A stretch of 64,000 bases of DNA from Cyanophora paradoxa CCMP329. Its lineage: Eukaryota > Plantae > Glaucophyta. Positions 1-64,000 of this stretch are shown piece by piece. How positions within the stretch are numbered: the first letter of the stretch is position 1; every line of letters starts with the position of its first letter. The DNA is taken from NCBI GenBank assembly GCA_004431415.1, contig QPMI01000193.1:62001-126000 (forward strand), in the 5' to 3' direction. Both the position numbers and the translations under genes were made by a program. The notes beneath the pieces are model-generated. The model saw nothing but the letters and a program-made list of their open reading frames with translations, was not told the DNA's origin and searched no databases.

Positions 1-1327
1 GCGCGCTGGACGTGCGATCAGGAACTGGGACCGGTGGGGCGGGGGCAACGCCATCGCCGCGTCGACCCTGGACGGGACGGGGTCCACCCTCTTCTCCGCG
101 TGGCCCGAGGAGGCGGGCATCGCGGCGGACCCGGACAGCAGCCAAGTCTTCTTCTGCGACCGCGACGGCATGCACGTCTACAGGGTCCGGATCCGGATTT
201 ATTTAAACATATGTTGATCATGACTCCATTCGACCCGCTTCCGCTTCCAAATTAAATTGGTCTATTGAAGCTAAATTCATGGCGGCACGCACAGTTCGAT
301 GCGGCGACGGGCGCAGTCCTTCGGGACAGCAGCAACAATCCGATTCCTTTCACTCAGACACCGGTACGATCCGCCCAAGCTCCACCCGAGCTTTAATTAT
401 ATATAAACGTTAACTGTCCGCTCCGAGGCTCGAGCTCCAAACTTCAAACCCTAGGCCTGGCCTGCGCCGCGGTCGGTTGATCATGATCTTTTCAGGCTGG
501 AAGCTGCTGTGCGACTCAGTGCCAAGGAATCCAGATCATAAGCGATCCTATCTCTGGGTGTGATGGACTTTTCTATCGCGAGCGCTCATGATCAGTCGCG
601 AGGACAGAATTTGAGACGGGACTCACGATCACGGCTGCGCGCGCAGCTTCTGGCGCCTCCTCGTCAACCTCAACCCGCCGAAGATCGTCGCCTACGACAA
701 GGTCAGCGGGCATCGCCTCAGGGCCTCGGGCTCGAGGATCACGTGCACGTTCTTCCGCCGGCTCATCTGAGTTTCGGCAGAACGGCGTGAACGTCGGAGA
801 GGTCCCCCTACCCCCTATGTCGACGTCTGGCGGGAACTCGGTGCATTCCTGCTCTCGAATTCGGCCGCCGGGCGCCCCTCAGGGCCTCTTCGGCGCCTTG
901 CACATGCATATGCATATGCCTGTTTGGGACGGGCCGGGTGGGTTGAAATTTGATCATGATGTGCTTGCACAGGGAAGAGCATTTGGGGTATCTGCAGACG
1001 ACGGGCTAATCTTCGTCGCGCGAAGCAACGCCGGCAACCCACCGTCGGCACGTGCACGACACTCCCCGGAGCCCTAGGCCTTGACTAGCCAATTCTAATT
1101 AACTCTAATTCAATGATTGAATTTTGCGCCCTCGTGATCTCGACCGCGCGATTTTGTTTGTTCAGAACAGAGACATCTACGTCATTCGCGTTGCCCAGCC
1201 CCCTTCGAGGCTTCGTGTTCGCGACCCCGTGCACATTTCTAATTCTGCAGCGTTCTTAATTACAGCGCAGGTGATGAACGGAGCTGCGGTCCAAGTAACG
1301 GGGGGAGGCTCCATTTCTGTCGCTTGA
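1..1327 (+). CDS. 3' part of a multi-exon gene, probable beta-propeller (NHL/YWTD-like) protein; 5' end outside the window
   Basis: Exon-like segments between donor/acceptor-like sites give GIAADPDSSQVFFCDRDGMHVYR, FWRLLVNLNPPKIVAYDK, GRAFGVSADDGLIFVARSN, NRDIYVIRV and a final VMNGAAVQVTGGGSISVA-stop (1327); the pattern resembles propeller blades. Confidence 0.45.
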
Positions 1328-1542
1328 TTGTCAGGGCCTGGCAGCTGCAGCCTGGCAGGTGGTGTGTAAATGTCACTCATGTGTATATTGTGATCAGATC
1401 GAGGGAACCAAAGCGTGAATTCGAAGTAAGGGAAACTGTACTGTGTACAATAATGAAACGAGGGGTAGCATAGAATGGGGCTGGCGCCGCCGCCCATCGC
1501 TCTGCCTGCGGAAGGGACACGGGTACGGGTACGAGAGCTCAC

Positions 1543-1543
1543 G

Positions 1544-1575
<32 letters not shown>

Positions 1576-1577
1576 CC
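1543..1577. repeat. (GCCT)n microsatellite
   Basis: Tandem GCCT units seen directly, between two convergent gene ends. Confidence 0.9.
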
Positions 1578-1636
1578 CTACACTCGCTAGGCTAGATAAC
1601 CCTGCGGTTGCGCGGTGGGGTGCGGTGCGGTGCGGG

Positions 1637-3917
1637 TCAGGGCCCGTGGAGAGGCTCGAGGGTGCCGGCGGCGGCTGCACGCTCGATCGCCGCGGGGCTC
1701 ATCAGGTTCCACCCCGTCGCCATCGGGCTCAGGAAGTTCCCGCCTGCGCGCGCGTCAGGAGGTGCCGGGCCGGGCGCGGCGGCGGCGGGGGCGGGCGCAC
1801 TGGAGGGGCCGGGGCCCATGCTCGGGGGCAGCTGGAGGGAGAAGCCGGTGGGGGTGGTGCCCCCCGAGGGCGGGGGGAAGCCGCTGGTGAAGGGGGAGCC
1901 GCCGGAGAGGAACGGGAGGGGCGCCAGGGGGCCGAACCCCGAGCTGAGGAGGTGCAGCGGGGCGAGCTGGGCCGGCGCCGGGTCGGCGAGCATGTTCGCT
2001 GCCGCCGCCGCCGCCGCGGCGACGCCGCTGTCCATCGGGAGGCCGCCGCTGGGGCCCCCGAAGAGCACGCCCGGCACGTACTGCAGCAGCGCCCCCTCCG
2101 ACGAGGACGAGTCGCCCCCGCCCCCGCCCCCGCTGCCCCGCGACGCCTCCGCCGAGGGGCCCGCCGCCGAGGGCCCCGCCGCCGCCGACGCCGCCGCCGC
2201 CTGCTGCGCCCGCGAGCGCGTGGTGGCCGTCGCCGACGCAGGCGCCGGCTGCGCGCCGACGCGTGGCGGCGGCGACGGCTCGGCGCTCGCCGCCGAGGAG
2301 AGCGAGGCCGGCTCGGTCTCCGGGGGCGGGCACTCGTGCCTCAGGATCTGCGGCGCGCGGCCGCGTCGGCGGTGGCCGGCGGGGGACGGGCGGCGCGGGG
2401 CGGGGCGCGCCTGCATGATGTTCGGCTGGTAGCGCTCGACGGCGAGCCACAGGCGCGCGCGCTGCTGCGGGGTGAGGATCGAGACCTGCGCGGGCGGGAG
2501 GTCCCCAGGTGTGGGCGAGGGCGAGGCGGAGGCGGGGCGCGCGGCGAGGGCGGGCGGCGGACGATGATGTCGGTCTCGTGCCCGAGGGCCTTGTTCTCCT
2601 CGGCCGCCGTGTGCTGCACCTCCCCGAGCCGCCGCACCAGCTGGATGATCTCCAGGTGCTTCCCCGACAGCTCTGCCCCCCCGCCCCGCCCGCTCGAGGC
2701 GCCCCCGGCGGGCGGGGCCAGCTGCGGCGGCGCACGGCGGATCTGCGCTCTCCTCGCAGAGAAGAATGCCTGCAGCCGCCTCTCCTGCTCCTTCGACAGC
2801 GCCAGCGCTGCGCGGCGCGCGGCGCGTCGGCCCGAGGATGCGGCGCGGGCGGGCTTGGCGGGGGGCGCCGGCGGGCGGGCTCACATGCGAGAAGCTGCTT
2901 GCAAATCTTCCGGCCGATCTGCGCAGAGGCCCCCAAGGGCCCCGTGCCTTCCAACTGGTCGCCCTGCGCGCGGCGCGGGCGTCAGGGGCCGCAGCGGTGC
3001 TGGCGGCGGCCGGCGCTGCGCACGGCGCTGGCGCTGCCTTCGTCTTCGTCCGCCAGAGTCATGTTGGCGAGGAGCCTGCGGGGGCGGCGGTGGGTGGGGA
3101 GGCGGCTGCGGCGGGGTGGCGCGCTGCGCGAGCGGGCCGGGGCGGACCACAGCGAGACCTCGTTCTGCATGATGGGGAGCAGGACGCCCTGCACCTCTTG
3201 CAGATTCGTATGGAGCGAGGCGAACCGCTTCACGAAGACCTGCTTCAAAGCTATCACGTTCTGCATGAGCTCCTCCCCTCTGCGGCGGTACGACACCGGC
3301 AGTCAGAGCGAGCGGACCATGGCTGCGCGTTCGGGGCCGAGCTGGAGCAAGGACGCACGGTGCATTCGATGCGAGCATGCGCTCGATGTTGGCAATGCCA
3401 TCGTTGTACTCGCTGTCTGGGTCATCGAGCTGCTCGATGCCAAGCTCGCGTCGGAGCGACTCGTTCTCGCGTGCTAGATCCTTCGCCTGCGCGCAGGGTT
3501 TAAACACTCATGCAGCGAGTCGCTGCCGCAGCGTGAAGACCTGCTTCTCAAGCGTTTCCAGTTGCTGCGGGCGAGAAAGTCAACCAACCAACCGCCTCGT
3601 TGCGGCGCGTGCGGCGGCCGACGCGGCGGACCTCCTTCTTTCTCCGCCTGGATCGCCTCGCAGACTCCCGCTCTCTCGCGCGCCTGACACCAGAGCGCTC
3701 GTGTCAGCGTGGCAACGTCATGGGGCTTCAGGGCTCGAGGCGCAGGCTAAAGCCTCCAAAAGACAAGAATTGCTGTTCAGCGCAGCGTCTCCGCGAGGCT
3801 CGCGGCGGCTATCGATGGCGTGACACGCGCCACCACGCACCTCTTCTCAGTCTTCGGATCGACTTGGTCTGCGCCCTTCCCTCTCACTCGCGCGCCTCCC
3901 TGCCCTCCGTAGTCCAT
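1637..3917 (-). CDS. bZIP transcription factor with a C-terminal DOG1/TGA-like helical domain (multi-exon)
   Basis: Spliced N-terminus MDYGGQGG...DPKTEKRRARERESARRSRRRKKE|QLETLEKQVFTLRQRLAA is a basic region plus leucine zipper. Later ILTPQQRARLWLAVE resembles the TGA/DOG1 C-terminal motif; low-complexity tail. Confidence 0.8.
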
Positions 3918-4206
3918 TGAGCGTTTGGCGCCGACCCGCCCCCCGCAAATGCTGTACCCCACCGGTCGCCAAAAAGAAGAACGGCAAACGGTGACCTGCG
4001 ACCGGCACGACCGGCGCTCTGTCTGCCGCGCTTCTGAGAGCTATCTCTGACTAGTTTCCCGCCCCGTCGCATCAGGGTGCCGCATCCACAATCGGCGAGC
4101 TTCGGCGGCTTAGCTAAGCCACCTAAGCGACCCCACGAGCCCAGCGCCGCTAGCTACATTAAGGAGATCGCTCGGCGCCAGCGAGGCGCGCGCAGGCTCG
4201 CTGAGA

Positions 4207-7200
4207 ATGGCGGGCGAGCGCAGCAAGAGTCCGGCGTCGGGCTCCGGCTCAGATAGCGAGCCGGAGGCGGAGATGCCGGCGAAGGCTTCCGTGAGCATCA
4301 AGGGCAGCGTGATCTTCCCGAGCGAGAAGCCGAGCTCGAAGTCCTTCAGGCTCGCACAGTCCTTCAAGAAGCAGTCGGGGAGCTTCACGGAGCAGGCGGC
4401 GGGAGGCCAGAGCACGCGCAGCATCTCCTTCTTCAACAGCGCGAGCGTGCGGCGCATCCACCTGCCGCCCCCGACCGAGCACGAGCTCGAGGAGGACGTG
4501 GAGTTCGAGCAGGCCCGCCCCGCCCGCCGGCTGCCCCGCGCCCTCCTCGCCGGGCGCGCGTGACGGGGCGGCGCAGGAGGCGGCGCAGGCGGCGGGGCCG
4601 GGGGCGCAGCGGCCCGCGCACCACCACGAGGCCGGGCCCGACCGCATCGCGCTGAGCCTGGTGCAGATCGACCACCTCGGCGCCGGCTTCGTGGACGCGG
4701 CGCACCACGGCAAGCCCCGCACCCTCGACCAGGTGCCCCCGTCCCCCGCCCCGCCCCGCCCCGGCCCGGACCGACGGGGGCGGGGGCAGGTGTACGCGAC
4801 GATGTCGGTGCGGGCGGTGGCGCTGCACCTGACGGCCCCCGGCGCCGAGGAGAAGGCCGAGCCCGTCTACACCGACGAGTCCGCCCACCGCACCCCCGCC
4901 CCGCCCGCGCCCCCGCGGGGAGGGGCCGAGCATGCGGGGGCGCGGGGGTAGGTACGACCTGCAGCCGTACTCGGTGGTGGAGGAGGACCTCTTCCTGGAG
5001 GCGGCCGTGCGCTCGCCCGACTTCCTCGGCATCCGCGTCGACCTCGTCGGCTACAAGCGCGGCGCCAAGGCCCGCCCCCCCGGCCCCGCGCCCCCCGGCC
5101 CCCCCCCCGGCCCACGCCCCCCGCAGGCCGAGTCGGTGATCGCGTGGGGCACGATCCCGCCCGAGGCGGTGCGGGCGGCGCCGTCCCCCGCGGCGGCGGC
5201 GGCGGGGGCGCCGGGGTGGACGCCGTGCTGCACCTGCGGGCGGGGGCCTCGGCGGGGCACCCCGCCTTCCTCGACGGCGTCGCCGCCGAGCTCCGCTACG
5301 GCCTCACCGTCGCCCGCGTGCGCGCCCCGCGCCCCCGCCCCCGCACCCTACCCCCCGACGAGCGTCCCCCCCTCAGTCGCGGGCGTCGCCGCCCGACGCG
5401 AGCTGCGAGCGCTGCTCGGAGGTCCCCTCCCTTCTCGCCAAGGTCCGCGGGGGCCGGGGCGGCGCGGGGCCGCCGGGGCGGAGGCGGGCCGGCCCCGCTG
5501 AGCCGAGGGGGGGCGGGCGCAGATGCAGTGCGAGATGGAGGACCCGCGGGCGCTGGAGGCGATGCTCGACTACCTCGACGGCTTTCTCTTCGGCGGTGCG
5601 CCGGGACGCGGCCCGCGGACCCCCGCCCGCCCCCTCACCGCCGCCCCTCCCCGGCAGCGAGCTCACCGGCCCAGCGGCTGCCCGACTTCGTCTCGCGCCG
5701 CGGCCTCGAGGTCCGCCCGCCCCTTCTCTCCCGCCGAGCGCCCGCCCGCGCGCGCCCCTCGCCCGGCCTCTGAAGCGGCCCCTTCCCGCCCTCCCCGCAG
5801 CTGGCGGCGCAGGCGGCGCGCTTCTACCCGGGGCGGGTCTCGCTGCTCGCGCGGGCGGCCTCCCTCATCGAGCGCTGCCTCCGCAACTGCGAGGGCGCGC
5901 CACCCGACCCCGCCCCCTCCGCCCCTCTCCGACCGGCGCGACCCCTCCCCGCAGACCCCGCGCGGCGGGGGGCGTTCGAGGCGGGGGCGGCCGAGTCGCT
6001 GGCCTCGTTCCTCGCCGACGCGGCGGCCGTCTACGAGGGCACGCTGCACTCCCACGTCGGCGAGGCGAGCGAGGGCCCCCCGGGGGGCTCACGCGCACGC
6101 GCCCCGCGCCCCTGAGCAACCGGCGGCGCAGGAGGACGGGCGGGCGGAGGAGCAGGCGGCGCTGCCGCCGGCGCCCTCGGCCTCGCTGGCCGCCGCGGCT
6201 CGCTTCTCGCCCCCCCGCCCGCCCCGCGCCGGCTTCCAGGCCCGCCCCGCCCTCGCCCCGCCCCCGCCTTCCCGCCCCCGGGCCGCTGCGCGCCGGCCCA
6301 CCTCGCCCCGCCCGCCCCGCACGCCCCGCAGCGGCCGATCCGCACCTCGGAGCTGGCGAAGCACCCGCACATCGTCCACGTGACGCGTGCGGCCGCGCCG
6401 CCCCCGCCCCTCCCGCCCCCCTCGCCCCTCCGCTGAGGGGCGGGGCGGGCAGTGGAGAGGGCCGCGACCTGCTGGGCCCCACCGACGAGGAGATGGGTGC
6501 GCCCCGGGCGCCCCGGCCGGGAGAAGGCGGGGGCCGCCGGGGCGCTGACCCCCGCCCTCGCGCGCGCGCGCGCAGAGGGCCCGCGGCTCTTCGTGAAGGC
6601 CCGCCTCGGCTCCGTGCGCCCCGGCCCCTCCGCCCTCTCTCCCGCGCCCCGGCGGCCTCGGGGCGGGGGGCGAAGGGGGGGCGGGGGCAGGGGGAGGCGG
6701 AGACGGAGCCCGAGGAGTTCGAGAACGGCGCCGAGGCCGATTTCGGGGGGCGGCCCCTCGGGCCCTTGTCCGCTCGCCCCGCCCCCTGCCCCCGCCCCCG
6801 CCCCCGCGCCTCGGGGGTGACCGGGTGCCGGGGCGGGGCAGCCGGGTGACGAGCATCGGGGAGGAGCTCGTGCTGACGCTCTACCTGAGCGTGCCCCCCG
6901 TCGAGGAGGAGGAGGGCCGGCCCCGCGTCCCGGGGCGCACCGTACCCCTCGGCGAGGCCCGCCTCGGCCTCAGCGAGCTCGTCGACCGCCGCACCCACCG
7001 CGCCTGCGCCGCCCTCAAGGGTGCCCTGCCCCCCGCCCGCCCCTCCCGTCGACTTGGGCGCTTGGCGGGCGAGGCGCCTCACCCGCGGGCGTGGCGGCAG
7101 GGTTCGTGGTGGACGAGAAGAAGAAGCGGGTGAAGAACCGGGAGCCGACCTACAAGCTCGACCCCAAGGTGGTGCGCGCCACCGGGCCGCCTCGCTCGAA

Positions 7201-10200
7201 GCCGCCGCGAGCCCCGCCGCGGCGCCTCACCGCCCCCGGCTCCCCCGCCCCCGCCAGGAGCGGGGCGCGCTGGTCGTGTCGCTGCGCATGGAGCGCGACC
7301 CGCGCCCGCCGGCCCCGCCGGCCCCGCCGGCCGCCCCCAAGCTCGCCCCCCGCCCCTCAGCGCCCGCGACGGCTCCCAGGTGCGCTTCGAGGAGGCGCGG
7401 GCTGGGGGGCCCGGGGCCGGGGCCCTCGCGGGAGCCCGGAGCTGAGGGCGGGCGGGGCAGCTGGGGCCCTCTCGGAGGAGCCCGGGGCCGGGCAGCTCTC
7501 GCGCAGCGCGTCCCTCGGCGACGCCCTCAGCCACGGCGACGCCCTCAGGTGCCCCCTTCCCCGCTGCCCCCGTGCGCCGGCCCCGCCCGGCCTGAGGGCG
7601 GGGGCCGGGGGCAGCCACAGGGAGGCCCCGGGCCAGGCCGCCCACGAGGACGAGGCCTCCGAGGTGCCCCGGCGCCCCCCCCCCCCCCCCCCCCCCGCCT
7701 CGACTGGGGGCTCGGGTGCCGACGCGGCGCGCAGGGGGCCGGGGCGCGGAGTCCCCGGGCCGGCGTCGGCTTCGGGCCACGGCGGCTCCGGCTCGGAGCC
7801 GCCCGAGCCGTCCTCCCCCGGGGGCCCGCGAGCGCCGAGGAGGCGGCCGCCGCCCCGCCGCAGGCCGGCGGGGCCGAGGGCGAGGGCGAGGGCGGGGGCG
7901 AGGGGGTGCCGCCCTCGCCGGGGGGTTCCCTGGGCCCGCCCCCGCCGCCCCCGAGCCCGACCGAGGGCGGCGGCGGCGGCGGCGGTGGCCTCGGCGGTGC
8001 GCGCGGCGGGGGCGGCGCTGGCGCTACTCTTCCGCCCGAACGCCGGCGGGGACGCCTGCCGCGCCCTCGCCGCCTGGCTCGGCGCCGGCCGCTCCCTCGC
8101 CTCGGTCCTCGCCTTCGCGCTGCGGATCCGCGCAGAGGAGCCGGCGGCCTCGCTGGCCCTCTGCGAGGCGGCCGCCGCCCTCGCCGACGCCATCACAGAC
8201 GCCGCCCCCGGCGAGGGCGCCCGTGCGCCCGCCCGCGCCCCGCGCGCCCCGCGCCGCGCCCCGCCCGACGCGCCGCGCCGCGCCCCGCAGAGCGCGTGCT
8301 GCCGCCCCTCGCCGCCTCGGGCCTCCTCGACGCCCTCGAGCAGGTGCCCCCCTCGCCGCCGAGCGGGCGGGCGCGCCTCCTGACAGGGCCCGCGGCAGCT
8401 GATCCACCGGGTCGGGGCGAGCACGCGGCGACGGTGGGCGAGCCGGCGATGGCCGCCTGCGACCGGCTCACGGCCGTCGAGGACGCCCCGCCGGCCCCGC
8501 GCCGCCCGGGCTCCCGTGCCGGCCCCGGGGCGCCCCCGCGGGGCCTTCCACGCCCACGCCCCGCTCCTCTCCGCCGCGCAGCTCGTGCCGGCGCTCCCGC
8601 GCCCTCCCGCCGCGCCCCTCCTCGGCGGCCGCCATTCGCGCCGCGCCGGCGCGGACGCTGCTGCGGCCGCAGTCGGCGGTGCCCTCGATCCAGCGCGCCG
8701 AGCGGCTCAACCCGCTCGTCAACCGCGTGCCCCTCATGGGCCCCGCCCTCCCCGCGGCCGCCGCCGAGCGGCCGGGGTCGCCGCTCGGGCCCTCGCCCCG
8801 CCGGTGGAGGCGGCCCGGCTGCGGCGGCCGGTGTCGGCGCCGGCGGTGCGGGCGGTGGCGGGCGCCTCGGCGCTGGCGACCTTCTTCGGCCCGGGGCGCA
8901 ACCCCAAGGGCTCCACCCTCGTCGTCTACTCCCGCCCCGCCTCCGCCTCCCCCGCCCACGCCTCCCGGCCCCCGCCCGCCCCAGGGCCCCGCCCGCCGCC
9001 CCGCCTCGGCCTCCCCCGCCGCCTCGCCGCCCCGCCGCGGGCGCTCTCGGCGGCGGCGCCCATCGAGGGGTCGGACGCGGAGGGCGTCCCCTCGCTGCTG
9101 GCGGCGCTGCGGGGCGCGCTGTGGGAGCCCGAGCGCGCCGCCCTCGCCCTCGCCTCCATCGAGCCGCGCCTCGCGGGGGACTCGGCGCGCGCGGCGGCGC
9201 TGCGGGCGTGCGGGGCGGAGGCGGCGCTGGGGCCCTGCGGGGCCACCCCCGCAGCGCCGCCGTCCAGAAGCGCGCCCTCGCCGTCCTCTCCGCCCTCGCC
9301 GCCTACGGTTCCGCCCCGCCCGCCCGCCCCCGCCCCCCCGCCCGTCTGACCATCTGACCGCCGGCAGACGCCGGGGCTGTGCTGCGGGCGGCGGGCGGGG
9401 CCGCCTCGGCCGCCGTCCTCGCCGTCACCTCCCATGAGGTGCGCCGCCCGGGGCGCGCAAGCGCGAGAAGGAGAGAGGGCTGAGCGCGGGGCCCGCCCTG
9501 CGCGCGCAGGGCCAGCCGGCGGTCGTCGAGGCGGCCTGCCGCCTCATCGCCGCCCTCGCCGTCACCGGTGCGCGCGGCGCAGCCCGCTCCGCTCCCGCCT
9601 GACTCCCGCGCCGCCCGCCGCCCCTGCTCTCGCGTGACGCGGGGGGCAGACGAGGCGCGGGACGAGCTGGCGGAGGGCGGGGCGATCGTCGCCTGCCTGG
9701 GCGCCGCCAACCGCTCCGCCCGCCACCCCGCCACCCGCGCCGCCGCCCTCCAGGTCCACCCCCACCGCCACACTCCCCGCCCCCGCTTTCTTCCGCAGCC
9801 TTCTGAAGCGCGGCGCAGGCGCTGGCGGCCGTGGCGTCGTCGGCGGACACGGCGCGGGCCGCCTCGGACCTCGCCGCCGCCGAGTCGGCCCTCGCCGCTC
9901 TACGCGCCTCCGCCGCCGCCGCCGCCCCGACCCCGCCTCCGCCACGCACGCCGCCGCGCTCCTCCGCGCCCTCGCCACCCACAGTGCGCTCCGCCCCTCC
10001 CCTCCAGCCCCCGGCGGCCCGGCCTTGTCCGACGCGCCGCGCGCGCGCGCCGCGAGCAGACGGGGAGGGGCGGGCGCTCGTTGCCGCCGGCGCCGCCGAG
10101 CTGCTTGTCGCCGGTGCCCCGCGCCCCGCCCGAGAGGCCCGCCCCGCTCCGCCTGAACGAACGCGCGGGGGCGCAGCGATGGGGGCGGCGCCGGGGGACG

Positions 10201-13200
10201 CGGCGCTCCTCTCCTCGTGCCTCGCCGCCCTCGCCTCTCTCACCGCCACCCGTGCGCCCCGCCGCGGTCCCCTGGAGCCTAGCAGACGAAATGAGCCTGG
10301 AGTCTTTTTACGAGACGGCCGTGAATCTGACGCCGGGCCGCCCGCGCGCGCGCAGCGGAGCAGCGGGGCCGGGCGCTCGCGGCGGGGCTCGTGGACGCCG
10401 CCCTCGCCGCCCTGCGCGCCCACGCCCCGCCGCCCCGGCCCCGCCCGCCCACGCCCACGCCCCGCCCGCCCCCGCCCCTCCCGCCCCGACCAGCAGCCCG
10501 GCGCTGAGCGGCTCGCCCCCGCCCTCCGCCTCCCCCGTCTCCCCGGCCCTCCTCGCCGCCCGGGGCCCCGGCGCCCTGCCCCGCTCGCCCTCCTCGCCCC
10601 GCCCGCCGTCGCCGCCACGCAGGCGCCCCGCCCCCGCCCCCCGCCCCCCGCGTCTCTCCGCGCCCCACCGCCTCCCTTACCTCCGCCCTGCGGTCCCCCT
10701 CGCGCAGCGGGAGGCGTGCGGGCTGCTCGCGGCGCTCGTCCACTCGGAGCCGGCCGTCGCCTCCGCCCTCGCCGGTGGGGGCCCCCGCGCCCTTCCGCTC
10801 CGGCCGGCCGCCGCTCTGACCTCCTGCGCCCGCGCCGCGCAGGCCCCGAGGCGCTGGGCCTGGCGGCGGCGGTGGCGGCGTCGCTGCACCCGGCGGCCGC
10901 CCCCGCCGCGCTGCGCCTCCTCAGCGCCCTCGCCGCCCACGACGACCTCCGCGTCCGTCCCCGGCCCCGCCCGCCCCGCCCCCGCCCTGCCGCGCGCGGG
11001 CGCTGAGGGGCGGGGCGGGGGCAGGTGCCGCTGGCAGCCGCGGGGGCGGTGGACGCCCTCTCCGCCCTCCTCGACTCGCCCCTCGCCGGTGCCCCGGCCC
11101 CGGCCCCGGCCCCTCTCCCCTGCTGCCCCCTCACCCGCCCGCAGACGACGACGCGCTGGTGCTGACGGCCTGCGAGACCCTCGCCCGCCTCGCCAGCCAC
11201 GGTCCGCCCCGCCCTGCCCCGCCCGCCCCCTCAGCGGCCGACCCGGAGCGGCGGGGCAGAGCACGTGCAGCCGTACTTCGTGCGCTCGGGGGCCCTCCGC
11301 ACCGTCCTCCGCCTCCTCCACCCGCCCCTCGTCGCCCCCGCCCCGCCCCGCCCCGTCCCGCGCCCCGCCGGCCCCCGCCCCCGCCGCCCCCGCCGACCCC
11401 GACGCCCCGGCGCTCGTCCCCGCTCCGCCGGCGCCGCCGCTGGCGCCGGCCTTCTCGGTGACGCCGGCGGCGGCGCCCGAGCTGCGCATGGCGGCCACGC
11501 GCGCCCTCGTCAAGATGACCGGCAGCGGCGCGCCCCCGCCCCTCCCTTGCGAGAGGCGAGGGGCTGATCGCGTGTCGCGGGCAGGGGAGAACATGGCGTT
11601 CGCGGGGCACATCGGCGCCGTCGACCTCCTCGCCAGCGCCTTCACCGCCGGTGCCGCCGCCCGCCCCTCGCCCGCGGCGGTCGCTTCAGAGTCGAGCCGG
11701 CCGCGCGCGCCGCAGAGCCCGAGGCGCCGCCCCCGGCGCCCCGGCGGCGGCGGCCGGCGACGGAGGAGGAGGAGCGGGAGCGGCGGCGGAGGGAGGAGCA
11801 GGCCCGCGCCATGCGCCTCGCCGCCGGCCGCGCCCTCGCCCACCTCTGCCTCTCCAGTCCGCCCCACCGCCACCCGCCGGCGCCCCCGGCCCGGCCCGGC
11901 GCGCCTCTCTTACGGTCCCGCGCAGACCCGAACCAGGGCCGCCTCGCCAAGCGCGGCTTCCTCCACGACCTCGCCGACGTCCTCTCCGGAGTCGCCGGTT
12001 CGAATCCGACCGGTGCCTTTCCCGCTCGGCGCCGGCTGACCGGCAGGCGGCAGCGGCGCACGAGGCGGCGGTGGCGGCGGCGGCGGAAGAGGAGGGGGCG
12101 GCGGAGGGCGGGGAGGGCGAGGGTTCCGAGGAGCCGGTGGGCGCTCCCGCCCCGCGCCCTCCCCGCCCGCCCCGCGCCGTCGGCGCTGACGCCGCGCTCG
12201 CTCGCGCGTGCAGGCGGCGTCGGCGCGGACGTCGAAGGCGGATGCGCCGCAGCCGGCGGCGCCCGAGCCGCAGGTCGCCGCCCTCGCCCTCGCCGCCCTC
12301 GCCAACGCCGCCACCATGAACCGTGCGCCCGGGCCCCGCCCCGCCCCCGCCCCGCGCCTCGCCTGGGACGCGGCGCCGAGGCCCGCGGGCGGGCGGGCAG
12401 CGGGGATCAAGGCGCTCTTCCACGAGTACCGCATGTACGAGTCCATCGTCGCCTCCATCTCCGTCCGCCGCCCCGGCCCCGGCCCCCGCCCCGGCCCGCC
12501 GCGCCCCTGAGCGGGGCCGGCGCGGGGCAGACGCTGGGGGAGAGCGCGGCGGTGGCCGAGCACGGGGCGCGCCTCCTCTGGTCCTGCGCCCTCCACGGTC
12601 CGCCACGCCCCGCGCGGCCCCCGCCCGCCGGCCCCCACGCTGGCGGCGCGCCCTGAGGCGGGCGCGTGCAGACGAGAGCCGGGTGACGCTGGGGGCGGCG
12701 GGGGCGGTGGAGGCGCTGGCGCGGCTGATGCGGCTGCACCCGGCCTCCGCCGCCGTCAGCGAGAACGCCTCCGCCGCTCTCTGCTCCCTCGCCATGATCA
12801 GCGCGCCCGGCCCCGCCCGCCTCGTCGGGCACGGCGTGACGGGGCGGGGCGGGCGGGGGCGCAGCGGACAACGACCCGTTCTTCTCGGGGAGCGACGCGG
12901 TGGAGAACCTCGCGGAGGCCCTCCACCAGTCCGCCCGCGCCGCCGACGAGGCCGCCGCCGACGTCCCGAGGCCCGCCCCCCGCCCCGCCCCGCCCCGCGG
13001 GGGCCTGAGGGGCGGGCGGGGCAGGGGCGGCGGGTGGACTGGGTGCTGGGGGCCCGGCGGGGGAGGCGCGGGCGCAGTGGGCCCTCGTCGCCGACCGCGC
13101 CGTCGACGCCGCCGCCAACCTCGTCCTCTACTCCCGTCCGCCCCTCCCCCCGCCCCCTCCGAGCCGCCTCGGGCTGACGCGCCGGCCCCGGGCCCGGGCC

Positions 13201-13499
13201 CCGCCCCGCGGCAGACGAGATGCGGGACCGCTTCACGAAGCGCGGGGGCGACCAGGCGGCCGCCGCCGCCCTCCGCGCCTTCCCCTACTCCTCCCGCCTC
13301 CAGGCCGTCGCACCCCAGGTGCCCAGCCGCCCCCGCCGCATCGCCCCGCGGGAGGCCGCGTCGCTGAGGCGCGCGGGGGCGGCAGGTGCTGGCGGTCATG
13401 GGCAACGCCCGCCGCAAGTCGGCCCCGACCCCGACCGCCGTCTCCGCCCCCTCCCCGCCCCCCGGCGGCCAGCACACCCCCGCGAACGCCTTCAAGTGA
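4207..13499 (+). CDS. Large multi-exon protein with C2-like N-terminal segments and many armadillo (ARM) repeats
   Basis: ATG at 4207, stop at 13497-13499 (..PANAFK*). C2-like ELVLTLYLSV..TVPLGEARLGLSELV; ARM-like RVTLGAAGAVEALARLMRLHPASAAVSENASAALCSLA and ELAEGGAIVACLGAANRS. Many short introns; could be two genes. Confidence 0.65.
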
Positions 13500-14151
13500 G
13501 GGCGCGCCCCGCGTGCAGTGCTTTCTAGTCGGCCGCTCTAGATATGTAAGGTTTTGTCTTTAAAAATTTGCCTCTGGAATATCGAATTTTTGGCCACGGA
13601 AGAGCGAGTCCCTGCGGAGCAGGAGTGGTCTTGAGGTCTTGTGTCTTCAAGGCGTGAGGGTGGCCGCTCTTTGGTTTTAAACGGGTTAACGTGCAGGAGT
13701 GGCCATGCATTATTCTGGCGCGATGTTGTCACAGTACTGGTGTGGCGCGTGGCCTCTAGATCTCCGATCTGGGCCCGCGGCCGCTGCGATCATGATCATC
13801 CGTGGCATCTGCAGCTGCAGAGCGTTTGTAATTAATTACACCGCGGCCGGCATGCAGGGTAACGCGTGCGTTAAACGTTTGTGCAGGTCGACGTCTCTTA
13901 TATAGCCGGATTAATATTCGGAACTTCGTAATTGATTTGATCGTGGACCATGGCCATGTACGTGTACAGGTACACATATGCATTAAAAGTGCGGCGCGTG
14001 TTCAGGCCTAGGTGCTTCGGATTTCGATGGTTTGAATCATGAGTCGTGATTTTCGACTGTCTCGGTTCGGTGATCAGCGGGTCTCGTTCAACGTGGCGGC
14101 ACGGCGTACACAGGTCACGTCTGTTTATTTGGAGGGACACCGAGTCCGGTA

Positions 14152-17100
14152 CTAGCGGGGCGGGTCGCCCAACACGCCCCAAGACGCCTTGCTCTCCTTG
14201 CTGCCCGCCCCCGCCCGTTGCTGCCGTTGCTGAAGGAGCAAGGAAGAGGTGCGGCCCGTGGAGGCCCGGTCACATCTGCGGCGCACGTCGGCACGGGGGC
14301 GGGGGGCGGGCGGGCGCGGGGGCGGCACCCAGGCGAGCTCGTCCTCCGCCTCGGCGGCCGCCCCGCCCTCCTCGCCGTGGTCGTCGGCCACGTAGCCGGC
14401 GCCCTGCCCCCGCGCCGCGCCGCTCAGAGGCCGGAAGCCCGAAGGCGCGCCGCGCGGGCCCGGGGGCGGACCTGGGCCATGGCCTCGGCCGCCTCGTCCG
14501 CGGAGAGCAGGATCGAGTCGATGCGCAGGTCTAAGGGGGGGGGCACCCGATTCAGGAGGGGTGCGCGAGCAGAGACGGGGAACGGGGCGCGGACCGTAGG
14601 GGTTCTCGTGCTCGCTCGCGCGGGGGGCCTGGGGGCGCCTCAGGGGGACCGGGCGCGCGGCGCGGGGGCGGGCGGACCTCGGAGATCGAGCTGCCGACCT
14701 TGAGGATCTTGGGCCCGCTGCGGATGTGCACGACCTGGGGGGCCGTGAGGGGCGGGCGAGGGGGACTGGGGGCCGGAGGGGGCGGGGCGGGCCTTGGGCC
14801 CGTCGGAGGGGGCGGGGAGGCCCGGGAGCAGGTCCGCGGCGTCGTGCTCGTACGAGTCGGCGACCTGCGCGCGGCGCGGGGCGGGGTCGGGGCCTCAGCG
14901 CCGAGCGGGGGCCGGGGGAGGGGCGGGGGCCGGACCCGGGCGAACTCGGCGTCGTAGGCCGTGTCCACCGGCTCCGAGGCCTCCGTCACCACCTGCGCCC
15001 GGGGCGCCCCCGTGAGGGGCCCGCCGGGGCGGCCGAGGGGGCGCAGCGCCCCGCGCGCGCGCGCACGCGGATGCGGGAGAGGTCGGGGGCGTAGGCGGTC
15101 GCCTCGACGGCGTCCGAGCGGCCCGTCGCGTCCACGATCACCACGCGCTCCGCGTGGCCCTTCACCAGCCGCCCCATCGAGTCCACCCCGAACGTCCCGT
15201 CCTCCTCCTCCTCCTCCTCGCGCTCGCCGCGGCCGCGGTCGGCGCCGCCGCTGTGCGCCGCGTGGGCGGCCGGCACCGTATGCACCCGCGCCTGGGAAGC
15301 CGCCGGGGCAGCCGCTGCCTGCGGCAAGGGCGGGGGCGGGGCGGGGGCGGGGGCGCCGCGGCGCCCTCGCTCGCCTCCTCCTGCGCGGCCTGCGCGGGCT
15401 CGTGGTCAGAGCGGGCGGGGGCGGGGGCGGGGCGGGGGCCGGCGGCGGGGCCCTCGCGCACGGCGGCGGCCTTGCGCTCCGAGGCGTTGGTCTCCCAGTA
15501 GATGCCCCGCGGCAGCGCCCCCGACCGCTGGAACTCCTGCCCCCGCCGTGAGCGTGCGCATCGGGTGGGAGCCGGGTGGGCGGGCGCGGGGCGGGACCAT
15601 GTCGGGGAACATGCCGGGGAGCTGCTGCGGCTCCGGGAGGGGCGCGGCGGCGGGGGCGGTCTTGCCCGGCATCCCCTCGTAGAAGTACGCTGCGGGGGGC
15701 GCCCTCGTCGGATCGCGGGTTCGCTCTCGCGGGGCGCGCTGCTCTGCGTGGGGCGGGGCGCCGGCGCGCACTGTACGAGTCGACGGCGGAGAGCTCGTCG
15801 GCGGCGTCGACCGACTGCGGCTCCTCGTCGAGCTCGCGGCTCGGCGACACCGTCACCTGCTGCCCCGCCGCCCGGCCCCGTCAGGCGGGCAGGGGGCGGG
15901 GCGGGGCGGGGCGGGCGGGCCTTGGAGGAGAGGCCGCCGACGCGGGCCTCGCGGGTGCCCCCGACGCCGGCGAGGGCGTACGCGAGCTCCTCGGCCGTCG
16001 GGAGGGCGCGCGCGGGGCCGGGGCCGGCTCGGGGCGGGGCCTCGGGCTCCGCCTCCGCGCCGGGCGCCCCGCGCGGGCCGTTCCAGTAGGCCGCCAGGCC
16101 CCGCCCGCCACCCGCCCCGCCGCCCCGCTGTAGAAGTACGCTGCACCGGCCCCGGCCCTCGGCGGCCGCGCACGCGGGGCGGGGCGGGGCGCGCGGGGCG
16201 CGGGGCGCACTCGGCTCGTCGGCGTCGGCGGCGATGCACTGCACCTCGGCGTCGAGCTCGCTGCTCGGCGACACCGTCACCTGCCACCCCGCCCCGCCGT
16301 CAGGCCACCCGGGGCGGGGGCGGAGGCGGCGGGGCCGGGGGCGGGCCTTGGAGGAGAAGCCGCCGACGCGGGCGTGCGCGGCGCTGCCCGCCCCCGCCAG
16401 CGCGTACGCCACCTCCTCCGCCGACGGCAGCCGCCCCGCCGCCACCTGCGCCCCCCGCCGGCCCTCCGTCCCCGCCCCTCGCCTGCGCGCGCGCGGGGCG
16501 GCGGGGGCGGACGGACCGCGGCGACCTCGTGGCCGCGGGCGGCCTCGAACGAGGCCCTCGGGATGGCCTCCGCGATGCGCGACGAGATGTGCTCCGCCTG
16601 CGCCCCGGGGCCACCGAGCGAGGTCAGCCGGCGAGCCCGCGGGAGATCGCCGCCCGCCCTGCCCGCCGGCGGGACGCGCCGTGGCCGGCTCGAGGAGGAG
16701 GGAGAAGGCGTCCGTGTGGAGCAGCTCCTCCAGCGCCGGCGGCCCCGCCAGCGCCACCCCCTCTGCCGCCCCTCAGGCCCCGCCTCGGCGCCGCGAGCGG
16801 GCGGGGGCGGGCGGGCGGACCGTCGCCCTCGGCGAGGGCCTGGACGTCGGCGTCGAGCTGTTGCTGCTGCTGCGTCGGCTGCGCAGCCGCGCCCGCCCCT
16901 CAGCGCGCCGCGCGGGCGGGCGGGGCGGGCGGGCGGGCGGGGCGGGGGCGCCTGGATGTCGTCGACGCCGAGGGTCGGCACGGGCGGCTTCTCCGAGGCC
17001 GGCACGAACCTGCCGCCCCCGCTCGGCCCGGCCCGGGGGCGCGGGGGCCGGGAGGGGCGCGGGGCGCACGCGAAGCCGCCCTGCTCGGCGAGCGCGAGGA

Positions 17101-18625
17101 TGTCCTCCATGCTCACCCCCGCCTCCTCCTCCTCCTCCTCCTCCTCTCCCTCCGCCCCCTCCGCGCCCTCGCCCTCCGCCGCCTCCTCCTTGGCACCGGT
17201 CCCCTCCCCCTCGGCGCCGGCCTCTTCCTCCGCCTCGCCGGCGGCGGCGCCCTTCTCCTCCTGCTCCTCCGCCTCCTGCTCCTCGGTCGCCTCTGCCGCG
17301 CCCTCCTCCGCAGCCGCCTCCTCCTCGCCCTCGGCCTCCGCCTCGGGGGCGGGGGCGGGGGCGAGGATGCCGATTGCCGCGGCGGCCTCGGCGGCGGCGG
17401 CCTGGGCGAGGGCGGCGGCGGAGACGCCGGCCTTGGCCGCCTCCGGCACGAGGTCGTCGCTCGTCACCTTGCCTACCGCCGCCTCCTCCGCCCCGCCGGC
17501 CGCCGCCGCCGCCGCCTCCTCGCCGCCCTCGGGCGCGTCGGCAGCGCCGGCCTCCGCCTCCTCCCCGGCCTCCTCGCCGGGGGCCCCGCCCTCCTCCTCC
17601 TCCTCCTCCTCGTCGCCGGCCCCCTCGCCCTCCGCCGCCTCCCCGGCGGCTTCCTCCGCGGCGCCCTCCGCCTGCGCCGCCGCCTCCTCCCCGCCCTCCT
17701 CGCCGTCGCCCTCCTCCTCGTCCTCTCCCGCGGCGGCCTCGGGGGCGGCGGCCTCCGCCTCCTCGCCATCGCCCCCGGCCTCGCCGGCCGCCGCGGCGTC
17801 CTCCTCCCCCTCGCCCTCGCCCTCGGCGTCGGTCTCGCCGCCCTCGGCGCCCTCCTCGGCGCCCTCGGCGGGCGGGCGGGGATGATCGCGACCGCGCGGC
17901 CCGGCAGCGGCGGCGGCGCCTCCGAGACGTGCGGCACCGCTCCCGTGCGGAACAGGTGCAGCGCAGCCTGCCCGGGCCCGGGGCCCCGGCGGTCAGCTCC
18001 GCTTCCGGCCCGGGCCGCTGCGGGGGCGCACCTGTGCCGAGTTCGGGTGCACCCCGCTCGGGATGTCGTCCTCGTCGAAGGCCGGGGGCGGCGCCCGCTC
18101 GGCGCGCAGGCCGCCCGCCTGGTTCGAGAAGGAGACCCCGGCGCCTGCTGCGGGGCCGGCGTCAGCGGCGGGGCAGCGTGCGGCGGGCGCGCGCTCACCG
18201 CTCGGCGCGGCGAAGCCGCCGCTCGGGGCGAGCTGCGGTGCTGGCGGTGCCGGCGGGGCCGGCGGGGCCGCCGCCTCCGCATGCTCCACGGTCTGCAACG
18301 GCGGCGCCGGCGGGACGGCAAGTTTCAACGGCGGCGCCGGCGGCACGACGCCCTGCACCGGAGGCGCCGGTCGGCCGTCCGTGACGACGAGGCGGCTGTG
18401 CTGCATCGGCGGTGCAGGCGGCGCGTGCATCTGCGGAGGCGCCTGGAACTGCTGGACGGGCTGCGCCAGCGGGGCCTGCTGTACGGCCCCCGGGCGGGCG
18501 CCGAAGCTCCACGCCGGGTCGCGGTGGAAATCAACGTCCGTTTCGAAGTGTGGCCCGGCGGCGATGCCCAGCCTGTTGGCCGCCTGCGGCTGACCGTGGA
18601 CGTAGTTTCGCATGCCAGGCGGCAT
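14152..18625 (-). CDS. Uncharacterised multi-exon protein: Pro-rich N-terminus, long Glu/Ala-rich tract, duplicated internal module
   Basis: ATG at 18625 (MPPGMRNYVHG..); PPAPP repeats; E/A-rich exon about 17070-17880; module LPxAEExAYALAG..ARVGGxSSK|VTVSPSxELD occurs twice. 3' end approximate. Confidence 0.6.
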
Positions 18626-19287
18626 TTCGTTTGTCCGCTCGCTCGAAACGAAGGGCTAGTACACTTTCGCCTGCGGAAGCGAGCGTCGGTGGGCGTCCGC
18701 GGAACATGTGGGCGCTGGCGGGCCGAGGCGGACCGAAACGCGTAGCTAGGCTTTATCTGCACGTGAGCTCGCTCAAGCGCTCCTTAACGGGCGCTAGCCG
18801 TGCCCCGCTGCGCTGCTGCTTTGTGTCGGTTAGGAAGACGCCGACGCACCAACCCTCGGCGGTCTGGCCGGAAGAGAGATTTTAGCTCTTCCTTCTCTAG
18901 TTCGCACCTTGGAACGTCCCGCAGCGTACTACCGATACTGAGCCGGGTACTCGTGGACGGGGTACCGTGTTTAGGACTCGATGGGAACCGGTCGTCTCCG
19001 GATCCAGAGCGCTAGCGCTATAGCTGCGTTCGATGTTGATCGTCGGACTCTAGCTATAGATCTAGATATCCAGAAAAAGCGCGCTTGCACTTGACCAGCT
19101 GCGCATGCAGCGCGTCTCGACGAGCTACAGCAGCCTGACGAGCAACACGTACAGCAGTACTAGCGGGAGTGTTTCTGACGGGAGCTCGAGGCCGATTTCT
19201 TCGAATTCCTCATAGCTAACTACGCGCGCGAGCGACACTGGCCCAGTACGAGTGCCCCGGGCCAATATGCATGTCGGGAGGCAAGGC

Positions 19288-20423
19288 CTACGCATATATA
19301 TTATAGGCGCCGTAGGCCTGGAGGGGCGCGCCGCGGCGCGGGCGCGGACCCCGGGGCCAAGGCGCCTTGGGCGGCCCCTGAGGCCGGCCCGCCGGGCGCG
19401 GCAGGGCGACGGGCGGGGCAGACGGCGCGCGGCAATGGCCCGCCCGGGTCCTCTTCCGGGAGGCCGCCGGAGGCCGGGGGGGCGCGGGCGCGGACCCCGG
19501 GCCAGGGCGCCCTGGGCGGCCCTCAGGGGCGCGGCGGGGCGGCGGGGCGGCAGCGGGGCGGCGGGCGGGTCGGACCGGAGGGGCAGGCGGTCGGCGGGCC
19601 GCAGCGCGAACAGCTCGGGCGGGCAGCGCCTCTCGCGGCACCGGCCCACCGCGGCATGCGAGGGGGGTACCCGTCGGCGCGGCTCGAAGCCGGCGCGAGA
19701 GCGCGGGGCCGGGGTACCTGCTGGACGCGCCGGCTGATCTCGGCGAGCGAGGGGGCCGGGTGCTGCGGGGGTACAGGCTCAGCAGGAGCAGAGGCCGGAC
19801 TGGGGGGAGGGAAAGGGCGGGCACCTCGGGGTCCCAGCGGAGGGGGGGCACGGCGGCGAGGGCGCGCAGCTCGGCGGGGGCGCCGTCGCCCTTGGGCCAC
19901 TCGAACGGGGCGCGCGTCACGGCGATGATGGCCTGCCGGGCGCCGCGGCGCGGGGCGTGAGGGGCCGGGCGGGGCTGGGGGCGGGGCGGGGCGGGGCACC
20001 ATGCCGGCGGCGAAGGCGTGGGCGGCGGCCCTTCGGCAGAGGTGGTCCCCGTCGCCGGCGTCGAACGCCCCCACGAGCCTGCGGCGCAGAGCCGGCCCGG
20101 CGCGCGCGGTCGGCGCCGCGGGGCGGGCGGAGGGGCGGGGCGGCGCGCCTGCCCTTCTCGTCGCGGGCGGCCGTGAGGACGAGCACGAGGCACGCGCAGG
20201 AGCTCACGGCGCGGGCGTCGCCCCCGAGCACCGCCGAGTACCTGCCGCCGCCGCCGCGTCGGGCGCGGCGCCTCGGGCGGGGCGCGGGGGCCGCGGGGTT
20301 GAGGTGCGCGCGGGGCCGGACCCGTGCGTCTTGAGGAAGAGCTCGACGAGCTGCGCGAGGTCCGAGCCCGACGCCCGCGGCTGGAAGCCGTGGTGCCGCT
20401 CGAAGTCCTCAATCTGGGAAAGC
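19288..20423 (-). pseudogene. Inverted partial duplicate (TIR region only) of the gene at 30270-32349; truncated paralog or pseudogene
   Basis: 19430-20423 is the near-identical reverse complement of about 30419-31428, introns included. It has a 24-nt in-frame deletion removing HAFLAFKR and lacks the coiled coil and zinc knuckle. Confidence 0.8.
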
Positions 20424-21004
20424 GAGCGCGTGTCACTACTGATCAGGCGGCAGCACGACCGCGTCCGGGCTACGTTCACCGGAGCTGGGAGTGTTTGCCC
20501 GCCCGCGCAGTGCGTCCCAGATATGCTGGCGACGGGAGCCTAGTCCTGCTCGCTAACGATGCGAGCGGCGCTGGCGGAAGACGAGTCCGAGGCCTAGGCC
20601 TAGACCTTGAGCTCTCTGCAGCTGATGAGCCCAGCTCAAGGCGCATGTGCACGCGAGCTCGAGCAAGCGCGCGCGGCGGCGCTGGCTGTGGCTGCAATTT
20701 CGGAATGGGGGCGTGTACAGAGCCCCGAGCTCAGAGCCAAGCCTGGCAAGCCTGGCAAGCCAAGGCCGAGGGGTACATGTTTGCCATGGGCTTTGGGGTA
20801 CGGCGAAATAGACGAATTGGACTCATTATCAGTCTCTTTATCAGAGCCTATACTGTGGCGAGTCCATCATGAGCTCGAGTCCGACGCCTAAGGGGCGCAG
20901 TGCACCCCTCTCTAGGGCCTCAGATCTAGAGACCAGCCATCGCGCCTCTCCAGTGTCGCTAGGACCGGCGTGCGCGCGCGCAGCTAGGGATAGCGTTAGG
21001 AAAG

Positions 21005-23800
21005 ATGCTCGGCGCCCGCATCGCGCGGGCCGTAGCCAGCAGCAGCGTCCTCTCGCCGCGCTGCTCCGGCGCCCTCCAGTCATCGTCCGCGCTCAAGGCC
21101 TCCGATGCCGCGGTCGCCGCGCTGAGGTGCAGCCCGGCGCTCGCATCTCGCGGGTTCTTCCAGGGCACGTTCAACACGTACGCGCGTGTTGCGATCATCG
21201 GCGTTAAGCCGCAGCAGCTCGCGAAGGCCGTCGCCGCCGGCGACGCGTCGGCGCTCAGCGATGCAGTCAAGTCCAGCCTCGTTCAACGCTCCGGCTTTGC
21301 CACCAGCAACAAGAACCGCGGCGGCCGCCCGCAGAAGCAGGCCGCAAGCAAGTGGGATCTCGGTGTCCGGTGCGCATGCGCGCGCATGGGTCGGGTTGGG
21401 GCCGTCGGGCTTCCGATTACGCTCTAAACGCCTTTCGACGTCGCGTACGCAAACGTACACGCGCTGACGCGTCGCGCTGGGCAGGTCCGTGATGCCGCAG
21501 TGGAAGGAGATGCTCACCGACCCGCACGTCAAGGACGACTTCCTCGCCGGCATCACGGTCGCCTGCGTTGCCGTTCCCCTGTGCGTACATTCCGGGCGCA
21601 GCGCGCAGCTCGCCGTGCCCGCCCCGCCTCTGATGGGCCCCGCGCGCAGCTCGCTGGCTATCGGCATTGCCTCCGGCATGACTGCCGTCGACGGCCTCAA
21701 TGCGGCCATAGCCTCGGGCGTTATTTGCGGCTTCCTCGGCGGCACGCCCATCGGCATCGCCGGGTGCGGCCGCCGCGTCGCATCGGCAGCGGTTCGCGAG
21801 CTGACGGGGCGCGGCGCAGCCCGACGGCCGCGATGGCTCCGGTCGTCTTCAACGTGCTCCAGACCGCTGGCGCGCCCGGTCTCTTCTTCGTCACGCTCGT
21901 CGCCGGCCTTCTCCAGACCGCGACCGGTGTGCTCGGTGTCGGCCACCTGATCCGCTTCATGCCCTCGCCCGTCATTATGGCGTTCACCACCGGTATCGCC
22001 GCCATCATTGCCGTCGGCCAGGTCAGCTTCGCCTCGCTTGTCCGCGCCGGCGCGCGCCGCGGGAGCTGACGGCGGCGGCCGCAGATGCCGCGCGCGCTGG
22101 GCATCACGGCGGCGAAGAACCCCGGCATCGTGACGACGCTGGAGCACGTGGCGTCGATGTCGGCGCACTACGTGCCGCACGCCATCGGCATCGCGGCGCT
22201 CACCATCCTCATCAACGTCTACCTCCCCAAGCTCACGAAGAAGATCCCCGCCACCCTCGCCGCCGTCGTCGGCGCCGCCGCCATCGCCAGCGCCGCCCAC
22301 TTCCCCGTCCAGTTCATCACCGGTGCGCTCCCCTTCCTTTCCCCCGCCCCCGTTTCCTTTTCCGACGCGCGGGGGCGGCGGCAGGCATCCCGACGGGCCT
22401 GCCGCCCATCCACATGCCGGGCCTGCCGGACCCGGCGCAGATCCCCTTCATCCTCAACAGCGCCGTCCTCGTCTGGGCCTTCGCCTCCCTCGAGTCCCTC
22501 CTCTCCGGCGTCGCCGTCGTGCGTCCACCCCCGCCCCCCTCCCCCGCGCCCCGCCCGAGCCCCGCCCGCAGGACAAGATCACCAAGCCTAAGGAGTTCCA
22601 CAAGCACGACCCCAGCCAGGAGCTCATCGGCCAGGTGCCCCCGCCCGTGACCTGTACCCCCCGTGCCGGAGCTGAGCGGGCGGCGGCGCAGGGCCTGTCC
22701 AACGTCGGCATCGCCTTCCTCGGCGCCGTCCCCGCGGCCGGTGTCGTCGTCCGCTCCTCGCTCAACGCCTCGGTCAGCTCGCGCGCGCCCCGCCGGCGCC
22801 GCTCAGCCAAGCCGCGCTGACGCCCCGCGCCAGTCCGGAGGCAAGACGCGGCGCTCGGGCCTGTTCCAGTCGTGCATGGTCGTCGGCTGCGTGGCGGGCC
22901 TGGGCTGGGTGCTCGAGTTCGTCCCCATCCCCGCCCTCGCCGGCGTCCTCCTCCTCGTCGGCTACCGTATGATCAACCCGGGTGCGCCCCGCCCCCTCCC
23001 GCGCTAACTCACGCCGCCCCGCCCCCCGCCTCGGCTCACGCGCTCGCCCGGGCAGCCGACATCGCGTACCTGGCGCGCGTGTCGCCCCTCGAGTTCGGCA
23101 TCTTCACCGCGACCGTCTCGACCATCATGCTCCAGGACATGATGTCCGGTCCGTCGCGCCCCCCCCGGCAGGCCCCGCCCCGCCGGCCTGACGCCCGCGC
23201 AGGCATCCAGCTGGGGGTGGCGGCTGAGATCGCGCACCTCTTCTGGGCGCGGCACAAGGCGGAGTCGCCGCTGCTCGAGGGCTTCAGCTACCGGGCGATC
23301 CTGGACCCGTCGTGGATCTACGCGGCCGGCGGCTCGGACGTCAAGTCGGTCGTCCTCGAGCTCTCCGGCAACATGGACTTCACCGCCATCTTCAAGCTCG
23401 AGGACATGAAGGCCGACCTCAAGCAGGTGCCACCCCCCGCCCCGCGCCTCCCTCCGAGGCCCCTCGCCCCCGCGCTGACGCGGGTGCGGCAGCCGCTCTT
23501 CTTCACGGACGAGACGGCGGCGGGCCTGCTGCGCAAGGGCCAGCTCGAGATCGACGCGCGCGACATCGGCGCCGTCGACTTCACCGGCCTCGAGGCCTTC
23601 GTCGGCCTCCTCGAGGACATGGTCCGCCCGCCTCCTCAAATCTGTGAAACATTTGATCCGAGCCTGACCGGCGGCGGCAGATCAACATGGGCGTCTACGT
23701 GCACTTCACGGACGACGTTGCGACGCAGGAGTTCTGCCGCCGCGTCCTCACCGCCGACAAGCGCGGCATCGTCCGTCGCAACCTCCAGCTCTACATGTAA
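21005..23800 (+). CDS. SulP/SLC26 anion (sulfate/bicarbonate/dicarboxylate) transporter with STAS domain and an N-terminal organelle-targeting-like extension
   Basis: 13 exons by my count: DDFLAGITVACVAVPLSLAIGIASG, IAGPTAAM, LIRFMPSPVIMAFTTGIA, SQELIGQGLSN, RSSLNASSGGKTRRSG, VPIPALAGVLLLVG, STAS-like IDARDIGAVDFTGLEAF; stop TAA 23798-23800. Confidence 0.93.
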
Positions 23801-24980
23801 ACCTCCCAACGGCGTGTGCATGTAACCCGTTCCCGCTGGACGAGCAACGTTCCTCAGCACACCTAGTCCCCTCTCCCCCAGCCCCCCCATGGGCTCTTTT
23901 TTTCCAAGCGAGCCGCGCCTCCCGGCTCCGCCTAGTAAGCGGACGTGGCGTGTGCCGTCATGATCGTTGCAGGTCGCGTTGCGCCGTTTCATTTAATATT
24001 TGGCAGCTGCAGCGATCCTGCGGCCCATACTTGCAAATCGATCTGAGAGCATATCAGACGTGTACTTTCCTCGGGTGTCACAGTGTGTAGGCGAGTGCGC
24101 TCTCCGCGAGGCACTCACGGTCGGTAGCGTAGCCTTTTATACATGCCAGCTAGACTTTATGCAGTCAACGTTGTACCAATAATGAGTTTTGGGTCCCGAC
24201 TTCCTTTCGGTCGTCATGGGCGGCTGCGTGCTGCACGGGCGCGACTCGTCGTCCCCTTCCTCGACTTGCCACAGTGTACAATTTGAATGAAAATAAACCG
24301 GAACATGTATCCCTAACTTCGATGCCCAGGCAGGATGCCCTTGCCTGCATTAGTGCGACTGCCACTCTACTAATCTAGCTGTAGATCTAGCTATACATAG
24401 CCTGGTAGAAAGCGCGAGCGGCCCGCGGGCCGCGGCCGGCGGCAACGTGAACTCCGAGGCTCGGCTAGCTATAGCTATCACAGTATTGCATGGCGCCGGC
24501 GCCGGCGCGTCCGGCTCGCGCGGCGCGCGCGGCCGCCGGGCGGCCCGGGCCTACGTATACCGGTAGTAGGTCCGGTACGCGTACCGCCGCCGGTGCGTAC
24601 GTGTTGCAATTGCGATTGCGTCGACGTCGGTTCGGAATTTCTCGGGCCGCCGCGAATTTCTGGTGAAGTTTGTGTGCGCCGGTACCCCCCTCAACCACGT
24701 GCACGGCGCTGGCCGCGCCGGCGCGTCGTAAATTCAGCCGGGGCGCGACCGCCCCAGCGCGCCATTCTCAAGCTGGGTCGAGCAACAATCTTGCCGCTCT
24801 CACACAACCGTCCGTCGCGGCGCCCGCTTCGACATCAGGCCTCGGCCGGCTCCCGGCGCTCTCGCGCGCGCGCGGCCCAGTGGCCGGCGGTGTTAGCTTG
24901 CGCCATACTTTAGCATGCAGAAGCACATACTACCTAGCGCTTGCCCGGCCGCGGCGCGCGCCTTCTACCTGGCGCTAGCA

Positions 24981-27491
24981 ATGTTGCTCTTGGCCGAGGC
25001 GCTAGCTATAGCGCCGGCGGCGGCGGCCGCGCTTGGCGAGGGCGAGGGAGTGACCATCCGCCTCCTACACGCGCCGCTCGATTTCGCCACGCGGTCAGCC
25101 CTCTACGTTCGGCACGAGCAGATCAAGAGCGCCTTCCAAGACCTGGAGCTCGAGGAGACCGAGTCGACCGGTACCGCCGGTTCGACTCTGACAGTCAAGG
25201 CCGTGGCGACCGCCAGCGTCGCAACGGGCGACAATAGCGCAACGATAAGGAACCTCGCCAACGCTCAGTACTCAGGCACGCCCCCCTTTCACTTTACTCA
25301 ATTTCCAGGGTCGGCCGCAGCTAACTCGCATGCGCCGCCGCAGTCCCCGTGTCCATCGGGTCGCCGGCGCAGACGTTCTACCTGCTCGTCGACACAGGCA
25401 GCACCGACACGTGGGTGCGCGCGCAGGGGGCTCCGGGCTTCGGGCTTCAAAGGCCCGGCTGAGGCCCGGCTGACCCTCGACCCCGCGCGTGCGCGCAGGT
25501 CATCAACTCGAACTGCACGAACTGCCGGGCGCGCAGCACCAAGTACACCTCCTCCGCCTCCTCCACTTACGCCAAGGACGGCCGCCCCTTCTCCATCCAG
25601 GTCCGCCACCCGCCACCCGCCAGCTGCCGACCGCGCCCCGCGCCCCGGCGCGGGATCGTGATCGGATTTGATCTCACCGGAGGGAAGCGCAGTACGGGTC
25701 GGGGGCGGTGGAGGGAGTGATCGGGAAGGAGACGGTGAGCATGGCGGGCTTCTCGGCGGCGGGGCAGGCGATCGGGCTGGCGCACAGCTCGAGCGGCCTC
25801 GGCTCGAGCATCTCGGGCATCCTCGGCCTCGCCTTCCCCTCCATCGCCACCCCCGCCATGCGCCCGCCCCTCTTCGACTCCATCATGACCGCCGTGCGCC
25901 GACCCCGGCCCCGGCCCCGGTTCCGGCCCCGGGGCGCCCGACCCCCTCCCTTGCTTGGACCTGACGCGGCCCCGGCCTCCTCGGCAGCACGCGCTGGCGG
26001 CGAACGTCTTCACGCTGACCCTCGCCGACACGACCGCCGAGAGCACCCTCAGGATAGGGGGCTACCCCTCCGGCCTCACCTACTACGACCTGCCGCTCCT
26101 CTCCCAGGACTACTGGGCGGTGCGCACGCGCCGCCGGACCCCGGGACCCCCCTCCCCGCCCCGTCGATCGCGCCTCACGCCGCCTCCCGCCCCGCCAGGT
26201 CGCGATGCCACGGCTGACGGTGGGGACGGCGGGTGCGAACCTGTGTCTGCGGGCGACGTGCAAGGCGATCGTGGACAGCGGGACGTCGCTCTTCATCGGC
26301 CCCACCGCCGTCATCCAGTCCATCCTCTCCCTCCTCGCCGCCGCCGCCCCGGCCTCCGCGACCTCCGCCGCCTCGGGCGCCACGCGCACCTGGGACTGCT
26401 CCGGCACCCAGGTCCGCCCCGCGCCCCGCGGAGCCACCCGATCCGCGCCAACGGTGCACCCCCCTGCGGCAGAACCTCCCGACGCTGTACATCTCGCTGC
26501 GGGGGACGGGCACGCAGACGCACGTCGTGGCGCTCTCGCCTCAGCAGTACGTCATCGGCTACGGCACCCGCTCATGCGTCTACGGCTTCGGTCCGCCCCC
26601 CTGGCCCGAGCGAGATGTAGAGATCACAGAGACGGAGCGCCGACCCTCTCTTCCCCCCGCAGACGCCCTGGACTCGTCCTCGTTCGACTTCATCCTGGGG
26701 GACGTCTTCATGCGCGCCGCCGTCACCGTCTTCGACCGCACCAACGCCCGCGTCCGCATCTCCCCCACCGGCCCCACCCAGGTGAGCTCGGCGCGGGGCG
26801 CGCTGCCAGGGGGGGGCCCGGGCTGACCTGCGCGGGCGCTGGGGCAGGTCTCCTCGTACGACTGCTCGCCGGGTTGCTCCCCCGTCCTCTCGTCCGCCAC
26901 CGGCGCCTCCTCCTCCGCCTCCTCCTCCTCCTCCTCGGCGGCCTCCTCGGGGACGCCGGGCTCGAGCCCGACGACGTGGTCCGCCGAGGACTCCGCCGCC
27001 GCCGCCGCCGCCTCCGCCGCCTCCGCCTCGGCCGAGGACGCCGCCTCGTTCGGGGGCCTCGGGGTCGTGGGCGTGGCGGCCGTCGGCGCCGCCGCCAGCG
27101 CGATCATCGTCGTCGTCGCCGCGAGCGTCGTCGTCGCCCGCCGCTGGTCGTCCCGCCGCGCCCTCGCCGCCTCCGCCCCGCGGGGCCCCCGGCGGCCGCC
27201 CGGGCCCCGCCCTCGTCTCCATCGCCGTCGCCCCGGGGCCCCCGGCCGCCCCCGCCGCTTCTCCCCGCCGCCCCCTCCCCCGCCGCCCCCGCCCCCGCTC
27301 CAGCCGGGGGCGCCCCCGCCCCCGCCGTCATCGCGTACCCCGTCGAGCAGGGCGCCGCCCTGTACCCCAGCTACCCCTCCGCACCCGCGATGCCCTACCC
27401 CGCCGCGTACCCCGCTGGGCCTGGGCCGGCGCATGCGCAGGCGGCGCACCCGCACACACCGAGCAGCGTCGCTCTCCAGGTCGAGCCCTGA
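24981..27491 (+). CDS. Pepsin-family (A1) aspartic protease, predicted type I membrane protein
   Basis: Signal-like MLLLAEALAIAPAAAAA; catalytic motifs LLVDTGSTDTW and AIVDSGTSLFIGP; flap YGSG; GILGLAF; FILGDVFMR; Ser/Ala stalk, hydrophobic TM segment, Pro/Tyr-rich tail. Alternative start at 24915. Confidence 0.92.
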
Positions 27492-27801
27492 CCGTTGAGC
27501 ATCGTTGGCCATGGCGCGCTCTGCGTTCCAGCTATACTTGCGATGAATTCAAATTATCTAGATATCTTGTGCTTGTCAGATAACGGTTAACACGCTTGTG
27601 CTTTTCATGTTTCCTTTCGAATCTCCGTCTTCAAGGCTTCGCAATTGCAAGTCTGCTAGTATACATGTACAGCTCGATAGCAATGCAGTAGTTCTAGTTA
27701 GATTATGCTTTTTCACTGTATACTAATTATAAGCTAATAAGATTAATGTAACATACGAGCTCGAGGCGCGATCGCGGGCGCTTCAGGAGAAGGCGACGCT
27801 A

Positions 27802-30056
27802 CTAGCTAGGCGGCCCCAGCTGAACACCGGCGTCTTGGGCGGGCGCCGCTGGGGCCGGGGCAGGCCTAGGATCGTCGTGCGCGGTCTCCGACCCCGCCTC
27901 CTGATCCCGACCCGCCAGCTGGGAAGAGTTGAGGAGGGCAGCACGGCATCCCAGACTCGTGATCACAGGTGGGATGGGCACCCGTGCGGCGGTGACCTCT
28001 TCTCGGACGCGCCGCGGGGAGCCGGCGGGGGTGCGCGCGCCAGCACCTGGGCGCGGAGCGGCCGGCTGCGGGTCGGAAGCCCCTGCAGTTGGAGGCGCTA
28101 CCGCCAGCGGAGGGGCGGCAGGGGCTGCTGCGGCCGGGCCGGGCGGGTCCGCTGAGGGCGACGGCGGTGGGTGCAGGGCGGCGGCGGAGGCCGGGGCGGG
28201 TGGCGCGGGGCCGGCAGAGTGGCCGGGCACCGCACGCGCCGGCGAGGCGCCGCGAGGCATCGTGCGCCGCGACTGACTCGCCGGCGCCGTCGAAGGCAGC
28301 AGCGGCTGCCGCTCGGCGCCGGCCGCCGCTGGGAGCTGCGCAGAGGGCTCAGCGGGGGCCGGCCCGGGGTGCGGGGCCGCGGGCTCGCTCGGTGGCGGTT
28401 GAGGTACACGGCAAACGCCGTAAGGACGAACAGCGAGAGGCCGACCGCCGCCGCCTGCGCGCCCCACCCGCCCCGCCCCTTCCCTCCCGCGCCCTTCTCG
28501 CCCCCGTCCTCTTCCTCCTGCTCCGCGGCTGCGGGGGGCAGGAGGTCGGCGGCCAGTAGACCACGGAGGGGCACCGCGGGCACTCACGCGTGAGGCGGAG
28601 CAGGCGCCGCGAGCCGTAGTCCGCAAGGAGCACGTCCCCTTCCTGGGGGTACGTGAATCCTCTGGGGGGTACGGGCGGGCGCCACAGAGCGCACGTGGAC
28701 GCAGACGCCGGCGGGGCGGCTCAGCCGCGCGGCTGAACCCACGCCCTCCACCGCCCCGCGGCTGCCCGCGGCGCCCGCCAGCGTGCTCACAACGCCTGGC
28801 GAAGGAGTCATAGGAGGGGGGTAGGGTGAGGAAACGGGGCAGGGTACCGGAGCGCAGATCGAGGTGGCGCACGAGCGCGTTGCCCGAGTCCGAAACGAGC
28901 AGCGCACCCCCCTCCGCGTCCAGGGCGAGCCCCTCGGGCGCGCCGAAGCAGGCTGCTGTACCCCTGGCACGCGGCGCTCGGACGAGCGGCTTTAGGGGAC
29001 CCAAGGAGTGCGGGCGATGTGTACCGCCCGTCCGCGGCGCCGGCGGCCCCGCAGCCGGCGAGGACCCTGGCCTCGCCCGCTGCCGGGGCGGTCGGGCGGG
29101 TACGCGCGATGCACGGGGCGCAGGGGACCGCACTCGAGAGGCCGACGGCGTAGATGGAATTCTTGGCGGCGTCGGCGACGTAAAGAGAGCCAGAGGGGGC
29201 GTGGAGGGCGAGCCCGCGCGGGTTCAGCAGGCCCGAGTCCGCGGGCGTCACGACGTCCACGACGCCTTCGGGTTCGAATCCGGCGCTCAGGCGCGTCCGG
29301 CGTGCGCGGGGCGCAGGGCAACGGCGGACCGATCTCCTCGGAGAGAGCGACGCGGCGCACGACGTGGTTCCCGCTGTCTGGCGGCACGGCAGTTGGAACT
29401 CGCCATCCGAACTCGAGCGCGAGCGCGAGCGCGCACCGGCCACGTAGACGAACTGGCTGCGGGAGTCGACAGCGAGCCCAAACGGCGCGTTGAAGAGCGC
29501 GCCCGTCGTGCGGGTCGGGCCAGCGCGCATCCCCGCATCTCCTGGCGTCCCAGCGAGGAGAGCAGCCTCGCCGGGGACGCCGCCTGCGCGAGCAGGTCTG
29601 TCATCGGGTCCGAGAGCATGCAGATCTAGAGAAGGCCCGCGCACCGACAAGCGGAGCTTCCCACAGCGCGTTCGACGACTTGTCGGCGATGAGGAGAGCG
29701 CAACCTCTGGCGCGCTCGGCGACGGCAAGGCCGCTCAGCACGCCGAAAGTGTACGTGGTCTCGTTGTGGCGCTTCGAATACGCCGCCTCCTTGAGCACTG
29801 CCACGGGCGGCGCGGCGGCATCGGGCGGCATCGCGTGGACCTCCCGTCCTACGGCGATGAACAGCACAGGACGGCCGCAAGCGGGGCCGGTGATGGCGAG
29901 GCCCCAGGGAGAGGCGCTCGGTACCTGCGCGAGCGTCGAGACATTCGCCACCAGCAAAGGAGCGGCGTGCGCAAAGAGAATAGCCTGTGCCGCGAGGAAC
30001 AGAGCCGCAACGGGCGCTGCGAGGGGCGGCGAGGCTGGCGAGGTTGGCGAAGCCAT
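27802..30056 (-). CDS. NHL-repeat beta-propeller, single-pass membrane (receptor-like) protein
   Basis: Signal peptide; repeats FNAPFGLAVDSRSQFVYVADSGNHVVRRV, LLNPRGLALHAPSGSLYVADA, FGAPEGLALDAEGGALLVSDSGNALVRHL; TM AAAVGLSLFVLTAFAVYL followed by basic residues and a Pro-rich tail. Confidence 0.85.
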
Positions 30057-30269
30057 TCGCTCGTGTTTGGCCGTACCCCGTTGGTCAAACCCATCGTTTA
30101 ACCCGAGGGTCGCTTTCCAGCTACTGGAGACATCATTCCTTGCCAAATTATGGATATCGATCTTCGTATCGCTTAGCTAGCGAATTCACCAACGGGAACG
30201 CTTGTCAAGCTCTGGCGGACTCGACCTCGACGGCCGCTTCCCCCAGCCGCGGCAGCGCGGCGATCTAGC

Positions 30270-32349
30270 ATGCTCAAGCCCCCGCCACCGTCCGAGAGTC
30301 TCAAGGGCAACCGGCAGCCCGCCAGCGCCCCCCCAAAGGCGTCGTCTCCAAGGTCACCGAGGCAGTCGCCGCGCGGGCAGCCGGCGCCGGCGCCGGCGGC
30401 CCCTCCGCCTGGTGACATGCTTTCACGACTTGAGGACTTCGAGCGGCACCACGGCTTCCGGCCGCGGCACGCCTTCCTCGCGTTCAAGCGGGCGTCGGGC
30501 TCGGACCTCGCGCAGCTCGTCGAGCTCTTCCTCAAGACGCACGGGTCCGGCCCCGGCAGAACGGCCCCACGGCCCCCGCGCCCCGCCCGAGGCGCCGCGC
30601 CCGACGCGGGGCCGGCGGCAGGTACTCGGCGATGCTCGGGGGCGACGCCCGCGCCGTGAGCTCCTGCGCGTGCCTCGTGCTCGTCCTCACGGCCGCCCGC
30701 GACGAGAAGGGCAGGCGCGCCGCCCCCGCCCCCTCCCCCGCCCCGCGGCGCCGACGCCGCGCGCCGGGCCGGCTCTGCGCCGCAGGCTCGTGGGGGCGTT
30801 CGACGCCGGCGACGGGGACCACCTCTGCCGGCGGGCCGCCGCCCACGCCTTCGCCGCCGGCATGGTGCCCCGCCCCGCCCCGCCCCCAGCCCCCGCCCCG
30901 CCCCTCACGCCCCGCGCCCCGGCGCCCCGCAGGCCATCATCGCCGTGACGCGCGCCCCGTTCGAGTGGCCCAAGGGCGACGGCGCCCCCGCCGAGCTGCG
31001 CGCACTCGCCGCCGTACCCCCACTCCGCTGGGACCCCGAGGTGCCCGCCCTTTCCCCCGTCTGGTCTCAGCTCTTGCTGAGCTGGTACCCCCGCAGCACC
31101 CGGCCCCCTCGCTCGCCGAGATCAGCCGGCGCGTCCAGCAGGTACCCCGGCCCCGCGCTCTCGCGCCGGCTCCGAGCCGCGCCGACGGGTACCCCCTCGC
31201 AGGCCGCGGTGGGCCGGTGCCGCGAGTGGCGCTGCCCGCCCGAGCTGCTCGCCCTGCGGCCCGCCGACCGCCTGCCCCTCCGGTCCGACCCGCCCGCCGC
31301 CCCGCTGCCGCCCGCCGCCCCGCCGCGCCCCTGAGGGCCGCCCAGGGCGCCCTGGCCCCGGGTCCGCGCCCGCGCCCCCCCGGCCTCCGGCGGCCTCCCG
31401 GAAGAGGACCCCGGGCGGGCCATTGCCGAGAAGGCTCGTGCACCTCATCACCCCTCCCCTCCCCTCTCCACCCCCTTCTATCCCCCCCCTCCCCCCCCCC
31501 CCCGCATCGTGACGGGTAGCGCGCAGCGTGCGGAGCTGGCGGAGCTGCGGGCGCGGCTGAACGAGCTGCGCCTGAGCGACCTCTCCGCGCGGGCCGAGCG
31601 GGGCGGGCGGACGCCCCCGCGGCGCCCCCTCCACGCGCACTTCGCCGACGGGCCCGACCGGCTGCCCGCCCCGGAGGAGGAGGGGTGTGTCGCGGGGGTG
31701 CCGGAGCCGGAGGGGGAGCTGCGGGGCGAGATGCAGAGCCTGCGGGTGACGATCGAGAGGCTGCGGGGCGTGCTCGCCACCTCCCGCGTGGGCGACCTCG
31801 CGCCCCTCCGCGCCGAGCTCCAGGCCCCCCCCCCCCCCCCCCCCCCCCTTCCCCGGCACCCGATCCGACCTGTACCCCGGCAGGCGGCGTGGGCTGCGTC
31901 GGAGGACGCGCGGGCGGAGGCGATCCGCGCGCAGGCGCAGGCTCGAATCCTGGAGAGGGAAATAGGGCGGCTCCGGGAAGAGAAGCGGGTGCGCGGCGAC
32001 CGGGGCGCGGGGGCGGCGGCCGCCACGGGGCCCTGACGGAGCGCCCGATCAGAGGCTGGAGGAGGCGAGCGCGGCGTCCGGGGCCGGGGGCGGCGGCTCC
32101 CGCAGCGCGTCCTGCATGGTGAGCGGGCGGGGGCCCCCGGCCCCACCGCGTCGCCCTCGCTCGCCTGACCCCGCGAAGATATGCGGCGGGGCGGGGCACT
32201 TTGCGGCCGACTGCCCCGTGCTGGGCGGCCAGGGCGGCTCCGCCTCCTCGAGGGGATCGGGCCACGGCTCCAGGCGGAGGCGCGGCTGGTCGGCCGGCGG
32301 CCACGCTGGCGGTGGTGCGCATGCAGGGGCTCGCGTGCTCCCCCTGTAG
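30270..32349 (+). CDS. SARM1-like TIR domain protein with a coiled coil and C-terminal CCHC zinc knuckle
   Basis: Spliced: HAFLAFKRASGSDLAQLVELFLKTHGYS..AVSSCACLVLVLT..DHLCRRAAAHAFAAGMAIIAVTRAPFEWP..APAELRALAAVPPLRWDPEHPAPSLAEISRRVQ parallels the SARM1 TIR motif order. LRGEMQSLRVTIERLRGVL is coil-like; CMICGGAGHFAADC fits CX2CX4HX4C. Confidence 0.75.
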
Positions 32350-33027
32350 GCTGTTGGCTGTCAGCCTGCATTGCCCTGCAGGGCAAACGTACACGTAGGA
32401 GCTTGTGTGCCGGGCGTGTATAAATATTAAATGCAGATTCCCCCTGATTCTGCGTGCATGCACGCCGGTGCCGGGGCGCCATTGCAACTTGCAAGGGAGG
32501 CCTGAGGAGACCCGGCCTGACCCTCTGCACTCGGCCGCGGGCTAGCTAGCGCTCACGTGCACTGAGTCAGCGGCTTGATCACGAGTTGGCCATGTATGGC
32601 CATGGCCGGCGCCATGCAATATGGGCCGGGGCACATAAACTTCAAGGCTTCGGCCCCGGCTAGCGCTCAGCGGCTACTAGACGAAACCCGATGGTAATTA
32701 TAACGGGGCTAGACGCCGCCTATATATACATATATCGTATCGTGTTCGAATTCAGTGTCTTACAATCTTCAATGATTCTCCATTACTGCTATCTGTCACA
32801 CGGTCACAGTGTCGCCTAGGCGGCCTAGCCCGCTGCCCCCCTCGAGCTCGCTGCGCCAGCACACAGCACATAATCGATATCCCCAACCCGGCGGCCCGGC
32901 CCAATTTTGCTGTATTAATTCTGGACCGGTATACCGTATACGTTACATATATTATCATTGAATACGTACCAGAATCATGGCAGAATGCGCTCTTGTGCAT
33001 GACACAGTTGACACTGCATGTCACGAG

Positions 33028-33531
33028 TAGGGCTGGGTCCAGTGAGATCAGTGGAGGGTCGAGGGTCTCACTCCACTCACTGAGTGAGGATTTTGGCTCA
33101 CTCGTACAAAGAAAAATGTATGGGGCGAGTGAGCCGGACCTCAGCCCGCGCCGCGCGGGGGGGGTATCTGGCGCCATTACTAAGTTAAATCACGACCCAG
33201 GCGCCCCACCTAACCGTTGAACGATTTGGGGGTACTTTTGAGTCAGATCTACCTGCGTATAGCGTAGCGCTAGCAGCACCGCGCGCGATGCTGACCATCA
33301 CCAATTTGAAATTCGAAACGACCTCTCAGAGTCTCGACATTTTAGAAGCTCGCGGAAACAGCTGGCAGTTAAGGCACGTAGCGCCTGAAAACACGGCGAA
33401 ATCTGGGTCGTTTTAGGTCGTTTTTCGCGTATACGAAAACGTACCCCCTGCTCACTACAGTGACTGAGTGAGTGGGACGCAAAAAGCTCACTCACAAAGT
33501 GAGCCCGCGGACCTCACTGGGCGCAGCCCTA
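33028..33531. mobile_element. Non-autonomous hAT-type element (MITE), 504 bp
   Basis: TIRs TAGGGCTGGGTCCAGTGAG / CTCACTGGGCGCAGCCCTA (17/19 match); perfect 8-bp target duplication GTCACGAG at 33020-33027 and 33532-33539; subterminal CTCACT/AGTGAG repeats. Confidence 0.92.
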
Positions 33532-33708
33532 GTCACGAGTCTTGTCACGGTGTCACCGTCTCTTGTGTCCCCGATACTAAGAAGTAGTCCGGCAATTCAC
33601 CAAAAACAATAAGTAGAATTTCGAAGGCTACTAGAAGGCTAGTAGAAGCTAACTTAAGCTTAAGTAATTTTTTTATAATGTAATATGCTAGTACTAGTAG
33701 GAGCCTAC

Positions 33709-34000
33709 TACTGTAGGATTGCTTTTTTAGCCGATGTTTTAAATTGCCGTACTACGGTATATTGCCGTCGTCACTGAGTCAATTTGCCGAGAGGCCGAAT
33801 TCGGCAATTTGGAGCCGCGGCAATTCTCAGGGGGTAGGCCGGGGCCGTAGGGCTAGAAATCATGCCGCGCCATAGAAGAAATCCAGAGTTTCGGCAATTT
33901 ATCGCCACGGCAATTCCGGTCCGGTTTTGCTCGAATTCGGCAATTTAACTACGCGGCAATTTAAGCATTCAATAATTCCTACTGTGTGCATCCTACAGTA
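33709..34000. mobile_element. MITE with TACTGTAGGAT termini (probable Tc1/mariner-pogo class)
   Basis: Ends TACTGTAGGAT..ATCCTACAGTA; internal ATTGCCG motifs on the left and CGGCAATT motifs on the right. Confidence 0.7.
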
Positions 34001-34057
34001 CTAGGAGCCTCGGAGGTCGACTAGTACTGTACTAGAACTTCTAGAATCTAGAAGCAC

Positions 34058-34673
34058 TACTGTAAACGTAGAAATGTTCGTCGAGACTTAATTTCGACAA
34101 AACCCGAAAATCGTGACGAAAAGATTTTTTTTTGAGAGACTACGGTGGGGCGAACCCCCCGTAGGTAGTGATATTAAAGACAACAAAGCAATCACAAATC
34201 AAAGATACAGTAAACTAGCACAAAATATATACAGAATCAAGAGGGATCACGAGAAGGGACACGATCAGAAGAACGCAAAAGATAAGGAGAACGAGCACGA
34301 GGAGAAGGAGTAGAAGAGCTCAAGGGCGTCGATGCAGAAGTACTAGTCACACTAGAACGACGAGGAGCACGGGGACGCAGCAAATAAGGAGAACGAGCAC
34401 GAGGAACTACAGTCGAAGACGAAGATCTAGACGAAGACGACAAGACAGAGCTAACAGCAGAACTAGAAGACGTAGTCGCAGGAGGCAGCATCAATTTTTC
34501 GTTAGCCCCGCGACTCCGCCATAGACAGGTCAGCCGTTAGTACCCCTCTCAATACAAAAGTTCAGTTCAAGAGTATCAAATATTCGTCAAAGTGCATGCG
34601 CAGTGCGCACTGCGCAGGGCTGACGAATATAGACGAAATAAAGACGCTGTCGAAGATTCCTACGTTTACAGTA
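34058..34673. mobile_element. MITE with 25-bp TIRs starting TACTGTA (probable Tc1/mariner-pogo class, TA target)
   Basis: Left TACTGTAAACGTAGAAATGTTCGTC versus reverse complement of right end TACTGTAAACGTAGGAATCTTCGAC (22/25); subterminal GACGAA motifs; purine-rich interior with duplicated ATAAGGAGAACGAGCACGAGGA. Confidence 0.85.
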
Positions 34674-35889
34674 CTAGTAGCTATAGCCTAAAAGTACTTG
34701 GGGAATTATAACGTTAACCGTTCGTCGCGCGGCGTTTCGGTTTTGCACCCTAGGCCTGCCATATATATATTTGCATGCAAATTGATCCAATGTGAATTGC
34801 ATCTAAATTTGCATGCATAATGTAAGTTCACTCTGAATCTTCGCGTCATGATGAAAAACAACCGATGTCGATCAAAGCCCTAATTTTAGGCGCAGTTTAA
34901 TTAGATGTATAGAATCGAAAAGGTTGATATAAATATTTGCGTGAAGTATATTTTAGTATAGTGTATACATATATGCAGCAAAATATTAAACCGGTGGCCG
35001 AAATATATGTTTACATTTTGGATGTACAGCTATAGCTATATATATATAGCTATACACGATTGCAATAAATTCTAATATTACGCTATGACCGTTGAACGTC
35101 GTGGGGGTACAGCTATATGAACCGGCAAGCTTGCGGGAAGAGAAGCGCTCGAGCTCAGCGGCTAGGCTCCGCTAGCACCGTTTCATCAACACGTCTAGCC
35201 TAGCGCTCGCTAGCGGCGCCTTTCAAGTTTATAGCTATAGCCAGGATAGCCTATAGCAGTAGCTGCGCTAGCTCGCGGCGCCTCGCGATCGCGATCGAGC
35301 TCGCGCTCGCGTCGACGTCGAGTCGATCATCGGATGCCTGCCAGGCTGCAGCTGACGGACGTATACCGTAGTACGTACGTATACGCGTCGACACTGACGA
35401 CAGCTGCAGTCGTGAATGACTCGTGATTAGGCATAGTAGTGCGTCGCGCGCGACCGTCGGACATCGACATGTCATGATGCCCGCGGTCGGCCGGCGCGCC
35501 GCGCAGTCCTAGCGATGAGAGCTCGAGAATAGGCCAGCTCGATACGCCATCGCTCACCTCGTACGCGTTCGCGCGACTTCTTCATCGGAGTTCTTCTCGC
35601 CGAGCTTGAAGCTAGCTTCGCGCTTGAAGTCGATCGACCGTCACGGCCGCGACACGGCGTACGTCCCGAGTGACGAGTCTCAACGGTCCTCGAATTTGCA
35701 AGTTGCTCGTCGAATCGAGTGCCCGCTGCATTTGCGCTGCGTGCAACGGTGATCGGATGAGCAAACGGGATTAGAATTTAGAACGGCACTGCGGCGGGCG
35801 TTGGCTGCGGGATCCCAGCTGCAGCTCGCCGCATCATGGACCTCGAGCAGCCTTGGAGCCGCTCGACTTGCAGCAGAAATCCGAACGCA

Positions 35890-37418
35890 ATGAGCAGGCT
35901 GGAGTGCACCGAACCGCCCTCGCGCCCGAGGGGGGGCCCGATCACGGGCAAGCGCCCACATGCGCCGGAGCGCGACTCCACGAGTGCGCGTGCCACACAC
36001 GCCGAGTTCTACGCGAGATACGCGAGCGCTCTGAAGGTTTGCCGCCGTCCCCCGCTGCTAAACCACACTCCCCCAATCTTGACGCACGTCGGCAGGCCAA
36101 CGGATTGCCTGCAGCCGCGCCCTCGCCTCCGGTCCTCCCGAATGGCGCGACGGTGGACGAGCCGGCGCTCTATTCCTTCGTCAGCGCGCAAGGAGGTGCG
36201 GCACGCGACCGGGGATCGATGTCCCCCGCCCGTCTCGCGCCCCGGCCGCGCCGACGCCGCCGCAGGCTACATGCGGATGTCGGCGAGCCTGTGGACGCAG
36301 GCGCGCAGCCTCTGCGTGGTCCCGCCGCCGCCGCCCGGCCAGGCCGTCGTCCCGCCGCCGCCGTGCGCGTGGGAGAGCATTAGGCTGGTGCGCCGCCCCC
36401 GCGCCAACTGCTCGCCAGGCATTGCTGCTGACGCCGTGCCCCCCCCCCCTCCTCCCCCCCCCCTCCCCCCCCCCCCTCCCTCCCCTCTCCTCCCTGCCCT
36501 ACCCCTGCCGGCAGGTCTACCAGATCCGCCTGCTGCCCTACGAACTGATCGCGGGGAGGGCGACCTGGACGGACCGACCCGCAAGCGGAGGCGCGCCGGC
36601 CGCCCCCGCCGCCGCCCCCGCCGCCGCCCCGCCGCGGCTCGCCGCCGCGGCTGACGCGGGGCGGGCGGGCAGGCGGGAGGAGGCGGTGCGGGCGCTGGTG
36701 GCGGAGCTGGCGGGATCGGACGGGGACGAGAGCTGCGACAGCGACCTCGACTCGGGCTCGGACGGCGACGCCGCCTCCGACGCCGCCGCCCCCGACGACG
36801 ACGACGACTCGGACGCCGAGCTCGAGGCGAGGGCCGACCCGCCCTCGCCCCGCGGGCCCTCCGCCCCTCTAGCGGCGCCTCCAGCCGCGCCGCCACTCCC
36901 GCCCGGCCGCAGCGCCCCGCCGACCTCTACTCGGGCCCCCCCTCGGGGCCCCGGGCCCTCCGCCTCTTCGCCGCCCCGGCCGCGACGGGGGCGGCGTACC
37001 CGGCGCTCCCCGCGGGGCTCGTGGCGCGCGTGCTGGTCTGCCTCTGCGCCAAGGGCGTGGCCCTCCCCGAGCTCCTCGCCCTCCGCCTCGTCTCCCCCGT
37101 CTGGCGCGCCGCCGTCGACGCCGCGCCCCCCTCCTCCCTCGCCCGCCTCCCCCTCCCGGCGCTCGCCCTGCCCGCCGGCCCCGCCCCCGCCCTCTACTCC
37201 GCCCTGAACCGGGCGGCCGTGGGCGGCTCGGGGCAGCGTGCTACGCGCTGGCCGAGGCCTTCTGCGGGGGCCTGCTCGGGCTGCCCCGGGACGCGCGCCG
37301 GGCGACGGGCCTCGCGATGCGCGCCGCCCAGCTCGGGCACGCCCCCGGCGCCCAGCTCGCCTCCCGCCTCTCCCGCGCCCTCCCCGCCGACGGCCCCGGC
37401 CACCCCGGCTCCGCGTGA
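35890..37418 (+). CDS. ARID/BRIGHT-domain protein with an acidic tract and a downstream F-box-like motif
   Basis: Spliced PPVLPNGATVDEPALYSFVSAQG|GYMRMSASLWTQA..WESIRL|VYQIRLLPYE matches the ARID layout; ALPAGLVARVLVCLC..LPELLALRLVSPVWRAAV is F-box-like. 3' end and one frame junction are uncertain. Confidence 0.6.
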
Positions 37419-38350
37419 GACCTCCCCGCTTCGCGTGGGGAGGGGAGCAACCGCCTCCTTCCTGCCTTGCCGCTCCTACCCGAGCGAATTTGTTTTTGAG
37501 GCTTCCCCGCATCAGGGTTCTTTGAGGGCGCTCTCCGCGCCCATCATACCTGTGTTTGGTTCCGGGCCCGGGGCGCGATGCTCTTGTGTTACTCATCTTA
37601 GCTTTCTACCCCCGGCCTCATGCTCAGTTCGTAGCACTGCCCGCTTCTATGAACATAGGGTAGTAGCAGTATTACTTTTAGTTTTTTTCACCTTATAATT
37701 AATGCTAGGATAGTCTGAGAGCGCTCCCCGGCTAGTTCGATTGAATCTACGCGCGCTCATCTGAGTGTTTTTCTATTTTTCTAGCCTAGATGATGGACCT
37801 TGGTGTTTCTTATGACGTGCCTCCAGATCTACAGGCATACGTCCGCCTGCTACATTTCAACAGCTGCGACCCTTTCTCTGGTCGTTTAAATTCCGATGGA
37901 TGAAGCTAGCGAGACATAGGACCTTTTTTCTTTCCATATACCAGAGGTGTGTGTACGCCATGCATTGATATATACCTTCATGCATAGGACTGCCTTAATG
38001 CATAGGACTGCTCGTCCGACGGTCATCTGTGCATGAGATTCCCCCTTTTTCCATGCCATGCATATGATACACGTGTACATGACTGCTTACTTCAGTTAAC
38101 GGGATGTTTTCGGTCTTTTTCGACTGCAGTTACCTACTATATAGCTAGCTTAACATATAGGCTAACATTATTGATCATTGAATATGCTAATTATAATCAT
38201 CTGCGTAGCCCACCTGCACATGATGCACACGCTTCCGAAATTCACATGCCATGATGTACCGTACACTGCGTACAGTTGTACAAAGTTAAGCAAATAATTT
38301 GAATCAAATAAATCCAGATTCGAAATCGAGTCATTGAATTCGAATGTGAG

Positions 38351-38800
38351 TGAGAGGGGTACGAGGGCGAGGGCGTTGGGGGCGGCGGCGGAGAGGGCGG
38401 CGAGGTCGGGCGGGGCGGGCGCGAGGCCGCCCGCCAGCGCGTGCGCCCGCAGCGCCGGCCCCAGCGGCGCCTGCGCCCGCCGGCTCGGCGCGGCGCGGGG
38501 CACGGGGATCGTGCGGGGGTACGGGGCGCCGGCGCACGCCCCGCCCCCGCCCCGGTCGGCCCCTCCACCGGCCCCCGCCCCGGCCCCCCGCGCCGGCGTT
38601 CGCCCCTTGCCGGCCCCCGCCCCGGTCGGCCCCTCCACCGGATGGGGCGCCGGCGCCGCCGGCCCCGCCCCGGACTCCGCCGTGGAGGCCGCATCGGCTG
38701 TACCCCCACCGACGTCCAGCTCAATGACCTCGGGTGCCGGTCGCCTCCCCGAGCCCGCCGCGCCGCCGCCACTAGCTCCAGGCCCCGCCTCCGCCTCCGC
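38351..38800 (-). pseudogene. Inverted, internally deleted fragment of the EXO5 gene (source about 49070-49625)
   Basis: Reverse complement encodes APLGPALRAHALAGGLAPAPPDLAALSAAAPNALALVPLS and PAPEVIELDVGGG, nearly identical to the source, and retains intron sequence. Confidence 0.85.
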
Positions 38801-39099
38801 CCTCGAGCTCGGCCTGCTCGCCCTTCGCGGTCAGAATGGCGGCCGCGGACCAGAATTGCGGGCCGTGGCCCGTATGCCGTGAGGGTTAAAATTGGCCATG
38901 GGCCCGCGCCGGGCATGCGCATGCGCAGCAGCTGCGCGGCCCCCGGCGGGGCGCTTGGTGCGCACGGACGCACCTTGATCCCAAGGCTCCTAGGCCTGCT
39001 GCAGCTGTAGCCTGTAGAATTCAACAACAGCGCCAGCGTCAGCGTACGACGGTCGGCCATGGCTCTGTTGTTGTATCAGCGGTACGGACGCGGGGCCGG

Positions 39100-39690
39100 C
39101 CCGCGGGGGGCGCGGGCGGCGCACCTCGATGTCGATACGCGGCAGCTCCGCTGTCTGTTACGCGAACGCAAAAGCACGAGCGCGGCAGAAGCGTGAGGGA
39201 GGTGCACCGGCGAACTTAAATTTGCTTCCACGCGCGCGCATCGTGCGCGCCTGGCGCATCGGCGGCCGCGCCGCACCTAGCCTTCTCCTGTCCAGCATGC
39301 ATATGCCGCGGAAGCGCTCGCCGGCGCCAGTCAGGCCGCTGGGCGCTTCCGGGAGAGGCGCCGCATCTTGATGCGCTCGGCGCGCTCAGCCTCGGCCTGC
39401 TGGTGCGGGGGAAGCTGCTCGGCGATGCGGTTCATTTCGGCGACGTGCGAGTGAACTGTCTTGCGTAGGCGGAGGTGCTTAGAGTCTTTGCGGTACGTGG
39501 CATTGCGTTGTACCCGTACGGCGAAGTGGCGCCCGTTCAGAAATTAAATGCGGCGCGGTGCCCGCCGCCGCGCGTACGCGTCAGCGCTGGACTCTATAAT
39601 GGCGAGCGCGCCAGCAGCCAAAGCCAGGGATCGCGCCGTGTTCCAGCACCAGCGGTCCAGCGCCCGCCCCGCCAGCGCCACGGCCGCGCG
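39100..39690 (-). pseudogene. Inverted degraded copy of the promoter and first exons of the gene at 50635 (source about 50400-51025)
   Basis: Encodes YRKDSK..EMNRIAEQLPPHQQAEAERAERIK but has a frameshifting deletion just after the ATG, and the first donor GTGCGG is changed to ATGCGG (position 39366). Confidence 0.85.
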
Positions 39691-40176
39691 GGGCTTTTGC
39701 TTTTTTGGTACCGGTATAGACACATGAATCTTGAACTGCGCCACGTACGCGTGGGGCCCGCCGACGGCATCCTCCGCAGCGATCACATACGTAATATACG
39801 TACGCTAGCCCAACAACGTGAACTCCTGGCCGCGGCGCGAGACTTGCATGTGCTCAGCTTAGAAGACCCGAGTGAAACGCTCCAGCCCGCTAAGAGATCG
39901 GCAGTCAGATAGGGCTTGAAAAGTTACAGTCTTTTTCTTTTCTAAGAAGGAACGTACAGCACAGAATACAACACGGCAAGCACAAATTACACTCACGTCC
40001 TGCCCGCCAAGACGAACGCAAAGACCCGAGAAGCTACCCAAACCGCTAACCCAGACCCATCCGACCCGTGAGGGCAGGCTCTACAAGGAGGAAGTTCAAA
40101 ACTTGGTTTTCGACGATGATGTTGCTCCGCAAGAACGTGTCCGTGCCGTGTCGAACATCAGGCGAGGGCGAGATGC

Positions 40177-40832
40177 TTAGATCTTGCGCTTGACCTCGAC
40201 CGAGACAACGGGCTGCGCGCAGAACTGGATCAGCCGACGCCAGGGGCGCAGGACTAGGCAGCGATCAAGCGATCGGACCTTGACATTGTTCAGGTCAGAG
40301 AGATCGAAGTCGGCCTTGGCGATGACGATGGTCTGCGGGAGCCGGCAACGGTCAGTCACTCCGATCGGCGGCGAAAACACGCGCGGCGGCGCTTAAGACA
40401 GTCGAAAGAGCTTGTATGATCATTAAATGCCCCGGATCGTACGTCGGGACAGCTCGGGGAGGGTGGCGGGAAGGCCGGCGAACCTTATCGTCGAGGGCGA
40501 ACTCCTTGGTGGCGCGGGCGGACATGACGCCCTGGCCAGGCTTGCCGGACTTCGCATCAACTGCGAATGACGGATCGGATCGGTAAGTAACGTTCGAATC
40601 GTCCCGCGGATCGGACGAGGCCGGCCGGCGTCGGGAAACCCCGAGGAACGCACCAGCGGTGGCGTACTGGAAGGAGACGTCCTTCGGAAGACGAAAGACG
40701 ATCGCAGAAGAAGGGATCGGGGTCAGAGTTGGCGGGAGCCGGCGGGAGGGCGCAGAGCCTCGCGGCGGCCTGCCGCGGGCGTCGGGGGCGCACCACGCCG
40801 AGGTTGGTGTTGAGGAGGCCCTGGAGCGACAT
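40177..40832 (-). CDS. Small (about 82 aa) five-exon protein predicted to be all amphipathic beta-strands
   Basis: GT-AG splicing gives MSLQGLLNTNLGV|DVSFQYATAGAFLG|VDAKSGKPGQGVMSARATKEFALDDK|TIVIAKADFDLSDLNNVK|PVVSVEVKRKI*, with GC3-biased codons. Confidence 0.7.
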
Positions 40833-42442
40833 GATGGCGAGCGGGGGGAGGGCGGGTGGAACTGGTGATGCGAAAGTCCGGTTCTCCGAATGAAGCCCAA
40901 TCAAGCCGGGTCCGCTTTTATACCCCTCTGAGAGTGTTGCGTACTAGCACGGCCCTGCGGAAGCAGCACCCCCCCTTGGGCATTTGGGCGCCGATCCAGG
41001 CCGCGCCCGCGCCGGCGTCCCCAAGCCCGCCACCCCAGCCATGTACGCGCGCTCCGAACGCGCCGCCCGACCCGATCATCGTCCCGCTCGCCCTCTGCTA
41101 CGATCTCCGGCTAGTTCGGCCGGCAGACGAGTTTCAGCTTTGTCATATGTGCTCGCTTGTGACGAGCTTCCTCGTGCCGGGCCCGCCGGATCGGTCGCGG
41201 CGAGGTCAAGCCTTCCCCCGTTCAGCACGACCGTAGATGAACGGCCGCTCGATCGTCGCGTCTCAGCGTGTCCTGGCGACATTTAACTTAACGTACTTCA
41301 CTTTGAATGCATCTCCAAGCCCCTCGCACGCCCGCCAAGGCGCTAGCGTTCACAAGCGCCCGACCCGGCCCTGCTCTCTCGGTACGCCGCTCCAAGCTTG
41401 CTCGCACGCATTATGCTTGTTAAAAGATACTTTTAATCACTTTTCTACTTGCCGATCATTCGTCCGCAGCGCCCTTGAATCGGAGATCACCGGTGCACGT
41501 GCACGTGCCACGGTACCGGTCGGGTCGGGACTCGGGAGCGGCGGGAGGCCCAGCTTGCCGCGAGCTCGAGCATACGCCGGTCACCGGGTACGCGCCCCGT
41601 TTCAACCACGTGGTTGCTTTGGCAGGTAACGTGAGTGACGCGTGAGTGACGGGCTTGGCACTGCGGCAGGTACTCGGTGCCACGTGCCACGGTGCACGGT
41701 TTTGCTGCATAAGCCCCCTGCCTACTAGGCTACGCTTGTCTATTGTACGGTATTTGCTTGCCCCTAGGCCTAGTGTTTTTGCTTGCTTAGGCCTTCAAGT
41801 GCAGCCGCATGCGCAGCAGTTTTGCCGCAGTGCTGCTTTGTCGAGAACCTGTGCACGTGCACGTGCATGAATGTATTAGAATGTGGACTTCGATAGGGTC
41901 TGGCCCAGTGGCTATAGACGCTGCAGGTTTGAGCAGCACAGCCGCTGAGCTCGCCGAGCCTCAGCCTGCCGGCGCCAGTCTGGCAAGCTAGCAAGCTATA
42001 ACTCAAGCTCGAGCAGTTGCATTGGGGCCCCCAATTTGGGGGCCGAGCCTTGCGACCAAAAAGATCTAGACGGCGACTCGGCGACCCTCGGAGCTCCGGA
42101 CCGGATCCGATCCGAATATCCGACTCGGCGATGATAATTATAATTATGATGATCATGAGGGGATCGACGTCCGTCGGAGCAGGGGGCGAGCGGGACGATA
42201 ATCGGGTCGCGGCGCGCTCGGAGCGCGCAGCCGCGGCTGGGGCCTCGCGCGGCGGGCGGCGGCGGGGCCCCCGGAAATCTGCCTCCCATCCCTTCGAACT
42301 CTTCTGCGTTCGAATTCGCTCCTGCCACGTCCCGCGCTCCGCCGTCCCCGGTCGACCCCGCCTCGCGCGCAGCCCCACTCAGACGGCACACGCGAACGGG
42401 CCTTGCGCTTAATTATGAGCTGTACAGCGTGGCGGGAGAGGG

Positions 42443-45400
42443 TCAGAGGGACGTCGGCAGGCCCGGCTCGCCGCACAGCAGCCCGACGATCGCCTCCCAC
42501 TCAGAGAACTGGGGGTGAGGCATCAGTGACGCCCGGTCACCAGGGCGCGGGCGTGCGCGGACCTTGATGTTGCTGCTGAACTCGAGGGAGACGCAGTCCT
42601 TCCCGCGGGACTGGTAGTACCCCGTCCAGAACGACAGGAGCTCCCTGCGCGCGCCGAACATGAGGCGGGGGTTCGTCGTTCGTCGCAATGCTCGCCCGGG
42701 GGGGGGGGGGGGGGGGGGGGGGGGTACCGGAAGTTGGAGCAGACGGAGCCCGGGCGCCCGCGCTCCTCCTCGAGCACGCGCAGCGCCTGGGGCCGGCCTC
42801 AGGGGCCCGCGGGGGCCCGCGGGCGGGCGGGGTGCGCGGTCGCACCGCGATGTACTGGGGGAGGAGGCCCTGGGCGTTGGCGAGCATGAGGAGGAGGAGG
42901 GCCGAGTTGAGGCAGCAGACGTCTGCCGGGGGCGGGGGCGGGTCGGCAGGGGAGCGGGGGGGGGGGGGGGGGGGGGGGGGGGGCGGGAGGGCGCCGCGCA
43001 CTGTCCTGGTTGATGTCGCGGAGGGAGACGACGCTCATGAGGTCCCGCAGCAGCAGCAGCGCCGACCGGTCGAGGAAGCGCGTCAGCCGGCACCTGCGCC
43101 CCGGCCCCTCAGAGTGGGCTGCGAGGCACGCCGGGAGCAGCGGGGGGCGCGGCCGCACCGCTCGAAGGAGAGGTCGGGGGAGGCGCCAGAGGGCGGCAGC
43201 GCGCGGCAGCAGACGGGGCTCGCGGCAGCGGGGGGGACGCAGGGCGACTGCGCGGGGGTACCGGTTAGTCGACCAGGGGGAAGTTCGGGCGGGGCGGGGC
43301 GAGTGGCGCACGTGCGGGGCGCAGAGGTCGAGGGGAGAGGGGGAAGAGGGGGCGGGGGCGGGGGCGCGCGAGGGGAAGGGGGGAGGGAAGAGGGGCGGGG
43401 GCGGGGCCCGAGGCGCGGAAGCAGTAGGAGGTGGAGGGGCCGGGGGGAGGAGGAGGACGCCCCGGGGCTCCGCAGCGCGGCGGCGAGGGGGGCAGGAGGA
43501 GGGGCGGACGGGGACTCTGCGGGGGGCGCACGCGTGATCACCGGGTCGAGCAGGGCCGGGGCTCAGGCGCCGCGCACGGGGCTGGTACAGGGCGGCGGAG
43601 TCGGAGCGGAAGTGGTACCTGCAGCCGGCCGTGAGCCCATGGGGGCTGAAGGAGGGACGGGCGGGGGGCGCGCGGGACGGGCGCACAGGGAGAGCAGCGC
43701 GGAGCGGAGGAAGACGTTCGAGTCGACCTGCGCGCAGGGGCGCGCGCGCGAGCGGGGCGTGAGGGGCGGGGCGCGGGGCGGGGCCGGCGTGCGGGCCCCG
43801 CGGGGGCCGGGCGGGCCGGGGCGGGCGGACGAGGTTGGCGACGGCGGCGCGCATGAAGGCCTCGAAGCGCTCGCCCTCCAGCAGCCCGTCCAGCATCTCG
43901 TACGCCTGTGCGGAGGGGGCGCGGCCTCGTCGGCGCCGGGGCCACGCGCGAGGGGCCCGCCGGGGCTGCGCTAGCACTCCCGCCCCAGAGGGGCCCAGCG
44001 GAAGGCGCGGGGGCGGGCGGGGGGCGGGGCGCACGTCGCGGTTGAACTTGACGAGCTCGCCGAGGAGGTCGAAGGCGGCCTGCAGGGCCCCCGCCGTGCG
44101 GAAGCCCCCCGCCGTCACCTCCCCCACCAGCCGCTGCCCACCGTCAGGAGGGGCCGCGCCGAGGAGCGGGGCGGGGCGGGGCGGGGCGGACCTCCATGAG
44201 GCCGGAGCGAGCGACGAAGAGCTGGTCGCGGGGCGGGGCGCCCCGCAGGAAGGACTCCAGGCAGGACGCCAGCCAGAAGCTGGCCCCGCCGGGGTCAGGG
44301 CGGGGAGGAGGCAGGCGGGGGGCGAGCCCGAAGCACCGGTAGCTCGAGTCGTCGGGCTCGCGGAAGAGCACGCCGAGCATCTTCGTGAGGAGCCCGGGGG
44401 CCGGCGCCCGCCCCCGGCCCCGGCCCCGCCCGCCGGCGAGGCGGCGGCGAGGCCCCGATCGCGGCGGGGCCGCCCGGCGACGCGGCCGGCCGCGGGCGGG
44501 GCGGCTCCGGCGGGGAGGCCTCCGCGGGGGGCGCCCTGAAGGCCGACCCGCTGGCGATCGCGGCGCGCTCCGAAGGCGAGAGGAGGAGCCTGCGCCGGCG
44601 TCGGCGGGGGTGGGGGGCGGGGAAGCGGCGGGGGCGGGGCACCGCTTGTTGCACTGAGCCTGCCAGTCGGCGTCTCGGTCGCCTGGGCGGGGCGAGGTGA
44701 GCGGGGCGGGGGTGTACGGAGACCGACGGGAGGGGGCCGGGCACAGAAGTTGTGGACGACGCGGAGGAACTGGACCTTGACCGCCGACTCCGGGTTGCAC
44801 TCGCAGCTGCGCGGCCCGCCGGCCCCTCGTCGGGGGGCGCGCGGCCGCACGCTGCGGGGGCGGGGGCGGACGCGGGGCCGTGGGGGGCGTGGAAGGGGTG
44901 CCTGTGCCCCCGAGGCTCGGGCTTGCCCCAGGGGAGCCGGTCCACGACCTTCTCCAGGGCCCGCACCAGCCCCGCCCGCCCCACCGCCTCCTGCCCGCCC
45001 CCGCCGCCCGTGAGCGGCGGCCCGGGGCCGGGGGCCCGGAGGCGGCGGCCTCGTACACGGACCTGCACGGCGGCCTTGCGGCGGCCGCCGAGGAGGGTGC
45101 ACAGCACGAAGAGGACCTCCCCTTGGTGCGCCCCCACCGTCAGCGCCTGCGCCCCGTCAGACGGGAAAGGAAAGGAAAGGAAAGGAAAGGGGATGAATGG
45201 AAAGGAAAGGAAGGAAAGGAAAGGAAGGAAAGGAAAGGAAAGGAAAGGAAAGGAAAGGAAAGGAAAGGAAAGGGGCGGGAAGGCGCGGGCCTTGATGTTG
45301 AGGGGAAGGGCGGCGGCGTCGCCCCGGGAGAGCGTCTCCAGCACCGCCGCCAGGTTCGAGAGGATGCGCTTTGGCAAAGCGGCTCAGAGCCCGCCCCGGG

Positions 45401-47466
45401 GGCCGGAGCGGGCGGCGGGGCGTACCTGGCGCGCTTCCGGGGTACGGGGCGCCTGGGAAGCGCCGGCGCTCGTACCCGGGACGGGGGCGGGTGGCGAGGG
45501 AATGGCGGCCTGGCTGGCGCGGGAGCGGAGGCGGGGCCGGCGCTGCCGGGCGCGGACGCCGACCTCGGCCCCGCTCGCGCTGCTGCCGCTTGACGAGCCG
45601 CTCCTCCGCCGGAGGGGCGAGCGGGAGCCCTCCGAGTCGCGCCCGGAGCCCTCCGCGCCGCTCCCCGCCGGCTCCGCCCACCGCACGCCCGCCCCGCCGG
45701 TGCCGGCGCTGGGCTGCTCCCTCTCCTGCCCCTCCTCCCCCTCCCCCTCCTCCCCCTCTTCCTCCTGCTCCTCCTCCGAGGTCTCGTCGTCCATGTCGAG
45801 GCTCATGATCCCCGAGAGGATCTGGGGCGGCGCCGTCAGCGCGGACCCCGCGCCCGCCCCCTGGCGCGCCGCGGCGGACCTCGGAGAGGTTGGGCGCCTG
45901 CGCGCCCTCCTCGTGGGGCCCGAAGGGGTGCGGCGCGATGGCCGTCGCCCGCACGAGCCGGGCGAGGCGGGGCAGGAGGCCGGGCACGCCCAGCAAGATC
46001 GCGTGGTTCCGCTCCGTGCTCCGCACCTGCCCGGCGGAGGCGTCTCTCCCCGACTTCCGAGGGGCCGAGGGTGCGCCGCCGCGCACCACGTGGCTCTGGC
46101 GCTCCTTCTTGTAGCTGAGGGCCTCCGCCGGCGTCATCCTCCGCGCCTGCGAGGGGACTCAGAGGAAGGAGGAGGAGCAGGGCGGCGGGGCGGGCGGGCG
46201 GGCGGGCCTGCTCGAGGGGCAGGCGCTCCTCGGGCTCGTGGACGGCCAGCGCGAGCACGCGGCAGAAGTACGCCAGCTGCCCCGCGCCCGTCAGAAAGGA
46301 GCAGAAAGGAGGGACGGGGGGAGGGGGAGGGGAGCGTCCGACCTGGAGCTGGGTGAGGCTGGCGATGAGGCCGGGCAGGTCGTCTGCGGGCGCAGCAGAG
46401 GGATGAGGCGAGGGGAGGCGGGTGGGAGAGGGGAGGGCGCTGAGGGTGACAGCCGATTCCGTGGAGAGAGATCCGGCACTCATTAGCGGATATGACTCTA
46501 GCTCTACGCCCTGCGGACGGACGGCGCGGACCGATGTCTCCGAGGTCGAGGGTCTCTGCTGGGGCACGCGCCGGATCGGGTCGGGGGTTGAGGCCGGAGG
46601 TGGAGGCGCACCTTTGCGGACGGCGAGCACTTCCTCGGCCAGCGCTACGGCCGTGTCGTACACCATCTGCGGCCGCGTCGCGGCGCGGCGCGGCGCGTGG
46701 CCGAGTGAGCACGAGCACAGTACACGCGCGCGCGGGGGGCGCTCGGGCTTCGTTCGCACCCGGTTGCGCATGAGGACGAACAGGTGGATCAGGAGAGGTT
46801 TGTCCGCGCCCAGCGCCTCGCTTGCCGGCTGCAGGCCGATCGAGAGCTCGCGCAGGATGCTGTGGCGACCTTCGAACGGAAATCCCGGCAACCGCGCGGG
46901 ATCCAAGTGAACCTTAGGCAGTCGTTTCGGATGCTGGAGACCGTCGGGGGCTTGCGGTCTCCGGAAGGCTGCGCCAAGGGCGCCGGGGCGCGGAGATGCT
47001 GGTCGGGCGCTTGCGCGATCTGCGAGAGGAGCCTCGTCCCGCCGAGCGCGAAGCACGCCTCGCGGTTCGCCTGCAACGAGAGCTCAGCGATCGTAGCGGA
47101 GCGATAGCGCTGGTCGAGCGGCTTGCCCGCAGTCCCTCGGCCGTGTTAGCGTACGCTTCCGAAACCGCGCGATAGAGCTCCTGCAGACAGGTCTTCGTCT
47201 GCGAGGCACCGATTCAGGCGCAGTTAAAGTGATGCGTTCGCGGGGGCGACCTCGTGGAGGGAGCGCTGAAACAAGAAAGCGCTCTCCAGGCGCTCCACCA
47301 ATTCCGGGACGGGCCCCCTGCAGGACGCGCTCCACGCGGAGCTGCCGTGCCGGCGCTCGGGCCGTCCGACGCCGCCGAGCTCCCTGCGCATCACAGCGGC
47401 GTGCACGCTCTTCCGCGGATCAAGCCTCCGCCTGACAGGCGCCAAGGCGGTCCTGCGCATGCGCAT
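42443..47466 (-). CDS. TRPC4AP: TRPC4-associated protein (TRUSS) homolog, CRL4 substrate receptor
   Basis: Motifs LAYFCRVLAL, CNPESAVKVQFLRVVHNFC, SSYRFWLASCLESFLRG, FDLLGELVKFN, LVDSNVFLRS, VCCLNSAL, NFRELLSFWTGYYQSRGKDCVSLEFSSNIKFSEW. Start codon uncertain (47466, 47460 or 47391). Confidence 0.9.
45164..45272. repeat. (GGAAA)n pentanucleotide microsatellite inside a TRPC4AP intron
   Basis: Tandem GGAAA units seen directly. Confidence 0.95.
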
Positions 47467-47884
47467 GCGCCGCGGAACGCCGCGTCAGTCGCAGAGCAAG
47501 CACGGAGTTCTCTTGGCATAGCTAAGGGTTGGACGTCGCCAGCAACGAGCTCGTGCCTGGGAAAGGGAGCGCATCGCACGCACTCGTTGGAATCTTGGTG
47601 CGCAGCATCTCGAAGGCCCAGGGCAGAGAGCACGGCGCGTAGCACCATCAAAACTGCCCCGCCGCCCCGCTGTCTTGGCTGATACTACCGCCGCAGGCCG
47701 ATCCTGCGGCGCTGTCGCTTCCTTCGTTCGACGGGAGCGAGGCCCTGCGAGGGGCGTGGCCACAGTGTCAGCCTAGAGTGCTGTACCCCTGCACTGCGTC
47801 AGCGGCGGTCAGCCCGCCAGCGGCCAGCCAGGCTGAGAGCGCGTAAGATAGATTCGCTGAAGCGGTGGCGCTCCCCCTGGCGCG

Positions 47885-50044
47885 ATGGCGCAGATCGAGC
47901 TGGAGGTCGTGGGGGAGGAGGAGCTGGCGGAGATCGACGCCGCGCTGGCCGCTGCCGCTGCGGGGAGCCGTTCTGCAAGCTCAGCGACCGTTGTGAGCAC
48001 CGAGAGTGCCGCCAGTGTTGCCGAACTGCAGGACATCGAGGACCTAGACTCTGTCGGGCCTCCACGGAAGCGATTCAGGAAGGTGAACTTCTCTGTTACA
48101 CAACTGTGCTCTCAGGTGCGCTCCGTGTCCCCCCTTTTTTGAATCCGCCGTTCCTCGGTGCTGCGGGAGCGTTCCCTAGGCCTCCGCGCCGAAGGCTCGG
48201 GCCGCCTCGGAGCGAGCTTCTTCTATAGTATGCCTTCGCAAGTTTCCCTGAACGCTTCGGTCGCAGCTGTGGTGCGAAAAGGCAGTCGAACTCTCGTTGA
48301 CGACCGGGGAGCGGCCACTACGAACTGCAGCGATGAAGGAAGGCTCCCGCAGGCACGAGAAGCTGGAGGCGGAGATGCACACGTTCGTAGATGTTGAGAC
48401 GGAGGTCTGAGCCAGCGCCAGCGCGGCGCCGCTGCGGCGTTGACGAAAGTGGTGCTGCGCCGCGCGGACGCAGACTGCCGAGGACGTGCACGCCGTGCGG
48501 CTGCTGAACCTCATCGCCTGCCTGCAGGAGCTGGTCTTCACGGGCATCGCGCGCTCCCCTCCCGCCGCCGGCAGCCCCCACTGCGGCGCGCTCACGCGGG
48601 GCCGCCGCAGACGAGGGAGGTGCCGGTCTTCGGCCGCGTCGGCGGCTTCGTCCTCCTCGGCGTCATCGACGAGATCCGGCTGGCGCGCCCGCCCCGGCCT
48701 CTCGTGCCCCGCCCCAGGCTCCCGAAGCCGGCGCCCGCCGCCCGCGCAGGACCGCGAGCGGGGGTGCGCCGTGCTCGTGGACCACAAGACGCGGGCGGCG
48801 CGCTCGCTGCCGCGGGAGTCGCAGAAGGAGCAGACGCGCCTGCAGCTCTCCCTCTACAAGTGCCTCTTCGACGGCCTCGTCCTCTCCTCCCTGCCGGCGG
48901 CCGGCGCGCCCCGCCCGGACTCGAACCCGCGCCCCGCGCGCCTCCGGAGGCGGTGCACGCGGCCCGCCCCCGGCCCGGCCCGTTCGGCCCGCGCGCGGAC
49001 CAGGCCCGCGCACGCGTGCTCTCACCGGCCTTGCAGGGAGGCGGAGTCGCGCAAGCGGAAGGCGGAGCGGGGGGGCGCGGCGGGCTCGGGGAGGCGCCCG
49101 GCCCCCGAGGTGATCGAAGTGGACGCCGAGAGGGGTACAGCCGAAGCCGCCTCCAGTTCGGAGGCGGAGGCGGGGCCTGGAGCGGGGAGCACGTGCACGG
49201 AGGGCCCGGGGAGGCGCCCGGCACCCGAGGTCATTGAGCTAGACGTCGGCGGGGGTGCAGCCGATGCGGCCTCCACGGCGGGGTCCGGGGCGGGGCCGGC
49301 GGCGCCCCATCCGGTGGAGGGGGCGGGGGCCGGCAAGGGGCGGGCAGCGCCCCCACGTTACCCGGAGCTGCCCGCGGCCGCCCCCGCCGAGATCGCCGCC
49401 CTCGACTGGGCGGCCTTCTGGCGCGACATGGGCCTCGACCCCAGCGTGCGCCCCGTACCCCCGCGCGATCCCGTGCCCCCGCCCCGCGCCGAGCCGGGGG
49501 CGCAGGCGCCGCTGGGGTCGGCGCTGCGGGCGCACGCGCTGGCGGGCGGCCTCGCGCCCGCCCCGCCCGACCTCGCCGCCCTCTCCGCCGCCGCCCGCAA
49601 CGCCCTCGCCCTCGTACCCCTCTCAGGTCTCGACCTCCGCGTCCGCTACGAGGCGAGGCCCCGCACCCCCGCCTGGCCAGTCGCCCGGTGCGCTGAACAC
49701 GAGGCGCCGGCGCAGTGGCAGGAGGACGGCAGCCTCCTGGCCGAGGAGGGCTGCACGTTCGACCCGGCCTGGTTGGGTACACTGCTGCACGACCTCGCGG
49801 CGTACTGGGACGGGATTCGTCCCGCCTGCGGTGCGCCGGCGCCTGTACCCCTTCCCCCGACCCGCACCCACCCGCTGCAGGGGTACCGGACTCGGAGGCC
49901 GGATTCAAGTGCGGGCGGTGCCAGTACGCGCTCCAGTGCAACGCGTGTCCCCTGCGTCCGGCGCAGCGCACCTGTACGGATGCGCCGCCCTGGTCGGTCG
50001 GCCGCGCGGCCGCGACGTGGTCCCCGGCGGACGTGCGCGATTGA
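47885..50044 (+). CDS. EXO5: Exonuclease V (EXO5/DEM1), Fe-S PD-(D/E)XK nuclease
   Basis: FSVTQLCSQ|LWCEK, AMKEGSRRHEKLEAE, REVPVFG..LLGVIDEI, LVDHKTR..LP..QLSLYK, and C-terminal KCGRCQYALQC iron-staple cysteines. Confidence 0.92.
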
Positions 50045-50634
50045 ACGGTCGCGGGCCTATTTGCATCGCGACCTGTCTGTACGTTGCGGGGGTTGTTCGA
50101 GTCAGTCTGAAGAATCGATCCCTGCTCGCAGTCACGCTCTAGATCTCTCGAGCGCTGAATGCCGATCCGTGCACGTGTGCTTGTGTGGTCTAGACGTACG
50201 CGTCGACTTCTTCATTTTCGGCTTCATCGGCACTAGTACTGGCGACTTAGCAGCGACTCTCTAATGAGCAAGGCCGAGTGCGCGGCGCGCCTGCAGCTAG
50301 GATCGAATTCCGACGTGCGCACTGCGGCATGCATATGCGCATGCGCATTAATAATATTATAATTACCTAGTCAAATTTAAAGTGGCAAAGCCCCGCCACA
50401 GGACGCTAATATTAATACCGGTCCAGGCGCCGGCTCCGTGGCGCCGCGGCGCGGCTGGGCAGCTGCAGCTAGGGATCGATATCCGGATGGGATCAAATTT
50501 GGACGTCGCGATCCCTGGCTTTGGCTGCTGGCGCGCTCGCCATTATAGAGGCACGGCGCTGACGCGTACGCGCGGCGGCGGGCACGGCGCTGCAGTGCTG
50601 GCCGGTCGCCACTTCGTCGTACGGGTACAAGGCA

Positions 50635-52326
50635 ATGCCAGTCGTGCCGTACCGCAAAGACTCGAAGTCGCTACCCGCGCACCTTCGCCCACGCAAGACA
50701 GTTCGCCCGCACGACGTCGAAATGAACCGCATCTCCGAGCAGCTTCCCCCGAGCCAGCAAGCCGAGGCTGAGCGCGCCGAGCGCATCAAGGTGCGGCGCC
50801 TCCCGCGAGAGCTCCCAGCGGCCTGCTGATGTCGGCGCGCGCTTCCTCGTGCGACAGGCTGGACAGGAGAAGGTGCGGCGCGGCTTTCGGCGCTCCTGCC
50901 GCGACGCGCGTGGAGACAAATTTGCCGCGCGCCTCCCTCACGCACGTGCCGCGTTCGCGCTTTTGCGTTTGCGTAGCAGACACAGGAGCCGCCTCGTACC
51001 GAGGTGCGCCGCCCGCGCGCGCCGCCCCCTTTTCCGGCACCTTGCCCCTTCCGGTTTCCGCATGCTCCGAAGTCGTCGCTGATTCGGCGCCGCGCATGTT
51101 TGCGACGCTTGCGACAATCTGCAGGAGCGTGCAAATGAGGAAGCGGAGCAGCGCAAGGAACAGGAGGTGCGCCTCACGACTGAGCTCCCGGCCCCGGCCG
51201 CGCTGCACATGTACATGTGCATGCGCCCGCTGATATGTACATGTTCGCACGCGCCCCGCGCAGCGCTCTCAGGAAGCTCAGGTGCCGTGCTCGCCGGCCC
51301 GCACAATCGCCGTGCCGACAGCCGCGGTCTTTTTCCAGGCGCCCAGCCAGACCACGTCGGAGCAGTGGGTGCGCAGCCAGCGCAGTTTGATGAATTTTAA
51401 GCGCTCAATGTTTTGTGCAGAGCGAGCAGAAGGAGCAGAGCTCGAGCATGCAGGCTGAGCGCGTGCGTCGCTGTTTTCGGCTTGGGCACGCGCGCCGATT
51501 CAAATCAATCATAGACGGAGCGGGGGGCCGAGCCGGGGCAGGAGGCGTCGTTCGAGCAGGTGAGCCTAATAAGTTGCCTCTTCGGTCTCGTCTTTTGATC
51601 CCGCTGCAGAAGGAGCAGCAGGGGTCGCGCGAGCAGCGGGTGCGCCGGGCCGCCTCGCGTCACGCTCTAGATCTCTCTTCGCGGCGTGAGCTCTCCGCAG
51701 GAAGGCGAGCGGAAGCAGGAGGAGGCCGAGCGCCGCCCCGAGGACTGGCAGTCTCCGGTGCGGCACGGCGCCTGGACCGCGCCCGCCGACCGCCGACCCG
51801 TCGTGCAGGAGTCGGGCATGAAGACTGAGGAATACGTTGCGCGGGCGCCGCGCACGCTGTCCCGCTTGCAATTTTGCTGACCGCCGCGCAGGGCGGGGAG
51901 CGCAAGGACGAGGCCGGCGCCGCAGGGGAGGAGCGCCCGGCCGAGGCCGAGCAGATCCAGCGGCCGCCGCAGGAGCAGGCGCAGCCGCAGCCGCAGGAGC
52001 AGAAGGAGCAGGAGCAGATCAACATCGAGCAGGGCGCCGAGCGCAAGGAGGAGGTCGAGGGCGCCGGCCTGCAGGTGCGCTTCGAGTTCAAGTCCTCGCG
52101 ATTCGCTCTGACCGGGGCCTGCGCTCGCAGCGCGGCGAGGAGGCCCCCGAGAAGGGCGAGGCCCGCGAGCAGGCGCGCCCGCGGCCGCCCGCCCCTCCGC
52201 CTCTGCTATACCTGACCGGCGCCGGCCGCCGCGCAGGAGCAGCAGGCCCCGCAGGTGCGGCGCACCGCAGCCCAGCCGCCCCGCTCGACGCCTTGCCTGA
52301 CCGGCGCCCCCGCAGGAGCTCTCCCC

Positions 52327-52363
<37 letters not shown>

Positions 52364-54073
52364 GAGGGGGCCCCGCAGGCGCGCCGGCCCGCCTGCATCC
52401 GCCGTGTTTCCCACCGCTTCGCGCGCGACGGGGGCGCAGGAGCAGCAGGAGCAGAAGCGGGAGGGGGCCCTGCCGCGGCTGCTGGTGACGACGCGCCTGC
52501 CGGACTCTGTGCTGGACCTCCTCCGCGAGGCCTTCGACGTCGACATGGTCCGCCCGCCCCGGCTACCAAGATCGAGTGCCCGATCCGACCCGCGATTTGA
52601 TCCTCCTCGCGCCCCTCGCAGTTCGACGGCGACTCGATGCCCCGCGACCAGCTGGTGGCCCCTCCGGCGCCCCGCCTCCTTCCTCCTTGCTTCGCGCCTG
52701 ACGGGCGCGGGGGCGCAGCTGGGGCGGGTGAAGGGGGCGGAGGGCCTCCTCGTCACCGTCCGCGACCAGGCGCGCCCGGGGCCCGGCCCCCCCCGCGCGC
52801 TCCCGGCGCCGCCTGAGCGCCGCCGCCCCGCAGGTGAACGCCGAGCTCATCGAGGCGGCCGGCGGCTCCCTCAAGTTCGTCTCCACCGCCTCCATCGGTG
52901 CCCCCCGCCCCGCCCCCGATTCGAACCCTCGCCGGGGCCTCGATCGAGCGGGGCCGGGGCGCAGGGTACGACCACATCGACGCGAAGACCTGCGCCGACC
53001 GCGGCATCAAGGTCCCCGGGGGCCCGCTCCCGCCCCAGGCCCAGCGCAGCCGACGCGGCGGGGCAGGTCAGCCGCTCGGCGAGCGAGGTCCACGCGACGG
53101 CCGACTACACGGTGCCGCCCGCCCTCCGCCCGGTCCGAAGTCCCGGTCCCGGCCTCCTCGAGCCTCTCCGCGCAGGTCGGGCTGCTGCTCGCGGCGGGGC
53201 GGCGCATCGCGGAGGCCAACTTCGCCGTCCGCAACGGCGACTGGCGCGCCCGCCCCGCCCCGCCCCCGCCCCCTGCTCCCCCCGAGCCGAAGCGCTCAGC
53301 CCCCGCGGCGCAGGCAGAAGAACTTCCTGCACGCCGGATGGCTCGAGGGCACCGACCTCTGGAACTCGAAGGCCCGCCCCGCCCCTCCCGCCCCTTCCTC
53401 CCCGCTCGCCCCCGAGAGCCTCTTGCCCGGCAGGTCCTCATCGTCGGGCTGGGCGCCGTCGGCCGCGAGGTGGCGAACCGCCTCAAGGGCTTCAACTGCG
53501 ACATCCGCTACTGGGACAAGCAGCAGGTCGGCCCCCGGGCCCGCATTTGTGGCGAGGCGCGAGGCGCGCCGCGCACGCTGCAGCTGACGCCCGCGCGCCG
53601 GTGCGGCCCGGCAGATCGAGGGCGTCGAGGGCCTCTGTGCGCCCCGGCCGCGAAGCCCCCCCTTGCCTCTCCTGACCGCACGGGGGGGGCGCCTCGCGCA
53701 GCGTTCCAGGAGGACCTGGACGCGGCGCTGGGCGACGCCGACTTTGTCTCCGTTCACCTCACCCTCAGGCCTGCAGCCGGCCCGCCCCGCGCGCTGCTCC
53801 CGCGCCGATCCCCCCCCGCAGCGACGAGACGCGCGGCCTCTTCAACTCGGACCGCCTCTCCAAGATGAAGAAGCGCGCCCGCGCCTCCTCTCAGAGTCGT
53901 CCGACGGCCCTTTTGAACCACTGACTTTCCTGCGGGGGCAGCACGGCGGTCCTCTGCAACACGTCGCGGGGCGAGATCGTCGACTCGAACGCCCTCGCCG
54001 ACGCCCTCGCCGTGCCTGCCCGGGCCCCGCCCCGCCCCGGCCACGCGCGTCGGCCCCTCGCGGGCCCCTGACG

Positions 54074-54112
<39 letters not shown>

Positions 54113-54764
54113 CCAGAACCGGTCGATCGCCGGCGCTGCGCTCGACGTCGTCGAGAACGGTCCGCCCGCCCCCGACCCCGCCCGCCCCCGCCCCGCCCCC
54201 GCCCTCGCGGCCCGACGCGGGCCGGGGGCCCCGGGCAGAGCCGCTGGGGCCGACAACCGCCTCGTCCAGGTGCCCGCCCCCGCCCCCCGCCTCGCGCCCG
54301 CCTCCGACGCGGGGGCGCCGCGGCGCAGCTGCCGAACTGCCTGCTCACACCGCACATCGCGAGCAACACGCGCGCCGCCAGCGAGTTCATCACGGTCCGC
54401 GCCCCCCCCCCCCCGATGGGCGCCCTCGAGATGCCCCCTCCTGCTTTCATCCCCTCCCCTCCCGCCCCCCGCGGCCGCCTGCCCCGCCGCCGTCCGACGC
54501 GCCGTGCCGCAGCGGAGCGCGGCGATGGGGCTCCGCGAGGCGGCCGAGAAGGGCGGCGCCAAGGTGCGCGCGGGCCCTGCGAGCTCTGCCACGTCTCCCT
54601 TCGGCCCCAGCGCTCTCCCTCACAGCTGCGGCGGCTGGGCGTGCAGGCCGAGGCCAAGGCGGAGGAGGCGAAGCCCGAGGTCCGCGGGGCCCCGCCGCCC
54701 TCCGCTGGCCCGCCCCCCGACCGCTGATCATGTGGGCCCCCGGCATGCGCAGGTCTCGTACTGA
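50635..54764 (+). CDS. D-2-hydroxyacid dehydrogenase (glyoxylate/hydroxypyruvate reductase-like) with a long Gln/Glu-rich N-terminal extension
   Basis: Catalytic part from about 52440: LLVTTRLP, LKFVSTASIGYDHID, VLIVGLGAVG, ADFVSVHL, LCNTSRGEIVD, AALDVVENEPL, LLTPHIAS. Upstream micro-exons splice in frame from ATG 50635; that linkage is inferred. Confidence 0.88.
52331..52360 (+). repeat. (CAG)10 coding poly-Gln tract
   Basis: Ten CAG codons in exon ELSPEQQQQQQQQQQKEGAPQ. Confidence 0.9.
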
Positions 54765-55396
54765 TCGCGGGGGGGATCCGGCGCTCGAGGGGCCGAGGAC
54801 GGAGGAAAGCGCGCGGCGGCTGCAGCTGTTAAGAAAATGAAGTGGTTCTATAGCTAGTGCCACGGCGTGCAAATGACGCGCCCCCGCGCCTCGCGCAGTG
54901 TAACTTATAAAATTACAATTACGGGATCTACTCGGTGACTTGCGGTCAGCTGCAGGGCCGACGGGACTCGCGATCGGGGCTCTACTAGGCTATAGCTAGC
55001 TGCTAGCACCGCAGCCGCCTGCCATGGCCACGTATTCGCGGGTGGCACCGCGCCCCACAATTGCAACTTCGAATTCCATGTGCACGCCGTGACGTGCATG
55101 CAATCGCGCGAAGGCCCACCGAATTCGAAGGAGGAGCTGGCGCGCGTCGACGCTTGATGCCCCTCCCTGCTCAGCGGCCTCTCGACCCCTTCACTGCAGC
55201 TCACGTTCCAGCTTTTCCGTTGTCTCGAGAGGCCTCCGGCACAACCCTAGAGCTACCTCTATCTTGAAGAATCGTCCGACGTTCCCCTTGCAGCCCCCTA
55301 GTGCCGCAGGCCCTGATGCCCGTAAGATCCCGAGGCCCCCGCGCTCTCGATCAGCCACGCTGCGCATTTCGGACTCGCGATGCCTATCAGGGGGGA

Positions 55397-57904
<2,508 letters not shown>

Positions 57905-58044
57905 CCGCTGCCGAATCCCTGGCCGGGTACGCTGTTGGACGAGTTGGCAACTTCAGCGGGTTTGAGGCGCCGGCCTCAGCACAGCGATCGATATCTTGCA
58001 GCACGTTGAAGCCGGTTGAAGCCTGCGGCGGAGCAGCGACGTGC

Positions 58045-60916
58045 ATGAGCGCGGCCCCCGGGCCCGCCTCGATCGTCGGCCGAGCGATGCCGCGCGTGAA
58101 GACGCGGGTGCGCGTGCCGACGCGCGCGGTCGGCCACAGCTTCGCAGGTCGTCGAGCTCGCCCGCTTACCGCGTGCGCAGCTGGTCCGTGAGACCGGCCC
58201 GCCGCCCCTGCTCGAGCTCTGCATCCGAAACGCGGCGCGCCGGCTGAACCGCCTCCCCGACGACTGCATCGCGGTGCGCGCGGCGTCGCCTCAGCGCTGC
58301 ACCGCGCGGACCGACGCCCGCGCGCCGCCGCAGACGCTGCAGGCGCTCCCGTTCGAGCTGGCGGAGCGCATCATGGCGGCGCTCGTCGAGAAGAAGGTGC
58401 GGCGCGCCGCGCGGCCGCGGGAAGCTTTCTCGGCCGCCGCGCGGGGCGCCGGGGTCGGCAAGACACCAGAGCTAGCGCCTTGGCGCGCGAGGGAGCATGC
58501 GCGGAATCCCCACCGGGCCCGGTGGATCGGTGGCGCTCACCCTGTGTAGCTAAGCTCTTGGAGCACCAAAGGCTAAACTCTCTAAGCTCACTTAAAGCCA
58601 CCTCCGAACTCGCGCGACGACCTGATCTGTAAAGCTCGTTCTGCGCCCTTAGGACCTCTCTGCGATCAATTTCTTCGTCACGATCGGCGTACCCGTGGAG
58701 GTGCCCGCGTGCCTCTTCCCCTCCCCGCCCTCCGTCTTCCACGCCCCGCGCTAACACCGTACCCCGCCCAGTCCCTCGAGCTGCGGCGCTTCTCCAAGAC
58801 CGATCGCATCTTCTTCGAGAACCTCGCCCGGTACCCCCCACCACAACCGGTCCCCGCCAGCACCGACTCGCCTCATCGAGTACCCTCCGCCCGCTAGCTC
58901 CCCGGTCTCCTCCTCCATACGCCGCATCTCCTTCCCTATGGACGCCGAGGTATCCCGTGTACCCCCCACCCCCGGTCCTGTACTCCGCGTGCCTCAACCG
59001 AGTACCCAGGACGCCGAGCTGGAGCTTGTCGCCGCCGTTTGCCCCAACCTCGAGCGCATCGACGTGTCCTCCTGCCTTTCCAGTACCCCCCACCCCTGAC
59101 CCCGTACCCCCCCACCCTCAAGTCAACGCACCGGCGCGCAGTGACGCTCGGGGGCATCGTGCGGGCGCTGCGGGCGCGGCCGGGCGTGACGGAGCTGCTC
59201 GCCTTCAACTCCGCGCAGGCCCGCGCCCCTCCCCCCCATCCGTCCATCCATCCACCCGCCTGCCGACCGCTTGTGCCGGCAGGTCTCGGCGGCGGACGCG
59301 GAGTTCGACGCGGGGGCCTTCTCGGGGCTGGAGGCCCTCTCCCTCGGCTCCGGCTCCCGCCTCCACGACGACGCCCTCGCAGCCATCGCCAGGCCCGCCC
59401 CCAGCCCCCCCTCTCCCTTCCCTTCCCTTCCCCCCCCCCCCCCCCCCCCTCTCTTACAAAGCTGCCGCGGGGCTGGCCCCCTCCCCTCGTCCTCGAGCTC
59501 TCCGCCCCGCCCCGCCCCGCGCCGCCCGCCCCGCGCCGCCCGCGCCGCCCCGCGCCTCGCCGCTGATGCGGGGTGCATGTAGGAGCTGTCCGCGGCTGGA
59601 GCGGCTGCTGCTGCGGGAGTGCTGGCGCCTCTCGGACGCCTCGCTGGCGGCCCTCGCCGAGCACTGCCCCCGCCTCGCCCTCCTCGCCCTCTCCGACGCC
59701 CGCGAGGTCCCCGGCCCCCCGCCCCAGCCCCTCCTCGCCCCTCCCCCGCCTCCAGCTCCTCGCTAGCTCCTGGCCCACCTTAGAAACGCCCGCCATTCAT
59801 GAAAGAGGGCGACGAGCGCGAGCCGGCGGGCCCCGGGCGACACCCCGTACCCCCCGACGCCTCGCCCCCGCAGGTGACGGACTTCGGGCTGGCGAAGCTC
59901 GCGCGCCGCTGCCCGAGGCTCGCCGAGCTCGAGCTCAAGTCCCTCCCCCAGGCCCGCCCTCCTCCCCCAGAGCGAGACGCTAGCACGGGGAGAGACAGAG
60001 AAGCGAGCAGGAGCACAGAGGGCGCTCCGGGGCTCTTCCGCCGCCCCGCCCTTCCCCCGCCCTTCCTCGCCTTCGCCTGATCGGCCTCGGGGCGGGGGGC
60101 CAGGTGACGGACCTCTTCCTGTCGCGGGCGGCGGCGTGCCTGCCGGGCCTCGCCGCCCTCCACCTCGAGCACCTCCCCAAGGCCCCCCCGCCGCGCCGCG
60201 CCCCGCCCCCGAGGGCTCTGAGGGGCCGGGGCGCAGGTGACGGACGAGGGCGTGCTGCGCATCGCCCGCGCCTGCACGCGCCTCCGCGCCCTCGGCCTCC
60301 ACCACCTCGACAGGCGCCCCCGCGCCCCGCCCGGCCCCTGCTCGCCCGCGGCCGCTGAGAGGGGGCGGGGCAGCTGCTCGGGGGCCTGGCGGATGCGCTG
60401 GCGGGCTCCCGGCGCCCTGCCTGGCGGCCCTCGCCGAGCTCCGCCTCTCCTCCCTCCACACCTCCGACGCCGCCCTCTGCGCCCTCGCCGCCCGGCCCGC
60501 CCCCCGCCCCGCCCCCGCCGCAGGAGCCGCCCCCCGCGCCCCCGCTGAGGCCCGCGCAGGTGCCCCCTCGTGCGCCTCTCCCTCATCGGGTGCACGGTCA
60601 AGGTGCGCAAGTGGTGCCCCCCTCCGCCCCAGCTCCCCCCAGCTCCCCCCACTAAAGGCGCTTGGGCGGCAGCGGGCCCCCGACCGACCCCACATCGCCC
60701 GCGCCCTCCGGTGCCCCCCGCTGCATGACCCCAGGCGAACACAGCAACGCCTGTACCCCCATTCTCACGGGCCTCCCTCCAGGGCGGCGCGGGGGGCGGG
60801 GCTCGAGGTGGAGACCGACGGGTCCCTCCCCGAGGCGCGCCCGCACCCGGCCCCGTGCCCGAACGATCCACGTACCCCCCGCGCGCTGGTCTGAGCGGGC
60901 TCCGGACAGGTGGTAG
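58045..60916 (+). CDS. Cys-containing LRR protein (AMN1/FBXL-like) with an N-terminal BC-box/cullin-box-like motif
   Basis: PPPLLELCIRNAA..LQALPFELAERIM, then CPRLERLLLRECWRLSDASLAALAEHCPRL, VTDFGLAKLARRCPRL, VTDEGVLRIARACTRL. Both ends approximate. Confidence 0.82.
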
Positions 60917-61129
60917 ACTTCGCATGCAGCTGGGGCGACTAGGGCAGCAGTAGAGGCTGTAGAGCCAGTGCTGGCCTGCTTCAAACTTGAAAACTTTGAT
61001 GCAAGCAAGCTTGCACCGCAGCACCGCCTACCGAGCACCGTGGCACGCGCCGCTCAGCGGCTGCCCGCAGCCGAGCACGCTGCCCGGCACTCGTGCTTGA
61101 GCTTGCACCGCAAAACCGCTTGCGCCGCT

Positions 61130-62391
61130 GCCTAGCTGCGCCGCTGATCGCAGCAGAGCACGCCCGGCCGTCCAGACCGTGTTCTCTAGATCTTGCTGCG
61201 CTCAGCACGCCGCCGAAATCGAGCTTATACCGCAGTACCGCGTGCGCATGCGCCGCTGCCCGCAGCCGAGCACGCGTGACCGAGCCGAGGGGTCGCGCGC
61301 GAAGCGCGCGACCCCGAGGGGAGGACTCTGCGCATGTGCGTGCCACTAGGACTCTTTCATTAGATCTAGATCCCGGTTCCCCCCTTGCACGGAAGTTGCA
61401 CCCCCGGCGCGAAAATCGCGGCCGGGCCACTAGTTGCAAGGGGGGAAAGAAGACCGAAGGTCTTCCCCCCTTGCTTCCCGTTCCCTCGCTTCAGCCAAAA
61501 GTTTTCTATGAGGCCATTTTCGAGGTCCAGTATGCAACACCAGAAAAAAATGATGCTTTATTCGCGTTCCGATTGGCTCGGTGGACCGGTCAGCCTTCGA
61601 CTTTCGAGCGTCAAATGTTGAAAAATTACCGGATGAGTTGTGGTTAGGGGTGAAACCTGGGCGAAGTCTTTTTCCACTTGCGCTAAATAAATGTTCAGTC
61701 GAGGGGAAAAAGTGGTTTCACAGCTCGTTTTTTTTCCTAATCGACTCGACATGCCCGTTGTATGGGCAAGGGTAGCCGGCGATCGCGATAACTTTTCACC
61801 CGTCGCAGAACGGCTAGTCTCCTCGCAACAGCTTGTAGCCGGCAAGCTACCGGGTAGAATGCACTAGCTTGCGCCGGGGAATTCCGAACACCCGAGGGGA
61901 AATTGGTCAAAAACCGGATTTCGGCCGTGTCGGGTCGACCGGTAAAAAAAACGAGCTGTGAATTTTCGAGGGGAAAACGAACTTCTCCTCACTCCGGTCT
62001 TTGAATTTCTTGCGCGGTTATGCATGGAACCAGTTCTCCCTAGCTGTCTCCTCTAGATTTCGGCTTCGTCGCAGTGCATGCGCCTCGTACGCCTTGCGCA
62101 TGCTCTTCGTTGCGCGGTTCTGCATGGATCCCGGAACGTTAACCACTTCTCCCTAGCGCTGTCTCCTCTAGATTTCCACTTTCTCGCACTGCGCCGCGTA
62201 CGCCGCACGGTACCCGTGCCGCCTGGACTACTTTTGACTGCATACGGTGCCTAGCTGCGCCGCTGATTGCAGCCGAGCACGCCCGGCCGTGCAGATCTAG
62301 ACCGTGCTCTCTTGCTGCGCTCAGCACGTCTCCGAAATCGAGCTTATACCGCAGAACCGCGTGCGCTGCGCATGCCCGCAGCCGAGCACGC
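61130..62391. repeat. Diverged direct repeats of about 145 bp (61130-61274, 62249-62391) enclosing an AT-richer segment with an inverted repeat
   Basis: Shared CTAGCTGCGCCGCTGAT..CCGAAATCGAGCTTATACCGCAG..CCCGCAGCCGAGCACGC; internal 19-bp inverted repeat at 61717-61735 / 61944-61962; roughly 65-bp duplication at about 62029 and 62141. Confidence 0.8.
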
Positions 62392-63594
62392 CGGCCGGGC
62401 CGGGCGCTCTTGTTGCGGTCGACACTCCGCTGCTCGGCTTCTCGGTTTCGCCGCGGTGCTTGCTTCGGCAGATTGCCCCGCAGCCTTATAATTATGCCCG
62501 GTAGCTATAGTAGCTTCGCCAAATTGCGCGCGTGAGTCTGCTGCTGTGCAAGTCCGCATCAGATGGGACGGCGAGCTGCGCATGCAGCCGCTTCTGTGCC
62601 CGGAGACGTCGTCCCGGGGCGGGACTTTTTTCCAAATAACTGTCGTCCTGTGCAGGAACCTTTCTCGAAGCGTGTGCGCTTCGATGCAGCTATCATCATG
62701 GCTATTACGAACGCCGGCCCGCTACGGCCGCTGGCTGCACTGCAGCTTAAGCTTCAGCAGTGTTTGCAACAGCCGCCAGTTACCTTATTCAGCAGCAGCT
62801 CAGCGGAAGCCCTTCCCTTGGCGGGTTTCAGACGACGATAAGAGGCGCTCGAGGCGGCGGGACGCCTCACCATGCTCTTGCAAGACGGCGTTCTTCAGGA
62901 CCGGCGCCGCTGGCTGCCGCTCATGATCACCCCCAAGGTCGACTTCCGCCCCGATCCCCTCCAGAAGGCCTGGATCGACTATGTCTACGGCGAGCCCTCT
63001 GCAGACATCACCATCATCTTTTAGCCAGCTGTTCAGGGTTAGCGGTAGGCCGTGCGAACAGAGTTGATGCGGAGCGTTTTTTGGCTCCAGAACAATCTTT
63101 CATATAGTGTGCGCTGAGTCTGTCGACGTCCTTTCATTTGCTCTTTTTTTATTCGATTTCATCGCAGCGTGTGCTTATCGGGCCTTTTCTATTATCGGGC
63201 CTTTTTGGAAACGGGGTAGGGCCCCCGTTTTCGGTAACTCACAAAATGACGAGTCTGCTCATCTCCCGATCCAGCTCCGAGCTCTTAACCCAGTGTTAGT
63301 GCATGCATAAGAGCCCCGAATTCGTTGTCAGAACCCGGAAAGAGCGGAATGCTGCGCGGAAAAAAGGACCGGACCCTTTCCTAAACTATCCCTTGCAGCG
63401 CCTGATCCTGTGGTCGCATAGGGGCCGGACCAAGTGCATAAGAAAGCTCTTGCAATGCTCGGCAGAGCTTGTCATACATGCCAGTGCTCGGGAAGCAGCG
63501 CGTGGCGCGCTAGGCCGCATCAAGTACCTGTTGTACCGAACGCGGAATAACTTGGTGGCCTGCGGCCAAAAGGTCGGCGCTAGCCGTTCTTGCT

Positions 63595-63765
63595 TCAGCT
63601 TCGAGCTTGATCTCGAGCTTGAGACTCGCGATGAAGTCTGATGGTTTGAGCATTGAGCTTGAGCTCAAGCCACAAAGCCTGTGCTCAAGCGGAACGCGCT
63701 TGACAGCGAGCCAAGAGGCTTAATATAGAGCTCGAGCTTGAGCTCGATCGAGTTTGAGCTCAAGT
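63595..63765. repeat. Cluster of GAGCTTGA/GAGCTC/CTCAAG motifs, possibly transposon subterminal repeats
   Basis: The motif is reiterated many times in both orientations. Confidence 0.5.
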
Positions 63766-64000
63766 TCATCGACCGGCTCTCTGTTATTACCGAGTGTCGC
63801 CGCTCGGTTGTACCCGTCGCTCGCGATCGAAGTGTGCACCGAGTCGCTTCTCTCCTTGCGCGCGGGGGCGTCCTTGAGCATGTCGGGCATCAACTACATC
63901 TACGATTTAGATGTTTGAACGCGTTTCGGAGCTCCCACCGTGCCTGTATCGCGCAGCTGCAGAAGAGTCGCACACACATCGCGATCAGCAATTTCTTAGG

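Follow-up and report, generated by a model that had tools for sequence, protein, structure and literature searches.

TIR domains of the SARM1/TIR-1 type have been classified as group 24 (PMC7075850) and as clade 8, and SARM1-like TIRs are known from several protist and algal groups (both bioRxiv 10.64898/2026.04.30.722052). The activity of SARM1 requires the catalytic Glu, the BB loop (D594, E596, G601) and the AE interface (L579, H685) (PMC8635717; PMC11874154), and the ribose-pocket residues are each >90% conserved in the animal SARM1-type group, while the conserved leucines of helix alphaA lie mostly in the buried core (PMC7075850). Non-catalytic TIRs are nevertheless a well-known class. 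The assembly of scaffold TIRs (e.g. MyD88, MAL and the TLRs) depends on an intact BB loop (PMC8635717), and the TIR of Arabidopsis RRS1, which has neither the Glu nor the BB-loop Asp and carries a shorter BB loop, restrains RPS4 (PMC13732033).

Zinc knuckles with the spacing C-x2-C-x4-H-x4-C, a G-H-F core and a basic, Gly-rich tail occur in TUT7/4, LIN28, SF1, Air2 and retroviral nucleocapsid, and knuckles of the CLIP-170 type have a protein-binding role. In bacterial coiled-coil TIRs of the AbTir type the coiled coil is N-terminal, and to our knowledge these proteins have no knuckle. The coiled-coil TIRs of AbTir-type NADases are reported to be active enzymes (bioRxiv 10.64898/2026.10.06.757174).

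Here we describe tig00000828_g4623 (g4623) of Cyanophora paradoxa, an expressed gene in which a SARM1-lineage TIR domain that appears to have lost its active site is fused to a coiled coil and a single zinc knuckle. SARM1 and TIR-1 are its best matches in sequence and fold, at ~25-30% identity, and the alphaA leucines, the FEWP motif and the betaE Trp are kept. Unlike SARM1, however, the Cyanophora protein lacks the catalytic Glu, the Trp, the Box-1 S/Y and the BB-loop and EE-loop motifs, and its TIR is N-terminal, followed by a coiled coil and knuckle instead of any SAM or ARM; departing from SARM1 in catalytic residues, BB loop, EE loop and domain content, the predicted protein is not a SARM1. 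With Arabidopsis RRS1 and other sensor TIR-NLRs it shares the missing catalytic Glu and BB-loop Asp, a short BB loop and a fused domain of nucleic-acid-binding type, but its TIR is of the SARM1-type lineage, NB-ARC and LRR are absent, and its divergent neighbour encodes an NHL-repeat membrane protein, with no active-TIR executor in the 64-kb window (the whole stretch of DNA analysed). The protein is thus not an RRS1-type NLR, and RRS1 is the best analogy. It resembles the scaffold TIRs in its apparently non-catalytic fold and differs from them in lineage and in the deletion of the BB loop; it resembles the AbTir-type proteins in the union of a TIR with a coiled coil, though those are active enzymes. 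Its knuckle, in contrast to those of the zf-CCHC proteins listed above, is single and has no basic residue inside, and similarity to these proteins does not extend beyond the knuckle.

Results

Gene model and transcript

The gene has 11 exons on the + strand (30270-32349; EukProt EP00741 entry tig00000828_g4623.t1; Table 1) and is already annotated in EukProt, without a TIR label. Its predicted product has ~470 aa if translation starts at the ATG at 30270, or ~420 aa from the ATG at 30417; the database-annotated protein (P0001, 419 aa), reached by a search with exon 2, starts at 30417 and is the basis for the residue numbers used here. An 8-codon upstream ORF (30150-30176, +) lies within the transcribed 5' region.

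Splicing was followed in three runs (X15, X16 and X19), which are presumed to be RNA, being spliced and having no depth in most flanking bins. The GT-AG joints of introns 1, 4, 5, 9 and 10 are directly visible in these RNA-like runs, and introns 2, 3, 6, 7 and 8 were deduced from record offsets and the loose ends of contigs. GC donors occur in 3/10 introns, namely in the GC-AG introns 2 (30715-30785), 7 (31434-31526) and 8 (31824-31883). A single RNA contig of 1,429 nt (X15 record 10) spans 30346-32444 and holds the TIR exons, the coiled coil and the knuckle together; the 11-exon model over the same interval comes to 1,426 nt, which with 3 bases missing from the assembly gives exactly the length of the contig. 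The knuckle exon is therefore part of the TIR gene. An earlier reading made from the letters alone (the sequence-only reading) had pieced the gene together from exon peptides, all of which are present where it placed them, and had allowed that the knuckle exon might belong to another gene; the spliced transcript bears out the former and speaks against the latter.

The three missing bases are single-base omissions in C/G runs behind 31274, 31359 and 31374 (exons 6-7), and are shown by both DNA and RNA contigs. They leave the net frame unaffected, but give the public protein ~14 wrong-frame residues in the linker. A fourth omission of this kind, at 31310, is intronic, also lies in a C/G run and is seen in DNA contigs.

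Table 1. Coordinates of g4623, its predicted domains and altered sites, and its partial duplicate (positions in the window; residues of P0001)
Feature	Position	Strand	Remarks
Exons 1-6	30270-30544, 30622-30714, 30786-30864, 30933-31040, 31097-31141, 31203-31282	+	
Exons 7-11	31346-31433, 31527-31823, 31884-31988, 32053-32118, 32179-32349	+	
N-terminal extension, Pro/Ser-rich	30270..30416	+	49 codons; in frame, transcribed (X16 record 11 from 30117), absent from public annotation
SARM1-type TIR domain (sequence and fold matches), exons 1-6	30468..31208	+	residues 18-153
Lost BB-loop Asp (now Gly49) and ~11-residue BB-loop/alphaB deletion	30638..30661	+	inside exon 2; DNA and RNA agree
GCC codon (Ala91) at SARM1 E642 position	30835..30837	+	Glu in 11/11 homologues
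Pro/Ala/Gly-rich linker, exons 6-7	31203..31433	+	pLDDT < 50 at 175-197; three 1-nt assembly omissions
Predicted coiled coil, three long helices with heptad pattern	31410..32091	+	residues 200-231, 269-292, 299-354 (full-length model)
Zinc knuckle, single, C-x2-C-x4-H-x4-C	32113..32214	+	intron 10 separates the first Cys from the second (splice joint seen)
Basic disordered tail, Gly/Arg/Ser-rich	32215..32346	+	last 42 aa: 14 G, 6 R, no D/E
Partial inverted duplicate g4619 (tig00000828_g4619.t1, P0002)	19430..20423	-	10 kb from main gene

A divergent TIR domain of the SARM1 lineage

SARM1 and TIR-1 were the sole matches of the domain in a single-sequence search of the PDB with P0001 (residues 19-148, best E 4.3e-8). 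Eleven other matches, at 26-34% identity, were found among 1.84 billion representatives, all of them SARM1-like TIRs: insect SARM1-like proteins, an ARM-SAM-TIR protein of Picozoa, SAM-TIR proteins and some TIR_2 proteins that are probably bacterial. A profile built from these 11 homologues alone, which had themselves been found with this query, scores the domain at 59.4 bits; among 1,000 shuffles the highest score is 3.8. The AlphaFold (AF2) model of the domain (pLDDT 85) has a five-stranded parallel sheet with surrounding helices, i.e. a TIR fold; SARM1 is its best Foldseek match (E 5.5e-9), and in VIA it scores Z 16.0 with SARM1 (rmsd 2.1 over 124 residues), 12.7 with MyD88 and 12.5 with RPS4/RRS1, every one of the top 16 matches being a TIR-containing chain. 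As the model was built with a TIR alignment, the fold match is partly circular, and it is the single-sequence PDB match that is independent.

P0001 does not reach the Pfam gathering score of TIR or TIR_2 and gives no match to either, whereas 8/9 of the homologues scanned match TIR_2; ESM Atlas features place the domain with TIR_2 clusters at 0.93-0.94. Searches of Pfam, NCBIfam and PADLOC with the annotated protein returned no TIR match and only weak coiled-coil noise, and a 'Tir' profile match (E 0.04) proved to be the unrelated intimin receptor. The sequence-only reading had looked to both profile and structure comparisons for the SARM1-like TIR it proposed; the structural side held, the Pfam TIR_2 match did not materialize, and by sequence and predicted fold together the domain belongs to the SARM1-type TIR lineage. 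The conserved columns that it keeps include 5/5 in alphaA, 3/3 in betaC, the F-x-W-P motif and a betaE Trp aligned with SARM1 W683. SARM1 L579 of the AE interface is retained as L34, and the alphaA S-G-S and H-G are identical to those of human SARM1. In trees the domain forms a very long branch, and an exact placement within the SARM1-type TIRs was not obtained.

Loss of the NAD pocket, BB loop and EE loop

The replacement of the catalytic Glu by Ala, as first read from the letters, proved robust: Ala91 stands opposite E642 in four independent alignments (phmmer, MAFFT, hmmsearch and BLASTP), and the same codon is present in an X19 RNA contig with the letters of the main copy in exon 4. Helix alphaC (residues 86-97), like the longer stretch 86-101, contains zero acidic residues, so that a register shift cannot supply the catalytic acid, although an acid might in principle reach in from a loop (D80, D83 and D85 precede the helix). 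Measured against the SARM1-type pattern, the site has undergone S22A, Y23F, D49G, W87L and E91A, with L/G/F/D of the BB loop deleted; the ribose-pocket residues are changed in Box 1, where DVFISY has D>H, S>A and Y>F, and at the alphaC Trp (W>L). A much shorter BB-loop region had likewise been noted, and the deletion within exon 2 bears this out, although the position of the gap differs among pairwise aligners (the SARM1 motif there is D-V-E-(R/K)-L-E-A-G). It lies away from splice sites, and a DNA contig covering it (run X1 record 2, 30488-30713) agrees with the assembly at this place. An assembly error was considered as the cause of either the Ala or the BB-loop deletion, and is ruled out by agreeing DNA and RNA contigs. 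Furthermore, the EE-loop patch has changed from H-E-Y-Q, where H685 belongs to the AE interface, to P-E-H-P, alphaE keeps 0/3 of its conserved columns, and both halves of the SARM1 head-to-tail (BE) interface are altered. Judged from the aligned residues, active-site loss is much wider than the single Glu of the sequence-only reading.

Since the Glu, the BB loop and the equivalent of H685, all required in SARM1, are gone, the TIR domain of g4623 is very likely to lack NADase activity. A single Ala-to-Glu revertant, which had been put forward as an assay, would probably stay inactive, and would be little informative because the remaining pocket is absent too. With the conserved alphaA leucines being mostly buried, and L579 being the sole documented interface residue retained, leucine retention in alphaA speaks for a kept fold more than for a kept binding surface. 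For the same reason, and because both BE halves are altered, the usual docking onto a SARM1-type filament is not supported. Capping of a filament through an intact EE surface was also considered, and is ruled out by the alteration of that surface.

Linker, coiled coil, knuckle and tail

Downstream of the TIR domain and its low-confidence linker, the predicted helices carry heptads with shuffle P values of 0.068 (200-231), 0.007 (269-292) and 0.033 (299-354). In an exon-by-exon Pfam search the knuckle was the only match; zf-CCHC scores 21.8 bits on the exon piece and 19.8 on the full protein, on either side of the cut-off of 20.8. PDB matches to this half of the protein, with TUT7, retroviral nucleocapsid, SF1 and LIN28, run through the knuckle only, and by analogy alone we infer that knuckle and basic tail may bind nucleic acid. 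The fusion of a coiled coil and a CCHC knuckle to the TIR, as initially proposed, stands: heptad-bearing helices and a zf-CCHC motif are encoded with it in one algal transcript.

Orthologue, Atlas and profile searches matched no RNA-processing family resembling the C-terminal half, the best Atlas score (0.82) being at chance level. A retroelement Gag was considered as the identity of this gene and rejected, there being no capsid-like or protease/RT match in it, 10 introns, and a stop 45 codons past the knuckle; the intron inside the knuckle motif argues against a recent capture from Gag.

A decaying partial duplicate and signs of selection

The Ala and the short BB loop of g4623 recur in the inverted copy g4619 and are therefore older than the duplication. 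This copy is in decay, with the betaA strand deleted (24 nt), the acceptor of intron 5 changed from AG to AT and an end in exon 7, so that it is without coiled coil or knuckle; it is transcribed, and retains intron 5 in run X16. Variant contigs that had been taken for a candidate second allele of g4623 stem from this paralogue (19.4-20.4 kb), which rules that allele out. Reads of g4619 map to g4623 and mimic a heterozygous splice-site allele.

Of the differences between the two copies in the TIR exons, 1 replaces an amino acid and 5 are silent (pN/pS 0.07, P=0.006), a test that covers six substitutions between two young copies. When all alignable TIR exons are counted, including the codons before the deletion, there are 2 replacement versus 5 silent changes (P=0.015). 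Exons 2-5 have diverged by 1.8% versus 8.5% for introns 1-4 (P=0.0002), and the GC3 of the TIR exons is 0.98. Taken together, the excess of silent changes, the contrast between exons and introns and the high GC3 suggest that the dead TIR fold is maintained by selection, although the numbers are small and gene conversion could distort them, introns 5-6 being nearly identical.

Relatives and genomic neighbourhood

Two orthologue queries, one using the TIR part and the other the C-terminal part, recovered the gene itself only (each limited to 8,000 candidates of 0.55-1.75x length); neither the 1.84e9 representatives nor the scored candidates of a 5.8e9 set yielded an orthologue. No Cyanophora SARM1-type paralogue was identifiable among the 11 best matches, and a phage tblastn gave no match. 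The literature searched gave no account of a TIR + CCHC knuckle architecture; the architecture that the sequence-only reading did not recognize was likewise found nowhere else in the databases and papers searched.

A profile search of the window found no other convincing intact TIR exon; a weak match at 784-710 (-) (9 bits, E 0.07) has stops on either side and is regarded as chance. The head-to-head neighbour of g4623 (~27800-30056, -) starts at an ATG at 30056, leaving 214 bp between the start codons; its predicted product combines a signal peptide with NHL repeats, a Pro-rich tail and, encoded near 28400-28450, a probable single transmembrane helix, and has no TIR. An intron-rich aspartyl protease gene (Pfam Asp; ~24915-27491, +) has an apparent C-terminal membrane helix and a Pro-rich tail. 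Elsewhere in the window, 39103-39639 and 50503-51025 form an inverted pair of ~550 nt that is 79% identical.

Discussion

The gene g4623 encodes a real, expressed orphan, known so far from one species, in which a SARM1-lineage TIR without its site is combined with a coiled coil and a knuckle. Tentatively, and with the chances rated below even, we favour the reading that it is a pseudoenzyme regulating an active SARM1-type TIR of the alga in the manner of RRS1. An ancestral SARM1-type TIR NADase would have lost the whole NAD pocket and the BB loop and kept its fold, and would now bind rather than cut, as the regulatory partner of a catalytically intact SARM1-type TIR protein that it would restrain as RRS1 restrains RPS4. 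The alphaA side of the dead TIR might touch the active TIR, where the head-to-tail strand could not be extended and the enzyme would be held off; the coiled coil may dimerise or tether the dead TIR, and the knuckle and basic tail would serve as an input (RNA or protein) that sets where and when the brake acts. The transcript, the fold, the lost site and the signs of selection are observed, and from them we infer partner binding, the direction of regulation and the role of the knuckle; the decoy role suggested by the sequence-only reading is likewise a proposal.

Retention of the fold (pLDDT 85, Z 16.0 with SARM1) together with loss of the site as a whole, the signs of selection, the pattern of losses shared with RRS1 (PMC13732033), the AE-interface residue L34 (PMC8635717) and the alphaA identities with human SARM1 are all consistent with such a regulator. 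Against it stand the absence of an intact TIR partner from the 64-kb window, where the head-to-head neighbour encodes an NHL membrane protein; the replaced EE patch, including H685, and the lost alphaE columns; the mostly buried position of the conserved alphaA leucines (PMC7075850); the very long branch and the lack of an identifiable Cyanophora paralogue among the 11 best matches, which imply a far drift from the putative partner; and the small number of substitutions behind the selection test. A narrower version, in which knuckle and tail bind (viral) RNA and thereby shift the dead TIR off or onto active TIRs, is quite unlikely, but would amount to a naturally evolved SARM1-family pseudoenzyme regulator, convergent with RRS1/RPS4, and would mean that RNA feeds into the TIR immunity of a unicellular archaeplastid.

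That the TIR fold was instead repurposed as a protein-interaction module of an RNA-related or structural protein, its link to NADases gone, seems somewhat unlikely. The alteration of both BE halves and of the EE patch, with retained residues that belong largely to the core, would suit such a scaffold, as would the extreme divergence, the lack of a TIR neighbour in the window, the nearest solved relatives of the knuckle, which are RNA-processing proteins, and the knuckles known in non-RNA adaptors such as CLIP-170 (PMC10933033); yet the C-terminal half matches no known RNA-processing family, and TIRs that lose catalysis usually stay TIR-binding modules (PMC8635717 and general knowledge). If g4623 were a chimera that merely adds a coiled-coil/knuckle fragment to a dead TIR, a transcribed but decaying gene of little or no function, the absence of orthologues from 1.84e9 representatives and the candidates scored from the 5.8e9 set, and the visible decay of its sister copy, would be expected; we consider this unlikely, as the frame is intact, the 10 introns are fully spliced in one contig, GC3 and the silent-change excess point the other way, and very many changes have introduced no stop codons and left the predicted fold in place.

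Decidedly unlikely, in our judgment, is a pathogen bait, whose dead TIR or knuckle would imitate what an inhibitor from a virus or bacterium attacks, and would report or soak up the attack: zinc knuckles are listed both as effector targets and as domains integrated into plant NLRs (PMC4759884), and RRS1 couples a dead TIR with a bait domain, but g4623 has no NB-ARC/NACHT or repeat sensor region and no linked executor gene, and its selection signal is purifying, not diversifying. Nucleic-acid chemistry independent of the Glu, with a plant-TIR-like nuclease or 2',3'-cNMP synthetase to which the knuckle delivers RNA, has a very slim chance of being correct. Its appeal lies in the fused RNA-type knuckle and in Cys88, three residues before the Glu position, a spacing that we take to be that of the conserved plant TIR cysteine. 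Mutating the conserved TIR cysteine abolishes 2',3'-cAMP synthesis in L7 (bioRxiv 10.1101/2021.11.09.467869). The domain, however, is SARM1-type rather than plant-type (Z 16 versus 12.5), Val is usual at the Cys88 column (8/11 homologues), and neither the pocket nor the BB loop is left.

Nearly all SARM1-type TIRs are catalytic, and a selected, expressed member without its site would mean that this lineage can also turn into pseudoenzymes; that its losses match those of plant sensor TIRs suggests convergence. If the regulatory pseudoenzyme that we tentatively favour does act on active TIRs, it would show how SARM1-type NADases are kept inactive in nature, and would open TIR immunity in protists to experiment.

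Among the homologues, the SAM-TIR protein P0007, from another organism, keeps the Glu although its Box 1 and BB loop are degenerate; on the evidence of its residues it is possibly an intermediate stage of site loss.
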